From assembly GCA_053919585.1 (NCBI GenBank), contig CM132807.1: DNA of 64,000 nt. One strand, given 5' to 3'. This document shows, piece by piece, positions 1 through 64,000 of this stretch (its first letter is position 1; the number at the start of each line of letters is the position of its first letter). Position numbers and translations under genes: made by a program. Origin of the DNA: Euprymna scolopes. Taxonomy: Eukaryota. The notes below the pieces were generated by a model. The model saw nothing but the letters and a program-made list of their open reading frames with translations. It was not told the DNA's origin and ran no database searches.

Positions 1-37
1 CTTATCATTAGCTACAAATAAAAAAAAAAAAAAAATT

Positions 38-3000
38 CTTCGTTTCTTTTTCTCTCTTAATTTCCCCTCTCTGTCCTGCTCTAAGTAAATCTGTCGACCT
101 AGTCCACAAATTCCAAAATTTCATCATGACAAGTTTCAAGAAAAAATACACGATTAAACCCGGTTCTCCAACTTCCAACGTAGACCCCTACTACCATGTC
201 TCCTTCTCCAACATCAGGGGTCTTCGTTCTAACCTTCCAGAGGTTGAAACCCAATTACAGGAGACTAAACCAGACCTTTTATTTTTAAGTGAAACTGGCA
301 TTGGACAGGCTATTTCCCTAGATGAGTTTGCAATTTCAGGATACTCTAACTTAACTTCTAAATCTGACCCCCAAGATCGCCATGGGCATGGAATATGTGC
401 CTATATTAAAGATAGCTTTCCATGTGGGAGGGACATCTCCAGGGAAGATCCTAACTTACCCTATATGTGCTTCCGGGTTGCTTTAGCTCACACTACTGCA
501 TTTATATTTACTCTCTATCGCCCCCACAACAGCGGAGTTACTATCTTTCAAAGCATATCTGAGAAAATTGACCAAGTCTTTTCTACTTATCCTTCAGCTA
601 ACATTCACGTATGTGGAGACTTCAATGTTCACAACGTCGAATGGTTGACCCACTCAAACAAGACCGATGATGAGGGGAGGTTCTGTCATGATTTCTCCAT
701 TGCCTATGACCTCACTCAGATTGTTCAGGAACCTACCCGTGTGCCCGATAATGACGGCCAGTATGCGAGCCTACTAGACCTTTTTCTCACAACTTGCCCT
801 GAACTATGTTCAGTTTCTGTTCTGTCGCCTCTTGGATCTTCCGACCACTCTGTTGTATCAATTAAGATAAAAATGAAATGTAATAAGTCCCCAGACGTAC
901 CTCTTCATCGTACAGTATATCGATACACTAAGGCTGACTGGGATAGCTTCCGTACATTTATATCTGATCTACCTCTGCATTCCATGTTTAAAAAGGATGT
1001 GTCCTCTATAGTATTAGACCTAACTGAATGGTTAATTGTAGGTATTGACCATTTCATACCCTCTAAAAAGTTTCAGAAAAAACCTAACAGCCAGCCATGG
1101 TTCTCTCCAGAATGTGCTGCTGCCATTGCGCACAGAAATCACTTTTTCCACTGCTTCAAACGTAATAGATGTATGGAAACTAAAGCCGTTTTCAGGACTG
1201 CCAGCAACCATTGTAAGAAAGTAATAAGGAACGCAAGAGTGTTGTATGCTAAATCTGTTAAGTCCAAAGTAGCTGAGCAGAGGCTTGGTTCCCAACAGTT
1301 TTGGCAAATAGCAAACAGAATCCTGAATAGAAGCGTGTGCTCCATCCCAACTATTATCAATGGACCTGAGGTAATCTCGTCAGCATCAGACAAAGCCAAA
1401 CTCTTTGTCAAGAACTTTGCAGCTAATTCTACCCTTTGCGACCAAGACCGCCAACCTCCAATATTTCCTCCTGTATCAGAAAACACGCTATGTGATATAC
1501 GTATATCTGTACGTGATGTTGCGAAGCTAATCAAAAACCTTGATTCGAGTAAAGCAACTGGCCCTGATGGTATTCCAATTATAGTACTCAAAAAACTTCA
1601 ACTTGAATTAGCGCCCATACTTACAAAACTGTTTAAACGTTGTCTTAAGGAGAATAGTTTCCCATCTCCCTGGAAAATCTCATCAGTATGCCCTGTATTT
1701 AAGAATTCAGGTGATCGCTCATCCCCCTCTCAGTACAGGCCAATAAGTCTCCTGTGCGTCATGAGTAAGTTGCTAGAATCTGTGTTAAATACAGAAGTAA
1801 TCAAACATCTCAACAAAAATAACCTTCTTAGTGACACTCAATATGGTTTCCGTTCTGCTAGATCTACAGCAGATGTCCTTACAGTTATATCGCATAGGAT
1901 TAGCAAATCTCTCGACGGTGACAATCTTTCTAGGGCAATTGCTCTTGACATATCTAAAGCCTTTGATAGGGTATGGCATAAAGGTTTACTTCATAAAATC
2001 GCTAGCTATGGTATAGCTGGAAAAGTCTTCTCAATTATTAAATCATTTCTTTCTGATAGGTTCATAAGAGTAGTAGTTGAGGGGCAAAAATCAGAAGCTC
2101 ACAGTATTAATGCCGGTGTCCCTCAGGGATCCATCCTGGGCCCAACTCTTTTCCTGATCTACATTAATGATCTTCCAAATCATATCCTTACATCATTTGT
2201 AGACATTTATGCTGACGACACTACCATTTATGGTACCACATCTAAGACAGTAAACGACCAAGTTCTCTCCAATTCTCTCTCCTCTGATCTTGAGCACGTA
2301 GTACAATGGGGAAAGGAGTGGCTGGTTACTTTTAATGCATCTAAAACCAAGCTTCTCTCTTTACATCATCAACATTCTAATTCACATTTGTCATCAATTG
2401 AAATGAATGGCTCTCGTCTTCAGGAGGCCTCAAGTTTTGACAAGCTTCTGGGCTTGACCATTACTCCTGATCTTAAATGGAACACGTATATCAAATCTGT
2501 TGCCAAGGCCGCTGGAAAAATGGTGGGATCTTTCTATCGATCCAGTAGATATCTCACTGCTGATGCTATTCTCTACCTATATAAGAGCCAGGTACGTCCA
2601 AGGATGGAATACTGTTGCCACGTCTGGGCAGGAGCTGCTAGAAAGGACTTGTCCTGCCTTGATAGAGTTCAAAATAGACTTCGTAGCCTCGTAGGAGATG
2701 TCCTTTTCTCCTCCTTGCAACCTCTATCTCACAGAAGAGATGTTGCGAGTTTGTCTCTGATGTATCGTTATTTTCATGGAAAGTGTTCAACTGAGCTTCA
2801 ATCTATGGTCCCCCCTCGCCAAACTTTCACAAGAAACACTCGTCTAGCTGTAAACACTATCAATAATTTCCCCCACTCTTTATCTGTGCCTAAACCTAAA
2901 CGTAGATTCCATGAACAAAGCTTCTTTCTTAGAACTGCACGCCTGTGGAATTGTCTTCCGTTTTCCTGCTTTCCGGCTGACTACAATATGGTTGTGTTCA

Positions 3001-3188
3001 AGTCTAAAGTAAATAAGTTCTTGATGAGCCGTTCCATATAAGTTATTAAATTTACCAAATTTTCATTACTAATGATTACTATATTGACCAATTTCTACTG
3101 TACACTCTTTAACCCTTATCCTTGAGTGGCCTCTGGGCCTTGATAATGTGGTGATGCCTTTGTAAAAAAAAAAAAAAAAAAAAAAAAA
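38..3188 (+). mobile_element. Young CR1-group LINE copy with short 3' UTR and poly(A) tail
   Basis: ~120-nt 3' UTR with TTATC..GGCC-TCTG-GGCC..GATAA stem, poly(A) at ~3164-3188. Both flanks read A(n)TT, a possible TSD. 5' boundary uncertain. Confidence 0.85.
126..3041 (+). CDS. Intact APE-endonuclease/reverse transcriptase ORF of a CR1-group non-LTR retrotransposon (971 aa)
   Basis: APE motifs SNIRGL, FLSET, LYRP, GDFN, SDH. RT motifs YRPISLL, QYGFR, LDISKAFD, GVPQGSILGP, YADD. No stops or frameshifts. Confidence 0.96.
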   Translation: MTSFKKKYTIKPGSPTSNVDPYYHVSFSNIRGLRSNLPEVETQLQETKPDLLFLSETGIGQAISLDEFAISGYSNLTSKSDPQDRHGHGICAYIKDSFPCGRDISREDPNLPYMCFRVALAHTTAFIFTLYRPHNSGVTIFQSISEKIDQVFSTYPSANIHVCGDFNVHNVEWLTHSNKTDDEGRFCHDFSIAYDLTQIVQEPTRVPDNDGQYASLLDLFLTTCPELCSVSVLSPLGSSDHSVVSIKIKMKCNKSPDVPLHRTVYRYTKADWDSFRTFISDLPLHSMFKKDVSSIVLDLTEWLIVGIDHFIPSKKFQKKPNSQPWFSPECAAAIAHRNHFFHCFKRNRCMETKAVFRTASNHCKKVIRNARVLYAKSVKSKVAEQRLGSQQFWQIANRILNRSVCSIPTIINGPEVISSASDKAKLFVKNFAANSTLCDQDRQPPIFPPVSENTLCDIRISVRDVAKLIKNLDSSKATGPDGIPIIVLKKLQLELAPILTKLFKRCLKENSFPSPWKISSVCPVFKNSGDRSSPSQYRPISLLCVMSKLLESVLNTEVIKHLNKNNLLSDTQYGFRSARSTADVLTVISHRISKSLDGDNLSRAIALDISKAFDRVWHKGLLHKIASYGIAGKVFSIIKSFLSDRFIRVVVEGQKSEAHSINAGVPQGSILGPTLFLIYINDLPNHILTSFVDIYADDTTIYGTTSKTVNDQVLSNSLSSDLEHVVQWGKEWLVTFNASKTKLLSLHHQHSNSHLSSIEMNGSRLQEASSFDKLLGLTITPDLKWNTYIKSVAKAAGKMVGSFYRSSRYLTADAILYLYKSQVRPRMEYCCHVWAGAARKDLSCLDRVQNRLRSLVGDVLFSSLQPLSHRRDVASLSLMYRYFHGKCSTELQSMVPPRQTFTRNTRLAVNTINNFPHSLSVPKPKRRFHEQSFFLRTARLWNCLPFSCFPADYNMVVFKSKVNKFLMSRSI

Positions 3189-3579
3189 TTGACCTCTTCT
3201 TTGTCTTATGATCATTTTAATTACTTAATTGATTTTTATAATCATCGTAATCCGAGCCGTTAATTCCCATAGTCTGAACTGTCTTTGTCATTTAATTTAT
3301 TCTCCTCATCAGCCTTCTCTAATATTGATCACTATCGTTAACGTTGTCCAGTTTTTGTTTTACTGTGACCCAACAACCTATGGTGGTCAAAAATCGCCTC
3401 AGTTAGGGGCCAATGAGGGCTGAATGAATGTTTTTACTATATGCACAATCCTGGATACCAGTAGGCGGTCTTGCCTATCGAAACGGTTTGATTGGTGATG
3501 AATACATAGAGGAAAAAAATAATTTCGGAAACATTAATAATAATATTGTTTAGTGAAAAGAAGCGTTACATGGTGTCGA

Positions 3580-4236
3580 TTGGGATTACCAAATGATTTA
3601 TGCAGATCACTAAAGTTAAGCAATATGTAGTCTGGTCATTCTAAGATGTATGACTATTTGGGATTACCAAATGATTTATGCAGATCACTAACGTTAAGCA
3701 ATATGTAGTCTGGTCATTCTAAGATGGGTGACTACTTGGGATTACCAAATGATTTATGCAGATAACTAAAGTTAAGCAATATGTAGTCTGGTCATTCTAA
3801 GATGTGTGACTATTTGGGATTACCAAATGATTTATGCAGATCACTAACGTTAAGCAATATGTAGTCTGGTCATTCTAAGATGGGTGACTACTTGAGATTA
3901 CCAAATGATTTATGCAGATCACTAAAGTTAAGCAATATGTAGTCTGGTCATTCTAAGATGTGTGACTATTTGGGATTACCAAATGATTTATGCAGATCAC
4001 TAACGTTAAGCAATATGTAGTCTGGTCATTCTAAGATGGGTGACTACTTGGGATTACCAAATGATTTATGCAGATCACTAAAGTTAAGCAATATGTAGTC
4101 TGGTCTTTCTAAGATGTGTGACTATTTGGGATTACCAAATGATTTATGCAGATCACTAACGTTAAGCAATATGTAGTCTGGTCATTCTAGGATGGGTGAC
4201 TACTTGGGATTACCAAATGATTTATGCAGATCACTA
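3580..4236. repeat. 78-bp tandem repeat, ~8.4 copies, alternating A/B variants (156-bp dimer)
   Basis: TGGGATTACCAAATG recurs at 3581, 3659, 3737 ... 4205. CTAAAG/CTAACG and GACTATT/GACTACT alternate. Confidence 0.97.
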
Positions 4237-4245
4237 ATCACTAGA

Positions 4246-4440
4246 TTGTTATAATATGTAAGTGATCTCCCTTGGAGGTAGCTTCATTCTCGAATACTAT
4301 TCGATTAATATACAATCATTGTTATCATATGCAAGTGACCTCCCTTGGATGTAGCTTTATTGTCGTATACCATTAGATTAATATGCAATCATTGTAATAT
4401 TAAGCTAGTGAACTCTCTTCGATGTGGCTTCATAGCTGAA
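4246..4440. repeat. Degenerate ~72-bp tandem repeat, ~2.7 copies
   Basis: ATTGTTAT..AAGTGA.CTCCCTTGGA.GTAGCTT recurs at ~4246, 4318, 4391. Confidence 0.75.
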
Positions 4441-4447
4441 TATTTGT

Positions 4448-6184
4448 ACTAGGAGAATACCCAACGTTGCCAGTGATTGGATAAGAAAGGTGGATATATG
4501 TATTAGCAAATACCCGACGTTGCCTGGGATTGGATGAGAAAGGTTATATGTTTCCTAGGGAATACCTGGGATCGGATAAGGTAGGTGGATATTTGTGATA
4601 ACATAATAACCTGGATAGGAAAAGTGGACGATTGTGTCGTAAAATCATGAAAAATTATTGTCCAAATAAGTAACATATCAAAGAATTATGAAAAATGATG
4701 AAATATGAGTTATTTGATTGGTGTGTTTGTAATGAAATAACAAGCCTGACAATGTCTCAAATGTATTTTTTGTAAAAGGAAGGGGATTATGTGGGTTAAA
4801 TAATAAAAAATGATTGTCGAAATTAGTAACATATCCAAGAATTATGAAAAATGGTCAAATGTGAGTAACTTGATAGGTGTGTTTGTAATGAAAAAAAAAC
4901 AGCCATACAATGTATGAAAAATTAAGTTTTTATTATTTGATTGGTGTGGTTATAATGAAATAAGCAGCCCAGTCAATGTAGCAAATGTATGATTTTAGTA
5001 AGAATATGTGCACACTCATTTAATTTGATTGTCGAAATTCATAATATATCCAAGAATTATAAAAAAATGATGAAATGTGAGGTATTTTATTGATGTGTTT
5101 GTAATGAAATAAACAACCCAGCCATGTCTCAAAGGTATTATTTTAGTAAGAGTGATTAAGTGATTGAACGCAGAAAAAATGACGTTTGAAATTTGCAGCA
5201 TATCCAACAATTATGAAAAATGATGGCATGTAAGTTATTTGATTGGTGCATTCGTAATGAACTAGACAGACCAGACAATGTATGGAAATTATTATTTTAG
5301 TAAGAGGTCACGATTATTTGGATTACTTCATTAAAAATAATTGTCGAAATTAGTAGCATATCCAAGAATTATGAAAAATGATATAATATGAGTTAATTTG
5401 TTGGTGTGGTTGTAATGAAATAATCAGCCATACAATGTCTAAAAGTTATTATTTTAGTGATAGAAGGGGGCGATAATGTGGATTTACTCATGAAAAATGA
5501 TAATCGAAATAGTAACATACCATAGCCAAGCAAGTTTTTATTTTATTTTAGTAAGAGTAAAGTTAAATCATTTGACATGGCTGTGTAAATTAGTAACATA
5601 TCCAAAAATTATGAAAAATTATGAAATGGGGGTTATTTGGATGATGTGTTTGTAATGAAAAACCAGCCAAGACAATGTCTTAAAGTTATTATTTTATACA
5701 GGTGGGCGTGGGATGTAATGAGATAGATGCAAATATATACTAGCAGAATACTTAGCGTTGTCTTGGATTGAATTTGATTGATTGAAATATATACTAACAG
5801 AATACCTTGCGTCGCCCAGGATTTAATGAGATTGATTGAGATATATACTAGCACAACGCCCAGCGTTGCCCGGGATTGAATGAAATAGTTAAGAATATAT
5901 ATTAGCAAAATACCTGGCAACGCTTGGGATTTGATGAGATAAATGTGTTGTATATTACCCGTCCTTGCATATACATGCTGTAAATTACCTACTCTAGGTA
6001 AGATACAATTATTTCATATGTTTAATACCCGTCGTATGTAGGTAAAATATTCTTTTGCTCGAAATAGCAAATGATACATAAACATACAAAATTCCTCTCT
6101 CATAAGAATAATAAATATATTACAAAACCAAATTAAATTTTCTCATTGTTTATACTATCCCGAGCAACGCCGGGTAGCCCCCTA

Positions 6185-6185
<1 letters not shown>
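4448..6185. mobile_element. Composite non-autonomous Helitron region: + strand 3' end at 6185 and internal arrays of - strand 3' ends
   Basis: Hairpin CCCGAGCAACGCCGGG (6159-6174) then CTAG|T (6182-6185). Reverse-strand termini at 4449, 4503, 4555 and 5740, 5794, 5848, 5902. Confidence 0.75.
4650..5700. repeat. Degenerate ~155-215-bp tandem repeat, ~7 copies
   Basis: ATTGTCGAAATTAGTAACATATCCAAGAATTATGAAAAATG..TTGTAATGAAA..ACAATGT block recurs. Confidence 0.8.
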
Positions 6186-6240
<55 letters not shown>

Positions 6241-7079
6241 GAAAAATATAACATGGAAATTACATAATTGTCGATGCACGTTCTTACACGTAATAGAAAA
6301 TTCAAATGTATTATAAGATAATATTTATTTCAAACTAATTTTAACATGAAAACATACAAATAGTTTTAAAACTTTGTATATACATTTTTTATATATCTTT
6401 TAATAGGCTTATTTTCCATGACTCAATTAACTCTATGACGCGCGTATCATCTTCATTTTCTTTCCCTTCTCTTTCTCAGAGATTCTAGACTAATTAAACC
6501 ATATGACAGGCAGCAGATGGTCACTCTCTTCCTTCTTTCTTCTTTTTTCTTTCTTCTTCTCTTTCCCTTACGCGCAGTTTATTTCCTTCTCTCTATATCC
6601 GTATATTTCTCCCTCTTCTTCCTAGGTTAGTAAACGCGTGTCAAGTCATTTACGTGTAAGAACGTGCATTTTTAGGGGCGTGTGTGTTGGGTGTGTGTGT
6701 GTGTGTGCGTGTGTGTGTGTGTCTGTTGTTACGTCGGGCTACCGGACAGCCGTTTAAGTGTCATAATGTTCTTGTTGTTGTTTTTTTAAAAAATCCCTCC
6801 CATACTAACTTAATTCCCACCCTCTCTATAAAATGTATTAAGTGGATTGCTACTACCACCCCTCTGGTTTTTGAGGGTCGGGGCCCGATTCTTTTTCTTT
6901 ATTTATTTCAGTATCCAAAATGTAATTGTCTAGTTTAGATGCTTGAAAATACCATAAGGTTGAAATAAATTATTGCATCGACAATTATGTAATTTCCGTG
7001 TTATATTTTTATGTTATTGCTCTGTTTACCACATTGAGCTCTCATACCCGGATTTCCTCCTGGAATTATTCCATTATAA

Positions 7080-7083
<4 letters not shown>
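6241..7083. mobile_element. Small ribozyme-bearing, probably Penelope-derived remnant with split inverted repeat, between (TA)n tracts
   Basis: 6241-6292 is the reverse complement of 6650-6669 fused to 6974-7010. Hammerhead at 6920-6990. Confidence 0.6.
6920..6990 (+). ncRNA. Type I hammerhead ribozyme, U3-A8 core variant
   Basis: Stem I TAATTGTC-(TAGTTTA bulge)-GATGC / GCATC-GACAATTA. Core TTGAAAA. Stem II ACC-ATAA-GGT. GAAA. Stem III ATA-AAT-TAT. Predicted AUU cleavage triplet. Confidence 0.72.
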
Positions 7084-7139
<56 letters not shown>

Positions 7140-7294
7140 GGTTGAGAGATTCCAACGGGAGAAAATGTATATTTAAATGAGAAAGATCACCAACAATTGC
7201 TATGTATTTTTTAACATTATTTTATTATTCCGTGTTTTGATTTTTCATTCACAACGGTGTCATATTTAGATCACTGTAATTATGTTTTAAATCA

Positions 7295-7355
7295 TTGAAA
7301 TAGTTTTTACGCGTTTCAGACGTTCTGTGAAGCGACCTCTTCAGAAATTATTCAA
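7295..7355 (-). ncRNA. Minimal type I hammerhead ribozyme in the Penelope pseudo-LTR
   Basis: Minus strand: TTGAATAATTT-CTGAAGA-GGTCGCTTCACAGAACGTCT-GAAA-CGCG-TA-AAAACTATTTCAA. Stems I and II pair; palindromic stem III. Confidence 0.8.
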
Positions 7356-7626
7356 AGTGTAAAATATTTAAAATATATTTAAAATGTGTTCAGAATGTAT
7401 AAAAGCATTTTCGCAGTCCATTTTGGTGAGTCCGAGCGGCGGAAATGTCTGTAACTGATTCTACAGGTCTTCACAGGTGTTTTTCACCCCTACCCTTTAT
7501 TATTGGGGGCCAGACCATGGTCATTGCTGCCTTTTGCTTTTCTCTCTCTCTCTTTTCTTGTTTGTCGTTTTACTACTTTTTTATTTATTTTTTATTACTT
7601 GGGTTGTCATATGAGTGCGTAGGGGA

Positions 7627-7670
<44 letters not shown>

Positions 7671-8079
7671 CCTTGTATTATTTTGTAGAATGTGTGTTAT
7701 ATGTCTAATAGTTTTATAACATTATACTTTATGTGCTTGCCTTAGAAAGCAGATGTGATACAAGGTCGTTTTTAATGTGTGTCTGAGAGTGGCACTTGGA
7801 AAGGCACAAGTATAAGAATGAGAATTATCTCAGTTATGAAGGATATTTCCTGCACTGACTGAGGGAGGAGGGCTGGGTGTAGTTTCGGAGCAGATACTAC
7901 ACTGTGGTACTAGGTATTTTTGGTGTTGTAGGTTTCGAGGTAAGGTTGGTATTGTTCAATATGTTATACTAGAGATAGGAGTGTCGTGCCTGTGTTTGGT
8001 TGTATGTATGTGTGTGTATGTGTGTTTTAATGTATCGGTTATGATTAATGTGTTGGGGTGTACATATATATGTGTCTGC

Positions 8080-11000
8080 GTGTGAGTGTGCGTTGCATTT
8101 CATTTTTTTGTGTGTTGATATTAAGCTTTGTTCCATTCGGGAGTGAATCTTGTTAGGAAGTTTGTTATCCTGTGTAATTGAATAAAAGTAATTGCCTGTT
8201 TGGAAGATTGGCATTATTTTTAAGCTATTTCCACTGCATGTGCGCACGTGTTTTCAAACATAGAGGTGTCTGTTATCTCAAATTTTAATATTGCTCTCAT
8301 GTAAGGCCACTCTATTGCTGAGGTTTTTGGTGGTGCCTATGTAAGATTCGTCGCATGCTGTGCATCTTAGTGCATACACTATATTTCTGGAGGTCCGGTT
8401 TAGGTCCTTTTTTATTCTGAATGTTTGCGTTGGATTTTTGATGTGTATATGTTTCCTTCTATTATTATATCACAAACTCCGCATCGCTGTTTATTGCATT
8501 TTGTAATTCCTTTTGTAGTGTGTCGAACGAATTTAGAGGAGGTTAGGAAGTGTTTTAAGTTTTATCTTAATTATTTATGTTGTTTAATTCATGGTTTTGA
8601 CTGAGAACGATAAGGTTTTTCGTTATCTGTGTGAATAGTTCTGGGTTGTTTGTGCTGTGTGTGGAGATGTATGGTACAAATTGTTTTTGTTGTGTTTTTG
8701 GGAGGTTTCTTAGTTGATCTACTGGGATTTTTCTACCAGTTCAATACCTCTACGATGCAGGGTTATTTGCAGTACATTTAGTCGAGTCGAACGGAGATGT
8801 CGGTCTATGACCATAGTGGCAAGGAGTAGGTTATGGATTTTAGACAGTTTTGGGGATGGTGGCTTTTGAAATGGAGGTATTGTTGAGTGTATGTGGGTTT
8901 GTGGTAGATTCTGTTATTATGTTGTTGTTTTTGATTGTTACTAGGATGTCTAGAAAAGTAGTTCTGTGGGGCTCTATTCAAGGGTGAAGTTTATTTTGGG
9001 GTGTAGGTTTTGTAGTATAGTGTGCAGCTCTCTGATATCCTACCATGTGGTTTTCTAGATGACAAAGCAGTCGTCCAGATATCTTTTCAAAGATTTTATG
9101 AAGAGTATTTTGATATTGTTTCCGTATTTCTGCTCTATCTTTTTATAAAGGATCTACTCCAGGACGGCGATTGTAAGGGTGGCATATGTTGGTCCCATTT
9201 TAGTACCCACTGCTGTGTCTACTGTTTGGATGTAATTGTCATTATTAAATTCGAAGGAGTTATTGTTTAGGATTATGCCAATTCTGTCAATCACGAATTG
9301 TTTGGTGAATCTGGGGTGGAAAGTTTGTGAATATTTGTCAACCCAGTATGAGATAGCCTTCTTTCCCAATTTTTGTGGGATATTGCTGTATGGGCTGCTG
9401 ACATCGAATATGACTAATATTGTCCGATCCTCTACTGTTTTTGATAGGGATCTAAGGATATGTATATCATTTCTTATGTAACTTCTGACTAGATTGGTGA
9501 AGGGATGTAATAGTATATCTATTAGGTTGCTAAGTCTACTTGTTGGGCATGCTGGTCCTGCTACTATGGGTCTGAGTGTGAGGTCATTGAGGTTTGGGGT
9601 GCTTATGTATTCTGACTTTTGTACGTTGATGGCATGTCTTACCCCGTTAGATTTGTGTAGATAGTCTATAGAAGATGTTTGTTATTGTTGTGAAATTTGT
9701 AAGGAAGTCTTTAATTTTTAATTAATGTTCTATTGCATGTTACGCAGATTTTTGTGATTTTAGATATCGCTGTGTTGTCTATGTTAGAGCTAATCAGTTT
9801 CTAACAGTTTTCGTTCCCTAGTGATACTAAAATTTTTGTTTTATAGTAGTCTTTATTCATGGTAACCACTGCATTACCTTTGTCTGCTTCCTTTATGTTG
9901 CTATTAAGTCGGATTTTTTCAATTGCTTGATTTTGTTTTCGTGTTAGATTACTGGTGTTTTTTTTCTTTTTGTTGGGGGTTAAAGTTCCAGAGCTATTCA
10001 AAGAAGGTGTTTAGCTCCTTTGTATTGTCTTGTTTGTTGGGAAAGTATGTTGATTTGTTTTCCACTAGAAAATCCTATGTTGTGTTTTTCCTGTCATTTA
10101 ATAAATCTATCAGTCTGAATTTGCGTTCAGATTCTTCAAGGTCTTTCTTTAACTCTGCTATGTAATTTTGGTGTTTGGGCAGAATTATAGGCCCAGTCTT
10201 AGTACTTCAATTTCGTTCTTTGTAAATGTCTCTGTAGATAGATTTATGACTGTGTTTTATGTTGTCTAGTCTGGTATTGTCATTTTGTGAGGGATTCCTA
10301 AAAAATGATGGTATGGGTTTTTGGTTTCATTGTTTTGGTTGAACGGTTGATTATATTGATGTATAGGGATGTATGGATTATGATAGTACTTGGAGTATTT
10401 AGATTGGCTGCGTTGGCGTGGTGGGTATTTTTTAGTCTGCTTCGTTCTGTGGAGTACTGGGGGTGGATGGTGTAGGGATTATTTGGGGTTGGGTGGTATC
10501 TATGGATGTGGTTTTGATTCATTGGGTAGGTTCGATAGGGATTGTTAAGTAAGGGAATTTTTTGGTGATTTGTATGGGTGAGGTAGGGTGATAGGTAGCG
10601 GGTTCTTGACTGTGTAGAATGATGTCGTTGGTAATAACTATTTTTGTATTGCTGTGTGGGGTTGAATTATTTAAGAATGTTGTGTGGGGGGTTGTCAGTA
10701 TTTGATATGTTGTTTGGCGTGGTTTGGTAGTAGTATTCGTATGGTGCCTGTATTCGTGTGTGGATGTGTGGTGTGTTTGATGGGGGTTTTGGTTGAGCTG
10801 GTTGGTGGGGATGGATGGATGGTGTGGGTATGTTGTTTTCGTTTCGTTGTGTGTACCTCAATCTGTTGTATGAGTATATTTGTGAGTGATGTGTGTCTCG
10901 TTTCTTTCATGTCCGGTGCTTGTTATTTTTTTCTTTTTATGGTAGGTTTTTCAGCCAGGTTATTTTTCTTCCGATAATTCTCTGGGATTTTTCCTCCTCG

Positions 11001-11540
11001 TCTCTACAGTTAGATTCCCAAAGTCTAAAAACGAATTGGTGAGTCTCCTTGGGGCATAGTTTTCTGATGTCGGTTAGCATTGTATCATCGATTTTTGTGT
11101 ATTCCTCTGTAAGGTGTATTTTCCTGTCCTCCTGTATGTCGATTTCGGTCTGTTGTTTTGATACTTTAGGGCTTTTTAATTTTCTTTTGCTCCTGTGTGT
11201 CCTGTGGTGTGACTTCTTCTCGGAATGTGTTTGGAATAAACTGCTAGTTTAAAATGTCCTGTAGGTTAGAGCGGTGCTGCGGAATTTGACCGCATGGTAG
11301 AAGGCCATTTTCTCTGTTTTCGTTGTTTTTTAGTAGTTCAATAATTTTGCCAATATTAGTTTATATCTTATCCTGTTGGTTTGATAGGATTATGATTATT
11401 CTGTCCATCTTTTCATTTAGTTTTAGTATTTTCCTCGAGGGGTTTGTTTTCCATGTTAGGTGTTGTTTGGGATTCTGGTGTATCGTCTACAGGCTTTTTA
11501 CGTATTGGTGGCATTCTTTCGTTGTACTTGAATATATTTA
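8080..11540 (-). pseudogene. Disrupted Penelope RT + GIY-YIG ORF
   Basis: KEADKGNAVV, DTAVGTKMGPTYA, KRYLDDCF (~9060-9088), Cys linker KCNKQRCGVC, NIVYALRCTACDESYIGTT (~8330-8390). Many stops and frameshifts. Confidence 0.9.
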
Positions 11541-12134
11541 TATCAAATTGGTTGAGAGATTCCAACGAGAGAAAGATGTATATTTAAATGAGTAAGGTCA
11601 CCAACAATTGGTATTTTTAACATTATTTATTGGTATGTATTTTTTAACACCATTTTAACATTATTTTTAACGTTATTTATGGGGAGACAAATAAATACAA
11701 ACATTAGAAAACCCCTTACGTCTATTTATAAATGAGCCTCTTTATTTAAACAAACATAATATTAGGAATGCCCAATTAAGATTAAAACGAAAATCACAAT
11801 AGAAAAAAACGAAAATCTAAAAATCCAAAAAATAATCAAAATTAAATGAAAACATCCCTAACAATTACCCTTGTTTCAGAGGAGCTGGTTCTCCGCTCTC
11901 ACCCAAGTAATAAAAAAAAATAAAAAAGTAGTAAAAGGAGAAACAAGAAAAGAGAGGAAAAAGCAAAACACAGCAATGGCCATGGTCTGACCCCCAATAA
12001 GCTAGGGTAGGGGTGGAACACGCCCGTGAATACCTGTAGAATCATTTACAGACAAAAAAAAATCAAAACACGGAATAAAAGAATAATGTTAAAAATACTT
12101 AATTTTGTTGACATTTCTTATTTAAATAAATATG

Positions 12135-12210
<76 letters not shown>

Positions 12211-13430
12211 CATTGAAATTAAAAGTCAGAATTCTTGACAAGAATAGGTTAAATGTGCAATAAAAGTACTCACTTATAGTAAATACAATGTTGTTGTTCG
12301 GTTCTTACAGCTAATAATTAACTCTTCCACTAAATAAAAAGATCGTGATAATATTCACGTAAGTATGGAAGTATGCAGAACTCATATCCATTTCAAAGTG
12401 GATCTAGCGTATAACCCTTGACTTGTTTTATTGACATTTTCTTTTTAATATATTTTGTTTTCACTAAATAGAGAGTTTAGTCTTTCTTCTGGAATTTTAC
12501 GAGATCACAACACTGACCCCTCGGACAATTAACAAGATTGGCGAAAAATAATTATTTATAAACTCAGAATGCATGATATCATTTACACAGACGATGAAAA
12601 ATTTGCAAAGAACTTTTATCCAAGAATCTGTAAAAAGTCGCCACAGTACGGACAACACCAATTATTAAGGATTTTTTCTTTACAGAATATAAAATTTTGC
12701 CAACAACCTAAAAAACAACAACAAAAAAAACGCATGCCTTATCGACGAACTTGAAAAAAGAAGTGTAAGTATGATTTTATTTAGCTAAAGTGAATCTATT
12801 TTTTCTCAATAAAAAGTCGATAGGTTTTATTTTTATTCAGTATTGTGTAAACTTTTAATACAAAAGGAAAGCATTTTCTCTCTAAGAAAGGAAAAGTATC
12901 ACTGCTAAAACTATGAAGCTTTATTTTACTGCTAAAATCTATCCGCAAAAACTTTTACGATAAACCGCACTTTTAGGTTATCATTTTTTGGCGAAGAAGT
13001 GAAGAGAAAAAGTTTTATTGTATGCCTGTCTTTCTTAGCTGAGTAAGGATTGAATATACAAAGGTACTTTTAAGATAGTCTAATATGTCTGAATTAGTTA
13101 AAGATTAAATGGGAAAGCAGCTAAAAAACAAAAAAAATGACAACATTTTCAAATAAAACTGGAATAAAAAACGAAGAAACACAATTCAAAATGAAAAACT
13201 TTTCAAAAACCTCTACATTAAAATCGGGGAAAAACGGGGAAAAAGCTAAAATCATAACTAATATGGGTCTGATTATTAATAACTTACTAATAGTATGGAG
13301 GTTGAACAAATAAACCATATTAAAAACAGGTAAATAAATGTGTTACTATATTAATTTTATTAATTTATTTTTATTTCGGACTATTAGTCTCATCTTTATT
13401 AGTTGTTGTTTTTCATCTTTTATTGGTTTG

Positions 13431-13485
13431 TTTATTCACAACGTTTCGGCCAACTATTCCTCTTGCCTTCGTCAGTCAAATTTGT
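13431..13485 (-). ncRNA. Degenerate hammerhead ribozyme (solo Penelope pseudo-LTR remnant)
   Basis: CTGACGA-A-GGCAA..TTGGCC-GAAA-CGTTG. Stem I and the cleavage triplet are degraded. Confidence 0.55.
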
Positions 13486-13599
13486 TACTGATACAAAAAT
13501 TCAGTTCGAGGGTGAAATGTTTGCCAATGTTACGATAAAACGACTACCGTAGTTGTTAATAGACTCCAACAATTTATTTGGATTTATTAACCAATACAT

Positions 13600-14300
13600 A
13601 TACCCAGAAAATATGCAAGTTGAAATTCCAAGAATCGAGAAATTACTCATCGAAATCCATTTGAAATAAAGCTGTATACAAAAAAACTTGTGGATATGCC
13701 ATACGAAGTGCATACATAAATCAAAGAAAACATAAATCGAATAAAACATTTAATTCGAAACGACATCGTTAAATAATTAGAACTCATTGGTAAAAAGGAA
13801 AAAAAAACAATATTAAACCGAGCTACAAGTAGAATGTCTAAATAACAAGTCGGTCCGATCGTATAAACTTTTAACATTTCAGTTTCCTTGTATGAACGCC
13901 TACATAGTATTAAAAAATTAACTGATAAATTATAAAACGGAATAAGGACGTCATTCAAAAAGTAATGAATTATATTGCTATCCTTTCCAGACCTGATCAT
14001 GATAAATTTGAGAGGAAAAAATAATTAACTCCCCCACTTACTATAAAGATAGGGAGAATACCTCTTGGCTACAGATTCTATAAATTGAAACACAGTAAAT
14101 ATTTGGCGCTAGTTCATTTCTAAAATGACTTGAAATATTAGTTTGCGTAATACCGTTGATTATTACATCAGAAATAGAAACTGCTTTTAATCAATGTTGT
14201 GCGATATAGGTTGGAAAAATATGAAATCGAATAAATTCAAGTACCTTGTAACTAGGTTTCGTTGGTGGGGATATCGAATCTTTGCATTTAGTGTTGTGCG
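13600..14300 (-). pseudogene. Probable decayed class A (rhodopsin-family) GPCR pseudogene
   Basis: Ordered motifs: TM2-like LKAVSISDVI, TM5-like VLIPFYNLSVN, TM6-like VFFSFLP, TM7/helix 8-like SFFVYSFISNGFR. Stops, frameshift and deletions. Confidence 0.55.
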
Positions 14301-14707
14301 ACACAGGTTCAAGTAATGTCCAAATAAATCCCACCGTGTTTGTTTAAATAATGCCTAGAATCTTTGCTGCTATCGGTGCTATCGTCGTGTCTTTCAGGGC
14401 GGTAATAATAAATACAAATACGTAAATAATAACAAAAGTATATTTAGAAAAGTATGTTGTACAAGTATACTTCATGACACCCTCTCGAAGCCCTAACTGA
14501 CACAAACAGCTGCCACGACGTTTTTTCGAAATTGTGTGTTTTGTGATGGATCAACTTATACTATAAAAATCTTATACTAAGAGACTGTACATCATATAAC
14601 AAGTTGATTTATAAAAATGTACATGTCTATCTATCTATCTATATCTATCCTATCTATCTATCTATCTATCTATCTATTTATCTATCTATATCTATATCTA
14701 TATATAT

Positions 14708-17700
14708 GGTGATTGCCACTTCTTGACAGAAGAAGACCATCTTTCCCTTGCTTTATTGTTGATTACTCATTCATGTATTTTTGATTTTTTTCCTTTTTTT
14801 TTTAAATTATATACACCTATATACACTTATACACACATACATATATACATGTGGTGATGTGATCAAGATGCATCAATTCCTATTTTCTGTGGGAACGCAG
14901 GTGGCTGTTCAGACCAGCTCTGCTCTTACACAGTCTGTTGCAAAGGTCACACTTAAGCTGAGATTGAGGGATGCCAACTGGTGCTGCTCTACTGTGGACA
15001 CTCATATGACGCTTCAGGCCTCCACTAGATTTACATACCACAGAGCAAACAGAACATCTGTGCCTTGCAATGTTTTACCCATCAAAGAAAGATTGATCTC
15101 CATTTGAACGCTTGTGGCTAGCTATGCCAGCTCCGGATAAAGTCATTTTACCGCATAAATCACAGGTGTGGTTCAGCATGAAATCCTCCGACAGACCTGA
15201 TATATCTGACAGATTTTTCTTCCGGATATAACGCTTCATTTTTGCATGCTCATATTTTTCTTCTCAAAACTATCCCAGCCATGATAGACCAAGAAGCGCC
15301 ACTTTTTATTATCATTGGAAGCACTTTCCCAACGGAACACATCAATACCAAGAGCTTTAAGATTATCTTTGATCTTATTCTTAAAGCGTTTCATCGGTTT
15401 ATGTTGTGGACGCTTTCCTTGTGTAATTTCACCATAGAACAGGCGCTTTGGCAATCTATCGGCGTCCAACCTTGTCAGATGTCCAGCCCACCTCATCTGG
15501 TTGCATATAATCAACTTATCGATACAAGGTACGTCAGCCCCCGTGAGAACATCCATATCATGTATAAAAGTGCTCCATCTGATGCCCAGAATGTGTCTCA
15601 CGAATTTCTGGTGCACTCTCTCCATGACTTTTATGTGTCTACCATAAGTTGTCCAGGCCTCAGAAGCGTAAAGCAGGGATTGTAAAATACAAGATTGATA
15701 GACGCTGATCTTTGTATGAATAGTAATACTCCTGTCAGACCATACTCTCTTCTCTAAGCCACCAAAAGCCTTAGTGGCACGCTGTATCCTATAGTTGACC
15801 TCAGAATCCAGGGTTCCATCTTTGACGAGAGTACTACCCAAATACACAAATGTGTCAACCACGGCAAGTCTCCGGTTGTTTACAAAAATATTTGATTCCA
15901 CATACAAACGACCGGGTGGAGGTGTGAACATGACCTTAGTCTTCTTAAGACTAATAGTAAGCCCAAAAGACGCACAGGCCCCCGAAAACAGATCCATAAT
16001 ACTCTGCATATCCCTCTCACCATGGGTCACGAGATCGGCATCATCCGCATAAAGCAATTCATGAACCAGGTGCTGAAAGGTCCTCGTAGAAGCATGAAAA
16101 CGACGAAGATCAAAGACCCTACCTGTGGTTCTGAAACGCAAATAAACACCTAGAGAACATTCTCTAAAGGCATACGATACCATAGTTGCAAAATAAATTG
16201 AAAAAAGTATAGGTGCTAGGATATCACCATGCTTCACACCATTGTCAACCGATATGGCTTCCGATATGCATCCGTTGAAGTTCAGGTGAGCCTTCATATT
16301 AGTGTGGAGCTCCCTGAGTAATCGTAGAAACTGAGGTGATCATCCAAACTTTCCCAGAATTATCCATAGGGCACTTCTGTTCACCGTATCAAAAGCCTTA
16401 GTCAAATCAACAAAACCTTGATAAAGCGAAACACGGTGTGTTCAATACATTTGTCTTGCAACTGCCGCGCAGAGAAGATCATGTCCGTGGTTCCTCTGTC
16501 CGGACGAAAGCCACTTTGGTTTTCTGGAATGACGGATGGACAAATATACTTTAACAATCTATTGAGTAGAACTCTGGAAAATACTTTGCCAACTGCTTCC
16601 AACAAACTTATCCCACGATAACTTCCACAGTCGGTTCTGGGCCGCTTTCCCTTGTACAGTGATATAAGAATTGCATCAACCCAATCCTGATGGACGGGAA
16701 CACCCTTCCAGACATCAGTGATAAGATGAAGAATTTCATGAACAAGTTTATCACCCCCATGTAAGAGGACTTCCATAGGAATACCATTAAGCCCTGGAGC
16801 CCTTCCAACGTTCACTTCCTTGCTTGCATCTCTAATTTCATTCTCAGATGGGAACACAGACATTTCATGGATAGGCTTCTGTTGTGATAAAAATTCATTG
16901 ATGACGTCCTCATCAACATTATAGGGATTGTCAAAGAGATCAGAATAACGCCCGGTCCAACGAAGTAGAATCTTGTTAGGATCTTTTATCAGGGCAATTC
17001 CATCACTTGAGAGTAGGGTAAATGTAGATACTGTTTGAGGACCAAAGGCTTTTTTAAGCAAATGGTACATGCGGTTGAGGTCTTTAGCCATCTGGATTTG
17101 GTTGGCGAGTTTAGCCCACCACTGATTCTTCATTTGTCGGAGTCGCTTTTAGAGAATACCCTTGTTTGGTTTAAGTGACTGTTGGAGGGACTCTCGACCT
17201 CCATGAGAGGTAGACAACATCTTATGGTGCAACTCATTTTTAGCACTTAAGAGTTGAGTAATCTAAGAATCATTATCATCAAACCAATCCTGATGTTTAG
17301 ATTTGCGGAGACCAAGAATATCTACACTTATTTCATTGATTGTATTTTTAAAATGCGCCCATAACCAATCAAAATCAGCAGAATTAACTACGGATCGACG
17401 TCACGTACACTTGAATCATCCAGCCTGGACACATCAACCCGCCTGGGAATCCCAAAACCACCCAACCTACACTTCCTCCTTATACATATTTTTAACTTCC
17501 CGCGTACCAAAAAGTGATCTGTGCCGCATTCAGCTCCAGCATAACACGCACACAACAGACGTCCCGCAAATCTGCCTTCCTGGAAATAATGTAATCAATC
17601 AAGTGACATTGTTTTGATGGGTCCAGGTAAACCTATGGACCTCTTTGTTGCTGAAGAAAGTGTTAGAGATAGCAAAGTCAAACTGAGTGCATAGATGGAG

Positions 17701-18588
17701 AAGATGCAGACCATTACTGTTGACCCTACCAACATCAAACCGGCCGAGTGAGTCCCAGGTGTGATCATCCTTGCCAACCCTTGCATTTAGATCACCCATG
17801 AGTAACATCTTCTCAGATAAAGGAATAGAGAAAATGGTACGACTGAGATCTCCGTAAAACGCCGTGATGGTGTCTTCATCATAACCCATGGTAGGGACAT
17901 ACACAGATAAAATCGTCATATACCTACTGTGTGTAAGAGGGAAGCGCATCATCACAATTCTGTCACTTACACATATTGGCTGTTCAATCCTCTTCACCAA
18001 ATCAGAACGCACTGCAAAGCCGATTTCACCTTTTCACCTCAGACCCGATGGTTTTCCTTTCCAAATAACCGTGTATCCCGAGCCCACTTTCACCAATTGA
18101 TCCTCATCACTCAATCGTGTTTCAGACAATGCAGCAATGTCTAGCTGTACATAGCGAGCTCTCTTGCAATAATAGCTGTCCTACGCTCAGGTCTTTCACT
18201 ATCCAGGACATCTAGCAAAGTTCTCACATTCCACGTAGCAACAATTAGGTTATTCCTCTCCTGATTAAATATTGATTTTCCTTGTTTATTATTTTTCTTC
18301 AACTTTATCTTGTTTCTCCTGCAAATATAGAGCAGCCGCCGACCGCAGGAAGCCGACCAGCTAATAAAAGGGTAGACAATTTATAGGTCACCTTTTCTAG
18401 ACCCTTCCCAAATTCATGGGTGAGCAGTGTATCCCTAGAAAAGGCTGCTCAGCCGCCAGATCATCCACCGAAGTTGCTTCCACCCTGTAAGCGATTTAGT
18501 CGACGATGATAGATAAATCACTGGCCGCCTATCTGCAGATTTGCAGCTATGCACTTCCATCCTGCTAAGCATGTGCACCTCGCCACTC
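14708..18588 (-). mobile_element. RTE-clade (BovB-like) LINE, near full length, decayed
   Basis: ATWNVRTL, MGDLNARVG, YRGISLL, QSGFR, GVKHGDILAP, LLYADD. 3' end GATGGTCTTCTTCTGTCAAGAAG..ACCA followed by (TA)/(TAGA). 5' end runs into a gap. Confidence 0.93.
14880..18350 (-). pseudogene. Disrupted RTE APE-RT ORF ending in three C2H2 zinc fingers
   Basis: ORF-track pieces 17599-18012, 16402-17133, 15236-16297, plus a frameshifted tail with CDLC..HKRS(N), CSVC..HMSVH, CDLC..HLRSH and stop at 14880-14882. Confidence 0.88.
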
Positions 18589-18742
18589 NNNNNNNNNNNN
18601 NNNNNNNNNNNNNNNNNNNNNNNNNNNNNNNNNNNNNNNNNNNNNNNNNNNNNNNNNNNNNNNNNNNNNNNNNNNNNNNNNNNNNNNNNNNNNNNNNNNN
18701 NNNNNNNNNNNNNNNNNNNNNNNNNNNNNNNNNNNNNNNNNN

Positions 18743-19548
18743 GCCTTAGAAGATGTGGATCAATTTGCCTACCTCAGCAGTCTTCTCTCCTCAAGATCTA
18801 TCATCGACCCAGAGATTTACCACCGCGTTGGCTGCATCAGTGCAGCCTTTGCCAGGCTATGGAAGCGGGTGTTTGAGAACTGGGACATACAGAGCAGGGT
18901 CAAACTGCTTTATAAAGCAGTTGTCCTGCCCGCTCTTCTCTATCGGGCAGACAGCTGGACCACCTACAGCATACAATTAAATGACTGTAGCAGTATCACA
19001 AGTGTTGTCTCCGAAAGATACTCAGGATTGGATGGAAGATCGACGAACAAACGTAAGCGTCCTGAAGGATACCAACATAACTACCATTATCTCACACCAG
19101 CTGCGATGGACGGGCCATGTTATGCGCATGCATGACAGCCGCCTTCCATATCAAATGCTCCACGGTCAGCTAAAAGAGGGAAAGCGGACCTAAGGATGAC
19201 AGAAAAAAAGATATGACAACATAAATACCCACCAGAGAGAGTGTCGCTTCAGCCTAACCAGCTGGGAGGATGATGCTCCTCAGAGGGGCATTGGAGCAAA
19301 ATGGTCCATGAAGACTCCGTTCACTCAGAAATAGAACCTTCACAGAACCGCAGAAAACAGGAGGAAGCAGAGAAAGGAGAGATATACTACCACACAGCTC
19401 ATTCTGCCTCTTCCACTAACAATCAACCACTCACACATGCCTCCACTGCAATAAAATCTGTGGGTCAAAGATCAGCCGCTACATCCATCTGAGGACCCAT
19501 AAATGACCAGAGTCAACCTCACTGACGAGAGAACAATCATGCTCGTCA
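18743..19548 (+). mobile_element. 3' fragment of a second RTE LINE, between two gaps
   Basis: VDQFAYLSS, KAVVLPALLY, QLRWTGHVMRMHDSRLP, single finger CLHCNKIC..HLRTH. Confidence 0.88.
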
Positions 19549-19879
19549 NNNNNNNNNNNNNNNNNNNNNNNNNNNNNNNNNNNNNNNNNNNNNNNNNNNN
19601 NNNNNNNNNNNNNNNNNNNNNNNNNNNNNNNNNNNNNNNNNNNNNNNNNNNNNNNNNNNNNNNNNNNNNNNNNNNNNNNNNNNNNNNNNNNNNNNNNNNN
19701 NNNNNNNNNNNNGGAAATGTAATCCTAGGAGTGATGATGCAGAGACTTCTTATAACAATCTAAAATAATATAAAAATTTAAACGTTTACAATCCGTTAAA
19801 CAAAGGAAAGTTATTTGTTCTGTATAAATTCTTGGAACTTATTTATTTATTTTTACTCATGTTCACTCCTTAAAAAGCA

Positions 19880-20100
19880 TATCGCCATTTGGACATAAGT
19901 GGCTACTATTTGGGGTCATCTCTAGGAAAGATTAACAAGATATTTGTTTATGTTATATTTAAACTTCTGCATATAAGTACAGCCAGGGAAGCAAGCAACA
20001 GGAAGGGAATTCCAAAGTCTAGTTGTTCGAGGATAGAAACTATTAGAATAGAACGCTTTCTGGCATTTAGAGACATCAACAGTGAAGGCATGAGATCTTA
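19880..20100 (-). mobile_element. 3' fragment of a CR1-group LINE (different family from 126-3041)
   Basis: Translates as SFYPRTTRLWNSLPVACFP..FKYNINKYL*, homologous to the C-terminus of ORF 126-3041. Confidence 0.8.
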
Positions 20101-20461
20101 TTGCTAACTTTTATGAATAATGTCTTATTTCTTTTTAATGTCAAACTGCGTATCAAATTATTAACAAGTTTACATTTTTTTAAATATTAAAGGAACGAGT
20201 GAATAAAAATCCCAAAATTGTGGAAGTGCTTACAATACTATTCAACTACTCCAGACAGAAAATAAAAATATTTAAAGCAGTATTAGCGAAACTATGGCAA
20301 AAGACATGAATATCTGTTGATTTTCGTGTGCCAAGTTATTAACGAGGTCGAGAAAAAACACAATATAACCATAATTTGTTTGTTGAAATATTCAAACATT
20401 ACATAAACTAGGAAAATCTCCAGAAAACAATAACTACATAGCAATTTCTACGTTGACATAA

Positions 20462-21475
20462 TTAGTAGGGCATATGCGATCCTTTTTTATGAATGCCTTG
20501 TAAAAGACGTTGGTCTACAGAATTAGTCAAATTTGTGATTTCATCAACAGTTATTCCTCGCGATACCTCTTGGAGAGCATACAACAACTGATCCTTGCTC
20601 TTAAATTGGCGTCCACTTGCATAGAGGCGTCGCTGCATGATACTCCAAAGGTTCTTATTTGGGTTCAAATCTGGTTAATTTGCAGGCCACTCCATCTTCC
20701 GTCGCCCTGAGAACCCCAGTTGTTGCAAATGATCCTTGCTTTTGTTTGCTGCATGCGAGAGAGCATTACCCTGCATAAAAATAATGGTTCTTCTGAACAT
20801 CAGCCTTTGCTTCTTCAGCCATGGTTCAAAGTGCTCCTTCAGAAAAGCTATGTAAGCTTTTGACGTGATTTTTACGCTTTCTGGGACTTCTATGGGCCAA
20901 CTAAAACACCTCCGTAATCCCAGCCCAAATCATTATCCCACCACTACCCTGTTGGCGCCTTAAACGCTGATGACAATGTCGTCCATCTAGGGCCCATCCC
21001 TTGCTCCAGCCATCTAGGCCATCAAGAGAGGCATACACTTCATCCGTGAACAAAACTTTGGAAAAAATACGTTTTCATGTTGTCCTCGGCCGATTTCTAT
21101 CGGTTTTGTATGTGATGTTGCTTTAATGGAGGCTTTGTCACGGCTTAACAGACTTTGCCACTTATTTCAGAAGGCGACATCGAATGCTTTTTGAAACATT
21201 CTTTAATCCGGCTTGGCCAAAGACTTTTCGACTCGTCTGCGCAGACTTCTTAACAACTTTACGTTTAATTTGGAATAGAGAACGGCGTGAAACAAGTCTA
21301 GATTTACCTTTATCAGCTCTCTTACGTACCTTCGTAGGGTCCTTGATAAAGTTCTTTCCAGTTTGATGGTACCTTCCTATCATTTTTTAATATTTCGAGG
21401 GTAGTTTTATCTTTTTCTAGCTGTACGGTAATAGGACTCTTTTTAGAATCTTTTTAATCCACCTTGACGACCCAT
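20462..21475 (-). pseudogene. Decayed Tc1-like transposase with DD37E (TRT-type) spacing
   Basis: KVLFTDE, LDGLDGW, GGIMIWAG, FMQ(G)NA, PDLNPN(K)NLW. 37 residues lie between the mutated second D and E positions. Confidence 0.85.
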
Positions 21476-21823
21476 TTTATTGACATGCCTAAAATACGGT
21501 GGATTCAGAAATTACGATGGCAGGTTGTTTACATTGCGCGGAACAGTACGAACAGTTCACAGTACGTACAGCTCAGTATTGCTAACGGTTCTGAAGCGTT
21601 TGAAACGAAACAATCGGTAACGTTCTGAAACTGGTAAAAAAAATGTTATCTCGTNNNNNNNNNNNNNNNNNNNNNNNNNNNNNNNNNNNNNNNNNNNNNN
21701 NNNNNNNNNNNNNNNNNNNNNNNNNNNNNNNNNNNNNNNNNNNNNNNNNNNNNNNNNNNNNNNNNNNNNNNNNNNNNNNNNNNNNNNNNNNNNNNNNNNN
21801 NNNNTATGTTTTTAAATATATCT

Positions 21824-21884
<61 letters not shown>

Positions 21885-21910
21885 GTTAAAAGTCCACGTA
21901 TGCTTCTAGG

Positions 21911-22100
21911 ATATTGATTTAACGGTTAGGAGGGTTTTTTTGAAGAACCGGTTTTCTTTTTCTTTTTCATTTCGATACATTTTTTGTGACCAAGCGCGGA
22001 GGTCCGCTTCAAATATAAAAAATAACAATAAAAATATTAAATACAAAAAGTAACATCGTTTTTCATGCTTCAAAAACCCTCCTAAACCTTAAATCACTAT
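21911..22100. mobile_element. ~190-bp MITE-like element
   Basis: ~33-bp imperfect inverted repeats at 21911-21945 and 22068-22100. Confidence 0.6.
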
Positions 22101-22787
22101 ATATATATATATATATGTGTGTGTATGTATATATAATCTTCATATTGAATGATGTTGTTTCTAAATTGCTACGAATTATTAAGCTCATTAAAAATGGAGT
22201 TAAACCTTTGAGCCACATATATCGATTGTAAATATTCTATGTCACAGATGTATATAGTACACATTCATAGTAATTATTGTTTATATGTAGCGTTTTATAA
22301 GGTTTTTCGTTCAATGGCCGATATTCACTAAACAAACCTACAGAGTCATATCTGTTTCTTTGAAAAAGAAAAATGATGGTAAATGATGGCAAAAGGAAAT
22401 AAAAACTTTTTTAAAATCATAAAATAAAACTTTCTGAGTTATCTATTTAAATAAATCGTCAATTTATTCAAATATTACACCATATATCTATTTCGTCTCA
22501 TAATGTGATCTTTTTTTTAAATTAAAAGTGTTATTTTTTTAAATCTCCGGAGTGGTTAAACATATAAGTAAGATATTCTTCTCTTATAATTTAAAAAGTT
22601 ATTATTTCGTTTTCCCACTATTTATCCTTTTCAATCAAAGGAACCAAACCGTGTATTTTTCTAAGAAATTTTTATATATTTCTTAAAAATGATTTTGTGA
22701 TGTTTTACTCTTCAATGAGTCACATTTAAGACGCAACATATAAGCAATAAAACAATATTTTTATGAAATAAATACTTCTATCATTTG

Positions 22788-22849
<62 letters not shown>

Positions 22850-22985
22850 AAAATTACAATTAAATTTACCAAATTGATCCAAGAATGTAAAACTAAAGTA
22901 TATTATAAATATTAAGGAATTAATATTTATGACGTTATCTCAGCGAGATGTAAAAGCTCGATAGAACTAAATAGGAGATAGACTT

Positions 22986-23065
<80 letters not shown>

Positions 23066-23066
<1 letters not shown>

Positions 23067-24290
23067 TAGCAGAGAAACTCCATGTTGCTCAGGATTAAAT
23101 GAGGATCAACGAACGTTTAACAACCTCATATTTTTATTGTAATCGAAATCTGTGAAATCGCCCATTTTAAATCAAATCGATTGATTGATTGAGGATCAAC
23201 CGCGGTGTACAGAGAGTAAGCGTCATAGTCCTCTTTGCATTGACTTAGTCTAAAATATATTGTACTATAGAGAACCTACTATTGATACTTTTAAATTCTT
23301 ATTATATAATAATTAAATTGAAGTTTAAAATGAAAACGTCAAGTATCGTACATTAATTGCGCTCTAAACAGAAACATTCACTTTGAACGTGCCCCTGTCA
23401 TATCAAAGAAGTTAATGTTGATTTTATATGTCGGGCCTTTCCATTTGTGCGCTAACAAACTATCTCAAATGCACTTATGTTAGGCCGCATACGGCGTTAA
23501 AATCTTCTGTCACTTCTTTTATCATATTTCTTTAATTATCAATTATTGATAGTTATCGAAGACATTCTGATACACAATCTAAGAACACTGACAGGCACAT
23601 AAAGTACATATGTGTGTAATTCCTCCCAAAATCGACTCAGCAGTTCAGGATAAGGTGTGTGTGTGTGTGTGTGTGTGAGTTCGTTACCTATAGACTCGAA
23701 AACGCCTGGGCTGATTTTTTTTAATTTGACACTGATGACCTTTATGTGTTTGGAAGTGTTCTTAGATAGGATTTCCAGCGCAATGGGTGGATGAGTATCA
23801 AAGTGTGATAATCGAAAAAAAAACTCAGTGTAAAGTCGTAACAGTTCATTTTTTTTATTAAAGTTTCATTCTAATATCACAGGTGTATTTTAAAAGTATT
23901 ATCACCGCACAAGAAAAACTCGGCGTATAAACTATAACTAGAATATATTTTTTATAATATAGTGGCGCGTTAATAATAAATGTTTCTGTTTGTAGTACAA
24001 TTGAACCATGATATTTTTGTATTTTAAAATTTAGTTCGAACCATTATATAAAAATAGTTTAGAAAATCAATAGTAAGTGCAATGAAGATTACAATGTATT
24101 GTGGACAAAGTCATTGCAGAAGGCATGTGAAGTGTTCGACTGAGACAATGCGATTGATTCTCGGCTAGAGTACATAATAAATCGAGTTGATTCATTAAAA
24201 CATGGCAATTTAACCGATGAGAAGTATTGGATGTGAGGAACATTCGTTGATTATCATTCAATCCCGGACAACGTTGGGTTACTTTGCTCG
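23066..24290. mobile_element. Back-to-back Helitron pair (or element with inverted Helitron 3' ends)
   Basis: Degenerate - strand end at 23066. + strand end CCCGGACAACGTTGGG..CTCG|T at 24290. The subterminal ~50 bp are reverse-complementary. Central (TG)n. Confidence 0.65.
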
Positions 24291-24299
24291 TATATATAT

Positions 24300-24357
<58 letters not shown>

Positions 24358-24919
24358 ATTTTTCCGACCTTTCTACTACTGCTCTGTCTCAGTTTGTGAT
24401 TAAATTGAAGAAAGTTCAAAAGGTTAAGAAAATATTAGACGATGACCCGAATGAATTGACTTTATACAGAGTGTATGTTTATGCATTTGATAATACAAAC
24501 ATTCACTTTTTTTTTTTCTAGAAAAGTGATTCACATTTGTTTGAGAAGTATGAATTTAGTCGTTGTGTCATTATCTGATGTCATATGTTATTTTAAACCT
24601 CTTGCAAAACATAAACATAGGATAGAGGTGTATAAATATAAGATGAATCGGTTACTTAATCTATATAAAGTCTCTCTGTTTACTTTCATTTCACAGATGA
24701 CATTTAATGAAATTCAATACTTGCATTTGTTCAATCCTGGTAGATAAACTCTGTCACAATTAATACTGATCGTGTGTTCTCAACTCTGACGGTCATTACA
24801 ATCAGTCTAGAGTGGAACGATACATTTGTCGCCCTAAAGAAAACTATACTACAGCTTTATTTTAAGACTTTTATTGAAAAAATCAGTTCAAGTGACTTGA
24901 TTATGTACTAGAGTTTACA

Positions 24920-25390
24920 TCTATTCAATGTTGATTCCTTCCGCCTACATCAGCGCTTTGATACATGTTCGGAACTGGGAGAATGTATTCTCCAGAAGCA
25001 CCAGAGCTCAGCGAATACTCGGCGGGTTGCGGCAATCAGGCATGCTTTAATGTTGTAAGAGGTCATGCTTATGATGTTCGTGACATATGGTCAAGCAAAG
25101 CAGTCCAGTAGGTTCAGGTTAGTGAAAGAGGGGGCAGTGAGAGAAGGTTACAAAGTGGTAGATCCCCTTCTGAATCGAAACCTGGGTTTCTTTGAACTCA
25201 TGTGCCGGCACGAGTGCTGCTGCCACACACAACGGCAACCTGAGCGCACCAGGGGATCATCACATTCTTTAGCACATCCAAATACACTTTGGTGTTAATT
25301 TTCAAGCTGACTCCGAAAATGTGAGGTGACATGATGTGGTCCTTGCTTGAAACCACACCTAAAACCATAATCGTAGCAAGCAACTTCGTT
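24920..25390 (-). pseudogene. Decayed maT/DD37D-like transposase fragment
   Basis: IMVLGVVSSKDHIMSPHIFGVSLKINTKVYLDVLKNVMIPW; remnant NLNLLD motif. Confidence 0.75.
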
Positions 25391-27019
25391 CAGCTGTACT
25401 CTTAAGCGTTGAATCGTCCGAATCTGAATTTTGAGGATGCTGGCAATGGTCCTGTTTCAATAATTTTGGATCGTGGTGAGCATTTTGTACAGCGGCAAAT
25501 ATCCGATTTCGCTTGTTGAATATTAATTATGTTACTTTGGGATTTGTACACAACTGGCCAACTAGTAGATAGTCTTCAAAAAAGGCAGTTGTCATCAAAC
25601 GGAAATGGAATCAATTTTATCGTTCCCTCCTCTATTTACTTTAAGACCATTATACGTGTTCCTTAACTTATATATAAATTCCGGCATAATACATTAAATT
25701 TATTCGGCAATAAAGAACACACTATTATTCATGCATGTATAATGCATTTTATTCGAGATCATTTAAATGAAATAAACATGTAAGAGTATTTTATATAATT
25801 TTTTGCTTTTGTTTACGTATAATATAAATTTAGGAAATTAAACTTTATTTTATTCAAATCAGTTTTATTAATTTAAACGTTTAATTGAATAACTATTGAA
25901 AAATGCATACTATTTAAATTATGACTTGAACTGTTTGTCACCTTGAGAATAATGAAAGAAGCATGGCATCATATATCCGTAGAACATCAAAATTATTTTT
26001 TATGGCTTCTCTGTTCTAAATGAGGTTGTGCTTTCTTTAGCAGATTACATGTTAAGACTCTGAGAAAAATAGCATTAGAAAAGCAAAGACATTTGGTCCG
26101 CCCTCCACAAAAAACTACTTTCGAATTAAGACAGGGAATCAGTTTTGTATATAAATTTTACGTAACGTATTAAGGCAGTTAACGAGTTTACAAGTTTTAT
26201 TCATATCCACCTGACAATGTCGTAAAACCACATTTGCTTGCTTTAAAGTAGAACCCTACCCAAAAGAACAAGACAGAATTTATCTCCGATAGCAAAGCAA
26301 ACATAAATTGGTTTACTGTCGTAATAGACTAGTATAATTTGAAAATATAAGATGAGTTTAAGTTGCATTTGTATGTGAAACTGATCAATTCACTCTTAAT
26401 TAATGTTTTTTTTTATTTTTATTATTTTTATGACAGGTTAATTCCGGGTCTTCATATGTAATCCTCTAAAAAAGTATATCGTGTTATTGATGTATGCGAA
26501 TAGTCATTGCTGGTATTCTATCATAATTATAATATTTTTATTTAAGCTTTAAATAAGATTTTTATTAACTACATTTAAAATAAGCTATTTATTTTAATTT
26601 TTATATAAATGGTTAATACAATTGACCCAATCAATTGTTTAAATAAAAAAAAATGTTAGATTAAAAATATAAATTAACATTCTGCGTAACTACCCCTAAA
26701 ATAAAAATGAACTTTTATTTTTTTTACACAGAAACACTTTTGAAAACAGAAATAAAAAACAATTAAGTTAGAACTTTAAGTGAGGATTCTGTTTTATATA
26801 TAAAAGTTAACGTAAAATGAGAAAACTAATAGAAGATAAAGAAAATAATGTTTCGTTTTGTAAGTATTTGCTTCTTCCTGAAACTTTTGTGATTAGATAG
26901 GAAATGATGAGATGTTTCATTACATGTTTATTCGAGAAAACAATTTTAATGATACAGGATACATTTTCCATGATGAATTGAACATAGGTTGCCAGTTTCC
27001 TAAGGTTGTATTAGTGTAG

Positions 27020-28260
27020 TGCTTAATAATAGACATGATAAGTTTTAAACTCAAACTAATCCTATCATCCAAAAATGTAAACAGTGTAAGCCACCTTTAT
27101 TTAATGTAATCAAATTTTGTAAAACTGTCCAACATATGTCAGCATGTAAAACGAATATTGCACCAAATGGATATGGAGGATTATAGGGAACAACACGCAT
27201 TATAAAGTAAATCTAAAATGCAAAACATTACAAAACTTTACAATTATTTTTAGAGATTCACAATAAGTTAGATTTGAATTAACTTGATAAGCTGTGCCCG
27301 TGTTTTTTTCAGTGAGAAATTTCTACATTAAAAACGCATTTCCTTATCATTTGATGAATATTTTTTTATATGAACCTATGTTTGTTATTGTTGTGGGGTG
27401 CAAATCACCCCTATTTGAGAACTAAGTGGAATCAACCAATCCTATGAATACCACTGGTTTCAGAGACTAAATGGAGATATTCCTACCATGTTTAACCGCA
27501 TGCTACGAACACGTTCCCCTCATACCACTTTAGTGGCTCCTGTATTCTTTATGATAAATACATATTATATTTTATACACTTTACACTACTTGTGGTGTCT
27601 GTCATTTGTGACCCCTAGCGCGGGTCTACAACAGTTATTTGCAGCAATAGTAAATATAAGGCAAAGTTCCCGGGGTAAGGAAAATTGTTGTCAATTTATA
27701 TTGTGCAATACCATGAAGCGGTATATACTATTGCAAGAATAAGAAATGATAGCATATATACAACAAGTTTAGCAGCTTCTGTGAAACGAAATAAAAAAGA
27801 GGTCAGCAAACAGGCAATGCGCAAATATCGATATGGAAATGAATTTCTATGAATTAAAGCACATCAGGTTGTAAAAGTAATGAATAAAGATGGAATAAAT
27901 AAAGAAGTAAATAAAACTAAAGTCACCAGAAAAACGGTTGGACAGAATTATTATTAAATGAGAATAGCATAAAACGCACGGTATATTTTCAAATACAAGT
28001 TCTGAACGAATATTCTTAAGACATGCAAGTCATCTATGTCAGTTTATAATGGAAAAGCGTAGAAATGTATTAAAAGCATCAGTAGCAATTAAAAAAAAAA
28101 CGATGACAACATAGATTGGATTAAAATGTCACAAAAATATTAATTTATAGACCTGCATATGAATAGAATTATTTAAACAAAATGTATATATCTGAATCAC
28201 AAACAGATGAAACCCTCAAATGACTATTAACGTGTCTTTACACTACGAAAAGTCTAACTA
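27020..28260 (-). pseudogene. Possible heavily decayed class A GPCR pseudogene
   Basis: Ordered remnants: NSHLRVSSVCD (TM2-like), LVLFTSLFIPSLF (TM4-like), CVLFPIIL (TM6-like). Many disruptions. Confidence 0.3.
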
Positions 28261-29446
28261 CCTTCACTGAATAGCATTTACACTTTCTTGTGGACACAGA
28301 TAATGTTTTATGGTCGGTTTGCTCAAACACTGGCCAATAAAATGATTCCTTGAATGATTTTTTTTACCATAGTATAAAGTAATCGATGGTATTACACAAT
28401 GGAGGGTGAAAATAATTTTCCCCAACGCTTCAGCATAATCCCATTTAAGCAGTTGTGTATTTTGACAACTCTGTTAGCATTTGTATCGTAAATTTAATAT
28501 CTTATATTTTTACTAAAAAGGCCACCAAACTTTATTGGAGTCTCATAAAAAACTGGAATCTTTTATTCTTTCGAACTTTGCAAGATACCACCAGTAATTT
28601 CCGATTTACTTAAATATAGTATTAGGATATAATAAAACAATTAGACATTCCTGAAAAGTAACGTCCAATCACTTCTAATTCGCTGAATATCCTCACAGTG
28701 TTTATCATTTCTGCCTGATTTTCATGCCATTTTCATGTGCGTGTATATGAAAAAAAGGAACATTTAAGACCAGACAATATTTTGCGTATATAAAGCATAG
28801 GAGAAAGAAAATAAATATTCTTCAAAATAACTAAACAAATGTAGGTGACAATTTTTAAAACGAAATTAAAGTGAAACTAAACGAGTTCTGATTTACCTAC
28901 TATAGCATGGAGGACCTTGAATGGCAGTAAAAGGTTATCGAAATGAATAATTTCGATGAAAAGGATATATTTATATACACATGATAAATATTTCCTGAAA
29001 ATAAATAAACGCGTTTAGCCAATCATTAATTATTCATCAGTTATAACGTAAGTTAAGATAAACTCCTCTAACAGGATTTTGTACTTACTGTATAGGCTAC
29101 TTGCTTAAAGATATTACCAAATATTTATAAATAATGGTAATCAAATATGCGTATGTGGTGAGTAATGTGTGATTTCGATCAACTAATACGTTGTTATTAA
29201 TCATCAAACGATTATGATAATGTTAATCACTATCTACGTTTTGATTTGTTATAGAAACGAAAATTAGAGTAATAAAATTTTTATATAAACAAGTAATGTT
29301 TTATGGAATCTATATCACCCACAAAGCATAAAGCAATCACAAGTACATAGCAACCGAGCAAAATAAAGTAGAAATTAATTTCATTTAAGAAACTCGACGG
29401 TTTTCTCAAAAATTTTTAAGTAAATAACGGTAACGTTACACGGGAA

Positions 29447-30183
29447 GGCTTTAGCAAGTTTTATATAGTTGTGGCTTTGATAATTTAAATGTAACTTTAA
29501 CAAGTTTGATATAGTTGTGACTTTAATAACTTAAGCGTAAGTTTGATATAGTTGTGGATTTAATAACTCAACCGTAACTTTAATAAGTGTGATATAGTTG
29601 TGGCTTTAATAACTTAAATGTAACTTTAATAACTTTGATATAGTTGTGACTTTAATAACTTAAATGTAACTTTAATAAGTTTGATATAGTTGTAACTTTA
29701 ATAATTTAAATGTAACTTTAACAAGTTTGATATAATTGTGACTTTAATAACTTAAATATAACTTTAACAAGTTTGATATAGTTGTGGCTTTAATAACTTA
29801 AATGTAACTTTAATAAGTTTGATATAGTTATGACTTTTATAACTTAAATGTAACTTTAATAAGTTTGATATAGTTGTGGATTTAATAACTCAAATGTAAC
29901 TTTAACAAGTTTGATATTGTTGTGTCTTTAATAACTTAAATGTAACTTTAATAAGTTTGATATAGTTATGACTTTTATAACTTAAATATAACTTTAATAA
30001 GTTTGATATAGTTGTGGATTTAATAACTCAAATGTAACTTTAACAAGTTTGATATTGTTGTGTCTTTAATAACTTAAATGTAACTTTAATAAGTTTGATA
30101 TAGTTGTGACTTTGATAACTCAAATGTAAATTTATTAAGTTTTGATATAGTTATGACTTTAATAACTTAAATGTAACTTTAAT
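29447..30183. repeat. 46-bp tandem repeat, ~16 copies, with a duplicated 138-bp trimer
   Basis: Unit TAACTTTAATAAGTTTGATATAGTTGTGACTTTAATAACTTAAATG, with internal ACTTTAATAA subrepeats. Confidence 0.95.
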
Positions 30184-30419
30184 CATGAGTTAAAATAGAC
30201 ACAGAATGTTATAAATGGAATGTCCAGTAAAATTGTTTATTCTGTTAAAATATTTAGTAATACAATTTGGATGGAAACTATTTATATTCTTAGAAAGAAA
30301 ACATAATAGAAATTTGGGTAACAGAATTAATAAATAGGTTAAATTCCTTTATGAAACAAAGAGAATGGAAAATGTTATTGTAAAGTGAGTTACGTAAAAT
30401 TAGGTTAGAGAAGGATTCA

Positions 30420-31100
30420 TGTCATGGGTCTCATATACACGTGCTCGGTCGTGCAATGACGTCATGAGTTATGAATTTAGTTAGATAAGTGAGAATCGGA
30501 ATCGGTCTGTGGAGAGAAGCAGAGAGGTTCAGATCGATTCTCCGTTAGAGTCAAGGCACCCTCTAGAAGAGAGAGGCTTTTAGAAATAACCATGTAACAA
30601 CTTTGAATTCCTGAGATAAAATCATGTTCGACCGGTCGAAGAAGAAATAAACGTATCATCATGTGTTTTTGTATCTGCGTCGTCGTGTTGTTATTCAACA
30701 GAAAAGGTATTGTCCATTTATGTTATAAGAACCTTGATAAAAATCATCATCTAAAATGTGTTAGAAAGTATATGTGTCAGAGTATAAATGTTATAGAGAC
30801 ACTCCCGTTCACAGAACTGTCAAAAGCATAAATGTAAAACTATCGGTCTATCTATCTAGATAGCAAACACTTCTCAAAGCGTATTTATATGTGCACTCTC
30901 TCTTTACATATACGTGATAATGTCCACATCTCTTCTCTAACAATATGTTAATATCTCCATCTATATCTTCTTACAACATGAACATCTCTTACTCAACACT
31001 AATCTCTCGTAAGACTCTCACAAAGAACAATACAAATACATACGTCAGATTTAATAATAAGATAGTACATAAAATAATTCAAATTTAGTGAACGTGACTA
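30420..31100 (+). mobile_element. Possible solo LTR
   Basis: Starts TGTCATG, AATAAA at ~30646, ends CGTGACTA. Only an imperfect 5-bp TSD (ATTCA/GTCCA). Confidence 0.35.
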
Positions 31101-31408
31101 GTCCACTCAAGCAAGGGTGGGTTTGAAAAAAAAAAGAAACTTGGCGTTACCACGGGTATACAACGTAAGGGTCTATTCCATAGACGATCGCAGAATGCGA
31201 AAAAGGAAAAAAAACATCCCAAAGCAGCCAAACTAACTGTAGGCAAATTTTGAACGTAATTTATTAGCTTTTTACCACTTGTCAGAAAATTTTAACTAAT
31301 GAATAGTGTTATAATATTCCAAACACCTATAAATTTCATGTAGTTTCGTCCTATAGAACAAAAGATATGAGCATATCAATAATCAATTCGGCTATGAGTA
31401 TAAATATA

Positions 31409-32093
31409 TCTATATATCTATCTATATATCTATAAAAGTGAAATTGTCTGTATGTCTATGTATCTGTGTGTACCAAACGATTTTGTCAATTTTCAGTCTA
31501 CGAACACGAGATTTGACAAAAGGCATATTGAGAGTTGGGAAAATATTTTTAATCGGTTTTCGACCAGGAATTTGGCCATCAAGGGGTCAAAGTTCAATGA
31601 AATTGACCTTTGAAAATTCTACCAAACTCCTCCACCGATTTACATGTACTTAGTGATGGAGCAAACATTTTAACTTGATTTGATCCCAACATAATAAATG
31701 TTAAAGGGTCAAAATTGGGGTCAAATTAAAAACAAAATTGACCTCTGCGGTCTCTAGCAAATTACTATGCCAATTTGGGATCTAAACATTTGAAATTTTA
31801 CATAAAGTATATTTAGGCATAGGACAAAGTTTTTTATTGGCTGCCAAGGTGTCAGAGTTTAAAATATTTCAACGTTGCGGTCTCTAGCAAACTATTCAAC
31901 CAATTTTGAACTTTTGCATAAAGGGTATTCAGACATGCAGCAAGCTTTTTAATCAGATTTTTGGCAACAATTTGGCTGCCAAGTGGTCCAAGGTTAAAGA
32001 GTTTACCTTTGCAGACTCTACCAAACTCCTTTGGTAATTTTGAGTCTAAACCCTTGAAATTTTAGATGTACGATACCTGGACATGAATATAAC

Positions 32094-32150
<57 letters not shown>

Positions 32151-32487
32151 TAAACGTGTCTGTGTGTCTGTCTGTGTGTCTGTCTGTCTGTGCACATTTC
32201 CCTATGCAATAACTCTGTCAATTTTAAGTCTCCAGACTCGAAATTTGATATGCAGGGCACTGAGATTTGGAAAATGTTTTGTGATTGGTTTTCGGACAGT
32301 TCAATGATTTAACCTATGAGAACTCTACCAAATTCCTTCGACAATTTTGTGTTTAAAAACTTGAAATTTTATATATATGTTCCTTGGACATGGATCTAAT
32401 TTAATAACTAGATTTGAGCCCAAAACAACAAATGTTAAGGGTCATGATGTGGGTCAAAGTTTTAAAAAAATTGACCGCTTTCTTCTC
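31409..32487 (+). mobile_element. Two tandem 3'-truncated non-autonomous Helitrons (family of 62075-62526)
   Basis: 5' TCTATA..AAAAGTGAA then (TGTC)n. Shared GGGGTCAAAGTTCAA and CTACCAAACTCC blocks. Confidence 0.8.
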
Positions 32488-32528
<41 letters not shown>

Positions 32529-32780
32529 GGATAGATAGATAGATAGATAGATACACCATTTTGGGGGGCAATTTTATTTAATGCAAATGTCAGCAACTAC
32601 TGATCAGAATTTAAAAAATGATGGCTTTTTGGAAAGCTTATGACTGGAATTGTGTAGGGAGCTGTGTGACATTTGCCCTTTAGGTCGCACATTAAAGTGG
32701 TCATTTTTTACAACCATAAAATGTTTCAACTATAGTCATTTGTTTTCCTAGATTTGCATATGAATATCTGATATTTCCCC

Positions 32781-33095
32781 AAAACTTCTGGCCATGATGG
32801 AGGGGGGATTACAGATTGCTTCTATGATTTCAAATGATTTGCAAGAGGAGACTTGATTGGGAATATTTCTCATATGCTATATCTCTCTCTTTGGTTTTCA
32901 TACATAAAGTAAATTTCACAGTGTATAAGGATTATTTGATAATGGAGATATTCATAATCATACTCTGTTTCAAAAAAATAAGAAGATATAACATATGAGA
33001 AATATTTAAGATCAAGTCTCCACTTGCTGTTATTTCAGATCATTTGAAACACTAGCAGCAAGATTTAGTCTCCCCTCCATCTAGGCCAAATGTTT
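32781..33095. repeat. ~110-bp imperfect inverted repeat (foldback MITE core) inside direct repeats 32580-32730 / 33284-33445
   Basis: GGAGACTTGAT..AATATTTCTCATATG pairs with CATATGAGAAATATT..ATCAAGTCTCC. Confidence 0.7.
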
Positions 33096-34299
33096 NNNNN
33101 NNNNNNNNNNNNNNNNNNNNNNNNNNNNNNNNNNNNNNNNNNNNNNNNNNNNNNNNNNNNNNNNNNNNNNNNNNNNNNNNNNNNNNNNNNNNNNNNNNNN
33201 NNNNNNNNNNNNNNNNNNNNNNNNNNNNNNNNNNNNNNNNNNNNNNNNNNNNNNNNNNNNNNNNNNNNNNNNNNNNNNNNNNTTATCTCAACGACTATTT
33301 ATCAGAATTTAACAAATAAAAGTTCATTGGAAAGCTGGAATTGTATTGTGGGTAATGTGGCATTTGCTTTTAAGTTCGCACATTAAAGGGATCATCCATA
33401 TTCTAGAGCCTATTACTGGCACATTTTTACATCTATAAAATATTTCGGTAAAAGGGCTGTATCGTTTCACCCTTAAAATCCTTTAAAATTATCACTACAA
33501 TAGGTTTTGGGAGGTGCTGAAAACGAAAGTAATGTTTAAAATTCCAGGAAACGAGGAGTTTCTAACATATGAAAAATTATAGTTTTAAAAAGTTGGGGAT
33601 CACTTTTCTACATTAATTAAACGAAAAAAAGATAACTCATTTCTGACCACTTTTTCGTGGGTCTGTTATTTTTAGGGTTAGGGTTTATAGTGGTATGGTG
33701 GGCCAACACAAACCTACCTTACAAACTTGCTTTCAATGGGTTTTCGGGCGTGCTGAAAATATCGCATTTACATTTTCTGCAAATAAATATTTTCGTAATA
33801 TTAGCAAAAATACGTGCGCTTGCATACAAAATAATGGCCATCACTTATAATATAAAGAATTACGTTGATTAATACTTAAAAAATACTTATTTGCAGGAAA
33901 TTTAAATGCGATATTCGTTTTAAGCACACCCCAAAATCTATGAAAAACAAGTTTTTTAAGGTAAGTTTTGTGTTGATCTACCGTGTCACATTTACCAAAT
34001 AAACACCGACACTAAAATAATAACGATGCACCACCACAAAAAGTTGCCTGTAAAGAGGGTGTTTGTTTTACGTTAAATGATTATACAAAAATGATTCCCT
34101 ACTCTGGAAGTGTAAGCCATGTTTAGTCTCAGAACAATTTCCGATGGTTCGTTGTTCTACACAAGTCCTGGGAGGTGACTGATTCGCAGTAGACAGTTCT
34201 CGAGTTGGAATCCAAAGAGCTAAAGATTCTTCCCGTGTTGACACGAAGAAAACATATGCGAAATTGCTACGGAAAGGTTTAATATTTATGGAGCAATTC

Positions 34300-34410
34300 T
34301 GGTTTCTGATTGGTTGGTAGCAGAACGTGAATTAATTCGATTCGTCAGTTCCTAGCAGCATCGGTTATAAATAGAATCTCCCGACTGTGCGGGATTATAC
34401 CCCATTATAC
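34300..34410 (+). promoter_or_regulatory. Pol II-type core promoter: reverse CCAAT, TATA box, candidate initiator
   Basis: ATTGG at 34309-34313, TATAAATA at 34366-34373, ATTATAC at 34394 and 34404. Confidence 0.55.
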
Positions 34411-34779
34411 TTCCTTTATGATGGGGTGTCTCCCAGCGGCTTCGGCTGCAGGGAGACAGGGTAGTACCAGTCAAGGATTCGTCACTTGACACTCAGCCCA
34501 ACAGGTGAGGGGCCGGGAACCGGCCCACCAGCTGTTGGACTGAGGTACACCGCCTGGGTAATACCTAGGAGGTCCACCCTCCCAGGCCTTGCCACCGGGC
34601 TTTCCGGTGGGGCAAGTTTATTGCTTGCTGCCTGAGGCGCCCCGACTGGGGAATGCCGACGGGGTTACTCAGGCAATTTTTAAAATTGCAGGAGTGCCCC
34701 TCCTTTAGGGGAGCCTGCGGGGTTCCCACTTTCCGGCCTTGTGCCACATTTTGCTGAGGTGGGCAGCAAATAAATATCT
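34399..34779 (+). ncRNA. 381-nt GC-rich multi-hairpin non-coding unit with a Tx1-type 3' tail (SINE-like)
   Basis: At least nine consecutive hairpins. Ends GGCCTTGTGCC..hairpin..AATAAATATCT, like the LINE end at 40485-40535. Confidence 0.7.
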
Positions 34780-34932
34780 ACCCCATTATACTGCTGTATT
34801 ATGGGATGTGTCTCCTACCGTCTTCGTTTTGTAAATGCAGGAGTGATCTTCCTTTAGGTGAGCCATCTTTAGATTCCCAGTTTCCCGGCCTTGTGGCAAA
34901 TATTGCTGATGTGGGCAGCAATTTAAATAACT
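34780..34932 (+). repeat. Internally deleted, diverged second copy of the 381-nt unit
   Basis: Matches the first ~50 and last ~95 nt of 34399-34779. Confidence 0.85.
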
Positions 34933-35162
34933 ACCCCATTATAATGCATTGTCATTTTGGTAAAATATTCTTTTGTACTTCTGCTTCTTATTGTTATCAC
35001 TGTTGTTGTTATTGTCATTGCTATTGTTATCAATACGACGCCGGATTTTTTACCAAGCTGTTTTCCTGTTTGTTTTTTTTTGTTGTTGTTGTTTTTTTAC
35101 TGTTATTTTAAACAGTTTTTGGACTTTTTTTCTTTTTCGCCATTTTTCTAAACTGTGTTGCT

Positions 35163-36650
35163 ATGACTACTTCTGTTAGCCAGATGTCTGTGAATATACC
35201 CGTTAAGACTGCAATAGGAGTGGAGGGGGTTGCTTCAAGCAATAACTGGAGTAAGCCACCAAAGATAGATATTAACGTTGAGGATTTTATTGCAAAAGCG
35301 AAATATTGCTTGCATTTGGCCACTGATAAAGAAATTACAATTGACATACTAAAACTGTAGGAAATACAGAAAAAATGCTTAGTAATTTTTATCGTGGACA
35401 GAAAGATCAAAAGAGTTATTCGGGATATTATAAATTCCCCGCTGGCAACTGCTAGATACAGACCAACACATCTTGTTAAATGCAAATGCTATAATACATG
35501 GAGCGCATTATTTAGCTCGGCACAGGATTGCCTTACCCTCTCACAGAAGGAAATTATAAGAGCAAATTATATCCTTAGATCACAGTACATGGGCAAAAGA
35601 AGAATAACAGTGCCTGTGTTCCACGTCCGCCCTCACGTGGATGGGAAATACATTGGGTCCTTCCTTCTAAAATATGAAGAGATAGCATGAGTATCATGGG
35701 ACTTGGTCATTCGAAATCTTATTAGATTAAACTTTATTAAACATGCCATATTTTCTGGAAGCAGGCGAAGAATGGCTGCCTATCATAGTGGCCGGAATGC
35801 GGCCTACGTGCTGGAATTGCAGCGAAATAGGACACCTTACTTCAAAAATAACAACACAGCGCCAAACTTAAAATCCAGAATAGGACAACACCTAATTGTT
35901 CAAATGGCTGTGAATAACCCCCTTCTTAAAAAAACAGCGAAAAGGGAAAACCCTGGCAAATTGTAGTCGGCAAGAAGACGCCTGTCCGAGTCTCGCTTGA
36001 GAAAACCAGAGAAGAAGCGATGCTGGAAAATGACCCCGGTGCTGCCAAATATGTGGAGATTGTAAATCTCAAAAAAAAATTGATGCACCCATATCCCCCA
36101 GCAACCCTCAATCCCCTACTCCTAAACAGACCACCACTCCTCAATGCCCAATAAACCCCATCACCCAGACACTCACGAAATCCAAAACACGTTCACCGTC
36201 TAAAATGATGCCTCCTCCTGTCGCATCTCCTGTCCCTCAGAACCCCCCCAACTAATCTCTCTAAACCCTGTCAAGAAACCCTTCTCCCAATACACCCCTG
36301 TACCTTGCACATTACCTCTCTTGCATCCCCCGTAAAGACCCCACCTGCTACCAAAATTGATATTGAAAAGAAAACCCTCCTGGGACAAGAAGAGAAGATC
36401 GCAATACTTATTTGGCAGAGATCTGTAAGATTAGGGACCCCCAAATTAATAATGCCTCTTACTTCAAGAAGGTCGATTTATCAAAATTATTAGAGTTCAG
36501 GGGGGTGGCTGATAACCCAATTGACGATCCTTCGAATTTTCCCAAGGCCAAGAGAGTTCTCACGGTCATACGAAAAAAGGAGGAAGCAAAGAACCTATGG
36601 CCACTGCTGGAAGAAACCGATAAGTCGTTTAATCTAGCAGTGCCCTTTTA
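35163..36650 (+). pseudogene. Disrupted Tx1 ORF1
   Basis: Zinc-knuckle remnant RPTCWNCSEIGHL (~35800-35840) followed by a Pro-rich region. Confidence 0.75.
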
Positions 36651-36876
36651 AAGACACGGACATTAAGAACTTAAGAAAATGTTGTGTGGGCCAGGTCCCT
36701 GTCAAAATGCATCCCTCCCTCTATAGGATTGACAAACTAACAGACCTTTCGCATGTCTGCGGTATCTCTCGTGACGGTCATCGACACTTCGATAGGTACT
36801 CATTTCCTCACGAGAGCCATCGGCACGCTTACGTCCGCGATATTTGTTTCTAGTTCTCAACCCTCAAGGCACAATC

Positions 36877-39800
36877 ATGGATCTCAAGCTTGTATGAATT
36901 TCCGAGAACTAAGGGCCGACTCGGGAAAATTGCGCTTGGGTTTGGACCTGCAGCACCTTGGAGTGGATATTTGTTGCGTGCAGGAAACACACTTTATTCC
37001 TGGTAACCATTTACGTGCGCTGTCTAAGACCTTTTGTGCTCACTCAACGTACTTTAATTTTCATTCGAGAGGGGTTTCCTGGCTAGTTAAAAGGTCTTTA
37101 GATGTGTCGTATGACCCGTGTTACATGAACCTTGAGGAAAGACTGTGTGTTTTGGATGTTACCATAAAGGGAAAGGCTTTTCATTTTATCGGGGGTTATG
37201 CGCCCGATAGCCACGTTGCGCGAGCTGCCTTCTTTCGGCGAATTGAGCAGTCTATGTATACTTCTCGAACGGTTATCTTAGCGGGAGACTGGAACGCGGT
37301 CCTGGATCCCGAGTTAGATCGATTATTACCATCTAGGGGAAATAACAGAGCTTGGGATGCTTTTTTATTTCGTGAATTTGTGAGCAAGTTCGATCTTATC
37401 GACAAATTCCGAAATGAAAAGCCCCGTGCGTCAGTGTTGACTTGGACAGGTAGACGCGGCTCCGGTCTGGTACAACTCTCGAGTTGTATCGACCGGCTCT
37501 TAGTAAGGCAAGTCGACGTAGGAGTATTGAATTGCCCAAATTTCCACAATATAGTTTACTCGGATCACAGACTTATCCGTGTACGGGTTAACTTAGATAG
37601 ACTTAAGCCTAGATTAGCCGGTTATTGGAAGCTCAACACGTCGTTTTTCGACGTGAAGGGCTTATGTGACGGGCTACTACTAATCCTAAAAAGGGAACTT
37701 ACGGATGCAATTATTGGGAATAAGTGGTGAGTAAAAATTAAGGAAGTCATTAGATCCTTGCCTGCCAATTTTAGCAAAAGACTCGACCTAGAATCTAGGG
37801 CAGTTAAAGCGACATTAGAGTCTAGATTAGATCGAGCAAGGAGGATTGTTAGTGTTTATATAATTAAGGCTTAGCTTGCCTCCCTTACTGAACAGAAGCA
37901 CCAATCTTTAGTGATTAGGGATAGGTTAAAAAGAATGCCCCAGGAAGCAAGAAACATGGCTGCTGAACTGCGTGCAGAAGAATTTCGGCAACCTGCTGAT
38001 AGGCTCATCGCTCATGTCACATTGCCGGACGGCTGTACCGTGACCACAAACATTGCCGGGTGTGCTGGAGGCGTTTTGGTCATTTCCAGGGGCTTTTTTC
38101 CATGAAACCCGATCTTTCATCATATCTTTCGACGACTTAAGTGGCTAGGTGCGAAGGTGGCATAACGGAGGATAAAATAATTGAAACCTTGAAGCGGGTC
38201 GGTTTTAATAAGTCTCCGGGAATCGATGATCTGCCCTACGAAGTGTATTTGAGGTTGTCGCACATCATTATTCCCTTGCTGACGGTTTTAATTAACCCAT
38301 GGTTTAGGAACGGCTCAATCCCCAAGTACTTTACCATGGGTGCCGTAAAGCTTGTTCGCAAAAACAAAGATGGTTTGGATGGGATAGGGAATTATCAGCC
38401 CTTGACGATGCTAAACGCTGAGTTAAAGATTTTGGTCAAGATTCTCGCAAATCGTCTGCGGTTTGTCCTGGCTCGTCTTATTAGCCCCGAGCAAACATGT
38501 GCCGTGAAGGGCAGGACAATCCAAGAAAACTTGGACGCGATACGCTTGATGATAGAAAAAGTCGACACTGAGGCCGCGCTTATTCATTTAGATCAGTCTA
38601 AAGACTTCGATAGGTACTACATTGGTACTAGGGGGCTGTTTCGTCGGCGGCCGGTTTTGGCCCGCAATTTTGCTCGTGGGTTCATCTTCTCTATGCTAAC
38701 CCCGCGGTGATGGTAAAAGTGAATGGGAAGAGGTCGAGACCCCTCAGTCTGTCACGTCTAATTCGCAGGCTATGGGTGAATCCGGTCCTACGCAGGATTA
38801 CTTTACCAGGTGCGGATACTCAGGTAAAGTACTCCGCCTACGCCGACGATGTAATAGTGCTTGTAACGAGCAATGCTGAGATTAGTGTCGTCGGTGTAGA
38901 AATCAGATTGTATGAAACGGTAACAGGGGCCAAAATTAACTGCGACGGTTTTGCGCATCGGTGCCTGGAAGGGTATGCCCCTTAAGGGACCGTTTAGTTA
39001 GAGCGACGAGCCTTGCAAAATACTCGGCGTTTGGTTTTGTCCTGACCTCCAGCTGGTGAAAAATTGGTCCGAGGGTCTGAAAGCGGTACGGTCCGCAGCC
39101 GCGCTGTGAATCAGTAGAAACCTTTCATTAAAGGGGAGAACGAAGGTGTGTAATATCCACATCTATCCAATCTTTATTTATCGTCTATCAGTTCTTCCAA
39201 TCCCGTCCGATACTCTGCTATATCTGCAAAGGACTCTTTTCAACTTCTTATGGCTTGAGTTTCTCTCAAGAGTGAAGGAAAGCCTCTCTAATGCTCTGCT
39301 GTTGTCTCGAAAGGCATTATATCGGGTTTTAGTGAAAGGGTCCGTAAGGATGTTATCGGTGAAGGGCTCCCTTTGACGGACCGGCAGCTCCGCTCAATTT
39401 GGGTTGGCCGCCTGGGTCGGGGTGTCTCACTAACGATGAGGCTTCCCTGGCCTGGCTGGTAATTCGAGATGCTTTCTGGGTCGGTAAGAGACTTTATTCA
39501 GTTGGCTTGGCAATTTCGCCTATTTGTAAACGGTGCGGCGATGAGGTCGAGACTTTATGTCACGCCTTCGTTTATTGTCGCATCGTGGTGCCGCTAATAG
39601 AGTTTGTTACAGGTCTCATGGTTCGCATACTGAACATATCGTAACTAAATTTGGTTCCTATCAATGTCTGTAGCAATTGGACGCCGAAAACAGATAGGCT
39701 TAGAAAAGAAATGTGCCTGATCTTGCTAGCGGTTATGGAGGTTCTACGGATCTGAAGACTTCGCTCCCCTCGACCTTATACGAATATTCCGTTATCATTT

Positions 39801-39900
39801 GAAGGTTCGTATCAAGGCCGAGAGAGTTAAACTCTTTTCCTCGGACTTTGTTGGGTGAGAGAAGCAAATTTTAACTGGTTCTTGGATGTGCCTTAGAGAA
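36877..39900 (+). pseudogene. Disrupted Tx1 ORF2 (APE-RT-CCHC)
   Basis: CVQETH, GDWN, SDH, YWKLN, KSPGID, YQPLTMLN, DQSKDFD, YADD, CKRCGDEVETLCHAFVYC. Confidence 0.92.
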
Positions 39901-41035
39901 AAAGAATTTTAACTAGCAGAAACGAAGTCAGCTCTTACTCGCTTTTAGTTCAGAGTAGGTCACGCTTTAGAATAGAGTAGGACCAGTTTTGTAGGCCGTT
40001 GTGTTCATAACCTAGCTAGTGTGTGAAAGTGATCATTAGGCCCCGTTTTATATTTGTCCCGGGGTTTTTGGCCCCATTCCCCTCCACAGTTAGGTAACAG
40101 ATCGCTTGATTTGGCAGAGATGCTGGTTCCCTTTCGAAGTTTTCGAAAGAGGTGCTGTTCGGGCCCACATCACCATTTCAACTGGCAAATCAACGTATCT
40201 GCCACAGTTTAGTAAGTGGGGGGCCTTTCGTTACTAACATTGTACATAATTCATTTATATATTGTATTATATAATTTTTATATTCCAAATCCACCTTTTT
40301 CTTATGGATTTTAATTAGGTTATCATAATATGATGTTCTTATGGTGAGTGCTGAAGGGTTTATACGCTGATGGACGTATAGTATGAATGTGGTATTGTGG
40401 TGAAAGTAGAGTGAAAGTAGGAAATAGTTAGGTTAGATTAGTTAGTATTAGTCAGCAGAGATCGTCCCTCCCCCTCCCATGTTCGGCCTTGTGCCAAATT
40501 TTTCTATTTTACTGTCAAAATTGAAAATAATATCTACCCTATTAAAATAATATCTACCCTATTGTAGTGCAAAAATGTTGTAATGCCCACTTTTCGAAAC
40601 TATAATTTCGATATCGCTTGAAAGCTACTTGTTTCTTGAAATTTTAAACGTTATTTTTGTTTTCAGCATTTTCGATTGGACAAAACGTAATTAAAACGAT
40701 TTGTTTTTTTTCACTCTTACAGTCAGCTTTGAATAGATCCCTTCAATCCACCATTTGAAAAAGAGGTTATTCCGAAATATATAATGGAAGTTATAACATA
40801 AAATAGAACCCCTACAAGTAAGATACTTATGCGTAATACAATTAAATATATATATAGAGAGAGATATATATGTATATACTTATTGATTTGCAAATTGTCT
40901 CATGTTTTGTCTTCCGTCCTCAACACCAACTAGATCAAATCCATCGCATTATGATAGCCTTTTAATCGCTTCAACATGCCTATCCCACACACAGCTTTAA
41001 GCAAACTGCATCTACTTTCAAGCAAACTACGTCTC

Positions 41036-41094
<59 letters not shown>

Positions 41095-41095
<1 letters not shown>

Positions 41096-43040
41096 TAGCA
41101 GAAGTGTCCGTCGTTGACTGGGTTCAAAAACAGCCTACAGAAAATGGACTGTGATTGATGAAAGTCTGATAGGTTATGAAAGGAGGGGGTTGTAAAGAGA
41201 TAGGTTTTGATACTAAAAAATTTTACCCGAAGCAAAATACGATGAAAGTAAAGATAATTTTCGCGAAAATAATTTTTTTATATCAACTTTGTTTCCATTC
41301 GTAGCCAAGAGTGACCCAAAAAAATAATGTTTCCTTACAAAGAGAAAATGTTATATATATAATAATATAAATACACAATAAATAAATGTTACCATAGTCA
41401 ATAAAAGTTATTTTTATGGTAGAAAAGTTCATTGGTTTGTATTTTTAAGTAGTTTGTAATTTTTTTTTTTAATTCACAAACCGGTTTAAAAAAAATCAAA
41501 ATGGCAGCGACTTTGAAATGGAGAGCCCCGTTTTCAATTTGAAGGACGGGCACCTTAGCATTATGTGTTAACAATTTAAGAGAATTCCCTCAACGTAAGG
41601 AATATTTATAAACATATTTTAATGTTTTCCGTTATTTTGTGCTTGAGGAATATTTGATTATGGCATGTGTAGTTTATATAAAAATTCATCTAAGTAGTTA
41701 TTGCCTCAAATTTCGTTTTAATTTCGGTTCGCTGAAATTATTTCAAGTAAAGAGCATTAAAAACTATTTTAAAACAAAATAAAACATGAACTGAACTTTT
41801 ATTGACTATGGTAACATTTATTTCCTGTATATTTATTTTTTCGGGTAGCCGTTTGTTGTCTTTTCTACTAAACACTATTACTAAATATATCTGCTTAACA
41901 CTCTTACTAAATATATCGACGAAATATTGAAAAACAAAGAAACAAAAACAGTTTGGAAAAATAATGAAGCTTTACTTACTTTAGTAAAATAATCTGAAAC
42001 AGCAAAATGAGATCTTAAAAACAAAACATGTAATTACTTTAGTTCTTTAAAGCAAAGAATCGATATAAATATGAATAAGAAGAAAATGGCGCCCTTTTCA
42101 AGCAGAACAGCTTCGTTTCAGTTTTACAGTATTGAACGGTGTATTATTGCGCCGTCGGATTCAGGGTTGTACTCCTGTACTGTAAAGAACACGCAGAAAG
42201 GGTTGTAATCAACTGAATTCCTTCAAGTACACTGACAAAAAAAGCTTAAACAGATATATAAATAAAAGTAAAACGGTTATTTAAATGTTTTTTAAAAGAC
42301 ACGTAATCACGTGAGCCGTTTTTTTCCTTCTTTTGATACGATAACAAGTAACGTTCTTATTTTTTATTATTTATCCATTTATCTATTTTCGAAAGAGTGC
42401 CATGTGCACGTGGAGAAGGAAAAAAACAGAGCTATGCAAAATGTATGTCGAGAATATCTAAATTTCCGACTTGTTTTTTTGGTTTTCATTTTAATAAGAA
42501 CGCGAATTTATGAGGTGAATTTATTCGACACAATATGATTCAACTCAAAAATATAAATAAAAGCTAACGTGAATTAAGATTAAAGTTAAGGTGTTATTGT
42601 GGACCCTCACCCCTTTTAAAAAACCTTGTTAAACTTTGTGACATATTTACATTCTATGGAGGTCAGGCGCGAACGAACACAATAATTTTATTATACCGTA
42701 TTTCTTCAAACTGAAACATAATTATCAAAGTATACTTACGCAGATAGATATGAAAAGTATTTGGTAAAGTTTGTGCCATATTTCCATGGAGTACAGGCGC
42801 GAATGCAGACCCCAGAATTTTATTATACCATCCCTATTTAAGTTGAAACATACCTATCAAAGTATTCTTATGTACATCTATATCAAAAACCCTTGTAAAC
42901 GGTTTTTTTCATTTTTTTTATTTCCATACTTTGGGGGGCAGGCGCGAACGCAGACCCCACAATTTCAATGAATCACCGTTCTGCCAGATCGAACATACCC
43001 ATTCCTGATCCTTGATACATCTTCTATGATTATATATAAT
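41095..43040 (-). mobile_element. Old non-autonomous Helitron with internal inverted and tandem repeats
   Basis: CTAG plus degenerate hairpin at 41095-41122. Inverted repeat 41366-41409 / 41794-41836. CAGGCGCGAA units at 42664, 42794, 42939. 5' end uncertain. Confidence 0.55.
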
Positions 43041-43089
43041 CAGTTTTTAAAATAGTCAACCATATAGGAGCCTACTCGTGACATCAGCT

Positions 43090-43159
<70 letters not shown>

Positions 43160-43439
43160 TCCTAGACTTACTCTATACACTAATATCGTCGAAGCGATGC
43201 TTAAATTAAACAGCAGTGTCGAAAAATTAAAGATAAATTTTGTAGACAAGTATTTATATATGGATTTGTGTTCTTCCATCTTATGATAATCATAGGCGTT
43301 CTTACTACTTATTTTATGAATCGTTCTGCACCCGAGTTGTGTTTGAGAGATCTACAGAACATGATTTTAACGCACTTTACTCGAAGTTTTGGGTTGACCT
43401 GGTTGGCGTCGTCGTATCTGTTAGACGCATTTGCGCAAC

Positions 43440-44240
43440 AATAATACATATAAAACAACGTTATTCTTCTCTATAGAAAAAATAGTTAAAGTATTTACAT
43501 GCTCTACATCTTGGTTGAGGTTCTATATGTCTTTATATAGGAGGTTAATTTGTGAGAATTGCGTAGTCTTTTTACATTCTTATTTTAGATCAGTTGCCAA
43601 TTTTGTGTCTCTGTTGTTGTCATTTCAATAAAAACAATATAAGTTTTAATGCACTTAACAAAACTCACACATCTAATCAGCAGTTTTAAATGTCAAAATT
43701 TCAAATGATTTCGTGTACATTTCTCACTCCAAAAAATGTTTTGACCCGCTTTAATCAACGTAATCCCATATGTCACCGAGGAGGCAGATAAATTATGAAC
43801 ATACAAGAAACTTGTAGGCTTTATGAAGTAACTTCTCTTGTGAGAACAATTGTGGTAAAATTAAGATTAGTTGTGAAATAAGAAATTGAATTTTAAAATT
43901 TATTGATAACAAAAAATTTACAGAGAAACAAATGGTATATTCTAAAATAGACATTGCCCAAGGTAACCAACATCTACATGTACGCATTTAAAAAATCACA
44001 CAAGAATGAAGCAAAATATAGAAATGCTGATTAAAAGCAAAATATGTAAATACAGATTGTAAACATCCTCGCAGTGAATAATACCAAAAGTAAAGAAACA
44101 GCAAATAAAGAAGGAAAGACAAAATCGATAAAAAGGGGGTATATGTGTGTTTCTTAAACTCACCAAAAAATGACACACGAAAACACGAATGAATGATAAG
44201 CTGCGAAATATGAAGTAAATAAATTTTTAGTGGGCAAAAA
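43440..44240 (-). pseudogene. Possible decayed class A GPCR pseudogene, adjacent to the mariner insertion
   Basis: Hydrophobic TM1/TM2-like segments, TM3-like CWLPWAMSILEYTICF, TM4-like LILILPQLF, TM6-like RTSTKM. Confidence 0.35.
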
Positions 44241-44245
44241 CATTT

Positions 44246-45723
44246 TTAGATTGGCGCAAAAATAATGTTTTTATTTTCAGGTTCAATTTCAAAAGATCAC
44301 AACTCCTTTTATAATGAACTTAATTAATAGAAGTAAAAAAAACATTAGAATTAACAAATTTCTGCTAATGAGAAACAAGTTTATTGATCCCATTAGCACA
44401 GAAATCTGTATTTCTGGAAGCGATGAAGTCATTGAAGGCCGATTCAGCATCATCTCGACTTTTCAGGCATTTTTCGCACAGGAAGTTGTCGAGATGCTTG
44501 AAAAAGTGATAATCAGTTGGCGAGATGTCCGGTGAATATGGCGGATTAGGCCAGATCTCGTAGCCCAATTCGTTCAGTTTCGACAGGGTCAATTGAGCAA
44601 CATGTGGGCGAGCGTCGTCAAAGTAGAGAATTGGTCTTTTTATATTAACCAATCTCTAGCACATACGTTGCAGTTTCTGGTGCATTTCATCAATTTGTCG
44701 ACAGTACTTTTCCGCCGTAATCGTTTCGCCCAGATTCAAGAAGGTGTGATGGATGAGTGTTGGAGACGCCCCTCCATGGATTAACGTCACTTCCGGCAGT
44801 CAGAGATTGGCACGCGACCAAGAAGGTCGTGTGCAAACACCCAACCGTTGAGGAATGGAATTGCTCAACCTTCTTTTTCCTGTAATATATGTGAATATAT
44901 GTTCGTTCTTAAATGCCCTGTGTTCCTCCGTTTTTATTACCATTTAACTCCATAACAATGAGATTGGCCGCAGACCACCAAACATCACCATAACTTTTGT
45001 AGGTGCAATTTCGGCTTCGGGAAGTGTTGTGGAGTTTCTCCGGCATCCAACAACTGTGGTGAACGTCGCGGGTTGTCGTAGAGGATCCACTTCTTATCAT
45101 ACGTAACAATTCGCTCGATAAATGGATCATTTTTATTGCGCAGAATGAGCGTAGAAGACACCTTAAAACAACGATTTTTTGTATTATCGTTCAATTCATG
45201 CGGCACCCATTTATCCAACATTTTGATCCCTATTTGCTTTATATGGCGGATGACTCTTCAGTGGTCAACACTGAATTCAACAACAACAACTTCTCGTGTT
45301 GTTTTGCGAGAATCGGCTTCAATTAAGGTTATCGAATATTCGTTATCAACAGCAGTCAGCCGGCCGCGAGCGTTTTCATCTTCGAAACTCTCGTCACCAT
45401 TGCAAAATTTGTTGAACCACCGCTGTGCTATACGTTCATTAGTGGTTCCTGGACCAAACACATCATTGATATCACGAGCTGCCTCGGCAGCTTTGCGGCC
45501 TAGCTTGAACTAGAACAAGAAAATGATGCGGATTTGAATTTTGATCATGCTGCCGAAAAGTTTGCAAAAAATGAATGAAGATATTGAGAACTATAACGAA
45601 TAACACGATTCGATAGGGCGAAAAACGATATATAACATGTATAACATGTCAATGAATTAAAAAATAATATATAAAAGTAATATATATATATAAGAAAACG
45701 ATATTGTTATTGCACCAACCTAA
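44246..45723 (-). mobile_element. Mariner element (DD34D) with decayed transposase ~44330-45548
   Basis: TIRs TTAGATTGGCGCAA / TTGCACCAACCTAA(TA). WVPHEL, VTYDKKW, DDARPH..YSPDISPTD with 34-residue spacing. Confidence 0.95.
44758..44957. mobile_element. 200-bp solo LTR inserted in the mariner transposase
   Basis: TGTT..AACA termini and perfect 5-bp TSD ATGAG. Removal restores WWSAANLIHHTFL. Confidence 0.88.
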
Positions 45724-47211
45724 TACAAGCAAAATCGCAGGAGGTATTAGAAGAAATATACTTTAGAACATAATAATGCAAAGGGATCGACTATCGAAGC
45801 GATAATATTCAACGTGAAGGAACCATTGAGATTTTTACTAAGCAGGAGATGAAGCGGAAGAAGGCAGCAAATGTAACAGATACATGACGCTAGCTATAGA
45901 GCAAAAAGGAATACAGAACACGCAAAAAGCATTTTGCACCAAAAATGTATGCGAAAAACAAAAATTCTGGCTATAAAAAGCTAAAATAAATTGGAATGAA
46001 AAGAAAAACGGTACTTGTAAAAACGATAGAATTAATCAAAACAGTTGAAGAATTAGTAAACATTCCCAAGTGCAGAAACAAATTCAGATTACTAGATAAC
46101 GTTAACAAATTAGGAGGAAGCACAAATAAGATAACACTGTATGAATACAATGAGGAAACATGTACGAAACAAAGGAAATTCAAATTGCCAAGGTGGAAAA
46201 AACGTAGAAAATTCCCATAGAAAGTGCACATAGAAAATCACCGAAGAAAATCACCATAGAAAAGACTCATGAATCATCAGTTAGAATGTTAATACCGAGA
46301 AGGATAAACATTTTAATCGCATTTGGAAAAGATACAATCCAATAGATAATTATGGGCATTTAAGTTTCATCTAAACTCAACAGTTCTAACCAACCGGAAC
46401 TGATTCACAAATAGATTTTACGATAATGCAGAATTTTATACAATAGTGATTAATAAAAATATAGAGAGTACTAGAAATTTGGCTAGATATTATGAATTGG
46501 ACTCCAGGAGAAATCCAACTCTTTTTGCTAGTAGAACACTGCTTGTAATTACTTGCCGATAGCTCATACTGAGTAAATAGCTATGATATTTCCGTCTGAG
46601 ACAAGCACTGAAAAAGTGTTTTTGTCATAAGTGGGTAAATCAAAAGCTCCATGCGACTGCGATCATGTGACACAAATGTTACTGAATATTGATGTCGCAC
46701 AAGTCACAAATGCATTCACTGTTTTGCATGAAGCATGTGTTAGTTAGAACGCTATGTTAAGAGTGTCTACCGTGTTTCTTCACAACCGATCAAAAACAAT
46801 GTCGTAACGGAACAAAACATATTCTTTTTCAATATGTGACAATAAATCTAACATAATTTGCCAGTTAATTTAAAAGTTTGATCGCCAGAAGGGAAAAACA
46901 GGTTGAAGCCGCCCAAAGCAACCAAAACCACAAACGGAAGTCTTGGTATTCATTTTTTACGTTTTGCAAGTATTTTCGGATTGATTATTATATATTACAA
47001 GTGAAGAATCCATAGTGAATATTGTATAGTATTATTCTTCAAGTTGAATGACAAAAACACACAATTTAAGTAGAAAACAGGGTTCTTTCTGCAAGACAAG
47101 ACATAATGTTACAAGTCGATAACAACCATGACAAAGCTACAGTAACTTTATTTAGAACTGTTTCGGCACTCACTTTATTCTCAACATTTCGCAACAGTGA
47201 CCATTAGCTGT

Positions 47212-47654
47212 TTTTTTGTTTTTTTTATTTTACAAATGGATCACCCCTTATCAAGGCACAGAAGCCACTCGCGGATAAGAGTTAAAGAGTGCACAGTGGT
47301 CAAAAAGAAAATGTAGTAATCGTTAGATGTGTAGATTTGGTAAACTGGATTACTTAAGGGAACGGCTCATCAAGAACTTGGACTTGAAGACGGTCATGTT
47401 GTAGTCAGATGGAAAGCAGGTAAACGGAAAAGAAGTCCATGGGCGGGCAGTACCTAGAAAGAAGCTTTGTTCATGGAATCTACGTTTAGGTTTAGCACAG
47501 ATAAAGGGCAGGGGAAATTATTGATGTTTTAAGCAAAGCGAATGTTTCTCGTGAATGTTTGGCGAGGTGAGACCATATATTGGAGTTCATACGAGCACTT
47601 TTCATGACTATAACGATAAAACAGAGACAAGCTCGCAACGTCTCTTCTGTGAGA
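47212..47654 (-). mobile_element. Older 5'-truncated copy of the 126-3041 LINE family
   Basis: SHRRDVASLSLFYRY, homologous 3' UTR, T-rich tail. Confidence 0.92.
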
Positions 47655-48184
47655 ACATATCAGCAGATGCAAAACACTGGGGCTGCAGTTTTGCCATTTG
47701 GTGAATGGATTCTGGACCATGCAGTATACTCTGGTGGTTACGGACCTAGGAATGATGCACATTATTTTCTAAGGTAAAGGTCAAAGGTCAAGATGAAAGT
47801 TTATAGCCTCTCCCATAGACCACACTACTGGACCTATCATGACCGAACCTGACAAACCTACCTCGGGGTAGTGCACACCAATTTTCCAGGTCAAAGTCAA
47901 AGGGTAAGGTGCGGTTGTTCATAAGCTCCTCTCACCTACGGATGGTGCATACAAAGTTGGGATTCGCCAGCATTCTAGGAGTCGCCACCATAGCGCAGGT
48001 CAACTTTTTTGTGAATTTGAATCAGATTACTCCTCCGCCTGTATCTCCTCAACCAACCTTGATGACATTTGGTCTTGTGGTGGTCCCTAACATAAGTTAA
48101 TATTTATTTATTTATTTATTCATTAAAATTTATTGACTGTATAGGTCAAAGTTAAAATAATTTTGACCTTCCTAAATACCAAAA

Positions 48185-49280
48185 CTATTGTAACGAATAC
48201 GAACTAAAGATGCAACCGAATGAAGTAGAAACGAAACTGAAAAAGATTAGCAAGATAATAAGCTGCAATTCAAAAGTCAAAGTGAAAAGAAGAGAAAGAT
48301 TAACAAATTTGGAAAAGGCAGCCCAACATGAAGCTGACAGAACTAGACATGCTGAAAGGCAGTTGAGTTCATCACAATAAGAAATCCAAGAAACACAAAG
48401 ATATGGTCGGGGAAGGGAAACAATACAACGAGCAAATGAAACAAAAGAATAACAAGACGTACACGAGGTAAATGACACAAATGACGAAAATAAGAATACG
48501 TGCACAGGGTCACTGAGAGAAGCAATGCAAAGAGTAAATGAAACAAATAAGGAAACAAACATAAGATGTAAACGAGGTGAAACTCAAAGACGAAATGAAT
48601 GAATCAGAAGCCGACACAAATATCACTTAGCATTCATGTCGCACAATTTTCAAATACATTTACTAAGGCGTGAACGAGATGGCGTAAGGAGAGAGAGTAT
48701 GACTTTGCCCCATCAAATGCCGGAAAATAAAAACAGACCAAAATTACTGCTTTGAGACAACATAGAATAGAAAATTGCAACAGAAAAAGAATTGTTCTAT
48801 AACAAAAATGGCCATCTCACTACAGCTGACATTAGGAAGAATAGACAAAGTATATCAGCATGGCTCAGCTGTGAAATTTTAAGGAAAGATCTTTAGTTGT
48901 TGTTCTTTTTTTCTGGCAACGTTCTGCTTGATAGCTGTTCAACACTGTTTTAGTTGCTGCACGATTTTCTCTTAGGAAAAGGTCCGACTGAATTTTTCAT
49001 GAAAACAACGACCTATTTTTTTCAAATGAAAACATCAAAGAAGATGATTGAAGAAGTAAACTTGGAACAACACAAAGTTGTCATAAATGAAAACCGAAGT
49101 CCGCAAAGAGAGCATCCGCGGCGATTTAATTCCCCAACAACTACAACGTATGCTATTGGAATATTAATGGAGAACGAAATGACAACAAACCGAGAAATAG
49201 TCTTGCGTTTGAAAAAATAATAAATTGAAAACGATTTCCGAAAGGCATCCTCTCTACGAGACGTTAATGTACCTGTGAAT
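48185..49280 (+). pseudogene. Decayed Helitron RepHel fragments
   Basis: Charged N-terminal repeats. KVVINENRSPQREHPRRFNSPT..NREIVLR..ISERHPLYETLMY resembles the RepHel EHxRRFNAP..YDxLQYP region. Confidence 0.78.
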
Positions 49281-49338
49281 GTACCTCTATGGGTCTTTAT
49301 CTTGCGAAGTCTACATGATTTATGTTATAAACGCAGGA

Positions 49339-51287
49339 TTTCAGTTAGAAACGCTTACTTGTTTCTTCTGGGTTTTTTTCAGACTCCGCCGCTGGTGTTG
49401 CTGTTGGCCGGAAAAAATGTACACGAAAAAGAAACATAAAACATCCAAACATGCGCAAGACAGTTCCTCGGTTAAACGTGAATTTAAGGTTCAAATTATA
49501 ATTTCAGTTAGAAACGCTTACTTATTTCTTCTGTTTTTGTTTCAAAATCCACCGCTGGTGTTTATGGTAGCCGGAAAAAATGTACACAAAAGAAAAACAT
49601 TTAAACATCCGAACAATCCCTCGTTTAACCGTAAATTTTTTGGTTCAAATTATAATTTCAGTTAGAAACGCTTATTTGTTTCGTCTGATATTATTTAAAA
49701 CTCTGGCGCTGGTGTTGCTGTTGGCCAGAAAAAAATCTACACAAAACAGAAAAATAAAACATCCAAACATGTGCAAAACAATTCCTCGCTTAGCCGTTAA
49801 TTTAAGGTTCAAATTATAATTTCAGTTAGAAACGCTTATTTGTTTCTTCTGCTATTTCCTTTTCAAATTCCGTCGCTTGTGTTGCTGTTGGCCGGAAATA
49901 ATGTATACAAAAATAGAAACATAAAACATCCGAACATGTGCAAAACAATTCCTCGCTTAGCCGTTAATTTAAGGTTCAAATTATAATTTCAGTTAGAAAC
50001 GCTTATTTGTTTCTTCTGCTATTTCCTTTTCAAATTCCGTCGCTTGTGTTGCTGTTGGCCGGAAATAATGTATACAAAAATAGAAACATAAAACATCCGA
50101 ACATGTGCAAAACAATTCCTCGCTTAGCCGTTAATTTAAGGTTCAAATTATAATTTCAGTTAGAAACGCTTATTTGTTTCTTCTGCTATTTCCTTTTCAA
50201 ATTCCGTCGCTTGTGTTGCTGTTGGCCGGAAATAATGTATACAAAAATAGAAACATAAAACATCCGAACATGTGCAAAGCAATTCCTCGCTTAGCCGTTA
50301 ATTTAAGGTTCAAATTATAATTTCAGTTAGAAACGCTTATTTGTTTCTTCTGCTATTTCCTTTTCAAATTCCGTCGCTTGTGTTGCTGTTGGCCGGAAAT
50401 AATGTATACAAAAATAGAAACATAAAACATCCGAACATGTGCAAAACAATTCCTCGCTTAGCCGTTAATTTAAGGTTCAAATTATAATTTCAGTTAGAAA
50501 CGCTTATTTGTTTCGTCTGATATTATTTAAAACTCTGGCGCTGGTGTTGCTGTTGGCCAGAAAAAAATCTACACAAAACAGAAACATAAAACATCCAAAC
50601 ATGTGCAAAACAATTCCTCGCTTAGCCGTTAATTTAAGGTTCAAATTATAATTTCAGTTAGAAACGCTTATTTGTTTCTTCTGCTATTTCCTTTTCAAAT
50701 TCCGTCGCTTGTGTTGCTGTTGGCCGGAAATAATGTATACAAAAATAGAAACATAAAACATCCGAACATGTGCAAAACAATTCCTCGCTTAGCCGTTAAT
50801 TTAAGGTTCAAATTATAATTTCAGTTAGAAACGCTTATTTGTTTCTTCTGCTATTTCCTTTTCAAATTCCGTCGCTTGTGTTGCTGTTGGCCGGAAATAA
50901 TGTATACAAAAATAGAAACATAAAACATCCGAACATGTGCAAAACAATTCCTCGCTTAGCCGTTAATTTAAGGTTCAAATTATAATTTCAGTTAGAAACG
51001 CTTATTTGTTTCTTCTGCTATTTCCTTTTCAAATTCTGTCGCTTGTGTTGCTGTTGGCCGGAAATAATGTATACAAAAATAGAAACATAAAACATCCGAA
51101 CATGTGCAAAACAATTCCTCGCTTAGCCGTTAATTTAAGGTTCAAATTATAATTTCAGTTAGAAACGCTTACTTATTTTTCTGAGTTTTTTTTTCAAACT
51201 CCGCCGCTAGTGTTGCTGGTAGCCAGAAAAAATATACACAAAAAACAGAAACATAAAACATCCGAATATTGGAAGACAATTCCTCGT

Positions 51288-51290
<3 letters not shown>
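49339..51290. repeat. 167-bp satellite, ~12 copies
   Basis: AAGGTTCAAA at 49804, 49971, 50138, 50305, 50472, 50636, 50803, 50970, 51137. A shorter variant occurs at units 3 and 8. Confidence 0.97.
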
Positions 51291-51367
<77 letters not shown>

Positions 51368-52809
51368 TTGATATTTTCACAGTTTTGCTGTGATGGATTT
51401 GATACAATCCATGTTTTTTTACCAATTAAGAAAAGCGAATAAAAGATAAATATGTCAAAAATAATTTACGATTTTGCATGTAGCATTTTTTTCTTTCTTA
51501 AGGATGAAAACAATATACATCTTGAGAAAAAGTTAATTACAGCTCTCTTTTATAATTAAAGTTCATCTTTTTCCATGGCAGAAAAAAGTCAAATCAAGTG
51601 TTTTTATCACAATATAGACTTTTTTAATTAGAGAACAACACAACGAAAAAAAACTGAGTAGTCACTTTTAAGTTAAAGTATTAACTTTTATATTTTTCAT
51701 TTATAACATTTTTCCGTTACAGAATTTTCTTTTGGTTTTGAATTTTTTTTTTTTTTACTTGGTGCGATCAATTGACATTTGGCGGCGCAAATTAACTAGT
51801 GATGCAGTTTTCCAATTTTTTGCGGTGAACTGAGATTTTAGCGCACTTTTCAAAATTGGTGTGGCAAAATGAGAGTGCTTCCTGGTACTCAAGACGTTTG
51901 TTCGACCAGTCTTCTTTTATCACGAAATCAGAAAACATACAATTATAAACTATTAAAGTTCCTGTGATAAACGCCAATTTTATTTAGAAATATTTTCTTC
52001 GATAAATGCGACAGCATTTAAAAATACCTTTATCGTTGATATTCGCTAAAATAGGTTTCCAACACAAATAAGCGCTCACTTGTTGATTCAAATAAGAAGT
52101 ACGAAACATTTAGGAAGTAACACTTCTTTTATTTATCGCAGTTTGCACAGGAATGTATTATCAATTCGGATGTATTAAATATTTCGGTTATCACTTTGCT
52201 GTTTTTGGTATAAAATGTGATAAAATGCATGATGATGTTTACACGAAAGGGGCGTAACTCGTATCGTGACTGATTGAGAATTCTTTGATCCATATATGTT
52301 TTTCAAAGTTTACTAAATAGATTTGCAGCATCGAACATAAAGGCCTAAATAAACAATTACAAATGCGTGCATTTTGTCTCAAAATGATTTTATTGCGATG
52401 GTTATTCTAATGCTCATTGCTATGTGCTTTTCAAAACTTTTTTTCAATGTAATGTGTTACAAAACCTTCTTCTCATTATTACTGTCCTCACGCTGATATG
52501 GATTATCTTGTTGAAGAAAAGAGAACATTGTGCATATTTACTAATATTTGAAAGGAAAAATCTCTTCTTAGAAAGTAATGAGGGTGATTCGTGACATACG
52601 AAGTAAAAAGCTATTTTTTAATATTATTAAGAATATACTTGCCAGTGTGGCGAGACAAGTATAAACATTTTATATTGATTTGTTGCTCTTCCGTCTTATT
52701 TGACACACAATAAATGTAAAACAGCTATCCACGTTAACTTTAAAACTTTTAATTAAAAAGCGTATGTTTCATATATATCTTATTTTAATCATGAATAATC
52801 CAAAATAGG

Positions 52810-53518
52810 TTTATTGGTTCCCCGACAAAAGAAGGGTTGATCTGTAAATTCACACTTGTCTGTTCGTCTGTCCGCACTTTTCTCAATAACTACGCCTTGG
52901 AATTTTTTTTAACTTTGAACAAACATTAAACATGATATGAGTAAAAAATAACAGAACGGATTTGTTGGGGAAAATCCGGTTGCTCTCGTAGGGGCGCCTT
53001 TCGGGTTAAATGGCTAAATTTTGTGCTTATTAAAAAAAGAATATGCCTTGGATTTTTAAAAACTTTCTGAAAAGTTGTAACTAACTGATGTATATAAAAT
53101 TTTGTTTTTCTATACTTCGCGATAACTCTTGGGTGTTCCCAGGGGCTCTTTTGGAGCTAATAAAACACTCCCTTTTTGGAACTATTTTACTATATTTGTC
53201 CAAATATTTCTGTGTATGTCGATTTAGCTGTTTTGCATGGTGCTGAACTTAAATTTAAATACGTTAAGACCTTGGAGAATTTGGGCGCTAAATGGTGGGG
53301 GCGGCAAATGATGGACTTAGTCATTTCTTTTTTTTTGCGTTGTGCGAAACTCAAATTTACATATGCTAATGCCTAAAACTGCACTGTTTGTTCATTTTCA
53401 CCGAGATTTGGCGTTCCCTGGGGATTTTTGAGGCTAAATGGTGGGAAGTGACAGATGCGGAACGTTTTATGCCTCGTTCACTTTGCACTCACGAGGGGCC
53501 ATGCATGCTTCACTTGTT
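52810..53518 (+). mobile_element. Helentron-associated (HINE/DINE-1-like) element
   Basis: 5' TTATTGGTTCCCCG, GTCTGTTCGTCTGTCCG tract, 3' GGGGCCA..CTTGTT, T-rich flanks. Confidence 0.65.
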
Positions 53519-53774
53519 TTATTTGATACTTCAAATTCAGCAACTTCTACTTGTTAATCGAAACACGGGGACTACAATAAAAATACTTGTATCACATAGA
53601 ATCACGTTAATATATTTCATTTTCAAAAGGCTATTCCCGATCATATTATTGTTTAAAGATTATCTCGCGAAATCACCCAAGTATCTGAATATATTGAAAT
53701 TGATGATTAACAGCTCCGTTGAATAATGTGTGTAAAACAGTACTTTACAACACAATTTGATCAGCTTTAATAAA

Positions 53775-53842
<68 letters not shown>

Positions 53843-55005
53843 AAATATGTTAAAATATTTTCATGCAATATGATTTGAAATTTTCATTTTACTTTTCTGC
53901 TGGTAAATATTAATTTTGTTTCTATTGGACTTTGTGAATGTTATTATCCATCATCATTATCATCAAATTGATAATACATATATTTTTATTTAAATACTTT
54001 GATCTGAATTATATTTTTTCGTAGTATATTTGATATTTAATTAATGTAACAAAGTTTCTTTCTTATTCAAATATTAAGTGCTAGGGATAATATTTATGAC
54101 ATGGTTATTGTTTGGATAAGCAGTACAATATGCTTCTCTTGTTTCAGCGAAAATAAAAGTCATGTTCATATTCCTTTAAAAGGTATGAATGATACGTTTT
54201 TGCAATACTGATAAAAATACTGACAAAGGAAACACGCAATGGCCTTTTTTTTCAAATAATGCCTCAAAGTAAAAGCCCTAATTATTTGTACAACATTTTT
54301 CTTTATATAATAAATAATAAATAATGAATAATATATAATAAATAATAAATATTTACATAAGAAATGTTCAATTGAACAAACGCAACTTCAACGAGAAAAT
54401 TACGGCAGCACTTACAAGAGTTTTTTCACTAATTTTGTTCTTGTTAAATTCCTAGAAAAACATTTTTGCTGAAAAACCACTAGCTGCTTAATATTCGAAT
54501 TTTCAATAATGCCCTTGAAAAGCTGATTGAGAATTTATTTTGTAGTAATAGTTTAAACTCGATTCTAACATTTTCAACACATTTTGTGTCATTAGTATTG
54601 TTTAAAATTTGTAGAAATGTTTATAAAATCTAAAAATGCTTCGATTCCTTTTTATATTAAATAAAATCCTCTATTAACAATCGTAACATAATATTTTTAA
54701 CGCATTCAATAAACACCGATCGGATATTCTACTACTGATAAGGTTCATAGTTGAAATCTCTTGATCTTTATTTTCAGCTAATGCAAGAATTAATCAAAGT
54801 ATTAACAGATTTTACATTAAATAGAATTACATAATTACTTTTCATAAACAATGTTTGTAACTTATGAAATCGAAAAAGTTTCTTCTCGCGTTAAAATATG
54901 AATATTCACCTTGTATAAATATTAATTAGTTATTATTTTAAATATATTTCACTATGTAATAGATCGTGGCTCACTACACTTGATAACGCCTATAATATGA
55001 GAGAT

Positions 55006-55071
<66 letters not shown>

Positions 55072-55214
55072 GTGCTGGCATGTAATTTCTCATAATACAA
55101 TAATCGTAGAGGAATTAGAAACATTTCATGGGGATAATATACTTTATCTAATAAATATCAAATAGATAACACTTTGCGTTTTACGTTTTATTTTTGCGAA
55201 TATTTTTACTGTCA

Positions 55215-55427
55215 GTAATTAATAGAGCTAGGACAACAGCATATTCTTTTCATTGTTTTGACTCTCGAGTGTGTATCTGTTGATATCATGTATATGAAAC
55301 ATGTAAAATGTTTCATATACATGAATGTGGTTCTTGGTTGATTAACTGTGTCTATCTGTGACGGATATATACTAGAGAGTAAAAAAAGTGAAAAGAATGT
55401 GTTGTTGTCATATCCCTAGTAATTAAG
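55215..55427. mobile_element. ~210-bp palindromic MITE
   Basis: Outer arms 55232-55280 / 55361-55409. Perfect 17-bp inner arms 55286-55302 / 55308-55324. Confidence 0.75.
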
Positions 55428-55551
55428 AAGGTTTACATGTATACTTTTATGTAAAGTCAACATACTAATGAATATAGTATTTTCTTATTTTCATTATTGA
55501 AATTAAGAGTGCTAGTAGTTTGTATATATATATAAATTCCACAGCCAAATA

Positions 55552-55623
<72 letters not shown>

Positions 55624-55961
55624 CACGTTATAAACCCTCACAATTAATCTAAGAATACGCAATGGTGTGTGGTCTTTATGTTTTACATTCAATGCGGAGG
55701 TGCATACTCTCTACTCGGTGTTATCAAATATGTACTCACTATATCTGTTCGAATATCCAATTTACAGATTTAAAAATAAACTTTTAAACATCGTAGACAT
55801 GAAGAAAAATCAATATAATCTGTGTGCCTACATCAGTTTCATTATTCAGACATCTTATTGACATCGAGAAATTTCAGTACTGTCTCCCGTGAGTTAGAAT
55901 CTTACACATAAATTTTCATATGATAAAATAAAGCTATTGAAGAATAAAGAGACTTGCTCTT

Positions 55962-56285
55962 TCATAATATGAGAAAAAAACATCGACGCATATCATATGA
56001 GAAAAATATCTTCATAAATAAACACAAAAAGGATATGATTAACAAGGAAATATTTTTTAATGTATAGAATATTAGCAAATGTTTAGAAAATGAGGCTTTT
56101 AAACCGACGATCGAAGATATCTCACATATAAGAAAGATACTTGCCAATGCAATAAATAAGTCTTTTTTTATTTCAGTTTGTGATATTTTTAAAAGTCTAA
56201 CACCCACTTGTCTATTTGTTTTAAATTTAATATTCTGTGGTGAATTATAAAAGCATAGTTATATAATAAAGTAGACCATGTTTTA
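55962..56285 (-). pseudogene. Possible GPCR TM5-TM7 pseudogene fragment
   Basis: EIKKDLFIALASIFLICEISSIV (TM6-like), LCLFMKIFFSYDMRRCF (TM7/helix 8-like). Confidence 0.4.
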
Positions 56286-56601
56286 CTACGTTCTGGCACA
56301 AACATGTTTATGTTTACGTGTTTTATAGTTCATTGAACTCTATGAAACATAAACATGGGTATGTTACAAGATGACGACATGGACTTTGTAAAAAATATAT
56401 ATCGTGTTTGCCTCGCAATCAAATGAATAGATTACATTACGTGTTGCATTCTATTCAAGCTTTTATGTAAATATTCTGTGAATAAATCAGAAGTACTTTA
56501 TAATCACGTATATGATTTGTTTATTTCTTTTGTATCAGCATATAAAGAAAACCTGCTATGGTATGATCTATTTCTAATATGATCAAACTATTATTATGTA
56601 T

Positions 56602-56667
<66 letters not shown>

Positions 56668-56668
<1 letters not shown>

Positions 56669-57533
56669 TAGCATTTCAGCCCGGCTTTGGCCGAGTGTTT
56701 GGACGTGTATGCTGAGCAAAAACAAAAAAAGTGTCATTTTTTAACTTTGACCCCTATTATGAATCCTTAACATTTATTGTTTTGGGTTCAAATCAAGTTA
56801 TTAAATTAGATCCATGTCCAAGGAACCTATATCTAAATTTTCAAGTGTTTAGACCCAAAATTGTCGGAGGAGTTTGGTAGAGTTCTCAAAGGTCAAATCG
56901 TTAAACTTTGACCCTTTAACAGCGAAATTTCTGGCCGAAAATCGATCACGCAGATTTTCCCAAATCTCAGCACCCTGTACATCCAATTTCGAGTCTATAG
57001 ACCTAAAATTGACACCGTTATTGCGTAGNNNNNNNNNNNNNNNNNNNNNNNNNNNNNNNNNNNNNNNNNNNNNNNNNNNNNNNNNNNNNNNNNNNNNNNN
57101 NNNNNNNNNNNNNNNNNNNNNNNNNNNNNNNNNNNNNNNNNNNNNNNNNNNNNNNNNNNNNNNNNNNNNNNNNNNNNNNNNNNNNNNCAAAAATATATAC
57201 GTATACATAAACATATATGGAAACAATTTTTTGTTTACTGTAAAGATTTTACAAAAATATTATGCAAGTATAAATCATGTAGAATATCTGCATGAATATA
57301 ATTACACGTCATAGTTAACTCTAGATGATCATTCCATAAGAAAACCGAAAAATCTAATGGGGAATTAATTAAAATGAATGTTTAAAAGAATATGCAAATT
57401 AGCTAGATCTTTTGCAGATGAATTCAATTCCATGACCCCTATATAAGAAAATTGTATTTTCTTCTTAAATAAATAGAAAAGAAGGGTTTTAATATTGATA
57501 TCAGTATACACAAAAGAAAAACGAATTCGTAGC

Positions 57534-57535
<2 letters not shown>
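56668..57535 (-). mobile_element. Non-autonomous Helitron, homologue of 62075-63242, with an internal gap
   Basis: CTAG at 56668-56671 plus hairpin. Both sides of the gap align to 62075-63242. Confidence 0.88.
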
Positions 57536-57585
<50 letters not shown>

Positions 57586-60122
57586 CTCACGATACCACAT
57601 GATTTTTATGGGATTTAAATCTTTTCGAGCAAATATGAGAATTGTAAAAATTTAAAAAGCTTCTGAATTTCAATAAGATATTACGCAACGTTTTGTTTTT
57701 ATTCCAAGATTCTCAGAATGATTGCATTGAATAAAGCAGAAGTACAATATGTGAAAATATACTTGTTAAAAGGATGGCTTTGTTCTATTTCAGAACAAAA
57801 AAAGTCGTTAGCATTTCAAAATGTGTATAACGTTGTGGAGTGTGATTTGTCAACGTCAATAAGATGTTTAGATATTTAAAAATATATGATGCAATTTATC
57901 ATGTTCTTAGAATAAATATAACTGCTATAATTTAAATGTGGATGTTTAATTGAGATGAAATGAGTGTATGTTCTTTTTAAATTATTGACTGATTATATTA
58001 ATTATTATGATTATTAATTATTATAGGTAATATTTTATTGTGTAAGTGGTTTGAATTTGAGTTTTTTTCTTTTAATATGATTTTACTTATTAAAGGTGAT
58101 AAATTATAGCAACCTCCGCGCTGTTTAATTGTGCTTTATTTTGCGATTCAAGAACTGATTCAAGAACTGTTTGTTGAGTAACGCATTCAGGGGATTGCAT
58201 TTTTTATATCTCTTTTATATGAATTAAGCCTTTTCTCTTATTTGCTTTACACCAACTTTATATAATGACAATTATAGCATGAGAAATAATATATGCCTGC
58301 ATTATATATGAGTTTGTTCTAGAAATGTTTTGTTGTGTTTATGCTTGTTTTATAGTTTGAGATGTTGTTTGTATTATTGAAATCCCTAGTTGATTTACTG
58401 TTGCAAATTATTGTATTATTTACATGAATAGGAAAAAATGGCTCTTCATGAGAAAATTATTTGGTGCATATGATTTTTGATTATTACTTCTGGAAAATAT
58501 TTGTGTGGCTTAATCCTTGCACTTAACACAAAATATACGGAGTATTGCAATGTTTTCAAAGTTTTTGTGAGGTTTCTGAATACTTCGTCCAGATATACAA
58601 GACTACAAATTCATATGCGAAAGAAACCGATTATCATGCTTTTTTATTTTATTGATATGGTGGGGGTAGAAATGCATAGAATCATTTCCGTGTGAACTTT
58701 GAAAGGGCCCCTAGAAACTTCCCGAGCTTATTTAAAGCGCTTTATAAGTTTTGTACACTTATTTAAATTCTTTCGGACTCGGTACAGCAATGAACAAATC
58801 AAAGAAATAAACAAACTATCTCGTTAGAGGAGCAAAATAAGATCTATAAAACTATCGATTCGTTTTATTCGCGCTTTGAAGAAAACGTCTCTCCATTTTA
58901 TATTAACAAAAGAATTATCTCTGCTAAGGCTAGCCTCAAAATTAGACGGGCTTTCACGATGAAATCAAATTATGCAGACAACGTGTCTGTTATATTAACT
59001 TTAAGACTGTCTCATTTTCTCGAATTAAAAGTTTTTGTAGCTTTTATGACTTCTTCCGATTATCAAAGTATTTGGCAAACCGAGAGGAATTTTCTGAACA
59101 ACATATTTCTATTAAACTAAAAAAAACAATTGTATTTACTTGTTTGGTGCTGAAGGCAAGAATATGTTTAATTATTCAAATCTTGTCCTTTCATAAGTTG
59201 AGACTGCAGTGTTGTCTAAGGGCTTGAATTCGTGTGTTCCTCCGACTCGTATAGACAAAGACAAAACACTTGCAGCATTTGCAGTTTTATTTTCTCAACT
59301 TAAGCACCACGATCCTCTTACACCTGAACATGTAACCACTGTGAAGGCCAGTTTGAAGGACTTGGCTTTTCGTTACTCAAATTCAAACATTGACTCTGAA
59401 GATTTTGTTTGGTCCAGCATACACTTTAAAACCATTAAAACACTTATATCTAACAAAGATATTTATATTTGTAGACCTGACAAAGGTGCTGGTGTGGTTA
59501 TCTTGGACCGAACGGACTATGTCCAGAAAATGTCAATTATTTTAAATGATAAATTCCTTTATATTGGTCCTGCCGATATACACGATAGCACCTATAAAAA
59601 TGAAGTCAAAATCCAGAAACGTCTTTTATACCTATACAAAAAAGGTTATTTTACAAAAAAAATAAAACCGTCTGGCTCTCTGGTACCTAGACTGTATGGC
59701 TTTCCTAAAATCCACAAAGAAGGTATTCCGCTTAGACCTAATGGTTTGTAACCATTATAGAATCGGTTCAGCCTTTATACACTAAACAATGTATTAGTGA
59801 CTCATTTAGATTAGTTGATTACTTACACGAATTGCAACCCGGTCTTAAGAACATATTTATGTGTTCTTTCGACGTATCCAGTTTATTTATTAATGTCCCA
59901 CTACAAGAGACTATAGATATTTGTGCTGACTCCCTTTACAGCAGTGATTTAAACCTCCTCTCACCCTTGCCTAGAGATATATTTGTTGAACTCCTATTAA
60001 TCTGTACTAAAGCTATAGAATTCAGTTTTGATAACATCATGTATAGTCCGATTGATGGGGTTCAGATGGGAAGTCCCCTGGGCCCGGCATTAGCCGACAG
60101 TTTTGTGGAATATTATGAGTAT

Positions 60123-60563
60123 TGTTGGGGATAGGATGGTCTACTGTGTGATAGAAAACCCCGTCCCCATATGTGTAATGGTTGATGTATTTAATGGTAG
60201 AAGAATTGAAAAAACAAAAGGTCGCATAATGAAGACGAAAACATGCCGTTATATATCAGCGAAAGAAATGCAATTTATTTACATAAATATACAGGAAGAA
60301 TATTAATAAAGAGATAGAAAGAATGAGAGTTCGTTGAGAGATGAGTAACGTTACTTGCGGTTGATAGCTGCAAAAGGCTGACTGGCTGGTCAGGAGCGCG
60401 GTGATGGCCCATTGCCACCGGACCGGTGTTTGTTACATCTTGACTGTTGAAGGTCCAGCACGAAAGAGAAAGAAATATGGGGAACAGGAAGTGACGTAGC
60501 TTGGTCGCTCTTCTGAGTTAAAGGGCGACAGTCGAGTTAGGCTGGGAGTTTTCAACTCCCACA
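60123..60563. mobile_element. 441-bp solo LTR inserted in the Penelope RT
   Basis: TGT..ACA termini, TSD GTAT/GTCT. Removal restores FVEYYESALF..RYVDD. Confidence 0.82.
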
Positions 60564-61765
60564 GTCTGCACTATTTAACAGTATATCGAAATCATCGATA
60601 TACTTTAGATACGTCGACGACACCGTTGCAACTTTTGCATCAGAAAACGAGGTATTAGCTTTCTTTGATAAACTTAATTCCCCCATAAATCATTAACATT
60701 TACTATGGAGAATGAGAATGACGGTTGCTTGCCCTTTCCTGACGTTTTAATTGAACGTGATAAGAACTCTTTTCTTACGACTGTTTATCGTAAGCCGACA
60801 TTTACCGGCGTCTAAAAAAATTGGCATTCATTCATCCCTACTTCAAGAAAAATTGGGATCATTCAGACATTAGTGTATAGAGCCCTTAGAATCTGTTCTT
60901 TTAGTAAACTGGATTGTGAATTAAAGAAGATTAAAGACATTTTTATTCACAATGGTTATCCGGAGAAATTGGTTAATATTATTTATAATAAAGTTAAAGC
61001 TCACAATTCTCCTACAGTGTCCTGTTTATTTAAAAATCCCTTGGATTGGTGACCCTTGTAGACGTGTTATCAATCTCTATCAAATTGTTTCCCATCTGTT
61101 GCTCTTCGCTTGATTTATTGTGTTAAGTCTGCATTGCCTTCAGGTGTGAAGGATGGTTTAACCTACATCATAAAAAGTAATGTGATTTATCAATTCAACT
61201 GTCAGTGTGATGTTGTCTATGTAGGTCGAACTCGTTTAAATTTGCAGACAAGAATAAACCATGTTCAAGCAAGCATCAGATGAGGTAAGCCTCGTCACCC
61301 CTCGTTCACTTTGGAATCTGCTATTGGTCAGCACCTCGCTGAAAATCCAGGGTGTGCCAATGCATATAAAATGGACTGGTTTAGGATTTTACACCGGGCT
61401 GACTGTTCGAATCACCTGAGGATTCTGGAGTCAGTCTTTATCCTTTCACGCAGGTCCTCTCTCTCTCGACAGAAGGAATTCGTAAAATCTTTGGACTTAT
61501 TTGGGATGTACTTTTAACGTTAACTTCCCCACATATCCCATTTTGTACATATATATTTTATACAATTGTATATATACTACAACGTATAATTTACTCGTAT
61601 TTTTTACTCGTAACCCCATTCGCCTTCATTTAATTTATATATATATATATATATATATAATGTTTTTTCATTCTATCCATTCATTATAATTTTATAAATA
61701 CCCCACACTTAAGTCTTCGCTCTTGCGTGACATTTGTTTTACATTCGATAGAAATTCAACGATTC

Positions 61766-61804
61766 ACTCCTGATGAGCTTGTTGATGAAAGGGACCCCTA
61801 GAGT
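61766..61804 (+). ncRNA. Minimal type I hammerhead ribozyme in the Penelope 3' repeat
   Basis: ACTC-CTGATGA-GCTTGTTGAT-GAAA-GGGACCCC-TA-GAGT. Stem II is weak. Confidence 0.72.
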
Positions 61805-62010
61805 CTTCCCGACCTTATTTAAAGCGCAATATATTTGTGTGTGAATATTACTCTCTTATGCCTCATTTTTGTATGCATATACCCTAGTTATCCAACTCTT
61901 CCCGTTTTAACTAAATTTTCAACTTAGTTATTTATTTCTTTATCTCTTTTAATTTACCTTTTTGTTTCTTTATTTTATTTATTATTGTTTATTATTGTTG
62001 TTTATTATTG

Positions 62011-62074
<64 letters not shown>

Positions 62075-62075
<1 letters not shown>

Positions 62076-63242
62076 TAGCATTTCAGCCCGGCGTTGCTCG
62101 GGTGTTTGGGGGTGTATATTGAGAAAAAAAAGCGGTCAATTTTTTTAACTTTGACCTTTATTATGACCCCTAACATTTATTATTTTGAGTTTAAATCGAG
62201 TGATTAAGTTAGATCCATTTCTAAGGAAACTATATCCCAAATTTCAAGTGTTTGGACCCAAAATTGTCGGAGGAGTTTGGTAGAGTTTTAAAAGATCAAA
62301 TCCTTGAACTTTGACCCCTTAATTGCGAAATTTCTAGCCAAAAACGGATCACATCGATTTTCCCAAACCTCAGTACCCTGTATATCAAATTTCGAGTGTG
62401 TAGACTAAAAATAGACAGAGATATTGCGTAGGGAAATGTACACAGACACACACACACACGCACACAGATATGTTCATTTTTATAGATAGATAGATAGATA
62501 GATAGATGGATAGATAGATAGATAGATTTGATGCAATATATAGTAATGATTTAAAAATTATTAAAAAAAAAAGACTCATGCGCCACCACCGAAAATCGAA
62601 ACTAAAACGTTCAGCTTACAATTTATTTTGTCTCTGCCGTCAATCACTGGTCTATGAAAACATGTTTACTGCAAGGCTAAAAATTAAAACATGAACTAAT
62701 AGCTACTACGTTATGCGTTCGCCTTCACCTGGCAAATTTATTTTTTTTTAATTTCACACTTTTGCACCGATTTTTCCGGGCTAAAAACCAAATATAAAGT
62801 TTTGTATGAATTCAAATACCTTATATATGAAGTTTCATATCTGTAGAGCAAAATGTCTAGGAGGGGTTTGGTAGGCAAAATTTGTTAAACAACTATATAT
62901 ACGTATACATAAATATATATGGAAATAATTTTGTGTTTACTATAAACTTTTTACGCAAATATTATGCAAGTATGAATCATGTAGAATATCTGCATAATTA
63001 TAATTACACGTAATAGTTAACTAAATATGATTATCCCATAAGAAAACCGAAGCAACTAATAGGGAATTAATTAAAATGAATGTTTAAAAGAATATGCAAA
63101 TAAGCTAGATCTTTTGTTAGTGAATGCAATTCCACACCCCATATATAAGGAAATTGTATTTTCGTTGTAAATAAATAGAAAAAGAATTTTTAGTATGAAT
63201 ATCAATACGCACAAAAGACAAACGAATTCATAGGAGTATAGA
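62075..63242 (-). mobile_element. Complete compound non-autonomous Helitron
   Basis: 5' A|TCTATACT at 63242, internal second 5' end at ~62526, hairpin 62087-62102, CTAG|T at 62075. Confidence 0.88.
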
Positions 63243-63489
63243 TTATTTATTTATTTATTTATTATTATTATTATCGTCAGTTTTTGTTATTATTATTAGT
63301 ACTGTTGTTGTTAAAAGAACATTTCCCCCTATTACTCAACCACGCCAATCATTCACATCCAAAACTCTACTTTGTCCTGTTATACACCTCAAAAGACATT
63401 GCCTCCCTACCTTTTACCGCTCCCTTTATACCCCCCTGTATATCTAATAACAAAGAAAACCTAGTATTATTGCTACATATGATATAACA

Positions 63490-64000
63490 TTTTTTACACA
63501 TGCATCACCACATTATCAAGCCCAAGAGGCCACTCGGGGATAAGGATTTAAGAGTGTACAGTAGAAATTGGACAATATAGTAATCATTAGTAATGGACAT
63601 TCGGTAAATTTGTTAACTTATATGGAACGGCTCATCAAGAACTTGTTTACGTTAGACTTGAAGACAACCATATTGTAGTCAGCCGGAAAGCAGGAAAACG
63701 GAAGAAAATTCCACAGGGGTGCAGTTCTAATGAAGAAGCTTTGTTCATGGAATCTACGTTTAGGTTTAGGCACAGATAAAGAGTGGGGGGAATTATTGAT
63801 AGTGTTTTCAGCTAGATGAGTGTTTCTTGTGAAAATTTGGCGAGGGGGGGACCATAGACTGAAGCTCAGTTGAACACTTTCCATGAAAATAACGATATAT
63901 CAGAGATAAATTCGCAACATCTCTTCTGTGAGATAGAGGTGGCAGGGAAGAGAAAAAGACAACACCTACGAGGCTACGAAGTCTATTTTGAACTCTATCA
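63490..64000 (-). mobile_element. 3' part of another copy of the 126-3041 LINE family, running off the window
   Basis: Near-identical C-terminus (..KFLMSRSI) and 3' UTR, with small indels. Confidence 0.96.

What the first reader, a model, noticed from the sequence alone, without database searches (positions are those of the whole stretch)
34105..40563. Promoter followed by a head-to-tail array of a structured RNA unit, its deletion derivative and a Tx1 LINE, all joined at ACCCCATTATA
Seen: CCAAT and TATA boxes, then three units starting with ACCCCATTATA (34399, 34780, 34933). Each ends GGCCTTGTG(C/G)C, a second hairpin and AATAA..CT, followed by the motif again (ACCCTATT twice after the LINE). 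Known: many Tx1-clade LINEs are target-specific, and SINEs borrow LINE 3' tails. Inference: a site-specific LINE and a non-autonomous partner insert repeatedly at a Pol II start site, regenerate the target and use the upstream promoter. The partner lacks obvious tRNA-type A/B boxes.
Basis: partly seen in the sequence, partly recalled or inferred. Interest (0 to 1): 0.8.

Follow-up and report, generated by a model that had tools for sequence, protein, structure and literature searches.

The report
Site-specific LINE and partner stacked in LTR
A mollusc jumping gene of the L1/Tx1 type and a 381-base structured passenger RNA element insert again and again at one short site near the end of another mobile element (a copia-type LTR), rebuilding that site each time; this is a new example of a known lifestyle, and the idea that they borrow the LTR's promoter is still untested.

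Summary
The motif ACCCCATTATA starts three different elements at 34399, 34780 and 34933, and ACCCTATT occurs twice after the LINE.

- **Elements.** They are a 381-nt structured unit, a 153-nt internal-deletion derivative of another unit subfamily, and a 5.6-kb degenerate LINE with APE, RT and zf-RVT domains. All three share a 3' module.
- **The "promoter".** 34103-34398 is not a cellular gene promoter. It is the left arm of a dispersed ~325-bp repeat with thousands of candidate copies and 5-bp target duplications. I identify it as the LTR of a Ty1/copia-like retrotransposon; its right arm is 40556-40585.
- **Site specificity.** Elsewhere in the 5.9-Gb genome, unit arrays at 10 of 11 loci begin at this LTR position, and all nine where the downstream end could be read end in the LTR tail. 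12 of 12 LINE 3' ends of the matching tail type abut the motif or a degraded form.
- **Target regeneration.** The 12-16 nt after the junction match within a locus better than between loci (p < 1e-4), so each insertion rebuilds the target.
- **Classification.** ORF2 resembles human L1 ORF2p far more than R2. Tx1-clade membership could not be tested.
- **Promoter use.** A canonical TATA (-33) and an NF-Y-type CCAAT (-90) lie upstream, but polyA RNA-seq showed no transcript start at the junction.

This closely parallels Tx1L/Tx1D and Tx1-Mar/SINEU. Other first-reader notes record the same stacks elsewhere in this genome.

The parts
34098..34102 (.). Left copy of the putative 5-bp target-site duplication of the LTR (CCTAC). 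The right copy is CCCAC at 40586-40590.
   Evidence: Read. Other solo copies have clean 5-bp duplications: AGGTC, ATTTC, AAATG.
34103..34398 (+). Left arm of the host repeat, a copia-type LTR read in antisense.
   Evidence: >3500 first-look candidate copies; the 39 other copies scored are 93-96% identical. Boundaries come from the alignment of 12 copies. Two subfamilies were found.
34306..34317 (+). CTGATTGGTTGG, an inverted CCAAT box of NF-Y type at about -90 from the junction.
   Evidence: Sequence. Kept in 20 of 22 aligned copies of both LTR subfamilies; the other two carry a single substitution within ATTGG. Function not tested.
34366..34373 (+). TATAAATA box at -33 to -26 relative to the junction at 34399.
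   Evidence: Sequence. Intact in 19 of 22 aligned copies of both LTR subfamilies. No start of transcripts seen in polyA RNA-seq.
34399..34779 (+). Full-length 381-nt structured non-autonomous unit. It begins with target copy ACCCCATTATA, which forms the 5' hairpin 34399-34427. The 3' box is at 34734-34746, followed by a terminal hairpin and the tail ...AAATATCT.
   Evidence: >1000 candidate copies at 90-98% identity, many in head-to-tail arrays. MFE -197 kcal/mol, z -7.6. Compensatory pairs in 10 of 99 consensus pairs. No Rfam family.
34780..34932 (+). 153-nt internal-deletion derivative of a second unit subfamily: 5' 47 nt plus 3' 106 nt.
   Evidence: The two halves match the same copies about 235 nt apart elsewhere. 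The deleted form is found only in the window.
34933..40535 (+). Full-length but degenerate APE-type LINE of the L1/Tx1 superfamily. It starts with ACCCCATTATA. APE lies in ORF 36753-37727, RT in 38141-38982, zf-RVT in 39399-39641. The 3' box is at 40484-40496, followed by a hairpin and the tail ...AATAATATCT.
   Evidence: Pfam hits. A full-length relative scores 1.6e-68 against human L1 ORF2p and 2e-20 against R2. No close copy in the genome: best 76% aa, 84-89% nt at the 3' end.
40536..40555 (+). ACCCTATT followed by a 12-nt duplicate of this LINE's own tail (AAAATAATATCT). Either an extremely 5'-truncated second insertion or abortive reverse transcription with an 8-nt target duplication, or replication slippage.
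   Evidence: Sequence.
40556..40585 (+). Right arm of the host LTR: the target site ACCCTATTGTAGTGC plus the LTR terminus AAAAATGTTGTAATG. In copia sense this is the LTR 5' end, TG...
   Evidence: Matches the tails of empty and filled copies.

Best explanation
34103-40585 is one copy of a copia-type LTR, a dispersed ~325-bp repeat. It has been hit at least three times at the same internal site by members of a site-specific retrotransposon system.

The autonomous member is an APE-type LINE of the L1/Tx1 superfamily. ORF1 has a CCHC knuckle; ORF2 has APE, RT and zf-RVT. The non-autonomous member is a 381-nt highly structured RNA element. It shares with the LINE only the 3' module: the box CGGCCTTGTGCCA, a hairpin, and an A/T-rich tail ending in T.

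Inferred mechanism:
1. The LINE endonuclease nicks the bottom strand immediately left of ACCCC, in the context ...AT|ACCCCATTAT....
2. Reverse transcription is primed there on an RNA recognised through the 3' module.
3. The top strand is cut 8-16 nt downstream, so the motif plus a few following bases is duplicated.

Every insertion is therefore followed, and in full-length copies preceded, by a fresh target. This allows nested and head-to-tail stacking; unequal exchange then expands some arrays.

Shown here: the site specificity, the shared 3' module, the local duplication of the target, the identity of the host repeat, and structural constraint on the unit RNA. Inferred: the nick positions and the order of steps. 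Unproven: the source of transcription.
For: **Unit arrays.** At 10 of 11 independent loci on different chromosomes, unit arrays start exactly after LTR position ~300. All nine of those arrays whose downstream end lay within the fetched locus end with ACCCCATTAT plus a few variable bases plus the LTR terminus (T/A)AAATATTG(C/T)AA(C/T).

**LINE 3' ends.** 12 of 12 sampled LINE 3' ends with the ...AAATA(A/T)(A/T)T(T/C)T tail are followed by ACCC... or a degraded form. Nine of these have a recognisable LTR tail and one is followed by a unit. A further full-length LINE (ORF1 of 601 aa; an open frame of 1766 aa was reported at its ORF2, not re-checked in the fetched locus) sits in the same site.

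**Independent insertion.** The same unit subfamily (97-98% identical) sits in two LTR subfamilies that are only 82-87% identical to each other.

**Truncated copies.** 5'-truncated 48-50-nt unit tails abut the next unit precisely. A 5'-truncated LINE sits directly after a unit.

**Local target duplication.** The target copy of the last element and that of the LTR tail agree at 63 of 98 variable positions, against 42.5 in shuffles, p < 1e-4.

**Shared module.** The unit shares only a 24-32-nt 3' box with LINEs. The 3' hairpin shows compensatory changes.

**Host is a copia LTR.**
- gag, integrase and RVT_2 lie on the opposite strand next to it in four loci.
- Read in copia sense, five loci show a polypurine tract AAAAAATAGGGAGGA followed by TGTTGCAAT.
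- Solo copies have 5-bp duplications.
- One locus shows LTR-internal-LTR by coordinates.
Against: - The window LINE itself has no close relative (at most 76% aa, 84-89% nt). Its membership in the site-specific lineage rests on its own junctions and on more distant copies.
- Some LINE relatives with the tail ...AAATAAATACC are followed by other sequences (TTCTTC-like), so specificity differs between lineages.
- One large array (C1) is not followed by a clean LTR tail.
- Higher-order periodicity in arrays shows that part of the stacking is DNA-level duplication rather than new insertion.
- Sampling was limited to a few dozen loci out of thousands.
- The LTR ends ...TCTAGA rather than CA, and a pair of LTRs around one internal region was seen only by coordinates.
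Confidence: 0.85

Rival explanations
1. Promoter capture. The antisense TATA/CCAAT of the LTR starts Pol II transcripts at the A of ACCCC. The RNA is target copy + element + target copy, and this terminal redundancy guides both junctions. The system depends on the LTR for expression.
For: - TATAAATA sits at -33 and an NF-Y consensus CCAAT at -90. Both lie in the most conserved ~150 bp shared by the two LTR subfamilies.
- Full-length units and full-length LINEs begin exactly at ACCCC.
- The unit has no Pol III head and carries a conserved T4-5 run.
- The 5' hairpin uses the target copy as one arm, with compensatory changes.
- LTR tails after arrays sometimes carry a unit-type variable segment, as expected if the RNA 3' end reads into the next target copy.
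Against: - PolyA RNA-seq from three raw-read runs shows no clustered starts at 34399. Depth drops from about 120-210 to 10-17 across the junction, and both mate orientations are equal.
- The same CCAAT box also fits the LTR's own sense promoter: a TATA-like ATAAATATTAAA lies about 30 nt downstream in copia sense. Conservation is therefore explained without an antisense promoter.
- Units inside arrays have no TATA upstream.
Confidence: 0.35
2. Hitch-hiking. Most occupied sites are not independent insertions. Instead, LTRs that already carried units were copied by copia retrotransposition or by segmental duplication.
For: Five loci (L002, L003, L006, L020, L030) share one LTR variant with an internal duplication of positions 28-94 and carry arrays. 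In one search the 36 other copies of the internal part plus LTR that were scored are 92-96% identical to the query.
Against: - The number, subfamily and order of elements differ between these loci.
- The same unit subfamily occurs in both LTR subfamilies.
- Solo LTRs with different flanks and their own 5-bp duplications are occupied.
- LINE 3' ends and 5'-truncated copies obey the same junction rule.
- Target copies match locally.
Confidence: 0.1
3. A satellite or self-cleaving RNA repeat (retrozyme-like) that is amplified at the DNA level or through circular RNA, with the LINE nearby only by chance.
For: Head-to-tail arrays of up to about 23 units with higher-order periodicity. Very stable fold.
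Against: - No hammerhead, HDV-like or other ribozyme family at E <= 1.
- Arrays always sit at the same LTR position.
- The 3' module is shared with the LINE.
- 5'-truncated copies exist.
Confidence: 0.03

Closest known systems
Tx1L / Tx1D of Xenopus laevis (Tx1 clade; cited in PMC4494074)
   Same: An APE-type LINE inserts at one specific sequence inside another dispersed transposable element, so the element finds thousands of harmless targets.
   Different: In Xenopus the host is a non-autonomous piggyBac DNA transposon. Here it is a copia-type LTR. Here a large structured non-autonomous partner also uses the site, and tandem stacks form.
Tx1-Mar LINEs with SINEU partners, and Tx1-8_Crp / Tx1-4_AMi, in crocodilians (Kojima 2015, PMC4494074)
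   Same: The LINE and its short partner share a target preference for one transposon family. Some Tx1 families target LTR retrotransposons. That paper already discusses transcription from the flanking target as a possible strategy.
   Different: SINEU has snRNA-derived heads. The unit here has no recognisable RNA-gene head, is 381 nt and almost fully paired, begins with a copy of the target that forms a hairpin, and builds arrays of up to about 23 units. The host phylum is Mollusca.
R2 / R1 with SIDE-type non-autonomous derivatives in rDNA (own knowledge; R2 co-transcription is cited in PMC4494074)
   Same: Site specificity, dependence on target sequence at the RNA ends for precise junctions, and non-autonomous partners that share the 3' end.
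   Different: R2 uses a restriction-like endonuclease and a 5' ribozyme, and its target is a cellular multicopy gene transcribed by Pol I. No ribozyme was detected here.
SLACS / CZAR / CRE and NeSL-1 in spliced-leader RNA genes (own knowledge, not checked here)
   Same: Insertion a few nucleotides downstream of a Pol II start site, so that the host promoter can drive the element. This is the closest precedent for the promoter-capture idea.
   Different: These have restriction-like endonucleases and their target is an essential cellular gene family. Promoter use is not shown here.

Membership tests
Target-specific APE-type LINE, L1/Tx1 superfamily | ORF2 with an N-terminal APE endonuclease, RT, and a C-terminal CCHC (zf-RVT) domain; ORF1 with a CCHC knuckle | tested here: met
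   Window LINE: Exo_endo_phos 6e-13, RVT_1, zf-RVT 1e-8 in broken frames. Full-length relative L071: APE 5e-15, RVT_1 2e-29, zf-RVT 3e-7, ORF1 zf-CCHC.
Target-specific APE-type LINE, L1/Tx1 superfamily | Closer to L1-group ORF2 than to other LINE groups | tested here: met
   Human L1 ORF2p 1.6e-68 over APE plus RT, against R2 proteins at 2e-20 or weaker.
Tx1 clade proper | RT-domain phylogeny or RTclass1 places it with Repbase Tx1 references | not testable with these tools
   No named Tx1 reference sequence could be obtained. Homologues in the protein collections carry no informative names. L1-Tx1 LINEs are annotated in coleoid cephalopods (PMC8967140, PMC13282606).
Target-specific LINE (Kojima's criterion: same sequence in more than 20% of flanks) | Flanks of independent copies are the same sequence | tested here: met
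   12 of 12 sampled 3' junctions of the ...ATATTT/ATATCT tail type are followed by ACCC... or a degraded form, and 9 have a recognisable LTR tail.
LINE-dependent SINE (stringent type) | 3' tail shared with the partner LINE | tested here: met
   Only the 24-32-nt box plus the terminal hairpin and tail are shared. The hairpin shows compensatory changes.
Classical SINE | Pol III head derived from tRNA, 7SL, 5S or snRNA, with an internal promoter | tested here: not met
   No Rfam match at E <= 1. A T4-5 run is conserved in all 20 aligned copies.
Self-cleaving ribozyme repeat (retrozyme, HDV-like 5' ribozyme) | A recognisable ribozyme core | tested here: not met
   cmscan against 4227 families at E <= 1 gave only microsatellite artefacts.
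Ty1/copia LTR (identity of the host repeat) | Adjacent internal region with gag, integrase and RVT_2 in copia order | tested here: met
   zf-CCHC, Pol_BBD, gag_pre-integrs and rve at L072:2423-3844(-), RVT_2 at 1755-2099(-). Shared upstream homology in four loci.
Ty1/copia LTR (identity of the host repeat) | Polypurine tract directly before the LTR 5' TG, and 5-bp target duplications | tested here: met
   AAAAAATAGGGAGGA|TGTTGCAAT in L005, L006, L017, L018 and L096. TSDs AGGTC, ATTTC, AAATG.
Ty1/copia LTR (identity of the host repeat) | Two direct LTR copies around one internal region; LTR ends in CA | tested here: inconclusive
   An LTR-internal-LTR order was seen only by coordinates, at C40:17885323-17889168. 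The L072 copy is truncated. The inner end reads ...TCTAGA, not CA.

The most novel reading that the evidence does not exclude
The LTR supplies an antisense, NF-Y/TATA-driven Pol II promoter that fires exactly at the insertion site. The LINE and its promoter-less partner would then be launched as terminally redundant RNAs (target copy, element, target copy). The 5' hairpin, made of the target copy paired with its complement inside the element, would take part in recognising or re-joining the target. This would be a retrotransposon that parasitises both the DNA and the promoter of another retrotransposon, with an RNA-assisted junction step.
Probability: 0.2. Interest if true: 0.65.

Novelty: new member of a known kind. 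Interest (0 to 1): 0.45.

Why it matters
This is a clean, high-copy and apparently young example of a target-specific L1/Tx1-type LINE with a dedicated partner, found in a mollusc with a very large genome.

- Thousands of LTR copies act as a safe landing pad.
- The target duplication is measurable, at 12-16 nt.
- At least one inserted copy has long open frames, though ORF2 integrity was not confirmed. Whether endonuclease specificity can be tested with natural sequences depends on finding a copy with an intact ORF2.
- It explains a class of 383-bp tandem arrays and 6-kb LINE arrays that would otherwise be annotated as satellites.
- If the promoter-capture idea holds, it would show how a promoter-less, Pol III-incompatible RNA can persist as a mobile element.

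Tried and rejected
- **Rfam search** of 33000-42000 at E <= 1: only (TA)n artefacts. No ribozyme, snRNA, tRNA, 7SL or telomerase-like family.
- **Spliced-leader or snRNA gene as the target:** rejected. Similarity between copies ends 30 nt after the site, and the repeat has its own target duplications.
- **SINE or MITE reading of the host repeat:** replaced by the LTR reading once gag, IN and RVT_2 and the polypurine tract were seen.
- **AATAAA as a conserved poly(A) signal of the unit:** rejected. Other subfamilies have ATTTAAATAACT or AATTAAATATAT.
- **The common left boundary at query position 1231:** I first read this as a 5'-truncation or transduction series. It is simply where the L072 copy itself is truncated, so nothing was inferred from it.
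- **RNA-seq lay-down**: gave neither a start site nor strand information.
- **Naming the LINE clade** through protein collections and the ESM Atlas: returned no informative names.
- **Further fetching of genome loci:** Junction sampling therefore stayed at a few dozen loci.

Full report
**What is in the window.**

ACCCCATTATA begins three consecutive elements at 34399, 34780 and 34933. ACCCTATT occurs at 40536 and 40556. All five are on the + strand, each immediately after the 3' end of the preceding element.

The bare count of the 8-mer in 64 kb (6, against 4.8 expected) is not remarkable. The placement is.

The three elements are different things:
- a 381-nt unit (34399-34779) that folds to -197 kcal/mol, z = -7.6;
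- a 153-nt unit (34780-34932) made of the first 47 nt and last 106 nt of another unit subfamily, unique in this deleted form;
- a 5.6-kb LINE (34933-40535) with APE, RVT_1 and zf-RVT in broken frames.

After the LINE come ACCCTATT, a 12-nt duplicate of this LINE's own tail, and ACCCTATT again. A single local duplication cannot explain the stack.

**The "promoter" is the arm of a dispersed repeat.**

34100-34398 has more than 3500 first-look candidates in the 5.9-Gb genome; the 39 other copies scored are 93-96% identical. Aligning 12 copies shows an element of about 325 bp. It starts at TCTAGAAG and ends at ...GGGATCAT ACCCCATTAT(a few variable bases)AAAAATATTGTAACA, flanked by 5-bp duplications (AGGTC, ATTTC, AAATG).

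Six of the eleven other copies are empty, four carry units at the same point, and one carries another insertion ending in the same kind of tail.

In the window the missing right arm is 40556-40585. The whole of 34103-40585 is therefore one copy with nested insertions, flanked by CCTAC and CCCAC.

**The repeat is a copia-type LTR.**

- In four loci on four chromosomes, a second subfamily of the repeat (82-87% identical) is the outer terminus of a longer shared sequence.
- That longer sequence encodes, on the opposite strand, zf-CCHC, Pol_BBD, gag_pre-integrs, rve and RVT_2.
- Homology stops exactly at the repeat's outer end.
- In five other loci, the sequence just beyond the outer end reads in copia sense as a polypurine tract, AAAAAATAGGGAGGA, followed by TGTTGCAAT.
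- In one search, 36 further copies of the internal part plus LTR were scored; they are 92-96% identical to the query. One locus shows LTR-internal-LTR by coordinates.

The LTR status is well supported but not complete.

The LINE and units sit in antisense to the copia element, about 15-30 nt from the LTR's 5' end.

**Site specificity.**

The unit has more than 1000 candidate copies at 90-98% identity, often head to tail with a 381-383-bp period.

At 10 of 11 independent loci the array begins exactly after LTR position ~300. In all nine of those arrays whose downstream end lay within the fetched locus, it ends with ACCCCATTAT, a few variable bases, and the LTR terminus.

The same unit subfamily (97-98% identical) lies in both LTR subfamilies, so units moved independently of their hosts.

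LINE 3' ends with the ...AAATAAATATTT/ATATCT tail are followed by ACCC... or a degraded form of it in 12 of 12 sampled loci. Nine of these have a recognisable LTR tail and one is followed by a unit. A full-length LINE sits in the same site; its ORF1 is 601 aa, and one search reported a 1766-aa open frame at its ORF2 that I did not re-check in the fetched locus.

Two full-length LINE 5' ends start with ACCCCATT directly after a unit. One 5'-truncated LINE abuts a unit tail. Unit tails of 48-50 nt abut the next unit. These are the signatures of target-primed reverse transcription at a fixed site.

**Target regeneration.**

I tabulated the motif and the following bases over 45 loci. Copies within one locus share rare variants: ATTAC in L018, ATTATAAG in L052, ATTATACTCCG twice in L035.

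For 14 loci I compared the 16-nt target copy of the last element with that of the LTR tail. They agree at 63 of 98 variable positions, against 42.5 after shuffling loci, p < 1e-4.

Each insertion therefore duplicates 8-16 nt starting at ACCCC. From this I infer a bottom-strand nick left of ACCCC and a top-strand nick downstream.

Arrays also show higher-order periodicity: a 3-unit pattern on C1 and 1147 bp on C19. Unequal exchange therefore adds to the stacking.

**The partner RNA.**

An alignment of 20 copies at 77-95% identity gives a consensus of 99 pairs, 10 of them with compensatory changes. These are concentrated in the 3' terminal hairpin, an internal stem, and the distal part of the 5' hairpin.

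The 5' hairpin pairs the target copy with a complement inside the element.

The unit shares only a 24-32-nt box with LINEs. It has no Rfam family and carries a conserved T4-5 run. It is not a Pol III SINE.

**Classification.**

ORF2 of a full-length relative matches human L1 ORF2p at 1.6e-68 over APE plus RT, against 2e-20 for R2. ORF1 has a CCHC knuckle. That places the LINE in the L1/Tx1 superfamily.

The Tx1 clade itself could not be tested. L1-Tx1 LINEs are annotated in coleoid cephalopods. Run labels show the organism is a mollusc.

**Promoter question.**

TATAAATA at -33 and an NF-Y-type CCAAT at -90 lie in the most conserved part of the LTR. Full-length elements start at the predicted start site.

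However, the CCAAT box equally fits the LTR's own sense promoter. Three polyA RNA-seq runs showed:
- both-orientation coverage of the LTR arm;
- a drop at the junction;
- no clustered starts.

I put promoter capture at about one in three.

**Comparison with known systems.**

The closest known systems are:
- Tx1L in Tx1D;
- crocodilian Tx1-Mar with SINEU in a Mariner family;
- Tx1-8_Crp and Tx1-4_AMi in LTR retrotransposons.

All are described or cited in PMC4494074, which also raises transcription from the flanking target as a possibility.

This is therefore a new member of a known kind. It is notable for its large structured partner, its long arrays, and the position of its site behind a canonical TATA box.

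Other first-reader notes on this genome describe the same stacks elsewhere.

Noticed in passing
L071, L073, L086-L094 (e.g. C20:77479229-77492416, C18:65711964-65731224): A related LINE lineage with the tail ...AAATAAATACC(T) forms head-to-tail arrays with a period of about 6.1 kb; one copy examined has ORF1 591 aa and ORF2 1154 aa. It is followed by TTCTTC-like sequence or AATTTTTACCCCCA rather than the LTR tail, so it may have a different target, for example a (TTC)n-like one.
   Followed up: partly
L005, L006, L017, L018, L096 (just beyond the LTR tail): In copia sense, the internal region carries CCCCATTATA directly before the polypurine tract. The LTR carries its complement about 15 nt inside. 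This gives an inverted repeat around the PPT/LTR boundary and a second, inverted copy of the LINE target.
   Followed up: no
unit positions 10-20 (window 34408-34418) and LTR tails: The loop and distal stem of the unit's 5' hairpin are far more variable than the rest of the unit, yet keep pairing (C-G, A-T, G-C). The variable bases in LTR tails resemble the 5' half of that loop. This is partly explained by the target duplication. The compensatory pattern is not fully explained.
   Followed up: partly
window 40704-40899: Another repeat with more than 1000 candidate copies at 78-85% identity. Some occur as adjacent inverted pairs elsewhere, which suggests a foldback or MITE-like element.
   Followed up: no
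window 41029-41109: A (TA)n microsatellite gives sub-threshold hits to several miRNA families. These are artefacts.
   Followed up: yes
window 6920-6990: Another first-reader note (s1-268998) reports a hammerhead-like ribozyme here. I did not examine it. It lies outside the finding, and no ribozyme was found inside the finding.
   Followed up: no
L052:1888-2296 (-): One unit copy carries a 26-nt insertion made of two extra tandem copies of a 13-nt segment (GGGGAATGCCGAC, three copies in all) inside a stem region.
   Followed up: no
C38:60258788-60259235, C2:125912480-125912665 (coordinates only): Partial or inverted LTR fragments lie inside or next to copia internal regions. These could be rearranged or nested copies.
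   Followed up: no

What the first reader, a model, noticed from the sequence alone, without database searches (positions are those of the whole stretch)
34399..34779. 381-nt almost fully base-paired RNA of unknown class
Seen: consecutive hairpins ACCCCATTATA/TATGATGGGGT, TGTCTCCC/GGGAGACA (with a CTTCGG loop), GTCAAG/CTTGAC, CTCAG.CCAACAG/CTGTTGGACTGAG, CCTGGGT/ACCTAGG, CTTGCC.CCGG/CCGG.GGCAAG, GCCTGAG/CTCAGGC, GCAGG/CCTGC, TTTGCTG/CAGCAAA. Copy 2 shows a compensatory change (ATTGCTG/CAGCAAT). It is a GC island in AT-rich DNA. I recognise no snRNA, SRP, RNase P or ribozyme core in it.
Basis: partly seen in the sequence, partly recalled or inferred. Interest (0 to 1): 0.7.

Follow-up and report, generated by a model that had tools for sequence, protein, structure and literature searches.

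The report
Hairpin-rich retroposon riding a LINE
The 381-base GC-rich stretch is a real, strongly folded RNA whose hairpins have been kept by selection, but it is a short non-coding jumping element copied by the neighbouring LINE, not a new cellular RNA gene.

Summary
The hairpins are real. The unit at 34399-34779 folds far better than shuffled sequence (z about -8), while neighbouring DNA scores about 0. No Rfam family matches it.

It is not a free-standing RNA gene. Its last 45 nt have the same layout as the 3' tail of the decayed APE+RT LINE that follows it: a GGCCTTGTGCCA box, a terminal hairpin, then AAATATCT. Three more distant cephalopod LINEs share that layout.

Unit 1, a deletion copy (unit 2) and the LINE are stacked head to tail at one junction motif, ACCCC+ATTATA.

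A second copy of the unit (about 93% identical over the shared part) lies next to a LINE of the same family on a public cephalopod contig, L127. Sixteen body positions differ between the two copies and none breaks a predicted pair (chance about 1.5e-4). Two pairs changed on both sides, and five changes pass through G·U, which fits the + strand only.

In every unit the upstream junction motif pairs with the unit's first bases, although the motif differs between the two loci. This is unexplained.

Best reading: a promoter-less, SINE-like partner of an L1/Tx1-type LINE with a selected RNA fold.

Earlier scan notes describe 381-384-nt hairpin modules elsewhere in this genome, assigned there to a copia LTR. 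They may be the same family; I could not check this.

The parts
34106..34398 (+). Left part of the landing pad. It is non-repetitive within the window, with a CCAAT-like box near 34308, a TATA box (TATAAATA) at 34368-34375 and an initiator-like TTATACC at 34395-34401. It ends in ...ATTAT before ACCCC.
   Evidence: Sequence. No excess folding, z = +0.3. No other copy in the window. Promoter function is inferred only.
34399..34409 (+). Junction motif ACCCC+ATTATA, the 5' arm of the junction hairpin. It recurs at 34780 and 34933, and in decayed form (ACCCT+ATT) at 40536 and 40556.
34417..34427 (+). 3' arm of the junction hairpin (UAUGAUGGGGU). It forms 11 bp with the junction motif, including one G·U.
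   Evidence: -14.4 kcal/mol, z = -4.1. The equivalent arms in unit 2 and in L127 match their own junction motifs.
34427..34677 (+). GC-rich body: a row of hairpins, two of them capped by UUCG loops. Structure-preserving differences from the L127 copy fall at 34434/34451, 34476/34483, 34500/34536, 34596/34606, 34611/34629, 34613/34627 and 34647/34658.
34675..34682 (+). AATTTTTA with a T5 run, conserved in L127. It would stop RNA polymerase III, so a full-length Pol III transcript is unlikely.
   Evidence: The termination rule is established knowledge.
34735..34746 (+). Tail box GGCCTTGTGCCA, shared with the LINE tails.
34750..34770 (+). Terminal tail hairpin UUUGCUG/CAGCAAA, in the same position as the hairpin of the LINE tails.
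   Evidence: the same register in six tails, with different stem sequences.
34771..34784 (+). Terminus TAAATATCT followed by the constant ACCCC. It contains AATAAA in unit 1 only.
34780..34932 (+). Unit 2: an older copy lacking unit nt 47-279. It keeps the head (81% identical) and the tail (78%).
34933..40540 (+). Decayed LINE. ORF1-like region 35367-35844, APE endonuclease 36888-38066, reverse transcriptase 38264-39746 with zf-RVT. Its tail has the box at 40485-40496 and a hairpin, and ends ATATCT+ACCCT.
   Evidence: The longest open stretches are 329 and 189 aa.
40541..40560 (+). 20-bp repeat of the last LINE bases plus ACCCT. It is either a minimal 5'-truncated insertion or a slippage duplication.
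34080..34105 (.). Left copy of an imperfect target-site duplication of about 26 bp, made when the whole block 34106-40560 inserted. The right copy is at 40561-40593.
33515..34105 (.). Foldback (palindromic) repeat into whose right arm the block is inserted. The arm continues at 40586-40668.

Best explanation
The 381-nt unit is a non-coding, non-autonomous retroposon. It is SINE-like but has no tRNA, 7SL, 5S or snRNA head and no polymerase III promoter. An L1/Tx1-type LINE copies it.

Shown:
- It carries the LINE's 3' recognition tail: a box, a terminal hairpin, then AAATATCT+ACCCC.
- It sits at exactly the same junction as that LINE.
- It occurs next to a LINE of the same family at an independent locus.
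- The hairpins of its body and tail have been preserved by selection on the + strand RNA.

Inferred mechanism: the LINE reverse transcriptase recognises the tail hairpin and starts target-primed reverse transcription. Insertion happens immediately after the ACCCC terminus of a resident element, duplicating 7-8 bp of target, so units and LINEs pile up head to tail. Here the pile lies about 30 nt downstream of a TATA box, which may supply transcription, since the unit has no promoter of its own. In L127 read-through from the upstream LINE could do the same.

The structured body most likely makes the RNA a stable, protein-bound template. The hairpin across each junction most likely defines or protects the ends of the unit in read-through transcripts. 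These last two roles are guesses.

The whole block (pad, units, LINE) reached its present place by one LINE-type retroposition into a foldback repeat. Unit 1, the best preserved member, probably joined later.
For: Tail homology: unit 1, unit 2, the window LINE and the LINEs in L001, L002 and L124 share the box and the layout.

The tail hairpin keeps its register while its stem changes: UUUGCUG, AUUGCUG, UUUUC, UUGUAU, UUGUAA, each with its matching partner arm.

The LINE has APE, RT and zf-RVT domains. Its relatives come from cephalopods.

Second locus: L127 holds a LINE 83-89% identical to the window LINE. Directly behind its tail is a copy of the unit, window 34416-34784 matching L127 8831-9210 at 90%, flanked by the repeat ACCCC+TCAAAATC.

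Structure: z = -8.0 for the window unit and -8.9 for L127.

Substitution test: I projected the L127 differences onto the fold predicted from the window copy alone. Of 16 substituted body positions, 9 lie in pairs and all pairs are kept. Two pairs are compensatory doubles and five changes go through G·U. About 7 broken pairs are expected; P(0 broken) = 1.5e-4 in 200,000 simulations.

The G·U changes only work on the + strand, which is the LINE's sense.

Block insertion with a long target-site duplication.
Against: - Only two full copies and one deletion copy could be obtained, so copy number, consensus and true ends are unknown.
- The LINE clade (Tx1 versus L1) was not determined.
- The unit's body resembles nothing in the LINEs examined, so its origin is unknown.
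- AATAAA in the tail is present in unit 1 only.
- Earlier scan reports place what may be the same module inside a copia LTR as a tandem repeat. If arrays grow mainly by unequal recombination, repeated retroposition would not be needed.
Confidence: 0.75

Rival explanations
1. The unit is a tandem-repeat module of a Ty1/copia LTR. The 293 nt before it (34106-34398) would be the U3 part of that LTR, and arrays would grow or shrink by recombination or by strand-transfer slippage rather than by LINE-mediated insertion. This can coexist with a LINE-derived origin of the module.
For: Earlier notes of this scan describe a GC-rich, hairpin-rich module of 383-384 nt with a junction hairpin. It sits at one fixed spot of a copia LTR in 0 to more than 20 copies. 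The pad has CCAAT and TATA boxes about 30 nt before the junction and starts with TG at 34111.
Against: Identity of those modules with this unit could not be checked: sequence look-ups returned nothing. This window has no second LTR, no copia coding sequence nearby and no 5-bp duplication. The block is instead flanked by a duplication of about 26 bp and ends with the LINE terminus. In L127 the unit is flanked by an 8-bp repeat and a LINE, with no primer-binding-site match and no copia domain within 3.6 kb.
Confidence: 0.3
2. A free-standing gene for a new class of structured small RNA, transcribed from the TATA promoter. The downstream copies would be gene duplicates.
For: A TATA box 31 nt upstream and an initiator-like motif at the start. 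A strong, conserved fold with no Rfam match.
Against: The LINE-type tail and shared junction with a LINE. The L127 copy has a LINE, not this promoter, upstream. The promoter region lies inside a retroposed block. A deletion derivative keeps only the head and the tail, as non-autonomous retroposons do.
Confidence: 0.05
3. A retrozyme or viroid-like element: a tandem unit that makes circular RNA through an unrecognised self-cleaving ribozyme.
For: Unit length, tandem arrangement and a dense fold. Hammerhead candidates are noted elsewhere in this genome.
Against: No ribozyme family at E up to 10. No CUGANGA core on either strand in either copy. Only 1.4 copies here and a single copy in L127. The LINE tail gives a simpler account.
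Confidence: 0.03
4. The junction hairpin is functional in targeting or is made at integration. Either the unit's first bases act as an RNA guide that picks the insertion site, or an inverted copy of the junction is synthesised during 5' joining (snap-back).
For: In three of three units the arm matches the local junction, although the locus-specific part differs (ATTATA versus TCAAAATC) and the loops are unrelated. The three LINE 5' ends at the same kind of junction have no such arm.
Against: Only two independent loci. LINEs reach the same sites without any guide. A fixed multi-copy pad with co-adapted sub-families explains the data as well and agrees with the earlier LTR notes. No known APE-type LINE works this way.
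Confidence: 0.12

Closest known systems
SINEU with Tx1-Mar LINEs of crocodilians (Kojima 2015, PMC4494074)
   Same: A short non-coding partner and a Tx1-type LINE share one insertion target that lies in another repeat. Copies are found inserted next to or into one another. Some Tx1 families there target LTR retrotransposons.
   Different: SINEU heads come from U1 or U2 snRNA and the elements end in poly(A). This unit has no recognisable small-RNA head and no poly(A), and it has a 250-nt hairpin-rich body under structural selection plus a hairpin across the junction.
Stringent SINE/LINE pairs with a shared 3' stem-loop (eel UnaSINE1/UnaL2; Kajikawa and Okada 2002, cited in PMC4494074)
   Same: The non-autonomous element carries the partner LINE's 3' tail, including a conserved terminal hairpin of the kind needed for recognition by the reverse transcriptase.
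   Different: Those SINEs have a tRNA-derived head with an internal Pol III promoter. This unit has none, and it contains a T5 run.
Short internally deleted elements (SIDEs) of R2, and spliced-leader-gene LINEs such as SLACS/CZAR (recalled from knowledge, not checked in papers here)
   Same: Promoter-less elements that insert at a fixed site just downstream of a host promoter and depend on co-transcription. The non-autonomous forms keep the ends needed for mobilisation.
   Different: Those LINEs use a restriction-like endonuclease. R2 and its SIDEs carry an HDV-like ribozyme at the 5' end. No ribozyme was found here, and the unit's 5' part is unrelated to the LINE's 5' end.
U2-headed self-stacking retroposons noted in this same genome (scan notes s1-244878, s1-254966, s1-247328)
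   Same: Hairpin-rich short units and their Tx1-type LINE pile up head to tail at a landing site. Arrays can be retroposed as one block with a long target-site duplication.
   Different: A different head (no U2 piece; Rfam found none) and a different landing motif (ACCCC).

Membership tests
Canonical SINE | Head derived from tRNA, 7SL, 5S or snRNA, with an internal Pol III promoter | tested here: not met
   No Rfam hit to these families, even at E up to 10. A conserved T5 run inside the unit would stop Pol III.
Canonical SINE | 3' tail shared with a partner LINE | tested here: met
   Box, hairpin and terminus are shared with the adjacent LINE and with LINEs in L001, L002, L124 and L127.
Canonical SINE | Short, non-coding, with target-site duplications | tested here: met
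   381-392 nt. Indels of 1-3 nt between copies break every frame. An 8-bp repeat flanks the L127 copy, and 7-11 bp repeat at each window junction.
Tx1-clade target-specific LINE with partner element | LINE with APE endonuclease, reverse transcriptase and a C-terminal zinc knuckle | tested here: met
   Pfam Exo_endo_phos, RVT_1 and zf-RVT.
Tx1-clade target-specific LINE with partner element | Phylogenetic placement of the RT in the Tx1 clade | not tested
   No reference set was available. The named relatives only say 'reverse transcriptase domain-containing', from cephalopods.
Tx1-clade target-specific LINE with partner element | LINE and partner share one insertion target | tested here: met
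   The same junction motif precedes unit 1, unit 2 and the LINE in the window. In L127 the LINEs and the unit abut at ACCCC. Only two loci were seen.
Retrozyme or hammerhead-bearing tandem repeat | Hammerhead (or other) self-cleaving motif in each unit | tested here: not met
HDV-like ribozyme at a LINE or SIDE 5' end | Nested double-pseudoknot ribozyme at the 5' junction | tested here: inconclusive
   No hit to the Rfam HDV-like families at E up to 10. No dedicated descriptor search and no cleavage assay were done.
Copia LTR tandem module (earlier scan reports) | Lies inside an LTR bounded by TG...CA with a 5-bp duplication, or next to copia genes | tested here: not met
   At this locus the block has a duplication of about 26 bp and ends in the LINE terminus. 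There is no LTR partner in the window and no copia signal in L127. The pad could still be LTR-derived.
Any Rfam family | Score at or above the gathering cut-off | tested here: not met
   for the window; for L127.

The most novel reading that the evidence does not exclude
The first bases of the unit are complementary to whatever junction it sits behind, that is, the resident element's ACCCC terminus plus the local 7-8 bp. This could mean that a non-autonomous retroposon of an APE-type LINE selects its integration site by RNA-DNA base pairing, in the manner of group II intron EBS-IBS pairing. Alternatively, integration itself could write an inverted copy of the target into the element.
Probability: 0.12. 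Interest if true: 0.8.

Novelty: new variant of a known kind. Interest (0 to 1): 0.45.

Why it matters
It removes a candidate 'new RNA class' and places it among LINE-dependent retroposons. It also shows two unusual things.

First, a retroposon without any small-RNA head carries a 250-nt multi-hairpin body under clear structural selection. That implies the RNA fold itself is needed for propagation.

Second, a hairpin ties each unit to the junction it sits behind. If that pairing takes part in site choice or end definition, it would be a new mechanism for site-specific retrotransposition, and possibly a programmable one.

It also gives a mechanistic candidate, repeated LINE-mediated insertion at one terminus, for the variable arrays that other windows of this genome show.

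Tried and rejected
- Rfam at gathering and at E up to 10 gave nothing usable.
- Other copies in the window: none beyond unit 2 and the LINE tail.
- A translated frame of the unit found no relative in the protein word search. The ORF inside the unit is not on record in the exact look-up.
- The metagenome scan with the tail box returned 120 loci. All were chance hits or an unrelated bacterial-looking motif.
- Cluster look-ups for eight L127 ORFs were all singletons, so no further contigs of that LINE family could be fetched.
- Hammerhead core search was negative on both strands.
- Solo-LTR reading of the block: no TG...CA with a matching 5-bp duplication was found.
- Copia primer-binding site in L127: absent.
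- Scan-note look-ups by sequence and by relatives were blank.
- The body is not similar to any part of the LINEs in the window, L001, L002, L123-L126 or L127.

Full report
**1. Observation**

- As RNA it folds to -196.9 kcal/mol. Dinucleotide shuffles give -149.7 +/- 5.9, so z = -8.0 and none of 100 shuffles is as good. The opposite strand gives z = -6.5.
- My own controls of equal length all lie between z = -1.0 and +1.2. They covered the LINE coding regions, the LINE UTRs and the 294 nt upstream.
- The excess sits in the body (unit nt 47-279, z = -6.1) and in the first hairpin (z = -3.5 to -4.1).
- 69% of bases are paired, so 'almost fully base-paired' is too strong.
- The unit has 58% G+C in a window of 35%.
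- Rfam gives nothing at curated thresholds over the whole window and only noise at E up to 10.

**2. What surrounds it**

Directly after the unit comes a 153-nt copy (34780-34932) that keeps unit nt 1-46 and 280-381 and lacks the body.

Next comes a decayed LINE (34933-40540):
- an ORF1-like region;
- an APE endonuclease;
- a reverse transcriptase with a zf-RVT knuckle;
- longest open stretches of 329 and 189 aa.

All three begin with ACCCCATTATA, and each is preceded by ...AT(C/A)T. The LINE ends ...ATATCT ACCCT and is followed by a 20-bp repeat of its own end.

**3. The unit carries the LINE's tail**

From the box GGCCTTGTGCCA onward, six tails have the same layout: box, two or three bases, a hairpin, then AATAAATA-like bases to the end. 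The six are unit 1, unit 2, the window LINE and three more distant LINEs from another cephalopod assembly (L001, L002, L124).

With the 5' arms left-aligned and the 3' arms right-aligned, the hairpin keeps its place while the stem differs:
- UUUGCUG/CAGCAAA in unit 1;
- AUUGCUG/CAGCAAU in unit 2;
- UUUUC/GAAAA in the window LINE;
- UUGUAU/AUACAA in L001;
- UUGUAA/UUGCAA in L002;
- UUGUAA/UUACAA in L124.

A conserved 3' stem-loop shared by a LINE and a short partner is the hallmark of stringent SINE/LINE pairs (Kajikawa and Okada 2002, as cited in PMC4494074).

**4. A second locus**

The protein word search with the LINE pieces led, through P0039, to contig L127 of ENA assembly ERZ26051807. P0039 is 91% identical to the window's zinc-knuckle piece. 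Named relatives of this LINE group come from Acanthosepion pharaonis and Argonauta hians, so the genome is most likely a cephalopod's.

L127 holds:
- a partial LINE;
- then a nearly intact LINE 83-89% identical in DNA to the window's;
- then, directly behind that LINE's tail, a copy of the unit. Window 34416-34784 matches L127 8831-9210 at 90%.

That copy folds as well as the window's (z = -8.9). It is flanked on both sides by ACCCC+TCAAAATC, and no TATA region precedes it.

A weaker relative of the unit's 3' half lies in L124 of the other assembly (nhmmer E = 2.5e-8).

**5. Selection on the fold**

I took the fold predicted from the window copy alone and projected the L127 differences onto it. 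In the body, 16 positions differ.
- Seven are unpaired.
- Nine lie in seven pairs, and every pair is kept.
- There are two double changes: A-U to G-C at 34500/34536, and C-G to U-A at 34613/34627.
- Five one-sided changes pass through G·U: three C-G to U·G, one G·U to A-U, and one U·G to C-G.

I simulated random substitutions of the same number and the same transition share 200,000 times. They break about seven pairs on average and break none in 0.015% of trials. RNAalifold on the pair reports no broken pair among 130.

The G·U intermediates are pairs only on the + strand, which is the sense of the LINE. The body is therefore an RNA structure under purifying selection.

It also corrects one helix: GGCAAG pairs with the downstream CUUGCU, not with the upstream CUUGCC.

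**6. How the pile was built (inference)**

ACCCC is constant at the end of every element at both loci. The bases after it are locus-specific and are repeated after the unit like a target-site duplication: ATTATA(C) in the window, TCAAAATC in L127.

The simplest reading is this:
- The elements end in ...ATATCT ACCCC.
- New copies insert right after the ACCCC of a resident element by target-primed reverse transcription, duplicating 7-8 bp.
- Repetition gives head-to-tail stacks.

In the window the best preserved member (unit 1) lies next to the pad and the most decayed member (the LINE) lies farthest from it. That fits successive insertions at the pad, though this order is not proven.

The whole block 34106-40560 lies inside the right arm of a foldback repeat (33515-34105, continuing at 40586-40668). 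It has an imperfect duplication of about 26 bp and ends with the LINE terminus. So a read-through RNA carrying pad plus LINE was retroposed there as one piece.

The pad has a CCAAT-like box, a TATA box 31 nt before the junction and an initiator-like motif at it. The unit has no promoter of its own and contains a T5 run, so transcription from such a pad, or read-through from an upstream LINE as in L127, is the likely source of template RNA.

**7. The junction hairpin (unexplained)**

In unit 1, unit 2 and the L127 unit, the junction motif in front of the unit pairs with bases about 7-17 of the unit proper:
- 11 bp in unit 1, -14.4 kcal/mol, z = -4.1;
- 9 bp in unit 2, -10.7 kcal/mol, z = -3.1;
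- about 10 bp in L127.

The locus-specific half of the motif differs between the loci, the arm differs with it, and the three loops are unrelated. The LINE 5' ends at the same kind of junction have no such arm (z = 0 to +1.2).

Three accounts remain:
- sub-families adapted to a fixed multi-copy pad;
- an RNA guide for site choice;
- an inverted copy written at integration.

I favour the first. LINEs reach the same sites without an arm, and earlier notes of this scan place similar modules at one fixed spot of a copia LTR. Two loci cannot decide the matter.

**8. Relation to earlier scan notes**

Notes on other pieces of this genome describe GC-rich hairpin modules of 381-384 nt in tandem, with a junction hairpin. 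Follow-ups assigned them to a copia LTR. They may be this family, but sequence look-ups were blank and I could not compare them.

At this locus I found no LTR boundaries, no 5-bp duplication and no copia genes. L127 has no copia signal either. The pad could still be a transduced piece of LTR.

What this window adds is the partner LINE at the same junction, and the shared tail.

**9. Comparison with known systems**

The closest described case is SINEU with Tx1-Mar in crocodilians. There, short partners and Tx1 LINEs share a target inside another transposon, and some Tx1 families target LTR elements (PMC4494074). L1-Tx1 LINEs and many unclassified SINEs are reported as recently active in octopus (PMC13282606; PMC8967140).

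This unit differs in four ways:
- it has no small-RNA head;
- it has no poly(A);
- it has a large selected fold;
- it has a junction hairpin.

I therefore rate it a new variant of a known kind.

**10. Verdict**

The 'unknown RNA class' reading is replaced by a structured LINE-dependent retroposon (confidence 0.75). Ribozyme and free-standing-gene readings are unlikely. The junction pairing is the one feature that could turn out to be new biology.

Noticed in passing
window 33515-34105 and 40586-40668: A foldback (palindromic) repeat of about 0.6 kb, with arms about 67-80% alike. Its right arm is split by the 6.45-kb block and carries an imperfect duplication of about 26 bp at the break.
   Followed up: partly
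window 40541-40560: A 20-bp tandem repeat of the LINE's last bases plus ACCCT. It is either a minimal 5'-truncated insertion at the same site or a slippage duplication.
   Followed up: no
L124 3688-3857 (minus strand): A diverged relative of the unit's 3' half (nhmmer E = 2.5e-8), with GC-rich hairpins upstream, in a different cephalopod assembly (ERZ21867824). Hairpin-rich partners of this LINE group are therefore not confined to one species.
   Followed up: partly
L127 10379-10499 (minus strand): A 5S rRNA match (44 bits; gathering score 38) 1.2 kb downstream of the unit. It could be a 5S gene, a pseudogene or a 5S-headed SINE.
   Followed up: no
L018, L024, L072, L082, L093 (metagenome contigs): These contigs share a conserved motif of about 60 nt that ends in the same 12-nt box as the LINE tail, in what look like bacterial contigs. 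It is unrelated to the LINE and has no Rfam hit at gathering. It may be an undescribed bacterial non-coding element.
   Followed up: partly
window 1608-2258: A second, distant reverse-transcriptase fragment (24% identical to the L001 RT) from another LINE family.
   Followed up: no
window 6920-6990: Another first-stage note reports a hammerhead ribozyme candidate here. Rfam at gathering thresholds found no hammerhead anywhere in the window.
   Followed up: no
window 34772-34779 and 40528-40535: The unit and LINE tails end in AAUAUCU. As I recall, that string also occurs in U2 snRNA. Other notes describe U2-homing relatives in this genome, so the tail end might be a relic of a U2 target. Not tested.
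   Followed up: no
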